From NCBI GenBank assembly GCA_000002435.2, contig CM018792.1: 64,000 nucleotides of DNA; one strand, given 5' to 3'. Both the position numbers and the translations under genes were made by a program. Within the stretch, counting starts at the first letter, position 1. Each line of letters begins with the position of its first letter. Below the pieces are notes generated by a model that saw only the letters and a list, made by a program, of their open reading frames with translations, made no database searches and had not been told where the DNA came from. Below, in pieces: positions 1 through 64,000 of the stretch. This DNA is from Giardia intestinalis (lineage: Eukaryota).

Positions 1-10656: not shown

Positions 10657-10977
10657 ATGGGTATTGTATATGAGCATACGATCCGCCTCAACAAGGCAGT
10701 TCGGGGGAAGCCGAGTAAGAAGGCTGCGCCTATCGCCATCCGCGCCATCCGCGCACAGGTTGAGAAGCTTGCAAAGGTAGAGGACGTTCGCCTTGACCCT
10801 TCTGTCAACGTCTTTGTTTGGTCGCGAGGCATTCGCCACGTTCCTCGTAGGATCCGTCTCGAGGTGAGGCTGGAGGGAGACGACGAGCATAAGTTCGCCT
10901 ACGTCATCAACAAGGACGTGGAGAACTTTAAGCACCTCACTACAGAGAAGAAGGGCAGCGAAGACGGCAGCGAGTAA
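10657..10977 (+). CDS. RPL31: 60S ribosomal protein L31e
   Basis: The protein is IVYEHTIRLNKAVRGKPSKKAAPIAIRAIRAQ…FVWSRGIRHVPRRIRLEVRL. ATG at 10657; the track start at 10654 is GTG. AGTAAAC overlaps the stop codon. Confidence 0.9.
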   Translation: MGIVYEHTIRLNKAVRGKPSKKAAPIAIRAIRAQVEKLAKVEDVRLDPSVNVFVWSRGIRHVPRRIRLEVRLEGDDEHKFAYVINKDVENFKHLTTEKKGSEDGSE

Positions 10978-10995
10978 ACTTGTGCACGCTCGCAT

Positions 10996-13900
10996 TTACA
11001 TATGCTTTTTTGCCGTAAGTGGGTCGTCCTCGGCAGGCGCCGTCTCGACTGGTATCAACACAGGCTCGATCATGGGCTCGGTCAGGGGGCCACTTACATC
11101 CGGTGAGACGTGCTCAAAGTCGGGGCAGGTGCCTGGTACGATGGTAGGAGACGCTTGACGCCTCTCTCCGTACATCAAATCGGATATAGAGAGCTTCCCA
11201 GGGGTGCGGGTCACCGTTCTCGGATTTGGATCCATCTTGGGGGCATTCAGAACTGATATTTGGAGCGATTGCCCACAGTTCAACGAGCCAGCGGACTTTG
11301 GAATGACTGCACTGAGAAAGCTGGGATCATTGGGTTCTTGGATCTGCGTTGTGCTCTGTCGAAATAGTTTGGAAACCTGTCTCCTTGCTCGCGGGCTTCC
11401 CCCAGACGCATCTGTATTTAGCTCCAGATCAGTGTAGACGGCATCCACAGCTGCCTTTAGAAGCGGAATAGAGACAACACTCTCCATAGCTTTGTCGCTA
11501 TTGACTGTTGCTAGCTGCCTTTCTATTCGCTTTGTATAGGTCTCTAAGCATGCGATATGCTTCTGCCGAATGTTCTTAAGGGCCACAGCGGCAGCCTCCT
11601 GTGTCTGTGAGTCCGTGCTTCCAATCAAGGTCAGCAATCCATAAATACCGCCGTTCTGTCTGAAGAGAATAGCACACTTCTTGTTCTTAGAAAGCTCTGC
11701 AATACAAACAGCAGCTGCCCTGTTGGTGATAATGTAGGGATTATCTGTGGCCTGCGGATCTTTATCAACAGGTGCATTTACGTCAAGGACACTAGATGCT
11801 TCCTTGAAGTTGACATAAGACCCATACTGGTTGGGGCATTCAATAACTGGCCCGCCGACGACAGTGGTTTCAGCTTGAGAGATGGGGTCGAAAATAGAAG
11901 TGCCGTCTGTTGCTGTTATGAAGCGTACAATGGAAGGTATTGTCCCGAGAGTTGCAATTTCGTTCTTGTTAGGTTCTATCTTGGAGAGAGATGCTAGTGC
12001 CAGAGCACACTTTTCACGCACCAGCTGGAAAGCGTGAAAAGCATAAGGATGGTCTACCTTCGCGTCAGACACAGAGTACTGCCGTGTTAAGTCACAGATA
12101 ACAGGTAACACACCATACTCTGTCAATATCTTCGCATTCTCCTCGTCTCGGCAAAGTTCTGCAACTATTCCTGTCAACCAACCCTTACATTCTAATGTCA
12201 GGTACTTACGATATGTATTGTCTGTAATTGAGTCTGTTGAATTCTCGAGGACTGTTGGGCACTTAAGAAGTAAGCTTAGCTGCTCTAGAGACCCATTGAT
12301 TTGCCGACCAACCACCTGAGCACGACTTTTATCATAGAGCAAAGGCACTAACGCACGAGCTACAGCTGTCACTACAAGAAGATTTGGATGCTTGATAAGG
12401 GACCAGAGCTTTTTCAAGCCATCTTGAGCCGTTATCTGTTTGCACGTTTCTGGGTCTCCCTCGGCGCCAGTTCCTAGCGCAAAGCATGTTGCAGTTATAA
12501 CTTCTGGATCAGCGACATTGATGTGCATAAGTAACGCATTGAAAAGCTGTTTGCTGGCCCTAAATGCAGCGCGACCCTCCTTGGATGATAGAAGAGGGAC
12601 GAGAGCACGGGTTGCGCTGAGAACCAAGAGTCTCTTTTGCTTTGCAAGGGAAACTTGTATTTGGTCCTTTTCATCAGCACTAGCTGTCACAATCAGATTT
12701 GCCGATGGATTTTCGCTGACGCCTAGAACATCTAGGCTCACTTCTATGTGTGCTGCTAGGTTAGTAATGGACTTGTAGCGCACTAAAGCTAGGATGTTTT
12801 CATCGTTGCGTGCATTAAAACTAAGATACCCGTTATGAACACCATAGACCATTGAATCATCATAGCTGCCAAAATATGGTCCACTACGACAGACCAGCAC
12901 AATCGTTTTGCACGCAGATAAAAGGGTATCAACATCTTGGGATAATAAAAGTGAACTGAGCACGGCAAGACCACCAGCTTTTCGTACAGCCGAGTCTACA
13001 CCGGGATCTTGGGCGCAATTCGCTAAAATGGCAACAGAGCGCTGCCTCACACGTGCACTTTGTGTTTTTTGCAGAAGGGAGCACACCTTAGGGATACCGC
13101 CAAAGTGATGTATGTCTTGACGGCCTGCTTTAGATTGAGAAAGGGTCCTGAGAGTAGTGGTTACTGTTTCAAAGAGAAAATCTGGAGGGTTGCCTTCCTT
13201 AACAGCGTCTCCAGTCAATTGTGACATATCGTCAGTGATGGGAAACGTAAGGGGCATCTCCGAAATGATCTGAACCAAGACGCTGATGCCATTTTCCAGT
13301 CTGAAGGCCTCTCTACACTTTGCAGACCCCATTAGTGAATCTAGCACGGATGCTGTTGCATATAGGATAGAGCCTGCCTCAGGAGATGGTTTTGCTTGGT
13401 AGTCTTTCATCGCTTGACGCAGCAATCCAATAATTATAGGGACGGCCCCTATTTTCCGTGCAGTGCGTCGACACTCGGCGTTTAGAAGACAGCCAGCTAT
13501 CATTCGAAGGGCTCTCGCCTTTATTCCAGCAACAAAGGGTATCTGGGACGAAAACTGTGCTCGAACGACAGACAAGCCAATCTTCAAACCGTCATTATCA
13601 ATGATCATCTTCCGTGAGTCATGTGTGAGGTCGGCTAAGGAAGCTAGAATGAAGAGACTTTCATAAGCCAACTTTGGATCGCTCCTGATAAGAGTGTCTT
13701 GGGTCGCCCCGTCCTCCGCTGGCTTAATAGGATACAGAGATACTGTCGAGACAACGCGGAGCAGTGAAGAAATGCCTCCAGCGGTCAGGAAGAGCTGGCG
13801 AGTCTTGAGAACCGTAAAATCAGTCGACTTAAGCGTGGCAACGGCCAAGATTGCTTGCAATCCACTATTATCGTTTATTGCCTGAACCATCCGGACAAAG

Positions 13901-14223
13901 AGATTGCTTGAACTGGGAGCCACAGAGGGGGTTCCATGCCGCCCATCGTCGATTTGTGCCTTTGGACAACCCTCGCAGTCTTGGTCATCCAGGGATACAG
14001 AGTTCATTGAGATATCATCATCGTCTGATATCTCTGGGAATGCCTCTGTAGTAATAATCTCATCACGACCCTTTTGAGATCTGTGCTGCGAATATGCCAG
14101 CGAAGACTTAGACAGGCCCACACCACGGGACGCATTCAGCATACCAATGTTTTGGCTTCTTGCTCGGAAAATTCCGCCCAACGGAGTAGAGCCATAGAAA
14201 TCCGTTGCCTCCTTTGTGGCCAT
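10996..14223 (-). CDS. large armadillo/HEAT-repeat protein (hypothetical, ~1075 aa)
   Basis: Track ORF 10996..14274 begins with GTG. The ATG at 14223 (MATKEATDFYG) is preceded by gttttaaaaATG. Repetitive ARM-like helical segments are visible. The gene is convergent with RPL31, with 18 bp between the two stops. Confidence 0.6.
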   Translation of the reverse strand: MATKEATDFYGSTPLGGIFRARSQNIGMLNASRGVGLSKSSLAYSQHRSQKGRDEIITTEAFPEISDDDDISMNSVSLDDQDCEGCPKAQIDDGRHGTPSVAPSSSNLFVRMVQAINDNSGLQAILAVATLKSTDFTVLKTRQLFLTAGGISSLLRVVSTVSLYPIKPAEDGATQDTLIRSDPKLAYESLFILASLADLTHDSRKMIIDNDGLKIGLSVVRAQFSSQIPFVAGIKARALRMIAGCLLNAECRRTARKIGAVPIIIGLLRQAMKDYQAKPSPEAGSILYATASVLDSLMGSAKCREAFRLENGISVLVQIISEMPLTFPITDDMSQLTGDAVKEGNPPDFLFETVTTTLRTLSQSKAGRQDIHHFGGIPKVCSLLQKTQSARVRQRSVAILANCAQDPGVDSAVRKAGGLAVLSSLLLSQDVDTLLSACKTIVLVCRSGPYFGSYDDSMVYGVHNGYLSFNARNDENILALVRYKSITNLAAHIEVSLDVLGVSENPSANLIVTASADEKDQIQVSLAKQKRLLVLSATRALVPLLSSKEGRAAFRASKQLFNALLMHINVADPEVITATCFALGTGAEGDPETCKQITAQDGLKKLWSLIKHPNLLVVTAVARALVPLLYDKSRAQVVGRQINGSLEQLSLLLKCPTVLENSTDSITDNTYRKYLTLECKGWLTGIVAELCRDEENAKILTEYGVLPVICDLTRQYSVSDAKVDHPYAFHAFQLVREKCALALASLSKIEPNKNEIATLGTIPSIVRFITATDGTSIFDPISQAETTVVGGPVIECPNQYGSYVNFKEASSVLDVNAPVDKDPQATDNPYIITNRAAAVCIAELSKNKKCAILFRQNGGIYGLLTLIGSTDSQTQEAAAVALKNIRQKHIACLETYTKRIERQLATVNSDKAMESVVSIPLLKAAVDAVYTDLELNTDASGGSPRARRQVSKLFRQSTTQIQEPNDPSFLSAVIPKSAGSLNCGQSLQISVLNAPKMDPNPRTVTRTPGKLSISDLMYGERRQASPTIVPGTCPDFEHVSPDVSGPLTEPMIEPVLIPVETAPAEDDPLTAKKHM

Positions 14224-14312
14224 TTTTAAAACTTGGGGCAGAATCTGGGGAGGAATCCCAAAGGGAGGTCTCACAACTCACCGGTTTACTCTGGGTAGTC
14301 TGACAGAAAACC

Positions 14313-14738
14313 TTACGCTAGCCCCATCTTAGAGGCGACGTCCATGGCCTGCACGTCCGGGGCCAGTCTGATAAACGCCTTCTTAAGTCCGAGGGGAGTA
14401 ATGAGGGTGTTCACGCGGGCAACCTTGGTCTCAAAAACGGTCTCGAAGGCCTTCCTGATCTCGGGCTTTGATGCCCTCCTGTCCACGATAAATACTATGG
14501 TGTTGTTCTTCTCGATCTGGGTTGTATTCTCATCTGTCTTAATCGGGTAGCGAAGAAGGTCACACGGATCATCCCAAGACCCCTTCTTGATCGGGTTGCG
14601 GGGATAAAGAGGTGCCTTCTTGTGAACCAGGGTCTTGGGGCGGAAGAAGTGAACATTGGTCCTTATCTTCTTCGCCTCGACCCGCGTGCCGTGCAAGATC
14701 GCCTTTTGGGCCTTCAGTGCCTGCGCCTTCTCGGACAT
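14313..14738 (-). CDS. RPL23A: 60S ribosomal protein L23a (uL23)
   Basis: The protein contains KKIRTNVHFFRPKTL…NNTIVFIVDRRASKPEIRKAFETVFETKVARVNTLITPLGLKKAFIRLAPD. Confidence 0.9.
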   Translation of the reverse strand: MSEKAQALKAQKAILHGTRVEAKKIRTNVHFFRPKTLVHKKAPLYPRNPIKKGSWDDPCDLLRYPIKTDENTTQIEKNNTIVFIVDRRASKPEIRKAFETVFETKVARVNTLITPLGLKKAFIRLAPDVQAMDVASKMGLA

Positions 14739-14796
14739 GTCTCGCCGGCACGAGATATTAGACGGCGAAATTTCAATTTAAAATAGAATCGCCAAG
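14739..14796. promoter_or_regulatory. 58-bp divergent promoter region shared by RPL23A (-) and acylphosphatase (+); AT-rich initiator aatttcaatttaaaatagaat
   Basis: The region lies between two divergent ATGs. A/T-rich initiator-like sequence is typical of starts elsewhere in this window. Confidence 0.4.
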
Positions 14797-15099
14797 ATGC
14801 AGGGAAGCATGCCATCCTCCTCCGAAGACGTCACAACCTTGTGCTACCGTGTCACAGGTAAGGTCCAGGGGGTCTTCTTTAGAAAGTATACCAAGAAGGA
14901 GGCCGACGCGCTCTCCCTTGTGGGATACGTCACGAACAATGAAGACGGAAGTGTCTCTGGCGTAGTGCAAGGCCCTAAAGAGCAGGTAGACGCATTTGTT
15001 AAGTATTTACATAAAGGAAGCCCGAAATCCGTCGTCAAGAAGGTGAGCATACACGCTTCTTCCCGTGTAGATGCAGATGGGTTTGAGATACGGCGCTGA
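14797..15099 (+). CDS. acylphosphatase
   Basis: The motif VTGKVQGVFFRKYTKKEA…GYVTNNEDGSVSGVVQGP is present. The length is 100 aa. Confidence 0.8.
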   Translation: MQGSMPSSSEDVTTLCYRVTGKVQGVFFRKYTKKEADALSLVGYVTNNEDGSVSGVVQGPKEQVDAFVKYLHKGSPKSVVKKVSIHASSRVDADGFEIRR

Positions 15100-15133
15100 T
15101 CTGGTGTGGAGACCTCCTAACACAACATGCGTG

Positions 15134-15808
15134 TCAAAGGATGGTCAGGACAAAGAGGAGAACAGGCTGCATAATCGCCCAAAGAAGCACGAACCAATTC
15201 TGAATCGAGATCTGGCGTCTACTGAGATATAGCTCCGACTGAGTAGCCTTTATACAGCCAATTCCGTAAAGAGCCAGGTGAACCCCGAGGGCAACGCCCA
15301 ACCAGACTAGAGCTATATAGTACAGCACCCGATTGAATATTGAGATAAATGACGCTATCACTGAAACGAATACTTTGTAGCAGGAAAGTGCTATTAGCTC
15401 CAGTTTGGGCACCTTAAGGCTTACACTAGAGGAAATGCCGATTACCACGAGTGCTTCCAAGCCAACAATTATAGCTGCAAGTATAACATTCCGTGTAAAT
15501 AGAGCAGGCCTGAAGCCTCCAGTGGAGAGAATCTCTGTGAATGCCATTATGACACCGTATGCGGCATGTCCCACCAGTGGCATGTAAAGGTCCAACGGTA
15601 GGTTTGTCGATCGCTCATTGAACCGCACGTAGGGAAACATCAAAAGGCCAAGACGCTTAAGGAAGGTGGAGGTCGTTATATTGAAGTATGGTCGCAGGCT
15701 CCGCCCCAACACACCCTGCTGTTCTTGTGCAAACTTAATAGCAGGCGCAGCTTGAGGAAGCGTAGCGCCTCCCAGCTTAGCCAACTGTGCCGGGTTGAAC
15801 AAGTTCAT
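15134..15808 (-). CDS. YIF1/Yip1-family multi-pass membrane protein (tentative)
   Basis: RPYFNITTSTFLKRLGLLMFPYV…LDLYMPLVG resembles the Yif1 core, followed by several hydrophobic helices. ATG at 15808. Confidence 0.5.
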   Translation of the reverse strand: MNLFNPAQLAKLGGATLPQAAPAIKFAQEQQGVLGRSLRPYFNITTSTFLKRLGLLMFPYVRFNERSTNLPLDLYMPLVGHAAYGVIMAFTEILSTGGFRPALFTRNVILAAIIVGLEALVVIGISSSVSLKVPKLELIALSCYKVFVSVIASFISIFNRVLYYIALVWLGVALGVHLALYGIGCIKATQSELYLSRRQISIQNWFVLLWAIMQPVLLFVLTIL

Positions 15809-16007
15809 GATCCTGTTGAGTTTTTAATGAATCATCCTACATCCAAACCTCCACCTATTTGCATACGACGATTACTGGAAGGCTTGCTGGTTTTTAAAAA
15901 CATGGATTGTTCTTAAGGTGCTCTCCCTGCGTCTTTCCCTGACTCTTGCCAGCTCAGCTAGCAAAATTGGACAAGAAAATTAATTAAATTCTGCCCGATC
16001 CCGATCT

Positions 16008-18341
16008 ATGCAGTCAAACTTCTCTGTCTGCGTGCGCGTCCGGCCTCTTATTGAGCGGGAAATTCGAGCGAGAGAGGAGGAAGTCATTCAGATTAGCGAC
16101 GAGTCCAAAGTTATCACCATACTGGAGCCCATGATCAGTTCAACAGTGGACACCGCAGCCTACGCTAGGCATAGTTTTACTTTCAACCAGGTCTTTGGGC
16201 CAAACGTTTCCCAAGCTCAAGTATATAATCAGCAATGCAAGCAGATAATAGATTCTGTTTTCCGTGGCTTCAATGCGACAATCTTGGCTTACGGACAAAC
16301 AGGGACAGGAAAATCCTTTACCATTTCTGGAACGCCTACAGAGCCGGGTATCATACCCAGAGCAATAGAGGATATCTTCGCTAAAATACACGAGGCAAAA
16401 GACACACAGTTTCTTCTGAGAGCTTCATTTCTGCAACTGTACAAGGAGCAGCTCCAAGACTTGCTGGACACTCGCACAAAGAACTTGCGTATTAGGGAGC
16501 AGCAGACCCAAGACGGCGTTCTGATTTATGTAGATAACCTATCGGAGTTTATTGTGCGAAATCCCCAAGAATTGTTTCAGCTTCTAGAGCATGGAGGAAA
16601 AAACCGCAAAATAGGACCCACACACATGAACGTAGAGTCGTCGCGTTCACACTCCGTTTTCTCTCTCACAATAGAGCAACGTAGCACCACGTGTGATGGA
16701 GGAATCATCTTATCTAAGTTAAATATTGTGGACTTGGCTGGAAGCGAGCGCATTTCAATGACTAAGGTTAATGGAGAGAGGCTTGAGGAGACAAAGAAGA
16801 TCAACTCCAGTCTTACGGCTCTGGGGAACGTTATTGCCGCGTTAATAGATCTAGAAAAAGGCAAGAGAAGTCACATTCCATACAGAGACTCCAAGCTCAC
16901 CAAACTTCTCCAGGATTCCTTAGGTGGAAACTGTAAGACAATCTTTATAGCAAATGTCACGCCATCCAGTTCTTCTTATCAGGAAACACTCAACACACTA
17001 AAATTTGCAGACAGAGCACGGAAAATCCAGAACAAGGCACACATCAACGAGAAATTCGATTCTAAAGTCATGATAAAGCGTTACGAGAAAGAGATATTAC
17101 GTTTGCGGCAGGAACTCAAGATGCTACAGAGCTTGGAGGGAAGTCAGTTGGACGGCAATGGTCAGCTGTGCCACCAATCTACGAACATTGTTTCTACAGA
17201 TAAGTACACGGCTGATCGCACGGCCATTTACAGCGAAATAGAGTCCAAGTCAAGAGAGGTGCTTGAGGAGAAGAGCTTGATAAAGAAGCTGCAAGATCGA
17301 ATCATATTATTGGAAAGCTATTTACAGGACAACACAGGTCAGACAAGAGCAGTGTCAGATGATGCCAACGACTGGGTTGCCAAGCTGAATCAGATAGAGC
17401 TAGAGCGAAACGAGCTTCTTAATGAGAAGCGGCACATTGAGCAGTACAGAGAGATGTTGCTGAAACAGAAAGATATCATTATATCTCTGACAGGAAAGCT
17501 CGATGAAAGAGACAAACATCTTAGTGAGCTGAATGAGCAACTAGAGGAGGCCGACGATGAGCAGCAGAACATCGAGGATGAGATAGTGTATCTTCGGCGA
17601 GCAGTACGGTTCTTGGCGGGAAAGCTGAAGCTTGGTGTCATCGTCGATGGCGAGGGCAACCTTTCTGACGAGTTCTGCAGGGAAAATAAGATCAAACCCG
17701 TGAAGTTTATGCGAGAGCAGCACGTCTTCATGGACTTTACCAGCATTGGGCCCGGACCTAATGTGGGTTTAGCATCTGAATTCCTTGCTGAAATGAAGGA
17801 GCACAGCGATACCAGTACAGGATCTACCTGTGATGGACAGACATTAGAACAGGAACGAGTCGCAGGGCTCCAAGAGATTCTATTAGAAAAGCAGTTGGAG
17901 GAAGAGGAACTCCGCAACAAAATTCTGGGGCTGAATGCAGAGATAGCGGCCGCAGAAAAAACGCTTTCAGAAGGCATTGAGCAGATCATGGCCACAGAGC
18001 TTGCCGACGGGTCTGCGTCTCGGGAGTGGGGGAGTAACTTTGCAAGTACTGACTACCTGAAAGAACGAGAGCGCTATGTTCAAATCTTGAAAGAAGCCAG
18101 CCACGAAAGGAGCCTGGTTCTCAAGATCTTTACAACCAAATTAAAGCCCATGCTGGAGTATGTTGGAACACTAATCAAAAGTCCGGATTACAAAAAGAGT
18201 GTCTATAAGCAGATGCTTTCCTTTGAGAATTTTGTCCTAGGAACGTCTGAGGCACTGGTAAATTCTACAGTAGCCCAAAAGACTAATAATCTCACCGCAA
18301 TCCCCAACGCATCCGAAATTGCCCCTGAAATCCAATTGTAG
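16008..18341 (+). CDS. kinesin heavy chain, N-terminal motor, kinesin-2-like neck (tentative subfamily)
   Basis: Motor motifs are present: GQTGTGKSF, SSRSHSVFS, DLAGSER, NSSLTALGNVIAAL and HIPYRDSKLTKLLQDSLGG. The neck RARKIQNKAHINEKFDSKVMIKRYEKEILRLRQEL resembles kinesin-2. A long coiled-coil tail follows. Confidence 0.85.
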   Translation: MQSNFSVCVRVRPLIEREIRAREEEVIQISDESKVITILEPMISSTVDTAAYARHSFTFNQVFGPNVSQAQVYNQQCKQIIDSVFRGFNATILAYGQTGTGKSFTISGTPTEPGIIPRAIEDIFAKIHEAKDTQFLLRASFLQLYKEQLQDLLDTRTKNLRIREQQTQDGVLIYVDNLSEFIVRNPQELFQLLEHGGKNRKIGPTHMNVESSRSHSVFSLTIEQRSTTCDGGIILSKLNIVDLAGSERISMTKVNGERLEETKKINSSLTALGNVIAALIDLEKGKRSHIPYRDSKLTKLLQDSLGGNCKTIFIANVTPSSSSYQETLNTLKFADRARKIQNKAHINEKFDSKVMIKRYEKEILRLRQELKMLQSLEGSQLDGNGQLCHQSTNIVSTDKYTADRTAIYSEIESKSREVLEEKSLIKKLQDRIILLESYLQDNTGQTRAVSDDANDWVAKLNQIELERNELLNEKRHIEQYREMLLKQKDIIISLTGKLDERDKHLSELNEQLEEADDEQQNIEDEIVYLRRAVRFLAGKLKLGVIVDGEGNLSDEFCRENKIKPVKFMREQHVFMDFTSIGPGPNVGLASEFLAEMKEHSDTSTGSTCDGQTLEQERVAGLQEILLEKQLEEEELRNKILGLNAEIAAAEKTLSEGIEQIMATELADGSASREWGSNFASTDYLKERERYVQILKEASHERSLVLKIFTTKLKPMLEYVGTLIKSPDYKKSVYKQMLSFENFVLGTSEALVNSTVAQKTNNLTAIPNASEIAPEIQL

Positions 18342-18429
18342 CTCTGCTTTCTTGTGGGCTGCTTCTAGTATAATTTCAAAAAATTATATTTGCTCCGCTT
18401 CGTAAAAAACTTCAAAATCAGGGCAAGGT

Positions 18430-19146
18430 ATGAATGTTACACCTCCGCGAGCTTTTGAGAAGAAGATGGAGCAGCAAGCGCCCATGAAGCTTGTTCCAAA
18501 AATTAAGCCGGGGACCATAACGGCTCCGAAGCCGCGTCCAGGAAAGCGAACCAGCCCGTTTGAGATTCGCGACATGCCTCCAACAGAGTTTCGTCTCTAC
18601 TATAACCGCGGAGACATCCCCGCGTCCATCCAGCACGGATCATATAATAACCGCCTCCTTTGGAAGACTGAACTTCATAATTTAGATTATCATCACTACC
18701 TTCCGCTCTTCTTCGAGGGCCTCCGTGAGCTTCAGTACCCATACAACATCGTTGCGGAGCAAGGGACGCGAGACCTTTTGATGGCAGGGGGCCAGAGGAT
18801 AGTTCCAGTCATCCCCCAGCTGATCCTCCCCATCAAGCAGGCTCTTGACACGCGCAATGAGTTTATTATCTGCCGCGTTCTCCGATGCCTGCAGCTTCTT
18901 GTAAGTTCGGACGATCTGGTTGGCCCCGCGCTAGTGCCTTACTTCCGCCAGATTCTCCCTGTGTTCAATCTGTTCTACACGAGAAACATAAACATCGGTG
19001 ACTCTATTTACTATGGTCAAAAGGAGAATAACAATATCGGCGACCTTATTATGGAAACTCTGGAACTGTTTGAGAGGAAGGGTGGCTCGGATGCACTCAT
19101 CAACATACGGTACATGGTCCCTCAGTACCAGTCCTGCATCTTGTAA
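18430..19146 (+). CDS. PACRG: PACRG (parkin co-regulated gene protein), axonemal
   Basis: There is near-collinear similarity to PACRG: LDYHHYLPLFFEGLRELQYPYN, VPVIPQLILPIKQALDTRN, ALVPYFRQILPVFNLF, NIGDLIMETLELFERKGG and INIRYMVPQYQSC. TGTAAAC overlaps the stop. Confidence 0.85.
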   Translation: MNVTPPRAFEKKMEQQAPMKLVPKIKPGTITAPKPRPGKRTSPFEIRDMPPTEFRLYYNRGDIPASIQHGSYNNRLLWKTELHNLDYHHYLPLFFEGLRELQYPYNIVAEQGTRDLLMAGGQRIVPVIPQLILPIKQALDTRNEFIICRVLRCLQLLVSSDDLVGPALVPYFRQILPVFNLFYTRNINIGDSIYYGQKENNNIGDLIMETLELFERKGGSDALINIRYMVPQYQSCIL

Positions 19147-19165
19147 ACAATTATTTCCGCCTCTT

Positions 19166-19534
19166 TTATGTGTCCTCTTGTGACCGATAGTTCTCGAGGA
19201 GCTCCAGAGTCAGTGCATGGTCTTCATCAGATTCAAACAGCAGGTCTAGGGGGTGAAGCGTGTCATAGAAGTAAAGGCGTATAATGAGGCCTAATGCCTT
19301 GAAGTTTGCAAGCGCTCCCATGCTCATCACGAAGTCCTTTTGGTACATGGGATCAATGTTTGCTTGGTTAATGAAGTAAAGCATGTTATTGCTATGCGCA
19401 ATGAAGCCTACAAACTGCTTGCAGTCATTGATTTCCATGCTGCTGCTGCACGGCACAAGGGTTACCCTGTTCTTTGTGTGCCACAGACACAGCTCTGGGA
19501 TACGCTCAAGGTCAACGAGGCACGGAATCAGCAT
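19166..19534 (-). CDS. Dim1/TXNL4A-like thioredoxin-fold U5 snRNP protein (tentative)
   Basis: The length is 122 aa. The N-terminus MLIPCLVDLE…RVTLVPCSSSMEINDCKQFVGFIAHSNNMLYFINQANIDPMYQKDF parallels Dim1 (MLPHLHNGW…RVVVIRFGHDWDPTCMKMDEVL…AVIYLVDITEVPDFNKMYEL). It is convergent with PACRG, with a 19-bp gap. Confidence 0.5.
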   Translation of the reverse strand: MLIPCLVDLERIPELCLWHTKNRVTLVPCSSSMEINDCKQFVGFIAHSNNMLYFINQANIDPMYQKDFVMSMGALANFKALGLIIRLYFYDTLHPLDLLFESDEDHALTLELLENYRSQEDT

Positions 19535-19554
19535 CTACGGTCGAAGAACAAGCT

Positions 19555-21183
19555 CTATAGGGGAAAGAGGACAGGGTTTTTATTTTGCATATCCATCCTG
19601 CTACTAGAAACCCCTTGGTAGAACTCAGGCGTTGCTAAAGAGCCCTGTTGGAGCTCGTGCAGACCAGCATCACTCTCTTCAACCAGTACTATTGATTTAC
19701 CTCGGCGCCCGGCTTCCTTCTGGATAGAGCAATCAGGGACGTCAAGAGGTTCATCCACCACACTGGTCACAACAGTGGACAATGCGAAAGTCGAACTGAT
19801 AGGGGCTGGTTCTTGCCGAAGGTCGTGTCTTCTATGTATAGATCCGCTAACGTCTGTGGCCGCATCAGCAGAGTAATTAGAATCGGATCGCGAATAGTGA
19901 GTGATCGGTGATAGAAGGGCCGCTAGCTCTGTACGCTTGATATATTCTGTAGCCACAGGGTTGAGCATCGCTGAATGCGGCGGAGGAGTAAATATGTGCT
20001 CAGAAGACGACGCAGGCTGCCAATCTTCAATGGACGGTTGAGCTATGAGGGAGTAAAATTGGGCAGTAGGAAGCACGCCCTCTGGAAGACCCTTGTAGGA
20101 AAAAAGATTGCAGATAGTATCCTCAACAGCAGATAGCGTGTTCCAGCCAGCAGGCAGAAGAAATGTAGTTATTTTAAAGGAAGTAAGAGAGAAAAGGAAT
20201 GCCATAAACCCGCGTAGGTCATCTAAAAGATCAGCTTCAGAAACAGGGTGCGCAAGCTTTCCTCCAAAACTCAAGAGAATGGAGTATATCACAAGGATGG
20301 TTACTGGTGAATACAAGCGGCATGGCACGTCGGAGAGCCGAGAGGCAAGGTCTTTAAAGTTAGAAAGGGAGTCACTTGTCTTGCTAGCCAACAGGAAAAG
20401 GGCTTCCGATATATTTGCCTGCTGGTCATGTAACGTACTTGTCTGCGTGGCTTGTGTAGCCTGAGATAGACGAGTTGCTGAATCTACAGACTTTGCTGGC
20501 TGATCTCTCTGCAGGGACATTACAGTCGATGGATAGAACGAGGACAGATAATATAGGGGAATAAGTGCTGCGCAGGGCGGTGCAATACTATCCATGCTCT
20601 GTGGAAGTAGGGGGATGCCACTGGTGTTAATGAGAAGATGGAATAGTGGCCAAGTTCTGCCATGGGCGACGGCTGATGGCAATCGATCAACGCGCATGGC
20701 ACCAGAATAAGTTTTTGTGGCTTGGTCGTTCATCAGTTTAAGTAGAAGGTTCTGTATATTGATCGATTGGTTATTGCAGCGCCCCTGGAAGAGGCTAGCA
20801 ATAACCTGCTCAGCGGCATATGCTTCTGTGCAAGATGCCGCATACATAGAGCAGTTTATCGCTGTGAGAAGTATGCAAGAAGTTGACTCCTCTTCTAGAG
20901 CCTGAATGGTGCTTGAATGGAGTTGTGCCTCTTGGGGACTAAGAAAAGACACAAAGCGGATAGTAACGCAGTGATTGCCAATAGTTGTCGTAGCACAGTT
21001 CAAAAACTGATCTTGGTAGATGAATGTATCCGTGAGAGACGAGTCGATGCTGGTGAACAAGGCCGTGCAGAGGTCGCGTGCGAGTCTCCACGCATCGTTA
21101 AAGAGGAAGAAGGTAAGAATGTGCTCGCTTTCCTGGTCCGAGACCCAGCTTGACGTGGCCAGCTGGGGAATACTGTCTGTCAT
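19555..21183 (-). CDS. hypothetical Ser/Leu-rich protein (542 aa)
   Basis: A complete ATG..stop ORF with a coherent composition. No recognised domain was found. Confidence 0.5.
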   Translation of the reverse strand: MTDSIPQLATSSWVSDQESEHILTFFLFNDAWRLARDLCTALFTSIDSSLTDTFIYQDQFLNCATTTIGNHCVTIRFVSFLSPQEAQLHSSTIQALEEESTSCILLTAINCSMYAASCTEAYAAEQVIASLFQGRCNNQSINIQNLLLKLMNDQATKTYSGAMRVDRLPSAVAHGRTWPLFHLLINTSGIPLLPQSMDSIAPPCAALIPLYYLSSFYPSTVMSLQRDQPAKSVDSATRLSQATQATQTSTLHDQQANISEALFLLASKTSDSLSNFKDLASRLSDVPCRLYSPVTILVIYSILLSFGGKLAHPVSEADLLDDLRGFMAFLFSLTSFKITTFLLPAGWNTLSAVEDTICNLFSYKGLPEGVLPTAQFYSLIAQPSIEDWQPASSSEHIFTPPPHSAMLNPVATEYIKRTELAALLSPITHYSRSDSNYSADAATDVSGSIHRRHDLRQEPAPISSTFALSTVVTSVVDEPLDVPDCSIQKEAGRRGKSIVLVEESDAGLHELQQGSLATPEFYQGVSSSRMDMQNKNPVLFPL

Positions 21184-21260
21184 GTGCTGTACGAGTTTGC
21201 CTTTGCATTAAAGAAATGATTTTGAATTGACTTTAGAAGGACAAATTTGAGGTGGGCTGA

Positions 21261-21698
21261 ATGTCTCGCAAAGTAACCTACGCGCCGGAGAATCTTCCAG
21301 CGAAGAACAACAACAGCGAGGCCTTCGCTGTGTGCCACATCTACGCGGGCAAGAACGACACATTCATCCATGTGACCGACCTCTCGGGCCGCGAGACCAT
21401 TGGCCGTGTGTCAGGTGGAATGAAGGTGAAGCGCCACTGTGATGAGCCATCGGCATACGCTGCAATGCAGGCCACCCAGGATCTTATCGAGATCATTACC
21501 GACCGCGGTATAACCGCCGTGCACATCAAGATCCGCGCCGACGGCGGCACGGGCAAGCGCGTCTATGGCCAGGGCGGCAGTGCTGCCATCCGCGCCCTTG
21601 TGCGCGGTGGGATCAAGATAGGGCGTATAGAAGACTCCACCCCGATACCTACAGATCGCACGCGCCACAAGGGTGGTCGCCGCGGTCGCCGTCTGTAA
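21261..21698 (+). CDS. RPS14: 40S ribosomal protein S14 (uS11)
   Basis: The protein is [37 protein letters not shown]…[13 protein letters not shown]…[26 protein letters not shown]. Confidence 0.92.
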
Positions 21699-21702
21699 GC
21701 CA

Positions 21703-21709
21703 GTAAATC
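21703..21709 (+). terminator. putative polyadenylation signal AGTAAAT 4 nt after the RPS14 stop
   Basis: The AGTRAAY motif is seen directly. The same motif recurs at or over the stops of RPL31 (10973-10979), PACRG (19141-19147), protease 1 (34215-34221) and protease 2 (36017-36023). Confidence 0.5.
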
Positions 21710-21759
21710 GGTACCGAACTCCCTCTATGTTTACATAACACGGCGCTTGTTCGTTTTGG

Positions 21760-23400
21760 TCACTCCTCCCATCCATCCAGGTTATAGTTGTCCTCTTCAT
21801 CAGAAGCGGCCTTTTTAGGAGTGCTAAGGCGCTGCATGTCTAGATCTGCAGTTAGTTGACCGCCTTTTTCTGAAGAAACCTTGTCTTGAGGGACAGAATC
21901 ACCGCGGGCTTGGTCCTGCGGATCTCTGTCAGATTCTCCATTCATCTCGGCAGCCAGATCAAAATGATCATCCTGCTCGCTCATGTTTGCCAATGACTGC
22001 GCTTCTTGTCCACTCAGATCCAATTCAGCGTTATGAGTGCGATCAGCAACCGCTGCGTCATCGACGTGAGTCTCTGCCTCGTCAAAATAGTCATCATTGT
22101 CAGGCAGACCCTCCTGCTGGGGCTCTGCAATCGTGTCATCGGCTACAATGGTCGTCTGCCTGTAGGTGTCAGTAGGGACAAATGTCCGTGTACCTGCAGC
22201 CACGGTGTACTCGTCTGCTATATATTTCTTGAGAATGGATTCTCCATCTAGCGTAAGAATAGTCTTGTTCGCCATCTGTGCGGAATACAGTGCCTCGCCA
22301 CTCTTGTCTGTAGCCATAATATCCTGTCCGGTTTCGTCGAGACTGAATGGTGAGTCATTAGGAGCTTTCTTTAGCTTCACCATCTCGTGCTTATGCTTCA
22401 GAACAATCTCATGCATGATGTTGGTTTGTCTATTGGTCAACTTATCCTTATCCAGCTGATAGGATTCATTCAGTGCCTTTCTGCCGAATTTTATCTTATT
22501 CTCAAGTATTTCTGTTTCAACCACTTGGCGAGATTGCATCTTCTTACGTAGTCGCACGATATTCTGATGGGCCTCTAGGCTTCTCTTCTCATCTTCAAGC
22601 TGTTGCTGGGCATCTGCTTCTCCCCTCTTCTTCGTAGCATCCTTATATCTTCCTGCACGTAAAAGTTGTGCCTGCGTATACCGCATATCAAGCAGCTTCG
22701 AGGAGTATTTAGGGTGAACCTCAGCGTGCTTCTTCTCTAAAGAAGCTGTGTATTCATCTAGTTCTGCCTTTTGCTTATTTGCAAGAGTCTCACGCATGTT
22801 CTTGACCTCTGCTTCGAAGTTTATCCTCCGTGTCTTATAGGCCTCTTCAAGTTCCAGCCTTTCCTCCTCAAACTGTGCTTCTACAACGCTGACTTCTAGC
22901 TCTTGCTTCCTCTTAAGGCGACCTATTCGCAGCTTCTTGTCCTCAGCAAAAACGGACACCAACTTAAGGCGAATGTTGTCGGCCCGGATATACTCCTCTG
23001 CAGCCTCTAAGTCAGCCCGTGCCTGACGCATACGCCGTATCTTATCGTGAAGTGCAAATATCTGATCATCCATTTCGTCCACATATGGAGCGGCTTCTTC
23101 AACGGCAAAGGATTCATCGTCATATTTAGCAGTTATTTCACTTATATTCGTTATGCCACCTGGTCCGTCGGTGGTATTGCCGTACGATTTGTTCTGTAAA
23201 TCATCCGATTGCTGCGATCTAGGTGCCCCGTTTTCCTGGGGTGTGCGTAGCCGCATCAATTCACAGGAGGAGCCTGGTGACTGGATTGTATACTTGTTAG
23301 CATCACTTTCAATTTGGTCTTTGGTTGTATCGAAGCCCGGGGTAACAAGGCGCGCCAGTTCAACATCGTTAGCGGCATTCTGGTACATCTTGGGAGGCAT
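21760..23400 (-). CDS. hypothetical coiled-coil protein (~546 aa)
   Basis: The track ORF extends to 23508. The in-frame ATG at 23400 (MPPKMYQ…) has the ctaaaaatATG context. A long heptad-like charged central region is present. Confidence 0.55.
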   Translation of the reverse strand: MPPKMYQNAANDVELARLVTPGFDTTKDQIESDANKYTIQSPGSSCELMRLRTPQENGAPRSQQSDDLQNKSYGNTTDGPGGITNISEITAKYDDESFAVEEAAPYVDEMDDQIFALHDKIRRMRQARADLEAAEEYIRADNIRLKLVSVFAEDKKLRIGRLKRKQELEVSVVEAQFEEERLELEEAYKTRRINFEAEVKNMRETLANKQKAELDEYTASLEKKHAEVHPKYSSKLLDMRYTQAQLLRAGRYKDATKKRGEADAQQQLEDEKRSLEAHQNIVRLRKKMQSRQVVETEILENKIKFGRKALNESYQLDKDKLTNRQTNIMHEIVLKHKHEMVKLKKAPNDSPFSLDETGQDIMATDKSGEALYSAQMANKTILTLDGESILKKYIADEYTVAAGTRTFVPTDTYRQTTIVADDTIAEPQQEGLPDNDDYFDEAETHVDDAAVADRTHNAELDLSGQEAQSLANMSEQDDHFDLAAEMNGESDRDPQDQARGDSVPQDKVSSEKGGQLTADLDMQRLSTPKKAASDEEDNYNLDGWEE

Positions 23401-23441
23401 ATTTTTAGAATTCCGTGGAAGTTTAATTTTTCCGCTATCGC

Positions 23442-23702
23442 ATGAAAGACGCTGGCTTTGACGTCCGGTCGACAGAAGCCACGCATTCTCCTGATGAGGA
23501 CTTCCCAAAAATGGAAAGCGGCTTTGTGAGCCTTGACCCAGAAGAGGAGAAGCTTTTGGCAGAAATTAGGACAGATCTCGAAGGTATGAAGAAGAAAGAA
23601 GCAGCTATGGAGGCGCTTCTTCAAGAGCTTGCAGCGTCTAACAAGATAACTTATGCGGCCATAGCCGCTCACTCGGGTGTTTCTGTCCCAGCTGCTCCTT
23701 AG
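23442..23702 (+). CDS. small hypothetical protein (86 aa)
   Basis: An ATG-initiated ORF with an acidic, charged sequence. It is divergent from the coiled-coil gene. No homology was recognised. Confidence 0.3.
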   Translation: MKDAGFDVRSTEATHSPDEDFPKMESGFVSLDPEEEKLLAEIRTDLEGMKKKEAAMEALLQELAASNKITYAAIAAHSGVSVPAAP

Positions 23703-24287
23703 TGTTTTGGTACTGATGGCATTGCTCAGGTTAGGTATACGGGCATCTGCGGGCCAGTGAAAATGACTGCCATCTTCGAGATCAATCTGTGCGGAAGGTG
23801 TCGTGTAAACAGATGCATACCAGTAAAGCACATTCTTTTCGCTTCCTTAGTGCGTGAGTTTGTTGGTGAGAAGGTACGGATTCTGATGTTTCTAAGTCAG
23901 GGACACTGCTATGAGATATAGGTCTTTATCTAGATAGATGAGTGTTTTCTTGAAATCCCAGGACACTCCTGCCAGCCCTAATTGAACATATTTCAGTATT
24001 TATGCTATCAAGCGTTTTTGCCACAGTATGCTCAGAGTCTTGGTCTATCTATTAACACCCATTTACAAAGGCGCTATGTTATGAGAAATTTAAATTAGGT
24101 ATATAAGAATAGATTAAATGTATAGATAGTTAAGTACAATTGAACACAAAATTTAATTAACTTCAAGAGCTATGACAAACACACCATGAGACTCACTTAG
24201 AAGCAACCAAAAAGAAACAAAGAGGAGCATGAGCTAACTATAAGGCTTTCTATAGATGGTTCAAACGTGTAATTCTCGGTATTTAAA

Positions 24288-24911
24288 CTAAAGAGTAAGC
24301 TTAAGAAATACGAAGGCCAGGGGGTAGAAGCCGCGGCGCGAGAGCTCCGTGACCCGCGCGAGGAGCCCCTGCTTCCGGCGCTCCTGGAGCTCGGCGCCGC
24401 ACATCGCGAGGGCCTCGTAGCGCCGCCGCTCGACGGCCTGCGCGCCGGAGGGCTCTGCCTCCCGGGGCCGCGGGGGAGCCCTGGGGGCTGCGGGCCCTGC
24501 GGTGCCGGCGGCGCACCCCGCGTACAGCGAGGCCGCGAGCTCGGGCGGGAAGCGGGCGGCGTACCCGGCCTGGAACGCGTCGGCGAGGAGGCGCAGGTCG
24601 ACGCGCGGCGGGTCTGCAGGGGCCCCGGCCCGGGGGAGGAGCCGCAGCTGGCCGCGGAGGAAGCCGGCGCCCTGGTCCTCGGCCGCCCGGGCCACCCGCG
24701 CCTCCAGGCTCCGGGCAGACAGGCGCACCGTGGCGGACAGCGCGGCCTCCGTCTGCAGCATCAGGCCGACGTCCCCCCGGGGCTGGGCGGCGTAGGACTC
24801 GTAGCCGTCCCGGAGCTCGGCCAGGAGCGCCGTGACCGCCGCGTGGTCCCGGGCCTGCGCGGCCGCCTGCACCCGGGCGGAGACGCTCGCGAGGCGCGCA
24901 CGGGGCTCCAT
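24288..24911 (-). CDS. hypothetical protein (207 aa), GC-island gene 1
   Basis: Within track ORF 24288..26309, the first ATG is at 24911 (MEPRARLASV…). The C-terminal 200 aa have a protein-like composition (…RRRYEALAMCGAELQERRKQGLLARVTELSRRGFYPLAFVFLKLTL). The part of the track ORF upstream of this ATG is R/G/P-dominated and judged spurious. Confidence 0.45.
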   Translation of the reverse strand: MEPRARLASVSARVQAAAQARDHAAVTALLAELRDGYESYAAQPRGDVGLMLQTEAALSATVRLSARSLEARVARAAEDQGAGFLRGQLRLLPRAGAPADPPRVDLRLLADAFQAGYAARFPPELAASLYAGCAAGTAGPAAPRAPPRPREAEPSGAQAVERRRYEALAMCGAELQERRKQGLLARVTELSRRGFYPLAFVFLKLTL

Positions 24912-24953
24912 CGGACGGGGCGGAATTTTGCCGGCCGGCCAAAAATTCACTCG
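24912..24953. promoter_or_regulatory. 42-bp divergent promoter inside the GC island (aattttgcc…caaaaattcac)
   Basis: The only A/T-rich patch in a ~75 % GC stretch. It lies exactly between two divergent ATGs. Confidence 0.4.
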
Positions 24954-26093
24954 ATGGACTGCATCGGCCGCGGCGTCCTCCTCCCCCCGGGCGGGGCGTG
25001 CTCGTGCGGGGCGCTTCTGGCGGAGCTGCAGCGGGTCTGCCCCCTCCTCGCCGCCTCCCCGGAGGTCTGCGCCGCGCCCCGGGCCCTTGTCTGCTGCCGC
25101 CAGCCCCCGTGCCTCGAGATCGCGCCGGCGCCGGCCACCCCGAGCAGCGCCGTCCGGGTCCCTGGGTCCGCGTGCACGGCTCCACCGCCCGCCGCAGGGC
25201 CCCCGGAGGCCGCCCCGGCCGAGAGCGTCCAGGTGACCCTCAGCGCCCAGCGCGAGTCGTTCGTGATGCAGACGATGCGGCAGGCGCACTACGGCGGCGG
25301 AGAGGCCCCCGCGAGGGCGGAGAGCGCCCGCCTGCCCGCCCCGCAGGCCTCGGACCCGAGGGAGGCCCGGCGGAGCCACGCGTCCCGCCCGCGGACGGCC
25401 GGCCCCCGCCTCCCCGCCTGCCCCGAGGAGCCCCCCGGCAGGGTCCAGTTCCGGGGCGCCCCCGAGGCCCCGCCCCTGCGCTGCGAGCCGGCCCCGCCCT
25501 CCGAGTTCAGCGACTTCGGGTGCGAGCTGCTCGCGGCGGGCCAGCCCGAGGACCGGCGGGTCTGCGGCGCCCCGTGGGTGGACGCGCAGGACCTGCTGAG
25601 CGACGGCTCCGAGCACAGCGAGTTCTACCGCCTCGTCGAGAGGGAGCTTGCGCGGCTTCCGGAGCCCGCGGCCCCGGCCCTCCCGGAGAGCGAGCCCTCG
25701 CTGGACGCGCTGCCCGTGCACGCCTCGCCCCGGGGCCCGCAGATCATCGAGCCCACGCCGGCCGCCCTGCAGGAGCCAGAGGAGCCCGCGCCCCCGCAGC
25801 CCCCCACGCCGGGCCGCTCCGACAGCGTCTCGGCAGACATCACGGAGTCGCTCCTCGTGGAGGGCCGGCCCCTGCCCGACCGCCCCCCGGGCCCGGAGCC
25901 GTCCGAGGGCAGCCCCGGGTACAGCGGAGAGGCCTTCGACAGCTCCGGCTCGCCCCGGGGCCTGACCGACGAGGCCGCGGGGTCTGCGGGCCTGGACGAG
26001 GAGGACCTGCTGGGGTCCGTCGGCGGGGACCTGCGGGCGCTGCTCATGGACAGCGGGTCCGGGTCGCTGTCTGCGGGGGCCTGGCCGGAGTGA
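24954..26093 (+). CDS. hypothetical Pro/acidic-rich protein (379 aa), GC-island gene 2
   Basis: ATG at 24954; the track start 24843 is GTG. The sequence contains SEHSEFYRLVERELARLPEP and DEEDLLGSVGGDLRALLMDSGS. The antisense frame here is R/G-dominated. Confidence 0.45.
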   Translation: MDCIGRGVLLPPGGACSCGALLAELQRVCPLLAASPEVCAAPRALVCCRQPPCLEIAPAPATPSSAVRVPGSACTAPPPAAGPPEAAPAESVQVTLSAQRESFVMQTMRQAHYGGGEAPARAESARLPAPQASDPREARRSHASRPRTAGPRLPACPEEPPGRVQFRGAPEAPPLRCEPAPPSEFSDFGCELLAAGQPEDRRVCGAPWVDAQDLLSDGSEHSEFYRLVERELARLPEPAAPALPESEPSLDALPVHASPRGPQIIEPTPAALQEPEEPAPPQPPTPGRSDSVSADITESLLVEGRPLPDRPPGPEPSEGSPGYSGEAFDSSGSPRGLTDEAAGSAGLDEEDLLGSVGGDLRALLMDSGSGSLSAGAWPE

Positions 26094-26116
26094 ACTCGGG
26101 AGAGCCTTTTTATTGA

Positions 26117-28627
26117 ATGGATTCTGCGCCACTCGCCGTCGCGATCCGGGAGCACGTCCCGGGCCCGAGGCCCCCGCCGCGGCCGTCCGGGGGGCGGTCC
26201 CTCTTCGCGCAGGCCGTGGCCGCCGGGGCCGGGCAGACCGGAAGGCCCTTCGCCCTCGGGCAGCCCCCGCCGCGCGCCCCGGCCCCAGCGCCGCCCCGGG
26301 GCCCCCCACCGCCCCCCGCCGCAGAGGACCCGGGCGGGCCCCTCCTCGGGTACGGGGGCGCCGCAGACCCGGAGGCCGTCCCGTTCTGCAGCGCGGCGGA
26401 CATCGGGCTCCTCTGCCGGTCGACGAACCCCGCTCAGCGCGAGTACGGGCTCCGGATGCTCGCGAACGCCGTCGCGCTCCGGCGCGTCCGGGACGGCGGC
26501 GCCCCCGATCCCGTCCTCGAGGCCCTGCTCTGCCTCCCCGCCGACCCGCACGCGTGCCCCTCGTCTGCCGGCCACCTCCTCCTCCTGGGCCTGCGAGACG
26601 CCCTGGAGTCCGGGAGCCCCGGCCTCCTCGACGCCGCCCTCTCCGGCCTCGCCACGGTCTTCGTCGCCGACGAGGGCTTCCTCAGCGAGACCGTCCACGT
26701 CGGGGCCGCGCTGCTCGGGCTGACGTCCAGCTCGGTCGCCTTCCCCCTCGGCTCCCTGCTGCGGCGGCTCGTCGAGCACGGGCTCCCGGGGCTCCTGGGC
26801 CAGGCCCTCGACGCCGCCGCGCGCGCAGACGAGCGGCGCCGGGAGCGGCTCGCCCACAGCGCGTACCTGCTGGCCGAGCGCGTGCTCATCGGCTGCTGCC
26901 CCGCAGACGAGCCCCCGGAGACCGCCGCCGGCCTGCGGGCCCTCGCGGAGCGGCTCCTCGCGGCGCTCCTGGGCGAGCTCGCCGGGCTGGCGGAGACGGG
27001 GGCCTTCCTGACGACCGCCTCCCGCGTCGCCCTCCGGACGCTCTGCTACGACCACGTCCTCGACGGCCACGCGCTCGGCCGGGACGCCGTCGCCCTCCTC
27101 GTCGAGTCCCTCGAGGCGTTCGTCGGGGCGCTCCCCGGCCAGGACGAGGCGGTCCGCACAGAGCTCCTCTCGGCCGCCACGCTCCACTACCTCCTCGTCG
27201 CCCGGGTCCTGCGGGGGAGCCCCGAGCTCTGCGCCCTGCACGCGGCCGTCTCTGCGACGTGCGCCGCCGCCCTGGAGCGCCACGCCCCGGCCGCCCCCGC
27301 GGAGCTCAGCGCGCTCCTCGTCCTGCTCCGGATCCTCCGGGCCCGGGCCGCCGTCCCCCGCGCGCGCCTGGGGCTCTCGGAGGCATGCTTCCGGCGGCTG
27401 GTCGACTGGCGGGCCCCGCCCGAGGCCGGGGGCTTCGCGCTGCCTCGGGGGCCCTCCGCGGCGTTCGCCCCGTTCTACGCCCTCGCGGCCGTCCAGTGGC
27501 GCGGCCCGGGCGAGTGGGGCGCGGCGGAGGCCTGGGTCGGCTGCGTGATGGACGTCCTCGCCAGCGGGCCCCCGGTCGCGCGCTGGGCGCCCCCGGCCGT
27601 CGACGCCCACCGGCGGGCAGGCGTGCTCCCGTGCGCGGTGACCGACGCAGGGGTCGCCCTCGCGCTCCTCGTCGCGGCCCTGGCGGCCGTCTGGGGCCCC
27701 GGGCTCCCGTTTGCCGCCGGCCTCGCCGAGCGGGTCGGGGAGCGCCTGGCAGGGCTCCCGGCCGAGTTCCGGTTCGTCGTCGCGTTCCCGCTCGCCCGGC
27801 TCCTCCCCCCGCTGCCCGCTATCGAGTGCGGGCTCTACCCGAACGCGGCGCTCCTCGGGGCGCTCCGGGCCGTCACGGGCCACCCGGGCTACGACCCCGC
27901 GGCAGAGGCGCTTGCGCACGTCGACGCCCGCTGCCCGTGCCCCGCGCTCGCGGCCCTCCACGCGGCGTGCGTGCTCGCCTCGGACGGGATGCGGCGCGAC
28001 GGGGCGTGGCGGCTCGCGGTCCTCCGGCTCGCGCTGCAGCGCCTGGCCGGGCTGGAGACCGCAGGGGCCGCCCGGGGCCGCGTCCTCGCGTACGGGCTCC
28101 TCTGCGTCCTCGACACGCTGACGGGCGTCTGTCGCCTCCCCCCGGACGCCGCGGCCCTCCTCGCGGAGACGCTCGCCGGGGTCCTCCGCCTCGCCCGCGC
28201 AGGCCCCGCCCCCGCCGCCGAGCTCCTCTACGCAGCGCCCGCCGGGGGGCTCCGGACGCTCGACGCCGCCGCCGGCGCGTTTGTCGAGGGCCTCCACGGG
28301 GGCGCGGCGGTGCTCCCCGAGGCCCCGCTCGTCTACCTCGCGCTCCTCCACCCGCAGCTCGTCCCGGACCCCCGCCGCCGGGCAGAGCTCTGGTCCGGGC
28401 TCGCGCTCCTGCGGCTCGACTTCGCGGCGCTCGACGGGGGCCTCCTCGCGGGGCTCTGCGAAGACGACCCCGCGCCCGTCCTCGCGTGCCTCGCGTGCTA
28501 CGAGCGCCGCGCAGAGACCGCCCTGTCGCGCCGCGTCCTCGCCCGGTACGCAGAGGCCCACCGGGGGCAGAGGCCCGACCGGGTCGTCGTCGCGGCCGTC
28601 GAGGAGGCCCTCCGACCAGCGGGCTAG
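26117..28627 (+). CDS. hypothetical Ala/Leu-rich protein (836 aa), GC-island gene 3
   Basis: ATG at 26117 with the tttttattgaATG context. The translation has a balanced composition including F, Y, W, H and C, and a helical-repeat-like character. The competing frames (26113..28890 on the plus strand and 25625..28561 on the minus strand) are Arg/Pro/Gly-dominated. Confidence 0.55.
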   Translation: MDSAPLAVAIREHVPGPRPPPRPSGGRSLFAQAVAAGAGQTGRPFALGQPPPRAPAPAPPRGPPPPPAAEDPGGPLLGYGGAADPEAVPFCSAADIGLLCRSTNPAQREYGLRMLANAVALRRVRDGGAPDPVLEALLCLPADPHACPSSAGHLLLLGLRDALESGSPGLLDAALSGLATVFVADEGFLSETVHVGAALLGLTSSSVAFPLGSLLRRLVEHGLPGLLGQALDAAARADERRRERLAHSAYLLAERVLIGCCPADEPPETAAGLRALAERLLAALLGELAGLAETGAFLTTASRVALRTLCYDHVLDGHALGRDAVALLVESLEAFVGALPGQDEAVRTELLSAATLHYLLVARVLRGSPELCALHAAVSATCAAALERHAPAAPAELSALLVLLRILRARAAVPRARLGLSEACFRRLVDWRAPPEAGGFALPRGPSAAFAPFYALAAVQWRGPGEWGAAEAWVGCVMDVLASGPPVARWAPPAVDAHRRAGVLPCAVTDAGVALALLVAALAAVWGPGLPFAAGLAERVGERLAGLPAEFRFVVAFPLARLLPPLPAIECGLYPNAALLGALRAVTGHPGYDPAAEALAHVDARCPCPALAALHAACVLASDGMRRDGAWRLAVLRLALQRLAGLETAGAARGRVLAYGLLCVLDTLTGVCRLPPDAAALLAETLAGVLRLARAGPAPAAELLYAAPAGGLRTLDAAAGAFVEGLHGGAAVLPEAPLVYLALLHPQLVPDPRRRAELWSGLALLRLDFAALDGGLLAGLCEDDPAPVLACLACYERRAETALSRRVLARYAEAHRGQRPDRVVVAAVEEALRPAG

Positions 28628-28628
28628 C

Positions 28629-28635
28629 GTTCACT
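28629..28635 (-). terminator. putative polyadenylation signal AGTGAAC overlapping the kinase stop codon (tgAGTGAAC)
   Basis: The + strand reads gttcact at 28629-28635. On the minus strand the motif overlaps TGA. Confidence 0.5.
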
Positions 28636-29563
28636 CAATCAGGGGCACCTGACCCCAGGGCGGCCCGCAGGCCCGCGACCTCCCCCCGGAGCCGGGCGAC
28701 CTCGTCCTCCAGGGCCTTGAAGCGCAGGGCCGTCGCGACCGCAGGCGCCCCGCCCTCTGCGTCGAGGAGCTCCACGAGGGCCGCGGCGGTGAGGCGGCGC
28801 TCCGGCTCCAGGACGAGGAGGTGGGCGAGGACGCCCCGGACGACGGGGTCCCCGACCGCGCCCAGGTCCGGCCGCCAGCCCGCGACGTAGACCTCCGCGG
28901 GGGCCCGCCCGGAGAGGAACGGGGGCCTGCCGCCCGCCGCGAGCTCGTAGGCGACCATCCCGAGGCTCCACATGTCCGCGGCCGGCGTGTGGCTCCCGCC
29001 CCGCAGGACCTCCGGCGCGGCGTAGACGGGGACGGCCATGGAGGCGAGCCCCCCGGGGCCCTCCCTGCAGAGCCCGAAGTCGGAGATGGCGAACTCCGCC
29101 CCGGCCTCGTCGAGGAGGACGTTCGCGGGCCGCAGGTCGCAGTGCGTGAGGGCGGGGAGCGGGGCGCCCGCGGCGTCGGTCTTCCCGGGCCGGTGGAGGT
29201 AGGCGAGCCCCGCGCCCACCTGGCGGAGGACGGCGACGACCATCTCGCGCAGGGCGAGCTGCCTTCTGCGGCGGAGGCTCCGGATGGCCCCGTCGAGGGA
29301 GCCTGCGTAGCGCCGCATCTCGACGTAGATGTAGCCCTCGTGCCGGACGACGCGCCCGTACTCGACGACGTTCGGGTGGCGGAGGCGCGGGAGGGTCCGG
29401 AGCTCGAGCTCGAGCGAGGCCTGCGCGTCGGGGGGCAGCCCGTCGGTCGGGATCTCCTTGACCGCCCTGTCGGGGGCGCTCTTCAGGCCGTAGACGGTCC
29501 CGTGGGCCCCGCTCCCGAGCTCTGCGCCCAGGTCTTCGAGGAGGGCGTCGATGGCCTCGGACA
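28635..29563 (-). CDS. NEK-family Ser/Thr protein kinase with C-terminal coiled coil, GC-island gene 4
   Basis: G-loop LGSGAHGTVYG, VAIK-like RAVKEI and HPNVVEY are present. The NEK-type insertion LHRPGKTDAAGAPLPALTHCDLRPANVLL resembles NEK2 CHRRSDGGHTVLHRDLKPANVFL. DFGL, YAAPEV, DMWSLGMVAYEL and a C-terminal coiled coil ALEDEVARLRGEVAGLRAAL follow. The ATG at 29561-29563 has the ttaaaaagATG context, whereas the track start 29609 is TTG. TGA overlaps AGTGAAC. Confidence 0.85.
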
Positions 29564-30019
29564 TCTTTTTAATCCGCGACTGGGCGATTGGGTGATTGGG
29601 CGGGCTCAATCGCTTGGGCTCAGACTGAGATACCGCCTAGCTGAGCGCCGCTCAATGAGGGTGATCGGGCGGAATTGAACGAAAAGGAAAGGACCCGACC
29701 ATCGTTCCAGAGATGGCTTGACCGAGTTCGCCTGTCGACTAGGATCAGATCAGGCAGCTAGTACTGGACTACTCACTATCAATATGTATTCTATCACTGG
29801 AGTTATGGAACAGCTAAGTGAAGTCTATATTCTTAAGATGAATCTTAATTGTCAATAATTGATGTTTACAAATCTGGAGTCTCTGCATCTTAGGTCAATC
29901 CTAAATAGGTAAATATGAGCATGTCCAGATAAAGTTTACTGTCAACCCACATAGTAAGATAAGTTAAAGCAGATTACGACCTCCGAGGTTGAAAGAGGGA
30001 ATGCTTGTTGATGACCTCA

Positions 30020-31588
30020 TTATGGATGCAGTGACGTATTTTCACTTTTCCGTGAGCGGTCCTTCTTTTTCCCACAGCAAAATATGTAGGACACCAAAGC
30101 AATCACTGCAACCAGAATCGGAATAAGTACAAATACAACTATGATACCATTGCTCCTGAGGAAGCTAGATGTCTGAGGGGGGTCAACATCCAAAGCATGC
30201 TCATTCCCTCGCTGAAGAATGTCAGTCCAGACGTTGTCTTCAAGTGTGGGTGCTCTATTGGCATACAATTGATTCGCGTCTTTTCCTTTTAAGGGGAAAT
30301 ACTTTGGTATTTCTGAGTACAGTTCCTGTTCGGTGCACAGTGAGTTCTTCCCGATTGGAGCGTAGAAGTGGCCTTTGCTGCCCCAGTCATCGCCCCAGGA
30401 GTTGCGAACGATCCAGACGTCAATTCCGTTCCGTTTTCCGTACCCTACTATCGTTACTTGATGATCTATAGTCGTATTTTTGCAAGGAACATCAAGAATG
30501 CCTGACTTGTAAGTATGTAGAATCGCTTCAGTTTCTTCTTTTCCATTAGAAATAGTGTTCACAGTAATGACAATGGGGATTCCGCGTGCAAGGAGAGACT
30601 TTGCAACCTTAACGGCGTTCTTAAAGCTATTCTTCTCGAGATATTTGTCATAAACACGAATAAGAGCTGTCTGACAATTAGCCGCAGGTACTATGTTACC
30701 AGGAAGAAACGCTTTTTTAACCTTCATTGATGTGCTGTTCTCTATGCTAGAAGGATTAGCGGATAAATTAACGGCGGTTAAGGGAAAGTTGGTCAACGAC
30801 TCAAGCGTATCTAACCCTTGTTGGTTAGCATAGTCACGAGAAACTCTTAGATAATTACCACCTTCGCAATAATGATTGGCTGGATATGACCTGTTCATGA
30901 TGTACTGCTCTGAAGCCTTGAAGTGAGGGTCCTTGAAGGCATCGTCAATGGTGGAGTCTGACTGAAAGTAATTTCTGGTCAGTCGGACCGATATTTCATA
31001 GAACGCAGCAGAAGCCATTGCCCAGCAGCAGCCACAAGAACCCTGATCTCTAGCTAGATCGATCAAGCCGAGTTCTCGCAAGTCGACAGATGGGGGGAGA
31101 GAAGACAGTGTAGTCAGGGGATTCTTGCGAGAGAAGGCAAATGTCTTGCAATCATAGTTACTCCTCTGAGAGTTCGCAGAAGTAGAGCGACTAAGTTTGA
31201 GCAAGAGCCGCTTGACCGAGAAGGAGAACCGGCGCCAGGGGGTGCTTAGATCAATCATGTCAGCAGGATCAATCGGCACGTACCCATTCTGGCTGATATC
31301 GCGGTTAAGAGTGGGGTTGAGGCCGTATTTAACTGACCCCTCTGTGCGCTCGAGAATGTTGCGGAGGTGACTGAGGTTCTGCGCGTGGCCAGCCCCAAGA
31401 AGAGCCAGATTCTTGCGAAAGTGCTCCAGCGCCGTCTCATACTCCTCAGCGGACCTGTAGAAGTGGGCAAAGTGTGCGTTAAACTCGTCAAAGAGGGTAG
31501 CATCCCCGCGTAGACTATCGATATTTTCGACGCGAGCAAAGGAAACTCCTAGCCAAAAGATTGTTGTGGCACAAAGCATCGACACCAT
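30020..31588 (-). CDS. papain-family (C1A) cysteine protease, cathepsin-like, with C-terminal transmembrane anchor
   Basis: A signal peptide and an I29-like propeptide (EFNAHFAHFYRSAEEYETALEHFRKNL) are present. The catalytic residues sit in QGSCGCCWAMAS (Cys), IDHQVTIVGYG (His) and WIVRNSWGDDWG (Asn). A C-terminal extension ends in the hydrophobic stretch IIVVFVLIPILVAVIALVSYIF followed by CCGKKKD. Confidence 0.85.
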   Translation of the reverse strand: MVSMLCATTIFWLGVSFARVENIDSLRGDATLFDEFNAHFAHFYRSAEEYETALEHFRKNLALLGAGHAQNLSHLRNILERTEGSVKYGLNPTLNRDISQNGYVPIDPADMIDLSTPWRRFSFSVKRLLLKLSRSTSANSQRSNYDCKTFAFSRKNPLTTLSSLPPSVDLRELGLIDLARDQGSCGCCWAMASAAFYEISVRLTRNYFQSDSTIDDAFKDPHFKASEQYIMNRSYPANHYCEGGNYLRVSRDYANQQGLDTLESLTNFPLTAVNLSANPSSIENSTSMKVKKAFLPGNIVPAANCQTALIRVYDKYLEKNSFKNAVKVAKSLLARGIPIVITVNTISNGKEETEAILHTYKSGILDVPCKNTTIDHQVTIVGYGKRNGIDVWIVRNSWGDDWGSKGHFYAPIGKNSLCTEQELYSEIPKYFPLKGKDANQLYANRAPTLEDNVWTDILQRGNEHALDVDPPQTSSFLRSNGIIVVFVLIPILVAVIALVSYIFCCGKKKDRSRKSENTSLHP

Positions 31589-32587
31589 AGCACGCTATCT
31601 TTAAAAGTTGTGCAAATTTTACACTTGCTTATAATTGTAAATATAAGCATTTCTTTAATTGTACTGTAAAAGAAGATTTATCGGAAACAGAGCACAGTGG
31701 GGTCAAGGAGACGCACAATCAGAGTGGTCATATTTCCTGCAATATTCCATTTTTCCAAGAAAAATCTTGACCAAAACAATGAAGACTGACGTGTAGATAG
31801 ATCGATTGGAGATTGGGGCCGTTGCAAATCATCACGTGAGCAGAAGCGTGAAGAAGACGTTCCGCTTTCGACAAGTGCAGATTAAAAAAGTCAGGCAGAT
31901 AGGACCTTTTTGCTGCTTACGTGCTCAGGCTCATGGCTATCAGTTTTCTATGTTACACATCTATCGATGGGCGTATAAAGAGGCTACAATTGGTTTCAAA
32001 TCAATATTTTTCACAAGAAAAGTCTGTTTTCAATAACGCATGCAAATCTTGAGGATTGGTCTCGACGCTATAGACTCTTCGCTAGTTACTACTTACCTTA
32101 CTACAGTGGTCGCAAAGATCCTCCAAGATCACACAACACGCTGCCTCTCTACCAGGGTCGTTACACTGCAAACGATGGACTCTTAATACATAAGTACTGG
32201 ACATGATAACTAGTTAGATATCATGCAGGTGGAGTGCCGCTATGTCCCCAAGCTTGCTTTCTCGACGGACCCGTGTCCGGCATGCCCGTCACAGTGCGAC
32301 AGCTGCTCTGGTTTAACCTTTCATCTTTCAAGGGAGGAGCTCGGTGTCATTACTTTATAGTCCATTCTTGTAAACGCATAGCAAAGTAGTAATCATCCCA
32401 GAGAAAACGGACACACCTCTTACTTCGACTAGCCGCTGTATGGTGCTTTTTTTGGCACTACTGGTGCCCAGGCTGCTAGCCACCTGTTATCAACGAGTAA
32501 TTACTACTAGTCATAACAGATAGTCAATGCAGAGAAATGCTTGGAAAGTTCAAACAAGTTTAAAAATACAAAGCCGTCCGTGTGCCC

Positions 32588-34219
32588 ATGCTCTTTGGAA
32601 TCCTTTTGTTGATTTGTGGCATAGCAGAGAACGCCCATCCAGATGGAAGGGACCTACACATTCCACAAAAGTACTCTATGAAGGGCCACTTTGACGTTGT
32701 CTTTGGGTCCGTCAGCCAACCGCTTGAAGTGAAGATGGACACGGCCGCCCATCGTCAAGTTATTTCTTTCTTCGATGGGCTGCATAGCACCCTGGTCCGC
32801 GACACATTTTATGCCTACGTTTATACGCGCAAGACAGGCCACAGTTGTATGAGCTACAATGCGCCTGCCTTTCTCAGACCAGCACTAACAGACATGCTGC
32901 CAGCACTAGCCGATTTTAGCTTCGTTGAAGAGGTCGTTGAGAATGGAATGACCCTGTATCACTACGCCTATGAGCAGGTTTTGCGGCCTTCTGAGGACTA
33001 CAATGGCACATTTACGTATAGTCGCACCGATCATCAGGACTTTTACTGTCTTCCGCTGAACTTTGTGGATGGAAAGCTTTACTGTCAGCCTAGACGTTGG
33101 GAGATGCATGGATACAATCAATGGACAGGCTCACACTTCGACTTCTACGTTCTCAGTTATGATGCATTCGACATCGATCCACTCTTCACTGATGCAGACT
33201 TTTCTACTCCCGAGTCCTGCAGTGGGAGGAATTCTGCCACGGACTTCCATCCTCGCAGCTTTATTGAGGACATATTTACCAACTTCCGAGAGCCGCATGG
33301 TAGCGACGATCAGCATGACAATATTCGTCTGAATCCGTCGCATACCTTTACTGTATCGCGCACACGGATGTCAGAAACAGATTTTGAGCTGTTTCTGCGC
33401 ACCAGGACAGGCCTTGTCCGTAAAACAGTGGAGCAGGAAAGGATTGCCAGGGAGACTCAGTACTTCTACGAGGATATTCCCGAGCACAGTGACACGTGGT
33501 ACTATTCTGAAGAGAACCAGAAGCGAGTTCAATTCCCTCGCCAGCTCGATTGGCGCGTGCGAGGGGTCATTACACCTGTCAAGGACCAGGCTGCGTGTGG
33601 GTCTTGCTGGTCGTTCGGTGCTGCAGGAACCATAGAGGGGCGCCTCAACGCGCTTAAGTGGAAGCGTGGAGAGCGTGATACCCCGCTTCTGCGTGTGTCT
33701 GAGCAGTCCATCATCTCCTGTGTCTGGAACGAGGACAACAACGGCTGCAATGGAGGGCTTACTTACGAAGCGCTTACCGCGTACATCAACGAGTTTTCTG
33801 GGCGGATTGCGTACGAGATGGACTCTCCGTATCTCGGCGTAGAGTCTCTTTGTAACGAAAGCATCTTCACGTCAGACCATGGGCGCATACGCGGGGTAGC
33901 CCATGTCAAGGAGTACGACATCGGAGCTATGAAGTATGCGCTTCTAAGCGGGCCTGTCTCCATCGCTGTGGCCGTCACGGAGACCTTCTCCTGGTATAGC
34001 GGGGGTGTCTTTAACGACCCTGCCTGTGCAAGTGGCGTCGACGATTTGGCCCACGCTGTTCTACTCGTCGGCTGGGGGACCGATGAGGTTGCAGGGGATT
34101 ACTGGATTGTCCGCAATAGCTGGTCTAACGCATGGGGCATTGACGGCTATATGTACCTTAGCATGAAGAATAATATTTGTGGCGTCCTCACATGTGCAGA
34201 CTACGTGATGGTTGAGTAA
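32588..34219 (+). CDS. papain-family cysteine protease with ~320-aa N-terminal extension (cathepsin L/C-like), paralog 1
   Basis: ATG at 32588 (MLFGILLLICG is signal-like); the track start is GTG. The catalytic region is LDWRVRGVITPVKDQAACGSCWSFGA, DDLAHAVLLVGWG and WIVRNSWSNAWG. AGTAAAT overlaps the stop. Confidence 0.85.
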   Translation: MLFGILLLICGIAENAHPDGRDLHIPQKYSMKGHFDVVFGSVSQPLEVKMDTAAHRQVISFFDGLHSTLVRDTFYAYVYTRKTGHSCMSYNAPAFLRPALTDMLPALADFSFVEEVVENGMTLYHYAYEQVLRPSEDYNGTFTYSRTDHQDFYCLPLNFVDGKLYCQPRRWEMHGYNQWTGSHFDFYVLSYDAFDIDPLFTDADFSTPESCSGRNSATDFHPRSFIEDIFTNFREPHGSDDQHDNIRLNPSHTFTVSRTRMSETDFELFLRTRTGLVRKTVEQERIARETQYFYEDIPEHSDTWYYSEENQKRVQFPRQLDWRVRGVITPVKDQAACGSCWSFGAAGTIEGRLNALKWKRGERDTPLLRVSEQSIISCVWNEDNNGCNGGLTYEALTAYINEFSGRIAYEMDSPYLGVESLCNESIFTSDHGRIRGVAHVKEYDIGAMKYALLSGPVSIAVAVTETFSWYSGGVFNDPACASGVDDLAHAVLLVGWGTDEVAGDYWIVRNSWSNAWGIDGYMYLSMKNNICGVLTCADYVMVE

Positions 34220-34282
34220 ATTGCCCGGGTTGGTGAATGTGCTCTGGCCTTGGTCAAAAAATGTCCTTGCCAAGTCATAAAA

Positions 34283-36016
34283 ATGAAGACACTGGCTTTG
34301 CTTCTTTCTGCAGCAGCCTGGTCCATCCCCAGCACGCCCACTATTTACAAATGCAAGGCAACATTTAGGGCACCCTATGGCAATAACACGCAACACTTTG
34401 AGGTTGCTTTTGATCTGTCCCAGAATCGGGAGAGAACAAGCTTCTACAACAAAGATGGAACTTTAATAGATCAGGAAATTATCAACTATGACCACTACTA
34501 TAATATCCGCACGGAGCGTAACAGAACCGCTTGCTACAAGTCAACCCCGCCCTCTAATATGGCAAAGCCGGTTAGAACAGGTAACCCCCGTCCTCTATCC
34601 TATCTTGTTCCCACTCTCACCAATGATTGGGTCGACATGGGGACAGCCATTGTTAATGGCCGCTATGTTAACCACTACAGACTTAACGGAATCGATGAGG
34701 CTCAATCAGATCTTCACACGTACATCAGCACACGTGCCTTTCAGCAAGATTTTTACTGCTATAAGGACGAGTCGGTCTGCATTCCTGTAAGATGGACGAT
34801 GCGCTCGATTTCCGCATTTGGTTCTCACTTTGATCTTTATAGCCTTGACTACACTGCTTGCACAACAGAAGTCGAAGACTCTGATTTCGCAGAGCCGTTT
34901 ATCTGTAAGTTCATAGAGGATCCCGACTGGGATAACTGGGACAATGACCCAGACAACCCAGTCGGTCCTACATTTGAAGCCCTTAAACGTATTTTTGGCG
35001 GCAACACGCTTACTCGTCTTCTCTCAGCATTCTCTAGACAGAGTTCTCCCAAAGAACTTTCTAATGACCACGCGACTGCTTTGAAGGCGAACGTGGAACT
35101 CATAGCCAAAATCAATAGCAACAGCAGCTATACATTTACAGCAGCGCCAAACCATTTCAGCCATATTGACATACAGACAGCTCTATCGGCGTTAACTGGC
35201 TTCAGACGCACTAAGAGGAGGATTGAAAATGGCAGAAACTACATACAGAGCAGCAGTGGCGAATGGCATGACGTTCCTCTTTTTGACGCAGATCATCTGA
35301 AGAATGAAGACCTTCCACAGGAACTTGACTGGAGGGTTCGGGGTATCATGAACATGGCAAAGGATCAGGTGGCTTGTGGATCTTGTTGGACCTTCGGAGC
35401 CATTGGTACCATTGAGGGACGCATAAACAAGCTTCGTGTCGTTGAGGAGGGTCTGCGACACGAGCCTCTAAAGGCATACTCCGAGCAATCTATCGTAGAC
35501 TGCTACTGGGGATTTGGATCGTTCGGCTGTGATGGTGGGGACACCCTTGCAGCTCTCAAGTGGCTAGTCGAGAACAATGGAGGTCGAGTCGCATTCGAGT
35601 CGGAATATCCATACCTTGGGCAAAATGATCTATGCAAAGAGGCTCTCTTTGATCACGAATCGTTCTATTTCGTCACAGGTTATAGCGCAGTAAAGCAGTA
35701 TTCCATTCCAAGCCTCAAGGCAGCGCTCCAGGACGGACCTGTGGCAGTTTCTATTGGTATTACAGAGTCTCTGTTATTTTACTCTGGTGGTGTCTATAAC
35801 GATCCCGCGTGCCCATACAAGTACGACGACCTTTCACACGCCGTTCTTGCTGTTGGTTATGGGACAGACGACACTTACGGAGACTACTGGATCGTTCGGA
35901 ACAGCTGGTCGCCACTTTGGGGGATGGATGGCTACTTCTACCTTTCAATGAAGGACAACATCTGTGGAATCCTCACCGACGCCAGCTACGCGGTAGTTAA
36001 CAAAAGAAAAAGCTAA
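34283..36016 (+). CDS. papain-family cysteine protease with ~320-aa N-terminal extension, paralog 2 (tandem duplicate)
   Basis: ATG at 34283 (MKTLALLLSAAAWS is signal-like) with the cataaaaATG context. The catalytic region is LDWRVRGIMNMAKDQVACGSCWTFGA, LSHAVLAVGYG and WIVRNSWSPLWG. The N-extension shares QDFYC…RW…GSHFD.Y.L.Y with paralog 1. AGTAAAT follows the stop. Confidence 0.85.
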   Translation: MKTLALLLSAAAWSIPSTPTIYKCKATFRAPYGNNTQHFEVAFDLSQNRERTSFYNKDGTLIDQEIINYDHYYNIRTERNRTACYKSTPPSNMAKPVRTGNPRPLSYLVPTLTNDWVDMGTAIVNGRYVNHYRLNGIDEAQSDLHTYISTRAFQQDFYCYKDESVCIPVRWTMRSISAFGSHFDLYSLDYTACTTEVEDSDFAEPFICKFIEDPDWDNWDNDPDNPVGPTFEALKRIFGGNTLTRLLSAFSRQSSPKELSNDHATALKANVELIAKINSNSSYTFTAAPNHFSHIDIQTALSALTGFRRTKRRIENGRNYIQSSSGEWHDVPLFDADHLKNEDLPQELDWRVRGIMNMAKDQVACGSCWTFGAIGTIEGRINKLRVVEEGLRHEPLKAYSEQSIVDCYWGFGSFGCDGGDTLAALKWLVENNGGRVAFESEYPYLGQNDLCKEALFDHESFYFVTGYSAVKQYSIPSLKAALQDGPVAVSIGITESLLFYSGGVYNDPACPYKYDDLSHAVLAVGYGTDDTYGDYWIVRNSWSPLWGMDGYFYLSMKDNICGILTDASYAVVNKRKS

Positions 36017-36086
36017 AGTAAATTCTGTGGACGCTGTCTAATTAGTGCAATCAGGTGACTTGGTGGCGTGGTCTGAAACTTAAAAA

Positions 36087-36725
36087 ATGGCCAGTCCTAA
36101 TCACGAGTATCTCTTCAAGCTTTTGGTCATTGGAGACTCTGGAGTGGGCAAATCCGCTCTTCTTCTGCGCCTGTGTGATAAGATCTTTAATGCGTCGTAC
36201 ATTACGACGATAGGTGTAGACTTCAAGGTCAAATCGCTAAATATAAAGGACAACACTGTTAAATTACAAATATGGGACACGGCCGGCCAAGAGAAGTTCC
36301 GGACCATTACTTCTACGTACTACCGGGGGGCGCATGGGATCATGGTTGTCTACGATGTCACTTCTCGAGAATCATTTGACAATGTGAAGACATGGCTGAA
36401 GGAGATTGCAAACAACGCTAGCGATAACGTTGTAAAGTATATTATAGGTTCAAAGAAGGACCTTCGCGATAGTGCGGGTTCCATCAATGCTTCGCACGTC
36501 TCCACAGAAGAGGGGAGGAAATTCGCTGAAGAGCTGGGGATCTCTTTCATCGAAACGTCGTCCAAATCCGGAGAGAATGTTGAGCAGGCCTTTGTGGACT
36601 TGGCCGTTCGCATTATTGAGACCCAGGGCACGACTGCTCAAGGCGGCGGACGCGTTATAAACAATCCTGCAGTGGTATCTCTGTCCGACCCAGCAACTAA
36701 GAAGGACAGCAAGGGGTGCTGCTGA
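36087..36725 (+). CDS. Rab1-like small GTPase
   Basis: LFKLLVIGDSGVGKSALLLR, YITTIGVDFKVK, WDTAGQEKFRTITSTYYRGAHGIMVVYDV and the prenylation C-terminus GCC are present. The context is aaaaaATG. Confidence 0.9.
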   Translation: MASPNHEYLFKLLVIGDSGVGKSALLLRLCDKIFNASYITTIGVDFKVKSLNIKDNTVKLQIWDTAGQEKFRTITSTYYRGAHGIMVVYDVTSRESFDNVKTWLKEIANNASDNVVKYIIGSKKDLRDSAGSINASHVSTEEGRKFAEELGISFIETSSKSGENVEQAFVDLAVRIIETQGTTAQGGGRVINNPAVVSLSDPATKKDSKGCC

Positions 36726-36780
36726 TCTCTGACCTGTTTGTGCCTTGATAATATGGTGCCTCGAAATAAATTGTTCATTG

Positions 36781-37698
36781 ATGTTTGCATCGTTTGCGGT
36801 GAGCTTGGACGATGGAAGCAGCCTAAATGGCCCCGGGCTCTCCCTCTCCATGCGGCTGAAGCGAGCTGAGGGTAATCAGCTGAGAGTAGAGCTCGAATCC
36901 TCTGCCGCACTGACCTCTTGTGAATGCCGGATCAACGAGCCTGAAATGCGGCGTTTAACACACTCCATGCTACCAGAAATGTTAAACCCCAGTTCTGCTT
37001 CCATTGCAGGCTCACAACTTACGAGTTCAGCCTATTTTTCTCCAAAGCCTCTTCAGTTGCATGTGAGTAGGCCTTCTGCATACTCTGAGCCCCCAGAACA
37101 GACAGTTATCTCTCCGCCAATGATAGTGCAGCAGTCATCGTGCGAGCCGGAGCTGTCGTCGGTCTCAAAGCTTGCCGCAGTCTCATCAACTAATGAGCTA
37201 AGTAAGTGCTTCCAATCAGTGGCAAATTCAAGACTTCCACTACCGGGGCCACCTCCTTCGCAAAAGCAACAAGCACCCCCGCTCCTGTCGCCAACCTCCA
37301 GCAAGTCAAGTGAGTCAAGTGATGATACAAGCAATAGCATTAACAGCAGCACCTCCTCTGATATGAAATCACGTTCTCGCTCAGCTTCTCTTCCTCCGAC
37401 TGGACTTCAGGCAAACCCACAACCAGAACAACATCAAGCTTCTACCAACCGACAAGCTGCTGGAAGTGATACTAGTGATAGCGACGACAGTGATAATAAC
37501 ACTAGTAGCGCAGTTAGCGCATTGCTACAGAGGGCAGCCATGCCATATGCGGGTCCAAAGAAGCTGGATGTGAAGCAGGGCATTGATTTCAAGAAACAGC
37601 GCGAGAAGCTGTCTCAGGCATCCAGCTTGCCACTAGAGGCTTTGATGTCAGCAGATTTTATGAGTGCAGCCGTTTCCATGGCCAAGCAAAATACCTGA
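36781..37698 (+). CDS. hypothetical Ser-rich low-complexity protein
   Basis: The track ORF starts with TTG near 36745, and the first in-frame ATG is at ~36781. The sequence is very Ser/Pro-rich. Real coding status is uncertain. Confidence 0.3.
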   Translation: MFASFAVSLDDGSSLNGPGLSLSMRLKRAEGNQLRVELESSAALTSCECRINEPEMRRLTHSMLPEMLNPSSASIAGSQLTSSAYFSPKPLQLHVSRPSAYSEPPEQTVISPPMIVQQSSCEPELSSVSKLAAVSSTNELSKCFQSVANSRLPLPGPPPSQKQQAPPLLSPTSSKSSESSDDTSNSINSSTSSDMKSRSRSASLPPTGLQANPQPEQHQASTNRQAAGSDTSDSDDSDNNTSSAVSALLQRAAMPYAGPKKLDVKQGIDFKKQREKLSQASSLPLEALMSADFMSAAVSMAKQNT

Positions 37699-37756
37699 GT
37701 TACTACTCAGCTTGCGAAGACTACGAACGTGCATATTTACTATGAATAAAATTAAA

Positions 37757-38131
37757 ATGATGGCAAACAATCCTGAGCTGGACATGTATGATAGCTGGTT
37801 TTTAAAGGTGGGAGACGCACCCATAGAGGCTCACAACATGGCTGATCTGTCCTTCACCCTTCAGCAGATAGCTGAGTTACTCAAAGACCGTACAACGGCT
37901 ATATCTCAGGGCTTTATCAATGGCACACAAAACTACAATATCTTCTATTACGACACTTGGGATAATAATAGACGGATAGTTACAGGACGATCTCATGATT
38001 TCAGTGTAGGCCTTTGCTTGGTGGAGGATCCGTCTCTCAATGCCATCTTTTTGGGACTGTTCGCATACCCTATTTTGGTAAGCGAGGCCACGCGCCAAGC
38101 TCTTCTTATTCTAGACCTGTGTGCTTCTTAA
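37757..38131 (+). CDS. small hypothetical protein (~124 aa)
   Basis: The probable start is aaaattaaaATGATG. The composition is compact and globular-looking. The 3' end overlaps the helicase gene end convergently. No confident homology was found. Confidence 0.4.
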   Translation: MMANNPELDMYDSWFLKVGDAPIEAHNMADLSFTLQQIAELLKDRTTAISQGFINGTQNYNIFYYDTWDNNRRIVTGRSHDFSVGLCLVEDPSLNAIFLGLFAYPILVSEATRQALLILDLCAS

Positions 38132-41100
38132 CTCAAAAACCATTGGTTCATTGAGCGACAACTCTGATAGATCTATTGTGATCTCTTTGTCCATTCCCAA
38201 GAAGCAATCGGACAATGCGCTGATGCAAAGAGAGGAGACGAACGGAATTATAAACTCCTGTGAGCGTTCTCTTGCAAACCCAGAGAGCCTTTTGTAGTCA
38301 ATCACTGTATCCGTCTCCGACTCAGATAGCACAAGGAACCATGTATGTGGCTTAGACTTCTTGTAGACTTCTGAGGAAAACTGCTGGGGAAACGGACTAG
38401 CTTGTATGCTGGATACGTGCTTGAGAGATATAATAACGCAAACAAACTTTCCAGTATGTTTAGACTTGTCTGGAATATTTGCTGGTCGGTTTATACGCGT
38501 TATCGTCGCTCTAATAATTAGATTAGGATATTTCATAAGCTCCTCACATAATTCTTTTCGCTGTATGCCTGAGAGTAGCTGATGTTTTCCTAGAAACTCA
38601 GTTAGCTGTTTCCTGCCCAGCTTGTGGAACTCGTCCACTAATTGTTGTAGTGTACTAATGCCGTTGGCACTTAACTTTTGAAATGTTTTCTTATTACTCT
38701 GCAGTGCATTACGCAATGAAGAAATAGAGAGCATAGGCTCCATGTTAGGCCACAGACCTTGCACAAGTCCCTGGGAAAGCTGCACCACTGTCTGTACAAT
38801 GCTGCGCGAGAGGCGCTTTGCTAACGCTATTTCTACGGTTGCAACCGTTATGCGGATTGCTGCATCAATGATGGTCACTAAGTCCAACCAGTAATCAACC
38901 ACTGGAAGCTCAAATGCTCCCTGCAACGATGAGCGCACAAGTTGTGCTTGAAGAAGAATGTGTGCTTTAAAGCTGGGCTCTGTGCATGTTATGTCGTCAG
39001 GCATGTTGTACCGTATTAGAGCACCAGAGAATTCTCGCTTGCCGTCCCAGAGATATTTTTGGAGAAGCAGAGCTGAATCCCGATCTTCGTTATGTCTAAT
39101 GGGTATTTCCTGGAACTCCTCGCACCGCACCAGCATGTCAAGATACGATTGCAGCGTGTGTGTCTCGCCTGTAAGCCAGGTATTAATAAGAGCTCCTGAT
39201 CTGGTACGGATATAATAGCGAGAGACAATCTCTCCTAATGGAGTCGGGACAGCCAGGATGTTTTTCACTTTGACATCAATATCCTGAAAATATAGACGTG
39301 TGGGTGTGTCCTGGGCCTTGGGAGGCTTTTTGTGTAGTGAAATGAACTTGTTATCTGACAGTTCAAGAAGAGCAGTTTCTATCCATGCATAGATTTCTTG
39401 CGTTATTATGAAGTCTCGCAAAGTTTTTCTATTTGCCAGCTTGATGAGATAAACTCCTGTTCTGCAGAATAGTTTAGAGTCACGGCGTGAGACAAGTCTG
39501 TGGTCATCAACTGAAGATATGCCTAGATATAGCCGGAAGGCGGCTTCCATCTCTTGTAGTTCTCTCGTGGGAGTGTAGCTTGTGTCCTCGAAGTCGGCCT
39601 TCTCTAGCATCTCCTGTAAGTTTTCTACTAGCGGATCTGGAAATATATTGTAGAACAGTGGATTGCGTCTGGCGCGAATGTATAGGAAGCTATTTTGGAG
39701 CCAATTTCGCAGTTCAAACATGGTTCTAGATCCAAAGGATGCCACTTCTGCATTGATTATATCAGGAAAGTGTGTTGTCTGGTGCTTAATGTTTGTTGCC
39801 TTTTTCTTCATCATAGCAGCTACAATAGGCGAGGTGTTTGTACAACTTATCATGGAGCTCTCGAAAGGAAAGGGCTCGGAGAAGAATTGCTTGTAGAACT
39901 CCTTCATACAAGTTTTGCAGAAGATGAAGCACACTGATTGAGGCTCACTTTGGAGTTGGAGCTCTATTCCGTTAATAACATCTCGCACAATGTCCTTGCC
40001 CATGTTCTGAATAGAAGGAGCCTGCTCTGTAAAACGCGTTAGTCCATCGACCACCGCTTCCTTGTTTGGAAATCGCCCTCCAGAGCTCATAATGTATGCC
40101 TGATCAATTATTTTATTACTCACGAGATAGTCGAAAGCATCCTCTCCAAATATTCCCGTTGCAAACTTGTCCCTAAGACGGTCGAGGGTATACTGGGGGC
40201 GTCCTGCACGTCCGGCCATTTGGATAATATCTGTCGTATCATAGTCAACATATCTACTGACAGTGCCGTCAAAGTACTCACAGCCCTTGATTATGGTCAT
40301 AAAGGCAGGAAGATTGAGTCCCCAAGCCAGAGTACTCGTCGCTACAAGAATGGATATTTTTCGGTTCAGGTACAGCTTTTCTACGGCGGTCCTGTCTGCG
40401 TGGGTCATCCCAGCATGGTGGAGACCAACCCCGTGGCCTATAGTAAGCTTACAGTCAGGGTCTTGCACAAAGCTCTGCAAGTACTCACAGTTAGACCCAT
40501 CAGAGCGCAGACACGGAGGCGCAGAGGAATCCATCTCTGCAAAGGAAATCAGTGCCATTGCAGTTCGTCTAGTTTGTCTGCGAGATGCCACAAATATCAA
40601 TACAGGAAGTCTGGGACTATACTTCTTAATGGCTGTATAGATCGGTCTGTTCATGGTGGTCATTCGCGGGGAGTAGTGCCAACCGGGGAAGCCTTGAATG
40701 TGCGTCTCAAGTTTCACGGGCCGTGCAGCACTGTTGAAATTAAAGATCCCGCTGATATCCTTTACGTTAAGCCAGCGTGCCAGGTCGCCGGTATTAGCAG
40801 AGACTGTCGAAAGAGCTATTATCCGTAGCTGAGATGGCTGGTCACTTACTCCACGATCCAGCGCTAATAGCTCCGACAAGTAGCGCATTCTGCAGATTAT
40901 GGACTCTAATACGTAGCCACGGGTTGTTCCCACAAGGTGTAGCTCGTCGAAGATCATGAGGCCAATCATTTGTATGTATTTTTTCCACTGCCACTGGCGT
41001 GAAATGGCATCAAACTTCTCTGGAGTTGCTAGTATAATATCGGCACGGTAAAGAGCCGAGGCAGCTGGTAGCGACTCGCCCGTGATCTCCATGACAGAGA

Positions 41101-44100
41101 GGTTCATGTCTTTACTGAAGCTTTCTGCCCAATCGTTATATCGTTCCCTGATGAGTGCCTTCATTGGTGCAATATAGACGATCTTTGGATACACCATTGT
41201 AGCTTCGTTAGATTTAGCCTGGTATCTGTCGCGAATGTGCTGCAAAATAGCTAGCTCAGAGCATGTTGTTTTTCCAGAGCCGGTAGGACACCCTATAATG
41301 ACATTTTCTGATGTATAAAACAGTTTGTGAAACATTACCGATTGTAATAGGTTGAAATAGCTAAATCGTCTTCGAAAGTATGACTCCGCCTCGGGCCAAT
41401 GCAAAGCTTTGATAGACAAGGGTGGAATCAGTGGTATTGGGGTGAAGGATAGATTGGTATCTGTATATAATACTGTTTTCGAGTCGTTAAGCTTGGGATA
41501 TACAACGCTGCCATCGTTGAAGACTTGATAAGACTCTTCAGTTGCAGTGAGCACAGGCTTCAATGAAACCTCTGTCCTTTGCCTGATTAAATGGCCTCCA
41601 AGCCAAAGCTCCGGAAATGTTACGACAACAAGCCTTGCTTCGAGCACCATGGCTTCAGTTGATTGAGTCGCTGTCGCTCTTGGCACGATATCAAGTTCGG
41701 CATTATCTTCTAGTTCTCGTGTATATTCGCTGTAGGACTTCACCTCCGTACCAGGTCGTCGCGGCCTCCAACTGCCAACCCTCAAAATCACAGTCGTTAT
41801 ATAGCCGCGAGAATAGGTCTGCTCCGTAAGCGTTACCCGCTCATAATGAACAGCGGAATTGGTAGTCTGACTATACACTATAACTAAGAAATCCATAGAC
41901 TCTCCGTGGATGGCCCTATTCCACCGAAAAGCCGCAGTGCATGATAGTGAAAGACGGAGAATGCGATTAGATACAGGGTAAAGAGAGGCTTTGGTAATCA
42001 GCCTGGGCACGAAGGCTATGCTCTCATGAAGCTTCTTCGCCTGGCTGCGGTCGTATATATATGTGGAGATATCATCAACGGTCATAGAGAAAAATGAGTT
42101 GGGAGATGGAAAGTCCTCTGCGTTCTTGTGATGTTCAAAGTCGATGATAAGTTTCTCCGTCAAAATTTCACCCACTCCTTGGCGCTTTCTAACTTCTAAT
42201 GTCACAAGGTAGTGATTCTTGATATGCTCCATTGATCCAACCGGTGAGCGAACAATTGGCCAAAATGGAAGAGACGTCTGGAACCAGCGCTGGTACTCAA
42301 TGCTGCTCGCCAGATCATACAGCTTAAGCGCCTCTGAAACCCTCTGAAGCACAAGTGAGGCCTCAGCAAAAGCACGTAGAATCCGAGGAGCGACTGTCAC
42401 ACAAAGGCGTTGGTCTGTTGCTAGACTCTGAACACGAAGCCTCCACTGGGAGATAAAGCTTTGAAGAATAACGTTAACCTTGTAGGGCGCACTGTCAATA
42501 TCCGCTGTATTCGTAATATTGAGTCTGCAGATGGCTTGTGAGTTGGATTGGCTTTGGAGAGAATCACGAAACTTCCGTAAATCTTTTTGTGAAAATGCCT
42601 CCGAAGCAGACACCTTGTTGCTGCGGCGGTCACTGGTTGTGTCGTTGGAATAGAAACCAAGGTATTCGAAGCTGTCCCCACTCAAGAGTGACAGCTCCTC
42701 CAGCTCTGACTTGCGCATAATGAACTTTGAAAAGTCTGAGCACTCACAAAGACATCCTAGGAGAGTGTCGTGAGTGACTCTTCCGACGACTGAATCCTTA
42801 ATGAGTGATATAAATCTGCAAAAGTTTCTGAAGGAGACGTAGTAATAGCTACAAATTCTTCCTATTTCAGTCGGAAATAGATGCTCGTTATCGGTATCAA
42901 GTGTTACGACTTTGTTGCTAGCCAAGTTGAGAATTGCGTTCATGACGCACTCCCTTAGAGTATGATCTAAGGATACAGATGTGAATAAGTTTCCATTGCC
43001 TCGTGAGTCTGACTTTGTGATCCTGGCGCCATAGAGCCATGGCATGTTGACCACACGAGTAGCTAGGAAGCTGCGTCGTAAAAGCGAAACACAGTCAGTT
43101 ACAGACGAGACGTTACCCAGGATTACTTCTGCATTGAGGATGTCCGGAAGAGCCTGCTGCATGTGGGATTCAATCGGTGACTCATTATTTAGCAGCCTCA
43201 CAAACGTGTCCAGCTTTTCTATATCGGTCAATATAATGCCATGGCCTACCTCTCCAGATGCCGTGTACTGGGGGCGCCCAGCACGTCCAAAGATCTGTTG
43301 GATATCTAGGACGTCTATATCTGTTGCCTTAGTTATCTGACCAGCGACCCCAGCAGAGAAAATATCTGTGCCTCGTATGATGACGGTGGAACATGGCATA
43401 TTGACACCCCAAGCGAGAGTAGCAGTGCAGCATACAACGCGGATCTTACTATCTCTGAAGAGTTGCTCAACAGTCTGCCTTTGGCTCTTTTCCATGCCTG
43501 CGTTGTGATAGGCAACTCCACAGCCAATAAGTTGGGACAAATCATCTTGCTTGCCACTGGAGATACTCCTCAGGATATTAGAAGAAATATCAGGCGTGGG
43601 AATGGCTCCCTGTTGAATCAGTGCGCGGAGCATATCCCCAATCAGTCTGGCAAGGATCTGTGTGCCCATGCGACTGTGGACAAACACAAGAACCTGATTC
43701 TGTCTTTGCAATAGCTGCTCCTTAACAAGAGAGACAGTAACAATGTCCATGACGTCGTGAGAGCTGTACCCCCGCATGTTGCTCATAGACCCTGAGGTTG
43801 AGGCTTGGGAATCTGTCCTCTTTGATAGCACATGAGTCATCTTGCTCTGGAACTTCTCCAGTATCTCATGCTCAGACTCAACTAGTCCCTTTACTACAGG
43901 GAAACAGTGTGGTCTGGAAACAGAACAGAAAGCACGCATTTGCTTTGAAAGTGGCTGGTTGTTAAGCTCGTCGGGTGCGTACTTTTGCATGTAATAATAG
44001 ACGTCTGAGAGTTGCAGAGGATCGCTGGGATCGGAACTGCTTTGAGTGGTCAGACGATTGAGTTTCTCCTGGTTGACTGTGAGCTGAGGCTTTATGCCAA

Positions 44101-45376
44101 TTATTGTCTGTGCCAGCGGAACTGGCCTATACTCTTGACCATAGTACAGAAGGCCTGCTGGGGGGACATGTAGAAACTCTGCCACATCCTTATAGTTAGG
44201 AATGGTCGCGGATATGCCGACAATACGCATGAATTTCTGAGTCGTTTCACTGTATTGAAGTGTGCGCATGATAATGGATTCAAGAACCGGTCCTCGCTCA
44301 GAAACGCCGAGCAAGTGAATCTCATCGATGATAAGTAGAGTTTGCCGTTGAATCAGGCTAACCTCTCCAACCGGTTTCCTGGTTAAGACGTCCCACTTTT
44401 CCGGCGTACAGATCAGCAAATTCGCCTCTAGTAACTTGGCTTGCGGCGGCGCCTCATCACCAGTACACTCTAGTACAGTCAATCCCAGCTTCTCCAGTTG
44501 CTCTGTAAATGTTGTAGTCATCTCAGACGCCAGGGCCTTCATGGGTGTTAGATAGACAACCAGTTGGGTACTCTTTGCAGAAGAGGGAGGGGTAGTGGTG
44601 GCCTGCTTTGGGATGACGGGTGCATTAGAAAACGTTATGATGTGCTGCGTAGGCTTGGGCTTATCGTCGCTCGGGAGGAGTAAGTCCGATGAGAAAGCAC
44701 GGAGCATGCAGAGCAAGGCACACACCGTTTTTCCTGCACCAGTAGGCGCACAAAGAAGGACATTGCAACTGTTATTGAAGAGAACCTCATAGCTTTCAGA
44801 CTGAATACGATTGAAGTGCGTTATTCGCTTGGGAAAAACCTTTTGATACTCTAGGGGCAGATCAGAGACAGGTCGCAGAGACGAAGTAGTGGAAGTAGAG
44901 AGCACGGGGACATGGGGTATATAAATGGTTTGTGTGATTGTAGACGGAATGGTTATAAGGGAGGAAAGGTGGGTAGCGTCCTCAAGATTCTCCTCGGAGA
45001 CATAAGGGTGAACATCTGATTGTTGAGAGGCTTGCTTTGACTTTATATTAATGGATATGCGATTGGGCAGAGTTTCTTGCTTGGCAGCCTGCGTCGAAAG
45101 AGCAGCTTGAGTGTCAGAACTAAGCTGTCCTAAGCTAGTACCTGGGCATAACAATGTAAACATCTCGACATAGTCCTCTCGGTTGCTAAGAATGTCATTG
45201 AATAAAGGGTCATCTAAGACACTGTATGACAATAATTCAAGCAGGCTGTTCTTGATCTCTTCATTGGAGCTGGGTGAGGCAAGGATCTGCATGACTGCTA
45301 GGAGCATCTCCTCGTCCGTGATTTGCATCCTTTGTGCATACGGGGAGAGAAGCTTCAGAAGAGTGTGAGACTCCAT
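38111..45376 (-). CDS. tandem DExH-box (Ski2-like) helicase with two helicase-Sec63 cassettes, Brr2/Slh1(ASCC3) family
   Basis: The length is 2421 aa. Cassette 1 has LLCAPTGAGKT and LIIDEIHLLGVSERGPVLESIIMRT. Cassette 2 has IIGCPTGSGKT and MIFDELHLVGTTRGYVLESIICRMRY. Helicase C motifs (IQQIFGRAGRPQY / IIQMAGRAGRPQY) are present. ATG at 45376. Confidence 0.8.
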   Translation of the reverse strand: MESHTLLKLLSPYAQRMQITDEEMLLAVMQILASPSSNEEIKNSLLELLSYSVLDDPLFNDILSNREDYVEMFTLLCPGTSLGQLSSDTQAALSTQAAKQETLPNRISINIKSKQASQQSDVHPYVSEENLEDATHLSSLITIPSTITQTIYIPHVPVLSTSTTSSLRPVSDLPLEYQKVFPKRITHFNRIQSESYEVLFNNSCNVLLCAPTGAGKTVCALLCMLRAFSSDLLLPSDDKPKPTQHIITFSNAPVIPKQATTTPPSSAKSTQLVVYLTPMKALASEMTTTFTEQLEKLGLTVLECTGDEAPPQAKLLEANLLICTPEKWDVLTRKPVGEVSLIQRQTLLIIDEIHLLGVSERGPVLESIIMRTLQYSETTQKFMRIVGISATIPNYKDVAEFLHVPPAGLLYYGQEYRPVPLAQTIIGIKPQLTVNQEKLNRLTTQSSSDPSDPLQLSDVYYYMQKYAPDELNNQPLSKQMRAFCSVSRPHCFPVVKGLVESEHEILEKFQSKMTHVLSKRTDSQASTSGSMSNMRGYSSHDVMDIVTVSLVKEQLLQRQNQVLVFVHSRMGTQILARLIGDMLRALIQQGAIPTPDISSNILRSISSGKQDDLSQLIGCGVAYHNAGMEKSQRQTVEQLFRDSKIRVVCCTATLAWGVNMPCSTVIIRGTDIFSAGVAGQITKATDIDVLDIQQIFGRAGRPQYTASGEVGHGIILTDIEKLDTFVRLLNNESPIESHMQQALPDILNAEVILGNVSSVTDCVSLLRRSFLATRVVNMPWLYGARITKSDSRGNGNLFTSVSLDHTLRECVMNAILNLASNKVVTLDTDNEHLFPTEIGRICSYYYVSFRNFCRFISLIKDSVVGRVTHDTLLGCLCECSDFSKFIMRKSELEELSLLSGDSFEYLGFYSNDTTSDRRSNKVSASEAFSQKDLRKFRDSLQSQSNSQAICRLNITNTADIDSAPYKVNVILQSFISQWRLRVQSLATDQRLCVTVAPRILRAFAEASLVLQRVSEALKLYDLASSIEYQRWFQTSLPFWPIVRSPVGSMEHIKNHYLVTLEVRKRQGVGEILTEKLIIDFEHHKNAEDFPSPNSFFSMTVDDISTYIYDRSQAKKLHESIAFVPRLITKASLYPVSNRILRLSLSCTAAFRWNRAIHGESMDFLVIVYSQTTNSAVHYERVTLTEQTYSRGYITTVILRVGSWRPRRPGTEVKSYSEYTRELEDNAELDIVPRATATQSTEAMVLEARLVVVTFPELWLGGHLIRQRTEVSLKPVLTATEESYQVFNDGSVVYPKLNDSKTVLYTDTNLSFTPIPLIPPLSIKALHWPEAESYFRRRFSYFNLLQSVMFHKLFYTSENVIIGCPTGSGKTTCSELAILQHIRDRYQAKSNEATMVYPKIVYIAPMKALIRERYNDWAESFSKDMNLSVMEITGESLPAASALYRADIILATPEKFDAISRQWQWKKYIQMIGLMIFDELHLVGTTRGYVLESIICRMRYLSELLALDRGVSDQPSQLRIIALSTVSANTGDLARWLNVKDISGIFNFNSAARPVKLETHIQGFPGWHYSPRMTTMNRPIYTAIKKYSPRLPVLIFVASRRQTRRTAMALISFAEMDSSAPPCLRSDGSNCEYLQSFVQDPDCKLTIGHGVGLHHAGMTHADRTAVEKLYLNRKISILVATSTLAWGLNLPAFMTIIKGCEYFDGTVSRYVDYDTTDIIQMAGRAGRPQYTLDRLRDKFATGIFGEDAFDYLVSNKIIDQAYIMSSGGRFPNKEAVVDGLTRFTEQAPSIQNMGKDIVRDVINGIELQLQSEPQSVCFIFCKTCMKEFYKQFFSEPFPFESSMISCTNTSPIVAAMMKKKATNIKHQTTHFPDIINAEVASFGSRTMFELRNWLQNSFLYIRARRNPLFYNIFPDPLVENLQEMLEKADFEDTSYTPTRELQEMEAAFRLYLGISSVDDHRLVSRRDSKLFCRTGVYLIKLANRKTLRDFIITQEIYAWIETALLELSDNKFISLHKKPPKAQDTPTRLYFQDIDVKVKNILAVPTPLGEIVSRYYIRTRSGALINTWLTGETHTLQSYLDMLVRCEEFQEIPIRHNEDRDSALLLQKYLWDGKREFSGALIRYNMPDDITCTEPSFKAHILLQAQLVRSSLQGAFELPVVDYWLDLVTIIDAAIRITVATVEIALAKRLSRSIVQTVVQLSQGLVQGLWPNMEPMLSISSLRNALQSNKKTFQKLSANGISTLQQLVDEFHKLGRKQLTEFLGKHQLLSGIQRKELCEELMKYPNLIIRATITRINRPANIPDKSKHTGKFVCVIISLKHVSSIQASPFPQQFSSEVYKKSKPHTWFLVLSESETDTVIDYKRLSGFARERSQEFIIPFVSSLCISALSDCFLGMDKEITIDLSELSLNEPMVFELRSTQV

Positions 45377-45415
45377 TAAGTATTCAAAAAATGAAGCCTC
45401 AATCTTTAATCATTA
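45377..45415. promoter_or_regulatory. 39-bp AT-rich divergent promoter between helicase (-) and the 894-aa gene (+)
   Basis: The sequence taagtattcaaaaaatgaagcctcaatctttaatcatta lies between two divergent ATGs. Confidence 0.4.
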
Positions 45416-48100
45416 ATGCCGATACTTTCTATCGTTGATGCACATATTGACCCAACAGGCTCTGTCCAGGCTGTGATGGAAAAGGTGAGTGATATACCTG
45501 ATGATTCCTTGGAATTAGAGGCAGAGGCACTAAGCACATACTTGCAGGTCATCTTTAGTGCGGAAAGTGTGCCAAAGGACAGCATACAAAATCTCCTTGT
45601 TGCTCTTGATAAGAGGTGCATTGACCTACTGTCCTGTCACATCCGGCTTCCTCTCTGCGTCCAGGCTCTTGGGGAGACGCTACGGGGCGCCTTATCAGAA
45701 TTGAGCATAGAGCACGGGAGGCCCCGTGATCGTGACATTGACAGCTCAGGACATGCAAGCGAAATCGTTTGCTCTATGCTTTGCTACTCTGTAAGCGCAT
45801 GTATCTCGCTTTCACAATCTATAGGGCTCAGGGGGCTCATTAGAACCTTAGACAGTTATCTCCCCAAAGGCCCCATTTTTGACTTTATTATTCAGCGCTG
45901 CCTTTCTTCCAAGTTCTTCACACCAAATACAGAAACATTGTTAAGCGGCGTGGATACTCTCTGTAGTAGGGGAAAATATGCCACCCTTTCAGCGTCTATC
46001 TCCATTAGCAACACTTCTGTAGCCACAGATATTATAGCGCACTTGTTAGCATGCCATTCGCGGGACTTTTTTCGTGTGTTTGCAACCAGCTTAGAAAGTG
46101 AGGGCCATCGGGCATCTACACTGCTAGAATCATTTACACTAGAAGTACTTACTCAACGGCTGACAAAAGTTTTTCCCTATGATGCATCCTCTATGCCTAC
46201 TTCGTGGATAGGTGCCTTTGTCACCTATGTGGTGGAGTCTACTAGTGACCTCACATTCATGGCTGCTTTCTCCAGTTGCTTCTTCACCTGGATCTTCCAG
46301 TTTCATTCGATTTCTTCGAGTGACGCAACTGCGCAAGACGTCTGGGCTTTTACACTTTTAGACAGATTGGCTACTGTGATGACAATGTGCACGCGGGCCG
46401 CAGAACGATTTCTGCGTGGAATGTGCACGTGCTTAGCTATGCTCACACATGCTGAAGTGCACACTTTCATTTTTAGACAAACCAGCAGGCCACAGTCAGC
46501 ATCTCTAGGGGCTGAGCTCAACTTGATTATCGCAATACTAACGAAATTAGTTAAGGCAACACGCATGTTCATGCAGGTCTCGCCCGCCTTAGAGTCGAAC
46601 CAGCTTCTTCTCATTGATACTGCCGTGCCATATCTTCAAGCACTCATTCTCTCGGATAGAGATGCAGCCACCAAGCAGCTGAACACTTTCGCAGATGCAC
46701 ATGCAATTATTAACATAAGTAAAGGCTTTGCCGATTCTCTTGCATCAAGGAGTGATCTTCTGTTGTATATTGTCACCAACAACATCACATTACAAGGAGT
46801 TACTGACCAGAGTCAGGAACAAAGCTCTACCCTGGCTTTAACCACGCACACCACCATAACAGAAGACCCGGATAACACAGGTCTTGTTTCAATTGCCAGC
46901 ACAAGCCGTATCGCCAGTACATCGTTGTCCGGGCTTCTTGCAGATGTTCTCGGCCAAGAACCTATTCCAGGAGATCTGCTATCAAACCTCCACAAATCAA
47001 TACCAAAGTCTTTGGAGGAGGCCATCTCTCTCTTGCAGTATCCATCTGGGCAGCCGCAGTCTCGCTACTATCACATACTATCCCTTGCATCTCTGCCTCC
47101 ACTGATTAAAAATACATCTCAGATTATCATCATCAGTAAGGCCCAAGAGCTACTGGACTCCGTTCTTTGGTTAGACGACATAGCCACCTTGCAAACAATC
47201 AAGGGTAAGAGTGCGTGGCATGTACTGAAGGCCCGGTCCATCTCTAGCGCAATAGAAAAGGCACCTTATGTGGTGGGTACCACGCTTATCGAGCGCTCTC
47301 TTCAGAAGCACAAGGCCACAGTGGGGGGCTTTATAATTGGACTCCGTGCTGTGACTGAAATCTCCCACCGACTCACAGCCAGGCAAGCACTCTGCCTGAT
47401 AAGTACACTTAACAATCGCAGTCAGATTTTTTTCCATAAGATAGAGCTCACAGAGCCAGTCTTCTTCACCCTCACTAGCCTAGTGGATACCATTTCTAAA
47501 TCCGCAGACAGGCAGGTTCTGTGTTGTGTTCCTCTATGCTGCGATAGCTATGCTGACCACGTAGTAAGGAAGTGTCTACTTTCTGCAAATGGGTCAGTTA
47601 GCGAGTCTGTTACAAAGGGAGAGAAGCTGTTTATAGCCACAGTAATACACGCTTGTGCTCAAACAACAGGTGCTCTGAGGCTCTTGCTCTTTGAATTCTC
47701 TAAGCGAAATAATGCACTGAAACAGCCAAATGAGATAGAGGAAAGCTCTTTGCCAGCTTCGCTCCTACTAACAAGCACAGACTCTCTGGGACGAGCTCTT
47801 AAGTCATTTTCTGCAGTAACTAAACTTTCGCAGTTGTCAGAAGAAGGATGCGACATATCCATCGGGAATATAATTCATGGTACAAGCGCAGAGCTGGTGG
47901 GAAGCCAGATGGACTACTGCCAGTCTCTACAGGGCTTTGATGTGATAGATAAGATAACACAGATGTTCTCGAGTAAGTCATCGATAGATGCCGAATGTAG
48001 AACCCTATTGCAGGGAGCTGCAGAGAATATTCTGGGCTTCTTTGGCCTTAAAGAATACGGTGAGCTACTTCTTGAGAAGACTAGCTATCATCAAAGTTAA
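45416..48100 (+). CDS. hypothetical protein (894 aa)
   Basis: A complete ATG..stop ORF with a helical, Leu/Ser-rich composition. The 3' end overlaps the downstream convergent gene by ~20 bp. Confidence 0.5.
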   Translation: MPILSIVDAHIDPTGSVQAVMEKVSDIPDDSLELEAEALSTYLQVIFSAESVPKDSIQNLLVALDKRCIDLLSCHIRLPLCVQALGETLRGALSELSIEHGRPRDRDIDSSGHASEIVCSMLCYSVSACISLSQSIGLRGLIRTLDSYLPKGPIFDFIIQRCLSSKFFTPNTETLLSGVDTLCSRGKYATLSASISISNTSVATDIIAHLLACHSRDFFRVFATSLESEGHRASTLLESFTLEVLTQRLTKVFPYDASSMPTSWIGAFVTYVVESTSDLTFMAAFSSCFFTWIFQFHSISSSDATAQDVWAFTLLDRLATVMTMCTRAAERFLRGMCTCLAMLTHAEVHTFIFRQTSRPQSASLGAELNLIIAILTKLVKATRMFMQVSPALESNQLLLIDTAVPYLQALILSDRDAATKQLNTFADAHAIINISKGFADSLASRSDLLLYIVTNNITLQGVTDQSQEQSSTLALTTHTTITEDPDNTGLVSIASTSRIASTSLSGLLADVLGQEPIPGDLLSNLHKSIPKSLEEAISLLQYPSGQPQSRYYHILSLASLPPLIKNTSQIIIISKAQELLDSVLWLDDIATLQTIKGKSAWHVLKARSISSAIEKAPYVVGTTLIERSLQKHKATVGGFIIGLRAVTEISHRLTARQALCLISTLNNRSQIFFHKIELTEPVFFTLTSLVDTISKSADRQVLCCVPLCCDSYADHVVRKCLLSANGSVSESVTKGEKLFIATVIHACAQTTGALRLLLFEFSKRNNALKQPNEIEESSLPASLLLTSTDSLGRALKSFSAVTKLSQLSEEGCDISIGNIIHGTSAELVGSQMDYCQSLQGFDVIDKITQMFSSKSSIDAECRTLLQGAAENILGFFGLKEYGELLLEKTSYHQS

Positions 48101-49826
48101 TTTCGCAAACACTCTGCTGAGCGCAATCCGGATCCTCTTTCTCGAAGAAGCTGTCCACCTCCAGACACTCCTTTTGGGGGCACTCCCCATCCTGCACTTG
48201 CCAAGGAATAAACTGTCTGGGTCCAGATTGATCCAGCTTCAGAGGAGGACTTGTTGACATTGGTTCTTTCTCCTGTGTGAGCTGGCTGATACAGCATGTG
48301 CTTGAATAGCTGTAACAAGTATATTCATTCCGTCTGTGTCTCCTGTGTATATCTTGAGATGCACCTAACCTGTCGCTTTGAGAAAGAGACGATGATAGTG
48401 TTGGCGTACTGAAGGTCATATTGGTGCGTGATAACAAACTGTCAAGTATGCTGGCAGAGAAGGGTTTGGAACTTGATGATTGCATGCTCATGGGAACTCC
48501 CCAGCGTTTCAGAGTCCAGTCCACGGTGTTAGAGATGTTAACAGAGTAGCTATCTAGCTTGTTGATGGAGGAAACGCCCTGTTCTTGATTAGAGGGGTCT
48601 TTGAGCAAACCCAGAGGTCTATCAGAACAATATTTAAATCCAGAGTTATAATAGTTCTCCTCTGACCCTTGAGCTCGCGCTACAGGGCTCTCTGGCCGCT
48701 CATCCAACACACATATACTGTCATCCATTGCTACACCATAGAAGGTATTTAGTGTGGGGAGAGATCTGGAAGAGAAAGGGTAGAGAGCCGACATCCCGTG
48801 CTGGAATGGACAATTAATCCACTCATAAGCTAATTCAACCGGCGTTTCCCCTAAAGGCTCCATATCATCTTTTGGCCGTTCTGGGACAACAATAATCGGG
48901 AACCCACGCTGATCTGTCTCCCGCATACGTGAGTAAGACCCAGCAATCAAGCGGCAATCGTCTATCCAAACAGATCGGGCGCTGTGTCGCGTTGTTATGC
49001 GTGAGTAATACTCAAGCACGTAATTATTCCTGCGATTGTAAAAGAAGACAGCATCATTGGATGAAAGTACAGCAAGGTGCGTCTTATTGAACTCTCCCCA
49101 CAGGACACTGCCGCTTTCCACAGACGGCTCGACTAGGTTACAAAGCAACGAAGTTGATCGAGTATCCCATATCCTAGCCGGGGTGCCTGGCCTTTCTACC
49201 GATATAAAGACCTGCTTTGATGTCTCCATGTGTTGCTTTATACACACTTTTGCATTATTGGGGCATTGCTCTATTTTCGGTACACTGTCAAGAGAGTAAG
49301 TGCGAGTAGACAGAGAGCCAAATCTATTTATCTCGTGCAACTGAAGCTTGTTAGAGCGGAGGTCTACCCAGCCAAATGTGCCATTTGTGAAGCCTAAAAG
49401 AACTGTATTCTGATCGCCCGGAGCAGTAGACAGAGATGAAATAGGAGCGTGAAGTGGAATGTCTTGTGCATGGAGATTGTCCATGCAACACGTCGTAAGC
49501 GTGTATCCCCGTGCTGCCAGTATATATCTCCCTAGAGATGCCAGATCAGAAACGGAGGCGGGAGCCAGCGTTCCCGGCTCTGTGAAAGAGGGAAGGGTTA
49601 ACGCAGGCGTGGGGCTGTTCAAGGAAAGTGCATGGACCGTCCCCTTGCGGGTACCGGCAATAACCAAAGAGTGGCCGGGGTGGGCACTGGTTATAGCTGT
49701 GATTGCAAAAGGTGTAGCGGCCGCATAATGAGCAACGTAGCTAGCATGGAGGTGTCTGCAGGCACGCTGGCACTCAGTGAACGCGTCCGCATGAGTCCCG
49801 AGAATGTGCTCGATTTGCTGAAGCAT
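48081..49826 (-). CDS. hypothetical WD40-like repeat protein (~581 aa)
   Basis: The track ORF starts with TTG at 49895. The in-frame ATG at 49826 is preceded by the very AT-rich ttattttaataaatataatttatttgaatggATG. GTRKGTVHALS and IWDTRS, resembling WD-repeat motifs, are present. Confidence 0.5.
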   Translation of the reverse strand: MLQQIEHILGTHADAFTECQRACRHLHASYVAHYAAATPFAITAITSAHPGHSLVIAGTRKGTVHALSLNSPTPALTLPSFTEPGTLAPASVSDLASLGRYILAARGYTLTTCCMDNLHAQDIPLHAPISSLSTAPGDQNTVLLGFTNGTFGWVDLRSNKLQLHEINRFGSLSTRTYSLDSVPKIEQCPNNAKVCIKQHMETSKQVFISVERPGTPARIWDTRSTSLLCNLVEPSVESGSVLWGEFNKTHLAVLSSNDAVFFYNRRNNYVLEYYSRITTRHSARSVWIDDCRLIAGSYSRMRETDQRGFPIIVVPERPKDDMEPLGETPVELAYEWINCPFQHGMSALYPFSSRSLPTLNTFYGVAMDDSICVLDERPESPVARAQGSEENYYNSGFKYCSDRPLGLLKDPSNQEQGVSSINKLDSYSVNISNTVDWTLKRWGVPMSMQSSSSKPFSASILDSLLSRTNMTFSTPTLSSSLSQSDRLGASQDIHRRHRRNEYTCYSYSSTCCISQLTQEKEPMSTSPPLKLDQSGPRQFIPWQVQDGECPQKECLEVDSFFEKEDPDCAQQSVCEINFDDS

Positions 49827-49888
49827 CCATTCAAATAAATTATATTTATTAAAATAAGAGGATTGGAGGTTCGTAAGACTAACCAATG

Positions 49889-52800
49889 CTAGCAAACATC
49901 AAAAATCACTCGCTTGCTGATTGCTCCGTCAGGGGCCGTTTGTGTTTGCACCTTGGCCACAATGCAAATAACTTCAAACCGAAAGCGCGCCCTTCGACGA
50001 GTCATAATGCGCTTTTCTTCAAGAAACTTTTTGAGCATATTGTTTGGCCGCTTAGATGCAAGTCTATAAATCTCTTCAACCGTCTTGTTGTGTGAAGAAG
50101 GGTTCATCAGATAGTACTGGGTATTCCACGACAGATCTGCAATAGATGAGTGCTCATCGCTTTCACTTCCTGACCTCTGCTGATGACTGGAGCCCGGGTA
50201 GTCCAAATCTGATGTATCTACCGGTGCGTGGCCATATTCGGCCATGCGCTCCAGATAAAACTCATTGTAACGAAGATATCTGGGAAGGCGAGGTACCGCA
50301 AGCGTGCCTCTAGCAGAAGACTTGTAATCTGCATAAGACATGCTTGTGTCAGAGGCTCGGGAGCTCCATGTACTGGTACGGTCGGGATCACTGGCCCCCT
50401 TGTTGGAGGCAAGCGTTGACCTCATTCTGTGTCTCTCTGGGTGCATGAGATATTGAGTAAACGAAGCCTTGTCCTGTTCTGTTGGGGTAGATGATCGAAA
50501 ATAGATGTGACCAGTGGTGCTGGCGCGCATAAGGTGTGCAGCTGCATCTGTAGCTGCATAGGGAGCGTAGTTAGAATTCCTGATGCTCTCCAGGGCTGCC
50601 ACCGGAGGAAGAATACTCGGAGTGGAATGCTTGGAAGAGCGAACACAACTGGGGCCAGCAGATCTACTTGGAGTGGAGATTGTGGAGGCGTTTGGCAAAG
50701 CAAGTGAGCCAATGCGAGAATCAACTATCTTGTTATTTGTCGTCTGATTGAATCTATCAGTGGGCTCCTGTTCAACCTCGAGTAAAGTAAGCTTCACTGT
50801 CTCATTGCGCGGTGTTTGTGGTAGCAAGCGATCTTTGTCAGGACTGTGAAACTCAGCAGACACTCCATAGCCTACTTGAGCATCAGATAGACAGTCTGAC
50901 GAAGGGAGCACTTGAGTTGTATCGGACGTGTCGGTAAGCATGATTGCGTTATCTCCTGCTAACAAATCAAAGCTAGATTCATCACTATTTGTTTCAGATG
51001 GCAGCAGAAGAGTGCGTCGCTTATGGTAAGCTCGAGGTGGCTGCTTGACAGAGCTTCTTGCGGTGACCAGGCTTCTAAGCTGACTGTCCTCCCGACCCGC
51101 CTTATTTGTTGCTTCTTGTATAAAGGGTATTGCATCCTTACTGTGTGTACATGTACATGAGGAAGACTTTAGACTAGGGTCCTCTGCCAGAGAGGTGGTC
51201 CCTTCAGAGAGAAGATCAAGGCACTGTAAAAGCCGTCCAGGGCAGTCGATAGATATGTCTATATGTGAGAGGGGGGAAGAAGATAGATTGACTTCGTGAC
51301 TCCGCATAGTCTGCTCCAGGGGAGCACTGATAGCTAGAGTAGCCTGCTTAGATAATGCAAAGGGACTAACCACCTTATCGAGTGACTTGCTGGACGTGTG
51401 TAGATCATGAAACGGTGATTCTAAGTTCTGGTTATGCTGAGACTTATATTGCTGAAGAATTTTGTATACACTTTCCACAGAAAAGTCCTTATCTTGCAAA
51501 GGAGATGATCTACTTCTGCTCTCAAAATGCGTGTAGTTTAATACTTGGCTTCGCTGTTGTGCAGTATTCGATAGTGAGTAAGTAAGTCTTTTTCGGTGAG
51601 AAGAGCTCAAAGAAGGGGGGCCATCTGGAGGTGCAGGCGGTCCTACCTCAGTAGCCAGTGAAAAATCACTAGGGTGAGTAGGAGATGAGGAGTAGGGTAG
51701 AGCAGGCTGCGAGCCAGACATTATGATATCCCTTATGGCGCGAGTTCGACCCTTACTGATTGTCTGCGGGCCAAATATCCGCGTGACTCTCTCCTGTTGT
51801 GTAAGGTTGCTGAGTGAATAACTCATATCCGGTAAAGAAGTGAATAGAGTGGCCATACTCATAGACTTATCTAAAGAAGATTTGACCGATTGATGATGCG
51901 ACGGAGACAGCTTTGGGTCGGTGCTCTTCCTGTATTCAGTAGACGTTTGCTTTGGGTCAATAGGTGGTATGTCTGTGACAAGAGTGAGAGGAATGCGACC
52001 ATTGGAATCAGGTTGGCTTACAAGAAGACGTTGCTGTGAAAATTCCGATGATGGTGTATTATTTATCTGTACTGCCGATACGCTGCGAGGTATGTGTTCG
52101 TAAATTATACCAGGCATCGCAGTAGCTTTGGAACGCTTTAATAAAATAGTTCTCAGTGGACTCAGAAGCTGGCCCTTACATGCATTGGTTGGGTCAGCAG
52201 TTGTATTAGATGGATTGTCGACAAACTGGTTGATACCGTCGTTTACGACTCTCCTTCTAGAGTACTCCCGAATACCAAAGTCACGAACTGTGCAGGAGGT
52301 AGTCCACGGGGTCCGGCTCGAGACATCTATCTGAGAGCATCTACAACTTTGTGCATCTTCCTGCTTCTCGCTTAAGTCCCTGGCGGTCTCTCTAATGGGG
52401 ATATCTAGAGAATCATCACTGTGTGTGCACAAATTGTCCCTCGAACTACTAACAGATTGATCATCTAAAAGGAGAGATACCTCATCAAAAGACTCCTGCT
52501 CAGGCCGCTTCTGCTGGTGAACAGGGGGGTAAAAGGTGCCGGGTGAACACTGTCTTTGTACAGAGCAAGCAGCGCTTTTAGCACGATGAGGTACTACCCT
52601 ACAATGGGTTCGTGAAGGAGGAGGGATACAGTACACACGGAGGGGCGAGCCAACAACTCCTGTGCTCTTCCCTCGAATCAAGGAGGTCATGGTTCTCGCA
52701 ATTGGTTTCGTTGCCGGAGCCAGGGACATATGGCAAGAAGGCGCTCCACCGTGGGCTCCTTGACTACGGTCAGACAATATCGTTGAGACCACATCCTCAA

Positions 52801-53296
52801 CCGTAGACATCTTCCCCGCAGATCCCGAGGTATCTGACTGGGATAGTGACAGCTTGAAAGAAGGGTCAGTGTGTTGCAAAGTACTGGGAAGGCTAAAGTT
52901 CAGCTCCGTGGTGTCCTGCTCAACGCAGAAACGAGGAGGGTTCAAGTATGCAGTGAGTTGTGACGGTTTGTGGCCTAATGTGTACACTGTGTCATCAAAG
53001 TGGAATGAGCGAGAAAATGGCTCCCGTTTGATAAACAGGTGCCCATCAGACGTGGTGGTCACCACGGCTAGAGAATGCGGATGGGGGCGAATCTTATCCA
53101 AGCCGCTATGGACGGAAATAGATAAGTTCTTATGGATCAGTTGCTCATATATCTTGTGAAAAGGCTTTGTATTGCATCTTCGAGCCGTAGCATGCTTTGC
53201 CACATATCCCTTGCGAAGCAGCAATCTATACGCAGCATTTTCTGGCCGCCTTCCAGAAGCTTTGGCCTGCCTGAGCAAGAGAAACAGTCGATGCAA
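49889..53296 (-). CDS. large hypothetical Ser-rich protein (up to 1135 aa; start uncertain)
   Basis: The frame is open from 53296 (TTG), but the first in-frame ATG is only at 52810. The upstream 162 codons still look protein-like. Confidence 0.45.
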   Translation of the reverse strand: MHRLFLLLRQAKASGRRPENAAYRLLLRKGYVAKHATARRCNTKPFHKIYEQLIHKNLSISVHSGLDKIRPHPHSLAVVTTTSDGHLFIKREPFSRSFHFDDTVYTLGHKPSQLTAYLNPPRFCVEQDTTELNFSLPSTLQHTDPSFKLSLSQSDTSGSAGKMSTVEDVVSTILSDRSQGAHGGAPSCHMSLAPATKPIARTMTSLIRGKSTGVVGSPLRVYCIPPPSRTHCRVVPHRAKSAACSVQRQCSPGTFYPPVHQQKRPEQESFDEVSLLLDDQSVSSSRDNLCTHSDDSLDIPIRETARDLSEKQEDAQSCRCSQIDVSSRTPWTTSCTVRDFGIREYSRRRVVNDGINQFVDNPSNTTADPTNACKGQLLSPLRTILLKRSKATAMPGIIYEHIPRSVSAVQINNTPSSEFSQQRLLVSQPDSNGRIPLTLVTDIPPIDPKQTSTEYRKSTDPKLSPSHHQSVKSSLDKSMSMATLFTSLPDMSYSLSNLTQQERVTRIFGPQTISKGRTRAIRDIIMSGSQPALPYSSSPTHPSDFSLATEVGPPAPPDGPPSLSSSHRKRLTYSLSNTAQQRSQVLNYTHFESRSRSSPLQDKDFSVESVYKILQQYKSQHNQNLESPFHDLHTSSKSLDKVVSPFALSKQATLAISAPLEQTMRSHEVNLSSSPLSHIDISIDCPGRLLQCLDLLSEGTTSLAEDPSLKSSSCTCTHSKDAIPFIQEATNKAGREDSQLRSLVTARSSVKQPPRAYHKRRTLLLPSETNSDESSFDLLAGDNAIMLTDTSDTTQVLPSSDCLSDAQVGYGVSAEFHSPDKDRLLPQTPRNETVKLTLLEVEQEPTDRFNQTTNNKIVDSRIGSLALPNASTISTPSRSAGPSCVRSSKHSTPSILPPVAALESIRNSNYAPYAATDAAAHLMRASTTGHIYFRSSTPTEQDKASFTQYLMHPERHRMRSTLASNKGASDPDRTSTWSSRASDTSMSYADYKSSARGTLAVPRLPRYLRYNEFYLERMAEYGHAPVDTSDLDYPGSSHQQRSGSESDEHSSIADLSWNTQYYLMNPSSHNKTVEEIYRLASKRPNNMLKKFLEEKRIMTRRRARFRFEVICIVAKVQTQTAPDGAISKRVIFDVC

Positions 53297-53397
53297 TTCA
53301 GTTTTTAAAGAACTTTAGAGGAGAAAATTATATTCAGTGGCTGTACTTGCGTGACTACCAGTAACGGAGGAGTACTTGAGCTACTTAGAGGACCGGC

Positions 53398-53778
53398 ATG
53401 CAGAGACATTTCTTGTATCCTCCGAGAGAACTGCCGTCCCGTTCCTTACTGCAATTCATGAGTACATCAAAGAGTCGCAAAAGGTGTGAGTTGTACAGGG
53501 TTTATAAACACTTGGCACAAGTAACTAGACAGGAAGAGTCTACTTACATTTTATCCGGCTTTCTATCTGCAGACATGGAGCGAGATATATGCGGCTCTGG
53601 AGATGAAGCCGTCCTACGCATAACTCACGACGAGGCAGGGAGTGGAGATGACAATGGACACGAAAATACTAACGAAAGTAATGAAAGTAGTAGCCTAGGC
53701 CAAGGAGACTACGAAACAAACCACTATGAAGAAGCAGACGACTTGCAAGAGAACGACGATGACTTTGGGATACTCTAA
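53398..53778 (+). CDS. small hypothetical protein with acidic C-terminus (126 aa)
   Basis: An ATG-initiated ORF with an Asp/Glu-rich tail. Confidence 0.3.
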   Translation: MQRHFLYPPRELPSRSLLQFMSTSKSRKRCELYRVYKHLAQVTRQEESTYILSGFLSADMERDICGSGDEAVLRITHDEAGSGDDNGHENTNESNESSSLGQGDYETNHYEEADDLQENDDDFGIL

Positions 53779-54782
53779 CTGTATAATCGCTCAACTGCGC
53801 ATCTAACAAACTCCTGTGTCTCTTCGCAAAAGAGAGAAAGAATGACGAAGTTCCGCGTAACGACAATAGAGTAGCTCCATCGATATCCCAGGTACATTGC
53901 TAAGCTAAAAAGGCGTTCAAAGTTTCGGATGAATTTCTTCGGGTGAACAGTGCATGACACCTGCGATGGTTGGTCCCTCGTTTTCATGGGAACCTTATAT
54001 CTGAGTGTCGAGGACAGGGAAGAGGACGATAATCCTAGCGCTACTAGCATTGTAGAGCTATCTTCTGCCTTAGTAAAGACAGTGAGGCCTAAACCTTTGT
54101 CATCAACCGTCGTGGAAAACGTAGTAAACAACTTTGCCAACAAAGTGTTCGCAGTTGGCACAAGGAAGTCTTTGTATGCAGCCTGCTCTACTGTTTCGCC
54201 GTCTACAACGCTATCGGAGATTGAAGGAGACTCCAAGGAATGTGGTAATGAGCTCTGCCGGCCGTTGGTGTCGACGTGCTGACAAGACTGAAGAGATAGA
54301 TGCATAATGAGGTTGCGCAGCCGCGTGATGACATCGTCTGTCCTGTCATTCTTTCCTTTTGTGTACGTTACCGGGATTTCATAGCGTGTAGAAACTTTAG
54401 TGAAGTTCCCTCCTGACTCAAGACCACTGAGAAGAAGGTTCTCTCCTGCACAAAGAACCTGAAGCATGTAGCGGTCCCGCTTCATCAGGTAAAAGTTAAG
54501 CCATGAAGACTGACTTCCGCCTGCTTGTTCTATGACGTCCAAAATGTGCTGAGCCATGACATCCATGACAAATACCCCTGTTGCAGCAAAATCCATGGAG
54601 GAGAATAGAGAAGTGCGATCCATACGTACATGCGTCTTGCTATGATAGCAGATGAGATCAATTTTAGAATCAGGTACGCCATCATACTGAAGCAGGATTG
54701 ACCACTGTTCTTCTGGGTGGGTACGGAGAATCGAGTAGAGCAGGCTCCCCTTTCCCGCAGTCAAGGAGAAGCGGAAATGCAT
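53775..54782 (-). CDS. hypothetical protein (335 aa)
   Basis: A complete ATG..stop ORF with the aaattttaacc…ATG context. No confident domain was found. Confidence 0.5.
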   Translation of the reverse strand: MHFRFSLTAGKGSLLYSILRTHPEEQWSILLQYDGVPDSKIDLICYHSKTHVRMDRTSLFSSMDFAATGVFVMDVMAQHILDVIEQAGGSQSSWLNFYLMKRDRYMLQVLCAGENLLLSGLESGGNFTKVSTRYEIPVTYTKGKNDRTDDVITRLRNLIMHLSLQSCQHVDTNGRQSSLPHSLESPSISDSVVDGETVEQAAYKDFLVPTANTLLAKLFTTFSTTVDDKGLGLTVFTKAEDSSTMLVALGLSSSSLSSTLRYKVPMKTRDQPSQVSCTVHPKKFIRNFERLFSLAMYLGYRWSYSIVVTRNFVILSLFCEETQEFVRCAVERLYS

Positions 54783-54802
54783 TCACGACGGGTGGTTAAA
54801 AT

Positions 54803-57112
54803 TTACAGCCACGCAGTTGTCATGTTGGCATTGAGTGAGTAGGGAGCCTCGTCTGATAAAGGCGTGTGTAGATCCGTTTCGTGGATAAGCGCTTCTACGC
54901 ATTTGGCGAACAGGCTGTGTTCGCACAGTAAGGCGTGGGCCTTAGGATACTTGATATCTTTAGACTCTCGGAACTCTGCGAAGGTTCGGGGTACTAGAAC
55001 AGGAGCATCTGCATCAGGTATATAATCGTTTAGGCAGTCCATGTCGACAGCGTAATAGTCGTACTTTATGGCCATGAGCATCATGCTATTTACCTTCGTA
55101 CAGAACCTCATAGTCTCGCGGAATATGGACCTAAGAGCTACCACGTAAGACACGGTCCGGAGCTTAGACTTATCCGCACTGAGCTCACAAGGCACCTCAT
55201 CTTCGTTCTTTTTCACGTCCTTTAAATAGAACAAACACAAGCGAGTAATGGTGTGTTCTAATAGCGATGTGTTCTTAGGACTCAGGCTCACACCCAGTTC
55301 AATAATTCCGCTGATGATCCGCACGCCTACAGATTGAATTACCGTGCTTTCTTTGTAGTTTCTCATGATGTTCAAAATGGTACAGAGCCTGTTTGAGCGC
55401 ACAATATGACTGTACAGGAAGAACGGAGAAATGATTAAGGGGAGCTGCTTCCAGTTGAGACAGTCCCCATAGTTATAGTTCATGACATCATCCACTGAAA
55501 ACACCGTATCGGTGTACATGTCGGACCACATAAACTCTCCTATTGACGTCTCCTCCATTAGTACGATCTTTCGTAAAGCAAGGTCGGACTGTACATCATC
55601 TGTGTCTCCGGCATCGTCAAAGAACTGCATAACCACCTTGGAAGAGTTCGCTACACCGATCGCATGACTAGTATAGAACAGATAGAGGTACGAGGCGACT
55701 TGGAGAGCTCTGCTAACCTGGTCATCCGTAGTAGTTCGGTTCTCTGAGGCGCATCTGTCAATGAACGACAAGGCCTCGGCGAGTGTGGTAACTATAGTAA
55801 TAAACTTGTGAGTGTATTTTGCCTCAAATTCATCAAGTGCCTCATTATCGTAGTGTTGTAGTTCATATTTGCGCGTTTTAGCGACTAGTGTTTTGCCTCC
55901 ATCTATATTCTCAGTAGACACAGAGGTGCACTTCACCTCTTCCTCTATAGAGTAAATTAAATGACTAATAGCAGTGTTGAAATAGTCGTTACGCTCCTTG
56001 ATGAATTCGTCGGATAGCTGGGGTGTGCTATGAATCTTCCTGAATTCCTTGTAGTGAAGTGCGACAGACCGCACCACAAGGTACCTCAACATATGAATGA
56101 TAACTTGGCCGCATATTTTCAATGTCATTAGCATGTCACTTAGTTCGGTCATACTTTTAGAGCTAGTAGAGATGAACAGATACTTGTCAAGGATGAGGCG
56201 GTAGTGGTCAAAAATCTGATCGCATAGATAGGGGACATTACAGCGTAAAATAGTGGCCAATATTGTGGAGTATGCTTCTGCCCGGGTGTAGCTGGATATC
56301 TTGTTGCCGATGGCAAGCCTAGAAAAGCTCTTCAGCTTATCCTCCATAGTGGCCTTAGAGCGATCCATATCGTTGTTCTTCGTACCGGCGCTAACAACAG
56401 TGCCGGTCATGTCTGGAAGCGTAATACCTGCAACCTCGCGGACAAAGTTTCGTATGACGCAATGGGAGGCACAGAGGTCGGCTATCTTCTTCGTCATCGC
56501 ATCAGTGCGGGTCTGATAATTCGTCAGGAAGAACAGAAAGACATCCTGGGCCTTACTATTGCATATACAGGCAAGCCACTTATTGAGTAGGGCTTTATCA
56601 TTAGTAAAGAGATCAATTACAGAGGACAGTCTCTCTTGCTTCTTAAGACCTGTGAGAATGAAAAGAGAAAGTCCGTCGATAAGCTCCTGCCTGCCCTTAA
56701 AGACAGCGGAGTTCAAGGCGGGTGAGGCGACGGGAGAGTTCACATAATAATGAAGCAGAGTGAACACTCTTACAAGTATCTCCTCACTACTAAAACATGC
56801 ATCCATTATAGCAGGGTTGGATGGAAAAGCTGAAAAGATGTCAAAGGCTAACGGCGTCAAATCTGAAGGAGACTCTGGAGGAAAAGCAAGATCTAGAAGC
56901 TGTAAGATGTTATCAGGCTTTAGAAACACCTCTGTTGCGACGCGAGTGGACTGGCTTACTTCGTTGGATGTGTTCTTATCACGTACGAGGGTATCGAAGT
57001 CAACTATTAGTGGTGGCTCGCCATCGTCACGCAGACCCGACCAGTACACATGCTGATTCATGATAGCATCAACTCTGAGCAAGTGTGCTTGGGGATCTGC
57101 TTGGGGAAGCAT
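54803..57112 (-). CDS. hypothetical helical-repeat protein (769 aa)
   Basis: A complete ORF with the aattttaaaaacccATG start context. It lies 20 bp in tandem with the upstream minus-strand gene. Confidence 0.5.
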   Translation of the reverse strand: MLPQADPQAHLLRVDAIMNQHVYWSGLRDDGEPPLIVDFDTLVRDKNTSNEVSQSTRVATEVFLKPDNILQLLDLAFPPESPSDLTPLAFDIFSAFPSNPAIMDACFSSEEILVRVFTLLHYYVNSPVASPALNSAVFKGRQELIDGLSLFILTGLKKQERLSSVIDLFTNDKALLNKWLACICNSKAQDVFLFFLTNYQTRTDAMTKKIADLCASHCVIRNFVREVAGITLPDMTGTVVSAGTKNNDMDRSKATMEDKLKSFSRLAIGNKISSYTRAEAYSTILATILRCNVPYLCDQIFDHYRLILDKYLFISTSSKSMTELSDMLMTLKICGQVIIHMLRYLVVRSVALHYKEFRKIHSTPQLSDEFIKERNDYFNTAISHLIYSIEEEVKCTSVSTENIDGGKTLVAKTRKYELQHYDNEALDEFEAKYTHKFITIVTTLAEALSFIDRCASENRTTTDDQVSRALQVASYLYLFYTSHAIGVANSSKVVMQFFDDAGDTDDVQSDLALRKIVLMEETSIGEFMWSDMYTDTVFSVDDVMNYNYGDCLNWKQLPLIISPFFLYSHIVRSNRLCTILNIMRNYKESTVIQSVGVRIISGIIELGVSLSPKNTSLLEHTITRLCLFYLKDVKKNEDEVPCELSADKSKLRTVSYVVALRSIFRETMRFCTKVNSMMLMAIKYDYYAVDMDCLNDYIPDADAPVLVPRTFAEFRESKDIKYPKAHALLCEHSLFAKCVEALIHETDLHTPLSDEAPYSLNANMTTAWL

Positions 57113-57186
57113 GGGTTTTTAAAATTCATTGCACAATCAGATTAGTAAAATATTTTTGAAAAGTTAAGAGGAAAAACAGGCGCATC

Positions 57187-58149
57187 ATGGACAGTGATAA
57201 CATTAAACGCTACCATGTCGTAAGCATGTCTCCAGGAAGCGGTCCTCTGCATAGGGGCGTACCAGAACAGGACTCATTTGTCCAGGGGGGTTCAGGGACC
57301 CCGGCTTCGACGTTGCAGAACAAGGTGTCTACGTCCCAGCAAACTAGTGAGATGTACAATCCTCATTTAGTATCGGCGAATGTACAAACATATCGCACTA
57401 ATACCGTGGCACCAGGTCCGCACAGCCTCAATACCTCCTTTCCAGCGTACACTGGAACACAATCCTATCAGGCCCCTTTGGTACACCCATCATATCAGAC
57501 AGCTACGCAAGGCAATTATAACACAACAACTATGCGCGAATACAATCCGCACTTGGACAAGGACGCGCGTGTGGTTAGCGAAAACGTTATAGAAGTGCCA
57601 TCTGGACTTCCCGCGCGCATAGTCAGGGAGGAGCCTGTTGAGTTTGTTAAGGAGATAGTAAGGGAGATCCCGAGGGAATATATTCAACGCACTGTGTTTC
57701 AAGAGCCGGTTACATACATACGAGAGGTGACCTATGATGAGCCCGTCCTGGTCATGGAGCAAGTCGTGGAACGGGAGCCATATGCATATTATAAACGAAC
57801 GGTTGAAAACGTCCAAGGGGGTCAACGTATCATTTCTTCAGGAGGAGCCACTGTGCCAGTACAAAGCTTTCCTCAAACTCAAACCCCCACGCAACACTAC
57901 CCTGGGCTAGCAGCTGCTCCGGGTCCTTACGCAGCATACCCAACCAATACTCAAATGATCCCAACCACCAATTACGTCCAGGGTGCTCCGCGCACGATCC
58001 CGCTGAGTGAGGTTAGCTCACGACCAGTGCCGGTACCGGGCGGTCTTCAGGTCTCTCAGCCACCTCCCTCATTAGTAGCTTCACGGGGTACTATAGGGCA
58101 GCAACATTACATGGCCGGGAATTCGCGCCTCAATACCTCACGGGGATAA
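57187..58149 (+). CDS. hypothetical protein with Val/Glu/Pro-rich 'EPV/EIVRE' repeats (articulin/alveolin-like motif) and Q/P/T-rich tails
   Basis: The internal repeat block is IVREEPVEFVKEIVREIPREYIQRTVFQEPVTYIREVTYDEPVLVMEQVVEREPYAYYKRTVE. The start is gaggaaaaacaggcgcatcATG. Confidence 0.5.
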   Translation: MDSDNIKRYHVVSMSPGSGPLHRGVPEQDSFVQGGSGTPASTLQNKVSTSQQTSEMYNPHLVSANVQTYRTNTVAPGPHSLNTSFPAYTGTQSYQAPLVHPSYQTATQGNYNTTTMREYNPHLDKDARVVSENVIEVPSGLPARIVREEPVEFVKEIVREIPREYIQRTVFQEPVTYIREVTYDEPVLVMEQVVEREPYAYYKRTVENVQGGQRIISSGGATVPVQSFPQTQTPTQHYPGLAAAPGPYAAYPTNTQMIPTTNYVQGAPRTIPLSEVSSRPVPVPGGLQVSQPPPSLVASRGTIGQQHYMAGNSRLNTSRG

Positions 58150-58292
58150 GCGTTGACAGATTAGAAAGTCGATGAAAACTAGGAGCTCTACCTTCCCAGC
58201 TACAAGTACCAAAGGTCTATATAGGAACAGCAGCGGAGGAACAGCGAGTGAATTAACCAAATTATTGAACATAACTGAATTTTGCCTCCTAA

Positions 58293-58724
58293 ATGCTTCT
58301 TCCCAAGGCTGGGGTAGAGATTGCAAAGGGTCTGACTGCTGGAGTACGGAGTTCCCTGTCTGTTCTTGCAGATAATATAGTAGAGAGTAGTCTGGCCCTC
58401 GCAGATATCTGGCATCATGTACGGGCGGAGGTCCGCAGCCTGGCAAAAGCGCCGAATTGGGCCAAAGTAAGGATAGCTCCCATGCCCTTGTCTCAAGCAA
58501 GCCAAATACTAGACATAGAATCTGACACTAGCCTGGACAAGATCAGGGCCCAACGTGATAAGTTGCTCGGACAGCTGTCCCTCAGTCCTTTTCTTCAGGT
58601 TAAGGTTAATGAGGCATATGAGCGTATTAAAAAAAGTAAATGCGGGCGTTATGCACACCGCCGGGAAAGCCGCAGGGAACGTTGCAGGGAAAGTAAAATT
58701 CAGATTTTAAATAAAAACATATGA
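58293..58724 (+). CDS. small hypothetical protein (143 aa)
   Basis: An ATG ORF whose stop overlaps the ATG of the next gene (ATGA). Its real coding status is uncertain. Confidence 0.3.
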   Translation: MLLPKAGVEIAKGLTAGVRSSLSVLADNIVESSLALADIWHHVRAEVRSLAKAPNWAKVRIAPMPLSQASQILDIESDTSLDKIRAQRDKLLGQLSLSPFLQVKVNEAYERIKKSKCGRYAHRRESRRERCRESKIQILNKNI

Positions 58725-61700
58725 GTCATAAAGTGCCGGATGTCCGTGAGCAGGCCGGCGCTGAGGAGTATGACGAGACTATATATGAAACTATATACGA
58801 GTCAATATACGAGACCTATTTAGAGGACGATTTGCCTCCTGCCACAGAGCCAGCATTAGAAGCTCAGAGATCCCCTTATACCGACATGGGAAAGCCGCTG
58901 GGATCCAGGTCAGATCGCTCCTTAGTTTCATTAGAAGCAATGATTACTAATTCGGATCCTACTACCAAGGCAATGGGATTAGACGCGCTTCGTGACAGCA
59001 ATGATCATGACACAAGGACAAAGCTTGCATATGCATTCCAGTGTCTTGATGATACTAATATGATTATAACTGATGCCGCTATCCAGCTTTTAAGAGTAAC
59101 AGTTGAAGATGACCCCCTTCCTCTTTTACAAGATGCTTACGAAACGACTACGAAGGAGTTTCATGACGCAGTAGCACACATAACGTCGGATATCATTTTC
59201 AGAAGTCAGAAGATGACTGATGCGTCTATCTCTATACTGTCCATGCTTACTCAGGTGCACCTAGACCTCGCTCTTTTTATATTGACGCAGATGATGAACG
59301 GCTTTAGGCAAAAGAATATCAAGAACGTCGAAATAACAAGTACTGCTCTCAGGAAACTAGAACTGTACATAGATCGCGCCATTGATTCCTCTGCACTAGT
59401 GGAATTTCCTGGAACGCTGATCAAGAGCATAGCAGACAGCCTTACTGTTGCGTTGAAGACAAAGGGGCTAGGAATCAAAGAGGTGGCTGAGGACTATATA
59501 CTAAGTCTTACACACATCATTCCTTCGGATCTTCTACTAACTGAGTTTACCAAGAATAAGCTTACCTCTGTGAAAGGATTAACGTCTACGGGAAATACCC
59601 CCGGGCCGATTTCGCGCCCCATCACAAGGCCTCCTCCCCGGGCGCAGTCACAACCCAAGAACGCATACCAATCTTCTTCCCACAGAGGGTCCCTCAGTAC
59701 TCATGAGCCTGATAACTTGTCATCAAGAACTACAGGCTCTGTTTCTGGCAGTGGAGTCGTCGGACAGGAGCACGCCGTGGAGGGCTTAGTCGCCAGCCAA
59801 CAGTCATTTGAGGAGCAAGTTGCTGGGGGTTCACGGCAATCATTCACTGACCGTGATGACTCTCTTACGCAACCTTCCGACAGTTTCTCGAAAACAGACG
59901 AGCTAAAGTATGTCTACACACCGCCCAATTTTGACCCCGACGCCGAGGATTGGATATCTATGATGTACATTCCCCGGTCGATTCTTCCTGGGATCACTGA
60001 CAGTTCCTGGCAGATCAGAAAAGAAGCACTAGAGACGACCGAGCTTCTCTTCAATCCCTTCATTCCCCATCCTCAGCCGTCGCTCACCCTTGCCCAGTGC
60101 GAGAATAGAAAGAATAACAAGACAGTTGCAGAAGAGATACTGATGCGCATCAATGAAGTGGTGATCGGTGATCAGAATATAGCAGTGGTAATAGCTGCCC
60201 TTGGAGCTCTTCGGATCATGCTGATGTATCTTCCTTCATCCTATTATAGTTCTCACAGTAAGCGTGAAATAACCGAGTCAATACTGCAGAAACTGAAATC
60301 AAGAAAGCCGAGCCTTTTATCGCCTTGCTACAATACCGTTGATGTCATTCTGGGAAGATTTTTGACGCTCGAGGAGTTTATTGAGCTCCCCATCCTCCAG
60401 AATGCGCTTCCAGAAGTCCCCAGAGATGTAATTGATAAGATCCCCGCAAATTGCTCGTTTAAGGCATTTATAGATCAAGTTGATGAATATATTAAGAAAG
60501 ACAAGCGACCAATACCCCCATCCAAATCCGCACTCAATACGTATCTTTATATAGAGTTTTGTCGCCTGCTCCAGCGGCAAATGACATTTCTTCTCTTCTT
60601 GCTTCTGGGCGGAATTTATAAGAAGGCTGTCTTACAAAGTGTCATCCCCAGTTCTGTCATGGAGCTTCTGTGCGCATATGCTGCGTCGCCAAATGTCGTA
60701 ATTAAGTTAGACCTCAGTGAAAGCTTTCAAGCTATGCTAGCTGGGATGGGGACGCCGACTCCTCTGAAGACCAAGGAACTTAGTGGTCCATCTTTTACTC
60801 TCCCCCTAAGGATGGAAAGCATTGCAGGCCTGTCCAGTCTTCGATACTATCCACTGAGTTTTGTTGCTCATTTGTGTCGAGGATTTTTCTGTGAAAAGAG
60901 CCTCTATACTTTGTCTTTTATAAAAATATGTACCGGTACGTTAATGCGGGACATGTCCTCTGAGGTTAGAAGTGTCAGTAAGGAATTCGATGGCATTCTT
61001 AACACGTTCATGTCCCTTCATCGTAGCGCACTCAAGCAAAAATTGGGTGGAGCTTCGCGAGGATCCAGTCCGACAAAGAAGACTGGGCCTCATGCTTCTA
61101 ACGCTGCCAAAGGCCAGAATTCAGGTCACACCCAGGTAAAGCCTGCGCAAATTGCTGTTCATCCCACCGATTCTGATCTCTTAGACTTTGACCCAAAGAA
61201 GCCTTCTACACAGGCCTCTCTGAACGACTCTGATCCTACACTTGGGAAGACTCCAGTCAACACCTCTAATGCTAGCAATGCGTCCCAGAAAAGCGATCCC
61301 TTGTCGTCACCAGAAAAGCCTAAGACACCCCAGCATGCAAGTGGAAAGGCTGGAGCCCGGAGTGGAACCCCTGCCAAGATGAAGACACCTGTTCGCTCGG
61401 TGCAAAGTCAACCCCCGCAAATCATTGGGACTGCGGGAAAGACCAAGTTCATTTATTACCACGCCTATGATTTTCCTGCTGAGATTTTTCGTACTTGCTC
61501 CTTCGACAGTGGCACAAACTTCAAACGCGTCAAGATAATGCTTCGACCACCCTCGTTTTTACTCTACAAGATCGGACCTGTTTGTACATCCGATGACCTG
61601 ACGTTTGTTGAAACGCTTAACACACCAAAGTACGACTTTTCTTTGATATTCCAGCCAGCACATCCACAAGAATCCCGTGAAGGAACTTTCTATGTATTGC

Positions 61701-64000: not shown

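What the first reader, a model, noticed from the sequence alone, without database searches (positions are those of the whole stretch)
23703..24287. Gene-free AT-rich spacers bracket the GC island on both sides
The ~585 bp to the left (23703-24287) and ~320-380 bp to the right (about 29700-30019) contain no ORF. They are markedly AT-rich, with tracts such as aaatttaaattaggtatataagaatagattaaatgtatag. This is unlike the <100-bp intergenic spacers elsewhere in the window. Sharp GC-to-AT transitions exactly at the island edges are the kind of boundary expected at an insertion or rearrangement junction or an isochore-like border. The spacers could also hold ncRNAs or decayed sequence.
Basis: seen in the sequence. 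Interest (0 to 1): 0.5.

Follow-up and report, generated by a model that had tools for sequence, protein, structure and literature searches.

The report
Ordinary spacers flanking duplicated GC-rich genes
The two AT-rich gaps are ordinary, neutrally drifting intergenic DNA of the parasite Giardia. They look striking only because they abut a duplicated 5.3-kb block of four native genes that has been driven to about 80% GC.

Summary
The window is Giardia intestinalis WB chromosomal DNA. 23703-24287 and about 29625-30019 have no plausible ORF, and they contain the two lowest-GC 200-bp stretches of the 64 kb (28.5% and 31.5%, against 47%).

The spacers themselves are ordinary. The left one is collinear with assemblage E (P15) and diverges at the neutral rate (71.5% identity, against 77% at third codon positions). 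Both are AT-rich in P15 as well. I found no flank-to-flank repeat, no Rfam hit and no excess RNA folding. They carry the poly(A) signals of the outer neighbouring genes.

The island is not foreign. It holds four Giardia genes: an unannotated gene A, GL50803_0023876, GL50803_0060704 and a NEK kinase. These have Giardia-type promoters and poly(A) signals and GC3 of 0.93-0.97. Gene C has a G. muris orthologue of normal composition.

The junction idea is partly right. At least B-C-NEK is annotated twice, in the same order, about 38 kb apart in WB. The inferred repeat ends (24304 and about 29624) nearly coincide with the compositional edges. P15 carries a VSP gene inside the right spacer that WB lacks.

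The most likely cause of the GC enrichment is GC-biased gene conversion confined to the repeat.

The parts
23442..23702 (+). GL50803_0023874, an 86-aa hypothetical protein. It is the last gene before the left spacer.
   Evidence: Exact match to KAE8304055. It is 85% identical in nucleotides to the P15 orthologue, and 77% at third codon positions.
23703..24287 (.). Left spacer, a convergent 3'-3' intergenic region of 585 bp. It contains the poly(A) signal AGTGAA of gene 23874 at 23756-23761. Its AT-rich core is 24000-24287 (32% GC). The best-conserved block is 24120-24178.
   Evidence: It is orthologous and collinear in P15, at 71.5% identity. There is one 41-bp indel. The P15 spacer is 0.31-0.34 GC. 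W-to-S and S-to-W differences are balanced (34:32) in the AT-rich half. There is no Rfam hit. Fold z-scores are +1.24 and +1.05. The poly(A) motif is.
24288..24911 (-). Gene A, 207 aa and 78% GC. It is not annotated in the WB reference.
   Evidence: The codon-phase GC pattern fits the minus strand, with GC1/2/3 of 0.83/0.58/0.93. The exact protein occurs in Logan and ENA contigs, and a partial DH entry DHA2_152232 exists. An intact GC-rich orthologue is present in L004 (dN/dS 0.70). In P15 it is lost or replaced.
24304..29624 (.). Inferred extent of the segmental-duplication unit (about 5.3 kb: A, B, C and the NEK gene with 60 nt of its promoter).
   Evidence: The duplicate genes GL50803_00d23876, GL50803_00d60704 and a NEK gene (KAE8304032-34) are annotated in the same order as KAE8304056-58. 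L005, L006 and L008, from three separate sequencing runs, start at 24304 and are 99.7-99.9% identical to the window. The right end is placed from the N-terminal read-through of P0065, P0075 and P0076 compared with the window. Both ends are inferred, because the second WB copy's DNA with its flanks could not be fetched.
24912..24953 (.). Divergent A/B promoter. It has two AT-rich initiator-like elements (AATTTT and AAAAATT).
   Evidence: Read directly from the sequence. It is conserved in P15.
24954..26093 (+). Gene B, GL50803_0023876. It is 379 aa, low-complexity, with GC3 of 0.96. Its stop codon lies inside an AGTGAAC poly(A) signal.
26117..28627 (+). Gene C, GL50803_0060704. It is 836 aa, predicted all-alpha, with GC3 of 0.96.
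   Evidence: The G. muris orthologue GMRT_14638 matches at E=3e-106 and has ordinary composition (GARP 0.25 against 0.49). The AlphaFold model is helical only and of low confidence (pLDDT 47.8).
28635..29564 (-). Gene D, a NEK kinase (KAE8304058), 309 aa, GC3 of 0.965. It is one of three near-identical copies in WB. AGTGAAC follows its stop codon.
   Evidence: Pkinase domain at 1.5e-31. Copies and annotation. Poly(A) motif. dS against P15 is 0.116.
29565..29624 (-). Promoter and 5' region of D, shared with the other NEK copies. An AT-rich initiator (TTAAAAAG on the gene's strand) sits next to the ATG.
   Evidence: Homology to P15 runs as far as 29602.
29625..29782 (.). Locus-specific 158 bp of about 53% GC. 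It has no counterpart in P15 or in the other NEK copies. P15 carries a VSP gene at this position.
   Evidence: There is no VSP remnant by tblastn.
29783..30019 (.). AT-rich part of the right spacer, minimum 31.5% GC. It is the 3' flank of cathepsin L. That gene's AGTAAA signal (read on the minus strand) lies at 29935-29940.
   Evidence: It is about 79% identical to the end of P15 contig ACVC01000137, which abuts ACVC01000142 exactly. Poly(A) motif. Fold z-scores are 0.01 and 0.43. The only Rfam match is a chance-level RSV_RNA hit at E=0.057, 14.6 bits against a gathering score of 105.
30020..31588 (-). Cathepsin L (KAE8304059), the first gene after the right spacer.

Best explanation
The two spacers are single-copy, largely unconstrained Giardia intergenic DNA that sits at the AT-rich mutational equilibrium of non-coding sequence (about 31-34% GC).
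- The left spacer is a convergent 3'-3' gap. It holds the 3' end and poly(A) signal of GL50803_0023874 and the 3' end of gene A.
- The right spacer holds the 3' end and poly(A) signal of cathepsin L. It also holds a locus-specific stretch where a VSP gene sits in assemblage E, and the short promoter of the NEK kinase.

The spacers look exceptional because they lie just outside a 5.3-kb block of four native Giardia genes (24304-29624). This block exists at least twice in direct orientation, about 38 kb apart, on the WB chromosome.

Inside the block a GC-favouring fixation bias has operated. It has pushed third codon positions to 93-97% GC, remodelled the proteins towards Gly/Ala/Arg/Pro, and cut the synonymous divergence about four-fold. 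The most likely cause is GC-biased gene conversion, accompanying frequent conversion between repeat copies and between homologues. The bias stops where the homology stops, which is why the compositional edges and the repeat edges nearly coincide.

Shown directly: the composition, the native gene signals, collinearity and neutral divergence of the spacers, the duplicated annotation, the low dS, and the ordinary composition of the G. muris orthologue.

Inferred: the exact repeat ends, the direct orientation of the copies, and gene conversion as the cause.
For: - Organism and genes.
- Coding phase and GC3.
- Giardia-type AT-rich initiators and AGTGAAC poly(A) signals inside the island.
- Left spacer: collinear in P15, 71.5% identical. 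Adjacent third codon positions are 77% identical and other intergenic regions 74-96%. It is AT-rich in P15 too, with balanced W/S changes in its AT-rich half.
- Right spacer: the AT-rich part is conserved in P15.
- No flank-to-flank repeats; both flanks are unique within the window.
- No ncRNA signal.
- Duplication: the 'd' genes and the order of protein accessions. Xu et al. 2020 define 'd' as a duplicated gene and report that 6.9% of the genome is duplicated. Three contigs share the start 24304 and two share the end 28671. The three NEK copies differ by no more than one residue plus the C-terminal residue. Homology upstream of the NEK ATG ends after 60 nt.
- GC drive: dS between WB and P15 is 0.116 for D, against 0.42-0.53 for the neighbours. 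The GARP fraction is 0.49 in G. duodenalis gene C and 0.25 in G. muris. GC-richness is present in every assemblage sampled.
- Precedent: Giardia rDNA is 75% GC, spacers included, and gBGC has been proposed for it (PMC10123126). AI/AII gene-conversion tracts are GC-enriched (PMC12669663).
Against: - The second WB copy's DNA with its flanks was never read. The repeat ends rest on contig end-points and on over-extended ORFs.
- GC-richness predates any WB-specific duplication. In P15 and in L010 the NEK gene is GC-rich as a single gene next to GWT1, which has normal GC. There the GC domain tracks the coding sequence or transcription unit and not a demonstrated repeat. Copy number in those assemblies is unknown.
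- The left transition is very sharp (tens of bp). Conversion tracts of variable length would be expected to give a more blurred edge.
- The two flanks rank first and second for AT-richness only at about 1 in 21. The third-ranked spacer (31589-32587, minimum 0.33) is not next to any island.
- The block 24120-24178 is conserved at 85-88% and is unexplained.
Confidence: 0.6

Rival explanations
1. The island is a foreign insertion, by horizontal transfer from a high-GC organism or as a mobile element. On this reading the AT-rich spacers are the disrupted target site or the insertion junctions.
For: The composition is extremely atypical for the host: 80% against 47% GC, and more than 5 SD above the published mean gene GC of 48.95 +/- 5.2%. 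A, B and C have no Pfam domains.
Against: - Gene C has a G. muris orthologue of ordinary composition, and more distant relatives.
- The kinase is a Giardia NEK whose nearest relatives are Giardia NEKs.
- Homologues among 5.8 billion proteins are Giardia-like only.
- The genes use Giardia initiators and AGTGAAC poly(A) signals.
- The left junction is shared with assemblage E.
- There are no terminal repeats or target duplications, and no mobility genes.
Confidence: 0.03
2. The spacers carry a function of their own. Candidates are an unannotated ncRNA, a promoter for sterile or antisense transcripts, or a boundary element that insulates the GC-rich block.
For: The block 24120-24178 is 85-88% identical between assemblages A and E, against 71.5% for the spacer as a whole. 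Its core 12-mer TGAACACAAAAT recurs near gene A in a third assemblage. From my own knowledge, AT-rich tracts act as promiscuous bidirectional promoters in Giardia (Teodorovic et al. 2007); I did not check this here.
Against: There is no Rfam match on the left, and only a chance-level hit on the right. Folding energy is no better than for shuffled sequence on either strand of either spacer. Overall divergence is at or below the synonymous level, with frequent indels. The 12-mer match is not significant on its own (E about 0.5).
Confidence: 0.12
3. The spacers are the remains of decayed genes, and their length and AT-richness reflect pseudogene erosion around a rearrangement-prone VSP/NEK neighbourhood.
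For: - In P15 gene A has been lost. Only its last roughly 58 bp can be aligned, and there the mismatches run mainly G/C in WB against A/T in P15 (9 against 3). About 200 bp of lower-GC sequence follows.
- P15 has a frameshifted VSP in the right spacer that WB lacks.
- Xu et al. note that regions around VSPs are gene-poor.
Against: There is no trace of a VSP in the WB right spacer by tblastn. The WB left spacer has no similarity to any held protein or locus other than its P15 orthologue. The P15 left spacer has about the same length and composition, so no recent erosion is visible.
Confidence: 0.15
4. The GC-richness is delimited by the gene or transcription unit, through selection for G/C-ending codons or a transcription-coupled mutation bias. 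It is not tied to the repeat. On this reading the spacers are simply untranscribed DNA.
For: The GC domain starts and stops at gene ends wherever it was seen: at B's ATG in P15, and for the NEK gene alone between a VSP and GWT1 in P15 and L010. Optimal codons in Giardia end in G or C, and CAI correlates with GC3 (PMC8393687). Giardia UTRs are very short, so a transcript-wide process would look as if it were limited to the coding sequence (my own knowledge).
Against: First and second codon positions and the amino-acid content are also shifted (GC1 0.78-0.85, GARP 0.44-0.50), which codon selection does not predict. dN/dS is raised, not lowered (0.41-0.70 against 0.09-0.25). The last roughly 25 nt of gene A's coding sequence are AT-rich.
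Confidence: 0.2

Closest known systems
Ordinary Giardia intergenic regions (mean 477 bp in the WB reference; Xu et al. 2020, PMC7000408)
   Same: The length (585 and 455 bp) is near the genome mean. They carry AGTRAA poly(A) signals after the flanking stop codons and an AT-rich initiator next to the ATG of D. Their divergence between assemblages is neutral.
   Different: They contain the two most AT-rich 200-bp stretches of this 64-kb window. Within this locally very compact region (median gap 74 bp) they are among only five gaps of 400 bp or more.
Segmental duplications in the WB genome ('d' genes; 6.9% of the genome, up to 20 kb; Xu et al. 2020)
   Same: The duplicate genes are annotated (GL50803_00d23876, GL50803_00d60704 and a second NEK). 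The copies are 99.7-99.9% identical. A multigene-family member (NEK) is involved, as the authors note is typical.
   Different: The unit is compositionally extreme, and its inferred ends coincide with the compositional edges. I found no paper that describes this coincidence.
Giardia rDNA repeat (about 75% GC including spacers; gBGC proposed; PMC10123126, citing Escobar et al. 2011)
   Same: It is a multi-copy unit of about 5.5 kb in the same genome, with extreme GC that extends beyond functionally constrained positions.
   Different: The unit here is protein-coding and low-copy (2-3 copies), and it is internal to the chromosome and not subtelomeric. There is no rRNA: Rfam gave no hit anywhere in the window.
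The mouse Fxy gene spanning the pseudoautosomal boundary; gBGC-driven GC islands in mammals and birds (my own knowledge; not checked in the library)
   Same: A native gene shows runaway, lineage-specific enrichment of GC3 and of GC-rich amino acids, with a sharp edge at the boundary of a high-recombination domain. Orthologues in sister lineages have ordinary composition.
   Different: Giardia has no demonstrated meiosis. Here the recombination domain would be a low-copy repeat and not a pseudoautosomal region. The recombination rate was not measured.

Membership tests
Transposon or mobile-element insertion | Terminal inverted or direct repeats, or a target-site duplication, at the two edges | tested here: not met
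   The best flank-to-flank local alignments, direct and inverted, score 10.5. Of 200 dinucleotide shuffles, 47 and 45 reach that score. The flanks share no 10-mer.
Transposon or mobile-element insertion | Transposase, integrase or reverse-transcriptase gene, or multiple dispersed copies of the ends | tested here: not met
   The only Pfam domain in the island is Pkinase. The flank sequences are unique within the window.
Horizontally acquired genomic island | Closest homologues lie outside the host lineage, and the genes are absent from sister lineages | tested here: not met
   Homologues of C and D are Giardia-like only. C has the G. muris orthologue GMRT_14638 at E=3e-106. The left junction is shared with assemblage E.
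Horizontally acquired genomic island | Atypical composition relative to the host | tested here: met
   The island is 78-80% GC against 47%. However, the G. muris orthologue has ordinary amino-acid composition, so the bias arose within the lineage.
Segmental duplication (low-copy repeat) | Two or more copies of at least 1 kb at 90% identity or more in one genome | tested here: met
   KAE8304032-34 and KAE8304056-58 lie on the same 2.76-Mb record. Contigs carrying the d-copy proteins are 99.7-99.9% identical to the window over 4368 bp.
Segmental duplication (low-copy repeat) | Defined breakpoints where identity between the copies ends | tested here: inconclusive
   The left end (24304) is inferred from the identical start of three independent contigs. 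The right end (about 29624) is inferred from the divergent upstream read-through of the other copies. The second copy's flanking DNA could not be fetched.
gBGC-driven GC-rich domain | GC enrichment at all codon positions, strongest at third positions, with a shift towards GC-rich amino acids | tested here: met
   GC1/2/3 is about 0.8/0.55-0.63/0.93-0.97, against 0.5-0.6/0.35-0.41/0.47-0.50 in the neighbours. GARP is 0.44-0.50 against 0.21-0.23.
gBGC-driven GC-rich domain | Fixation bias: W-to-S alleles segregate at higher frequency than S-to-W alleles | not testable with these tools
   This needs population resequencing data. The only indirect signal is the four-fold lower dS.
gBGC-driven GC-rich domain | Association with locally raised recombination or conversion | tested here: inconclusive
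   The three NEK copies are near-identical within WB, yet 89% identical to the P15 copy. This fits concerted evolution, but it also fits recent duplication.
Structured non-coding RNA in the spacers | Match to a known family, or thermodynamic or covariation support | tested here: not met
   Rfam gave nothing on the left. On the right it gave one chance-level hit (E=0.057, 14.6 bits against a gathering score of 105). Fold z-scores are +1.24, +1.05, 0.01 and +0.43.
Ordinary Giardia intergenic spacer / UTR | Poly(A) signal AGTRAA shortly after the flanking stop codons, and an AT-rich initiator at the flanking start | tested here: met
   AGTGAA lies 53 nt after the stop of gene 23874, and AGTAAA lies 79 nt after the stop of cathepsin L. 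TTAAAAAG abuts the ATG of D. No AGTRAA was found for gene A.
Ordinary Giardia intergenic spacer / UTR | Transcripts continuous from the neighbouring genes and no independent transcript | not testable with these tools
   No expression data were available.

The most novel reading that the evidence does not exclude
The island is a hotspot of ectopic and inter-homologue gene conversion that is delimited by the repeat. In the Giardia duodenalis lineage, GC-biased conversion has driven four native protein-coding genes to GC3 of about 0.97. It has rewritten roughly half their residues to Gly/Ala/Arg/Pro, and it stops within tens of bp of the repeat ends. This would be a protein-coding, low-copy counterpart of the 75% GC rDNA. 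It would also be a natural reporter of recombination activity in an organism whose sexuality is disputed.
Probability: 0.35. Interest if true: 0.6.

Novelty: new member of a known kind. Interest (0 to 1): 0.3.

Why it matters
The spacers themselves are ordinary, and I do not think they merit further work.

The island they frame is more useful for three reasons.
- It lies at the extreme upper end of the published Giardia gene-GC range (39.1-81.1%).
- It broke both the older WB assembly and the P15 assembly.
- It contains a gene that is unannotated in the reference.

Its repeat-bounded composition offers a concrete way to test whether GC-biased gene conversion operates in Giardia. That question bears on the long-running debate over recombination in this parasite.

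Tried and rejected
- rDNA. My first guess, because Giardia rDNA is a unit of about 5.6 kb at 75% GC. Rejected: there is no Rfam hit in the window and the codon periodicity is clear.
- Giant-virus or other hosts. Rejected once the cathepsin L matched G. intestinalis WB at 100%.
- Repeat scan of 23400-30400. It gave only low-complexity GC-rich chance matches inside the island, so I replaced it with a direct flank-against-flank test.
- Exact look-ups of the kinase. These failed only because my coordinates included one extra codon. They succeeded with 28635-29564.
- Fetching the second WB copy with its flanks. Only 1.8-4.4-kb GC-rich Logan contigs came back. The assemblage-B orthologue locus was not on record.
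- P15 'remnant' of gene A. Beyond the first roughly 58 bp it has no detectable similarity to WB gene A: the Smith-Waterman score of 15 is below the shuffle mean of 17.4.
- VSP remnant in the WB right spacer. None found.
- Structure of gene C. The model is all-helical with mean pLDDT of 47.8, too poor for a fold search, so I ran none. There were no PDB sequence matches.
- Literature. I found no paper on these gene IDs or on GC islands in Giardia. The supplements of PMC12669663, which list the genes in conversion tracts, are not held.
Full report
**What the window is.** The cathepsin L ORF at 30020-31588 is 100% identical to a protein of Giardia intestinalis ATCC 50803 (WB) on a 2.76-Mb record. 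Exact look-ups tie the neighbouring ORFs to consecutive WB annotations:
- KAE8304054 = GL50803_0016367
- KAE8304055 = GL50803_0023874
- KAE8304056 = GL50803_0023876
- KAE8304057 = GL50803_0060704
- KAE8304058 = a NEK kinase
- KAE8304059 and KAE8304060 = cathepsin L genes

**The observation.** An island of about 80% GC spans about 24316-29700 in a 47% GC background.
- The left gap 23703-24287 is 38.1% GC overall, and 32.3% in its right half. The quoted AT-rich tract is at 24087-24126.
- The right gene-free gap is really 29565-30019.
- The two lowest-GC 200-bp windows of the whole 64 kb lie in these two gaps: 0.285 and 0.315, against a background of 0.4725 +/- 0.044.
- Among the seven gaps long enough to measure, these two rank first and second. 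That is about a 1-in-21 coincidence.
- Only ORFs of 54 aa or less lie inside the gaps.
- The claim that all other spacers are under 100 bp is not correct. The median is 74 bp, but gaps of 587, 999 and 1039 bp also occur. The genome-wide mean is 477 bp (PMC7000408).
- The left compositional edge is sharp. The right edge is a ramp of about 300 bp.

**What the island is.** GC by codon phase shows four coding segments with third-position GC of 0.93-0.97:

| Gene | Coordinates (strand) | Identity |
|---|---|---|
| A | 24288-24911 (-) | not annotated in WB |
| B | 24954-26093 (+) | GL50803_0023876 |
| C | 26117-28627 (+) | GL50803_0060704 |
| D | 28635-29564 (-) | NEK kinase, Pkinase 1.5e-31 |

The genes use Giardia signals:
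- A 42-bp divergent A/B promoter carries AATTTT and AAAAATT.
- A 23-bp AT-rich stretch precedes the ATG of C.
- AGTGAAC poly(A) signals overlap or immediately follow the stop codons of B and D.

The block is GC-rich in every assemblage I could sample: 77-79% GC in L002-L006, and 72-77% for the P15 kinase. In the more AT-rich genome of L010, D is 58% GC against neighbours at 38%.

A profile search over 1.84 billion proteins finds the orthologue of C in G. muris (GMRT_14638, E=3e-106) and two more distant relatives. These have ordinary composition: the Gly+Ala+Arg+Pro fraction is 0.21-0.33, against 0.48-0.49 in four of the five G. duodenalis-type sequences and 0.36 in the fifth. The genes are therefore native and were driven GC-rich within the lineage. 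Horizontal transfer is effectively excluded.

**The left spacer.** P15 (assemblage E) contig ACVC01000141 runs through GL50803_0016367, GL50803_0023874 and the whole spacer into the start of B. It breaks there, in GC-rich sequence.
- The spacer aligns along its whole length at 71.5% identity, with one 41-bp indel. The adjacent coding sequence is 85% identical, and 77% at third positions.
- Other intergenic regions in the two syntenic stretches are 74-96% identical.
- The P15 spacer is just as AT-rich (0.31-0.34). In the AT-rich half, W-to-S and S-to-W differences are balanced at 34:32. This is what compositional equilibrium looks like.
- One block, 24120-24178, is better conserved (85-88%). 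I cannot explain it.
- AGTGAA, 53 nt after the stop of gene 23874, is conserved as AGTAAA in P15.
- In P15 gene A is gone. Only about 58 bp at its 3' end align, and there the mismatches run mainly G/C in WB against A/T in P15 (9 against 3). About 200 bp with no detectable similarity follow, and then the conserved A/B promoter.
- A third assemblage (L004) keeps an intact, GC-rich gene A.

**The right spacer.**
- The end of P15 contig ACVC01000142 and the start of ACVC01000137 join without a gap when laid against WB.
- Window 30011-29783 aligns to the first 225 bp of contig 137 at about 79% identity.
- P15 then has a 2.3-kb frameshifted VSP gene (PF03302, E=3.6e-100) before the kinase promoter.
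- WB instead has 158-180 bp (29603/29625-29782) with no counterpart anywhere I could search, and no VSP trace.
- AGTAAA for cathepsin L lies 79 nt after its stop codon.

- Flank-against-flank local alignments, direct and inverted, score no better than shuffles: 47 and 45 of 200 shuffles reach the observed score, and the flanks share no 10-mer.
- The flanks are unique within the window.
- Rfam at E of 1 or less gives nothing on the left. On the right it gives one chance-level hit at 14.6 bits against a gathering score of 105.
- Folding energies are no better than for shuffled sequence on any strand: z = +1.24, +1.05, 0.01 and +0.43.

**The junction that does exist.** WB annotates duplicates of B and C (GL50803_00d23876 and GL50803_00d60704, KAE8304032-33), followed by a NEK kinase (KAE8304034). 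This is the same order as KAE8304056-58, 21 genes away. 'd' denotes a duplicated gene in this annotation, and 6.9% of the genome is duplicated (PMC7000408).
- A third NEK copy (KAE8303967) exists. The three copies differ by at most one residue plus the C-terminal residue.
- A 38.2-kb contig from isolate DH runs from a NEK gene to a partial gene A. That is the interval between the two copies.
- Contigs from three separate sequencing runs carry the d-copy proteins and are 99.7-99.9% identical to the window. All three begin at the base equivalent to 24304, and two end at 28671.
- The right end fits a graph branch 30 nt into the three-copy NEK repeat. I read the common left end as the left end of the duplicated unit. 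It lies 12 bp before the GC rise and inside the last five codons of gene A.
- On the right, over-extended ORFs of the other NEK copies (P0065, P0075, P0076) share only 20 residues (60 nt) upstream of the ATG with this locus. This places the right end near 29624.
- The inferred unit, 24304-29624, almost matches the compositional island. These ends are inferences, because I could not fetch the second copy's flanks.

**A synteny difference inside the island.** In P15 and in L010, the kinase is followed by GWT1 and U3_assoc_6, not by gene C. Relative to those assemblies the break therefore lies in the 7 bp between C and D, inside the island and not at the AT-rich flanks. Either there was a real rearrangement through NEK copies, or the P15 contig is chimeric across the repeat. 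I cannot tell which.

**Mechanism.** Synonymous divergence between WB and P15 is 0.116 for D, against 0.42-0.53 for the three neighbours. dN/dS is 0.41-0.70 in the island and 0.09-0.25 outside. First and second codon positions and the amino-acid content are shifted as well. This pattern fits a strong GC-favouring fixation bias better than codon selection.

Three things make GC-biased gene conversion confined to the repeat the best explanation:
- the near-identity of the paralogues;
- the coincidence of repeat ends and compositional edges;
- the precedent of the 75% GC rDNA, for which gBGC has been proposed (PMC10123126).

Published AI/AII conversion tracts are also GC-enriched (PMC12669663).

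Two weaknesses remain. GC-richness is older than any WB-specific duplication. And in P15 and L010 it follows a single gene's boundaries, so a process tied to the transcription unit remains a serious rival.

**Verdict.** The spacers are ordinary, single-copy, neutrally evolving intergenic DNA at Giardia's AT-rich equilibrium, containing the 3' ends and poly(A) signals of the flanking genes and a promoter. The contrast comes from the island. It is wrong in the sense of a foreign or transposon insertion, and there is no support for ncRNAs. The published range of Giardia gene GC already reaches 81.1% (PMC8393687), so such genes are known to exist. I found no description of this block or of its repeat-bounded composition.

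Noticed in passing
window 24288-24911 (-): An intact 207-aa ORF (gene A, GC3 0.93) has no entry in the WB reference annotation: KAE8304055 and KAE8304056 are consecutive. It is annotated only as a partial hypothetical protein in isolate DH (DHA2_152232). It is intact in another assemblage (L004, dN/dS 0.70) and lost in P15.
   Followed up: partly
window 28628-28634; L009 3725-3799; L010 1377-1458: In WB the NEK kinase is convergent with gene C, 7 bp apart. In P15 and in a more distant assemblage it is followed in tandem by GWT1 and U3_assoc_6. This is either a rearrangement through near-identical NEK copies or a chimeric P15 contig.
   Followed up: partly
L009 418-2705 (P15 contig ACVC01000137): P15 has a VSP gene between cathepsin L and the NEK kinase. 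It is split into two overlapping ORFs (573 and 252 aa) and ends in CRGRA instead of the usual CRGKA. It may be a pseudogene or a 454 homopolymer error. Its last roughly 300 bp rise to 63-69% GC next to the kinase.
   Followed up: partly
window 31589-32587: A 999-bp gene-free gap separates two divergently transcribed cathepsin L genes. It has the third-lowest GC in the window (0.33 at 31596). It is 74% identical to P15 with very few indels (9 gap columns), and the same gap length is present in P15.
   Followed up: partly
window 6537-7575: A 1039-bp gene-free gap (43% GC) lies upstream of the tenascin-like gene. It is the longest spacer in the window.
   Followed up: no
window 24304-28671 against L005 and L006: L005 carries copy-1 type sequence across B, but the four d-copy differences in C. 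It is either a mosaic contig path or real conversion between the copies. In L006, 9 of the 14 differences from the window are A/T in the window against G/C in the contig (3 run the other way and 2 are G/C exchanges).
   Followed up: no
L008 1801-1820: This Logan contig ends in the Illumina adapter sequence AGATCGGAAGAGCACACGTCTGA. That is an assembly artefact, not Giardia sequence.
   Followed up: yes
window 49889-53296 / 52811-53397: The long minus-strand ORF opens at a TTG (1135 aa), but the first ATG gives 973 aa. This leaves either a 587-bp gap at 48% GC or an unusually placed start codon.
   Followed up: no
window 24120-24178; L007 about 500-560; L004 3-14: This is the best-conserved block of the left spacer (85-88% between assemblages A and E). 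Its core TGAACACAAAAT recurs about 70 bp from gene A in a third assemblage. No function could be assigned, and the 12-mer match is not significant on its own.
   Followed up: partly

Follow-up and report, generated by a model that had tools for sequence, protein, structure and literature searches.

A near-invariant core of six proline-anchored 12-residue repeats, articulin-like in design, in the Giardia disc-associated protein DAP101326

The gene GL50803_101326 of Giardia intestinalis, whose product has been named DAP101326, encodes six in-phase 12-residue repeats, each with a proline at the same position, within a core that is almost invariant among Giardia sequences and lies between a low-complexity head and tail. 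We put at somewhat better than even, roughly 0.55, the probability that DAP101326 is a structural protein of the cytoskeleton, restricted to Giardia, with a core that assembles either with copies of itself or together with a conserved periodic partner. By analogy, the design probably works like that of articulins and epiplasmins, namely a repeat core between low-complexity flanks in an actin-free skeleton, and was probably acquired independently; membership of the articulin/alveolin family is not supported by the sequence comparisons. The ventral disc attaches Giardia to the gut and its lateral crest makes the seal, and a disc protein that formerly had no domain now has a defined, testable and near-invariant module of six Pro-punctuated units.

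The window analyzed in this study is a stretch of 64,000 nucleotides from contig CM018792.1 of the G. intestinalis assembly GCA_000002435.2, and its relevant features are collected in Table 1. The open reading frame begins with ATG, ends at a stop and has 320 codons. Its product is identical at every residue to GL50803_00101326 (old ID GL50803_101326; XP_001704433.1; UniProt A8BWK6) of G. intestinalis WB clone C6, which is annotated as "hypothetical protein". It was likewise listed as a hypothetical protein without a Pfam domain by McInally and Dawson in 2016 (PMC4931700, Table 1), where the GFP-tagged protein was seen at all basal bodies, the lateral crest of the ventral disc and the cytoplasmic caudal axonemes; the same study cautions that GFP fusions at basal bodies may mean docking and not structural incorporation. 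Supplementary file 3 of PMC13322205 gives the name DAP101326 and a localization, still under "hypothetical protein", in an entry that cites PMID 32661087. The initial annotation had suggested a possible cytoskeletal role, for example in the ventral disc or flagella, and this agrees with the published tagging in both sources. Sequence identity together with this localization (literature evidence) places the protein among the Giardia disc-associated proteins (DAPs), about a third of which are "hypothetical" and lack a recognizable domain (10.1101/361105). Neither a functional study of DAP101326 nor a description of its repeats was found in the literature searched. The protein, its name and its localization are thus already published; what appear to be unreported are the 12-residue repeats, how exceptionally the core is conserved, and a design that is articulin-like without making the protein a family member.

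Table 1. Features of the DAP101326 gene and its neighbour in the window
Feature	Coordinates	Strand	Remarks
Complete CDS of GL50803_101326 (DAP101326)	57187..58149	+	320 aa plus stop codon; ORF listing, exact sequence match
Head, aa 1-127	57187..57567	+	S/T/P/Q/N/Y-rich, low complexity, fast evolving
Ultra-conserved core, aa 128-207	57568..57807	+	Near-invariant in alignment of six Giardia sequences
Six in-phase 12-residue repeats, aa 132-203, 36 nt each	57580..57795; starts 57580, 57616, 57652, 57688, 57724, 57760	+	Autocorrelation z=5.3 at lag 12
Degenerate seventh unit RTVENVQGGQRI, aa 204-215	57796..57831	+	Read from register; positions 1-3 kept, without Pro
Tail, aa 208-320	57808..58146	+	P/G/Q/S/T-rich, low complexity
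Neighbour gene, divergently transcribed, 769 aa, without Pfam domain	54803..57112	-	ORF; context, outside DAP101326

Read in register, the six units of the core are ENVIEVPSGLPA, RIVREEPVEFVK, EIVREIPREYIQ, RTVFQEPVTYIR, EVTYDEPVLVME and QVVEREPYAYYK, followed by the degenerate RTVENVQGGQRI, and they conform to the consensus [E/R]-Φ-V-x-E-x-P-Φ-x-Φ-Φ-[K/R/E/Q]. The column profile has E/R/Q at position 1, V at position 3, E/Q/D/R at position 5 and P at position 7 in all six units, the prolines being residues 138, 150, 162, 174, 186 and 198. Hydrophobic pairs, aromatic or aliphatic, occupy positions 2-3 and 10-11, and charged residues positions 1 and 12. Residue-identity autocorrelation over aa 144-203, evaluated against 5000 shuffles, gave 16 matches at lag 12 against 5.0 +/- 2.1 expected (z=5.3, p<2e-4) and a harmonic at lag 24 (z=4.1), and the residue-class version gave z=4.2 and z=5.0 at the same two lags; among lags 2 to 24, none other than these was significant in this segment. 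The short repeats that had been noticed in the central block IVREEPVEF...VVEREP (residues 145-198) are therefore real. Their description as E-x-(I/V)-x-E-(I/V)-P units holds for the repetition but not for the unit size, which is 12 residues and not heptad-like. Tandem Repeats Finder detected no DNA-level tandem repeat in the gene, and hence the units are old and diverged.

The three parts of the protein differ in composition. The head contains S 12%, T 12%, P 9%, Q 8%, N 7% and Y 6%, and the tail P 14%, G 12%, Q 11%, S 10% and T 10%, so that the flanks, reported earlier as rich in Q/P/T/Y, are indeed of low complexity but are S/T/P/Q/N/G-rich rather than strictly Q/P/T/Y. The core (aa 128-207) is made of V 20%, E 19%, R 11%, P 9%, I 7.5%, Y 7.5%, T 5% and Q 4%, with only 2.5% A and 1.2% G.

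Orthologs of DAP101326 were recovered from Giardia only, in homolog searches that included a core HMM run against 1.84 billion representative proteins. They are DHA2_151715 in assemblage A2, GLP15_1052 in assemblage E (94% identity), GL50581_4322 / GSB_150028 in assemblage B (about 80%), homologs in two further Giardia assemblies (70% and 67%), and GMRT_15079 in G. muris, which aligns over the central quarter only. In the alignment of six sequences, R128-E207 is almost invariant, and conservation stops near E207-G211. The G. muris core is 80% identical to that of WB, as against 13-15% for head and tail (tail 13%) and 22% for the neighbouring gene; the G. muris tail is much shorter, and neither head nor tail can be aligned with those of G. 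muris. Head identity to WB falls from 72% (assemblage B, P0003) to 54% in P0005, the most divergent intestinalis-like sequence, and 15% in G. muris.

Codon-level comparison with the WB reference shows how strongly the core is constrained. Against the assemblage B ortholog, the core has a pS of 0.69, a pN of 0.019 and a dN/dS of about 0.01, while the flanks have a dN/dS of 0.083 (head) and 0.086 (tail). Against P0005, pS in the core is saturated (0.85), so that dN/dS is not computable, and pN is 0.005, compared to 0.24 in the head and 0.21 in the tail. Across comparisons, dN/dS is about 0.01 in the core versus 0.08-0.19 in head and tail (0.09-0.19 in the tail alone). Together with the 80% identity to G. 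muris, these values mean that nearly every core residue is under strong purifying selection. Judged from these sequences, the core is not a loosely compositional repeat, and its constraint is as expected for tight packing or for a conserved binding lattice.

Structure prediction gave limited detail for the core. With the full alignment, AF2 returned a mean pLDDT of 37.6 without secondary structure (head pLDDT about 33), and both head and tail are predicted to be unstructured. With the core alone, it placed five strands, each about 9 residues long and close to one per unit, together with a short helix, at a low-confidence pLDDT of 43.6. This unreliable model is compatible with a beta-strand/turn reading; a medial domain predicted as beta-strand and random coil is among the epiplastin features of Goodenough et al. 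2018. Chou-Fasman averages over the core are equal for beta and helix (1.06 each), and the hydrophobic spacing within each unit (positions 2, 3 and 10, 11) is also consistent with short amphipathic helices.

The contrast between core and flanks bears on a different reading, namely that DAP101326 is a small adaptor or regulatory protein whose core is a compact domain for one partner (e.g., a disc-associated ankyrin or NEK), with the repeats left as an evolutionary relic and the cytoskeletal sites reflecting the position of that partner. Interaction domains of disordered proteins are typically short, extremely conserved stretches bordered by disordered tails, and the core of DAP101326 is of this form. 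Several disc-associated ankyrin and NEK proteins localize to multiple sites in a similar way, and the basal-body signal of DAP101326 may be docking (PMC4931700, Table 1 for the former). However, an invariant Pro that recurs every 12 residues through six in-phase units suggests a periodic rather than a globular structure, and AF2 gave no confident compact fold. We regard this reading as distinctly unlikely.

If the constraint on the core reflects a binding lattice, the partner could be the microtubule. DAP101326 would then be a microtubule-lattice ruler or MAP, with its six units extended along tubulin at one unit per subunit, decorating the microtubules of the basal bodies, the caudal axonemes and the outermost disc margin beside the lateral crest. 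By arithmetic, 12 extended residues would cover about 4 nm, or one tubulin monomer, and a core dN/dS of about 0.01 would suit a highly conserved partner such as tubulin. New microtubule binders are to be expected, given that most disc-associated proteins have no known microtubule-binding motifs (10.1101/361105). All three sites of DAP101326 are microtubule-based or microtubule-adjacent, but the protein is absent from some axonemes and from the disc body, so that lattice binding alone is insufficient to explain its distribution. The core is moreover net acidic (E 19% plus D 1% vs R 11% plus K 2.5%), while proteins that bind to the surface of microtubules tend to be basic. Finally, the lateral crest is located outside the array of microtubules; it is repetitive, contracts without canonical actin-binding proteins, and its composition is largely unknown (bioRxiv 10.1101/2023.07.04.547600). 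Taken together, we consider a ruler function unlikely.

The preferred structural reading draws on the resemblance between DAP101326 and the membrane-skeleton proteins of other protists. Articulins (the Euglena 80K/86K proteins and those of Paramecium and Pseudomicrothorax) share with it 12-residue Pro-anchored units of V/I/E and basic residues, low-complexity ends and an actin-free structure, and VREEPVEFVKEI of Giardia aligns with KEVPYEVIKEVI of a Paramecium articulin. The domains of alveolins/IMC proteins (IMCp, PF12314) can likewise be parsed as 12-residue strings (EKVVEVPQYVYQ and similar), and one DAP101326 unit only, ENVIEVP, comes near the alveolin signature EKIVEVP. Giardia has no alveoli. 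Among the three families, Paramecium epiplasmins (DUF2816, PF10992) are closest to DAP101326 in architecture and size, being about 300 aa long with a core of ~80 residues rich in Y/E/V/P/R between a long head and tail of Q/P/V/Y low complexity, and the final prolines of that core are likewise spaced by 12 residues. Epiplasmins form 5-nm filaments in vitro (Goodenough et al. 2018). Their motif order is E-Y-V-P-V, as opposed to E-E-P-V-x-Y in Giardia.

This resemblance raises the question of descent, that is, whether DAP101326 is a true divergent articulin/alveolin ("epiplastin") homolog derived from an early eukaryotic membrane-skeleton protein. The period of 12, the Pro-anchored V/I/E/basic unit, the near-canonical ENVIEVP, the head/medial/tail layout and the A/G-poor core would all be expected of such a homolog. 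Against descent, short repeats converge easily. Goodenough et al. 2018 provide, in their supplements, the reference sequences used here (alveolins, articulins from Euglena, and both articulins and epiplasmins from Paramecium); these were scored by Smith-Waterman against the Giardia core, with composition-preserving shuffles of the core as the plain control. Shuffling of this kind removes the period as well, so we added a period-preserving control, in which one random permutation of the 12 positions, the same for all six units, keeps both the period and the column composition. The z-score fell from 4.8 (plain) to 3.0 (period-preserving, p=0.006, nominally significant) for the Paramecium articulin, from 4.3 to 2.1 for the Euglena 80K articulin, and from 0.8-2.5 to a non-significant 0.2-0.9 for three domains of apicomplexan alveolins; for Paramecium epiplasmins it was about 0 and -0.3, respectively. 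For these two articulins, the reversed Giardia core scored as well as the forward one (reversed vs forward, 92 vs 96 and 98 vs 89). Plain-shuffle values of z=4-5 were accordingly rejected as evidence of articulin kinship after the within-unit permutation and reversal controls. The similarity to articulins that is left is of the kind expected between two Pro-punctuated V/E 12-mers that are independent of each other.

In hmmscan against Pfam-A, no family, including IMCp and DUF2816, matched the protein, the core or the G. muris ortholog at E<=10, and no PDB sequence matched at E<=10. A significant match to the IMCp model is what defines the "Pfam set" of Goodenough et al. 2018. From 21 reference strings, a matrix of the alveolin 12-mer was derived; on the Giardia units it scored ~0 bits in absolute terms and z=3.1 versus shuffles, which is weak. 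Alveolin membership was rejected for the lack of an IMCp match, the weak matrix score and the period-preserving z=0.2-0.9. Homology to epiplasmins, a candidate suggested by their similar architecture, was rejected as well, since hhalign, run with the Giardia core alignment on 10 epiplasmin cores from Paramecium, gave a probability of 0.3% (E=0.17), the Smith-Waterman z was ~0 and DUF2816 gave no match. Among the matches of the core HMM in the 1.84 billion representative proteins, there were no articulins or alveolins; the search returned the Giardia orthologs and two weak others, one of which (P0008) is an unrelated GESTFDEC repeat.

Sequence features by which these families have been recognized are present in part. 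DAP101326 has a core of 12-residue Val/Pro-rich repeats as in articulins, although it is E/R-rich and has just six units compared to more than 30. Goodenough et al. 2018 call articulins by >3 VPV modules in the medial domain; articulins carry many VPV, while there are none in the DAP101326 core (aa 128-207), the only two in the protein being at aa 223 and 281, within the tail. The medial domain of epiplastins, as described by these authors, is strongly enriched in acid-base dyads; the DAP101326 core shows no such enrichment, with 7 in 80 residues versus 4.4 +/- 1.8 in composition-matched shuffles (p=0.12). The layout that the same authors describe for epiplastins, a head and tail around an A/G-poor medial domain of V/E/I/K/R/Q/P/Y, is found in DAP101326, but their residence beneath the plasma membrane or alveoli is not, as the protein is located at the lateral crest, basal bodies and caudal axonemes. 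Articulins form a cell-wide membrane skeleton, which differs from this restricted distribution; the lateral crest does adjoin the ventral membrane, so a local analogy to the epiplast skeleton is possible. Goodenough et al. 2018 found no members in non-euglenid excavates. With the reversal control, the missing IMCp and DUF2816 matches, the non-significant alveolins and the VPV-free core all pointing away from common descent, we judge true homology to be very improbable. The designation "articulin/alveolin-like" in the initial annotation is appropriate for the design (period of 12, Pro anchor, V/I/E/R-rich units and low-complexity flanks), but not for family membership.

The best non-Giardia match to the core is not a eukaryotic skeleton protein but the other weak hit of the HMM search, P0007, a metagenomic protein with a bacterial C-terminal DUF2760 and a long array of the 12-mer IKEVPVEVIREV (profile E-value 4e-5 across 1.84e9 proteins). 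BLASTP of the Giardia core with this array gave an ungapped alignment of 63 residues in 12-residue register (35% identity, 67% positives), and ungapped alignments in this register span 63-78 residues. The array scored z=8.7 with the plain control and 4.3 with the period-preserving control, and 128 forward versus 83 reversed. The match slides by multiples of 12, which indicates similarity of the repeat pattern and not an orthologous domain. Unlike DAP101326, P0007 has a perfect, recently homogenized repeat on an unrelated bacterial domain and lacks low-complexity tails; it is akin to the "articulin-like" proteins noted in Caulobacter. DAP101326 itself adds a metamonad case to the V/E/P 12-mers that recur in protist skeletons, and does not call for a new principle.

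How a structural protein of this kind might operate can be outlined from the repeat. The core may act as an assembly or binding module, in which each unit would form one short extended or beta segment (Φ-x-Φ-Φ-±-±-Φ-Φ) between acidic-Pro turns. The six segments could pack against one another, with those of other copies, or on an equally conserved periodic partner. The packed core would then build or cross-link fibrous, non-microtubule material in the lateral crest and in the basal-body/caudal-axoneme complex, with the flexible head and tail serving as putative spacers or weak multivalent linkers. Several observations run against this structural reading. Both AF2 models are of low confidence, and neither the Chou-Fasman averages nor the hydrophobic spacing singles out beta segments over helices. 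Articulins, alveolins and epiplasmins are multigene, fast-evolving repeat families, whereas DAP101326 is a single-copy gene with a near-invariant core, and the GFP signal at the basal bodies perhaps reflects docking. A bolder extension, which we find quite doubtful, is that the fibres of the lateral crest and of the basal-body/caudal-axoneme complex consist in part of articulin-like, beta-rich, Pro-punctuated repeat filaments with DAP101326 as an assembly subunit. If true, such filaments would constitute an actin-independent elastic skeleton in a metamonad, reached by convergence or through very ancient common ancestry, and could underlie the actin-free contractility and sealing of the lateral crest.

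At the level of the locus, tblastn with the core found no paralogs within the window. The DAP101326 gene is paired head-to-head with a neighbour of ~760 aa in every Giardia locus examined (L001, L003 and, in G. muris, L002). Elsewhere in the window, at about 24.3-29.7 kb, there is a GC-rich block of 5.4 kb with 76-81% GC and sharp edges. It was considered as rDNA, which was ruled out as it has no Rfam match at the gathering threshold or at E<=0.01. Within the block there is an ORF with a kinase domain (Pkinase E=1.5e-31); it is a native Giardia gene, its counterpart in G. lamblia P15 being annotated as "Kinase, NEK" (87% identity).

The closest profile match to the repeat core of DAP101326 outside Giardia is P0007, a bacterial-type protein of metagenomic origin (ENA, 325 kb contig) that carries a DUF2760 domain at its C-terminal end. 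Its array consists of about 15 near-perfect 12-residue units (IKEVPVEVIREV) and constitutes a case of articulin-like repeats beyond eukaryotes, as do the 'articulins' that Goodenough et al. mention from Caulobacter. A Pfam MgtE_N match was also found in P0007, and this looks like an artefact of the repeats.

The pentapeptide YNPHL occurs twice in the head of DAP101326 and may be a short linear motif. Its second copy lies directly N-terminal to the conserved core, and in the orthologue alignment its extended form, REYNP[H/Q]LDKDAR, is present in every G. intestinalis-type orthologue and absent from G. muris.

Coordinates of motif copies, neighbouring genes and other ORFs in the window
Feature	Position	Strand	Remarks
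ORF downstream of kinase ORF	24288..26309	-	long; no domain in Pfam search
ORF downstream of kinase ORF	25625..28561	-	long; no domain in Pfam search
Protein kinase-domain ORF	28635..29609	-	E=1.5e-31
769-aa gene	54803-57112	-	divergent from DAP101326 gene; no domain in Pfam search
YNPHL copy 1	57355-57369		aa 57-61, DAP101326 head
YNPHL copy 2	57541-57555		aa 119-123, DAP101326 head; context REYNP[H/Q]LDKDAR
143-aa ORF	58293-58724	+	immediately downstream of DAP101326 gene

The start codons of DAP101326 and the divergent 769-aa gene are 74 bp apart, and this head-to-head pairing is kept in other Giardia, including G. muris, in which the counterpart of the 769-aa gene is only 22% identical. 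On the other side, the 143-aa ORF gave a weak Pam16-like match in Pfam (E=0.007), its score of 16.8 bits falling short of the 30.3-bit cut-off. The similarity may be accidental, or it may mark the ORF as coding for a diverged subunit of the mitosomal import motor. At locus L001, the gene that comes after the DAP101326 orthologue is about as long, coding for 136 aa.

Elsewhere in the window, a block of about 5.4 kb (24300-29700) has a GC content of 76-81%, compared to about 47% in the rest of the genome, with sharp edges bordered by stretches of 36-39% GC. An Rfam search of the block returned no matches, whether the gathering threshold or a limit of E<=0.01 was applied, thus ruling out rRNA, and a tandem repeat was ruled out as well. 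The kinase-domain ORF within the block is a native Giardia gene: its counterpart in G. lamblia P15, annotated as 'Kinase, NEK', is 87% identical, and it is conserved across further Giardia assemblages.
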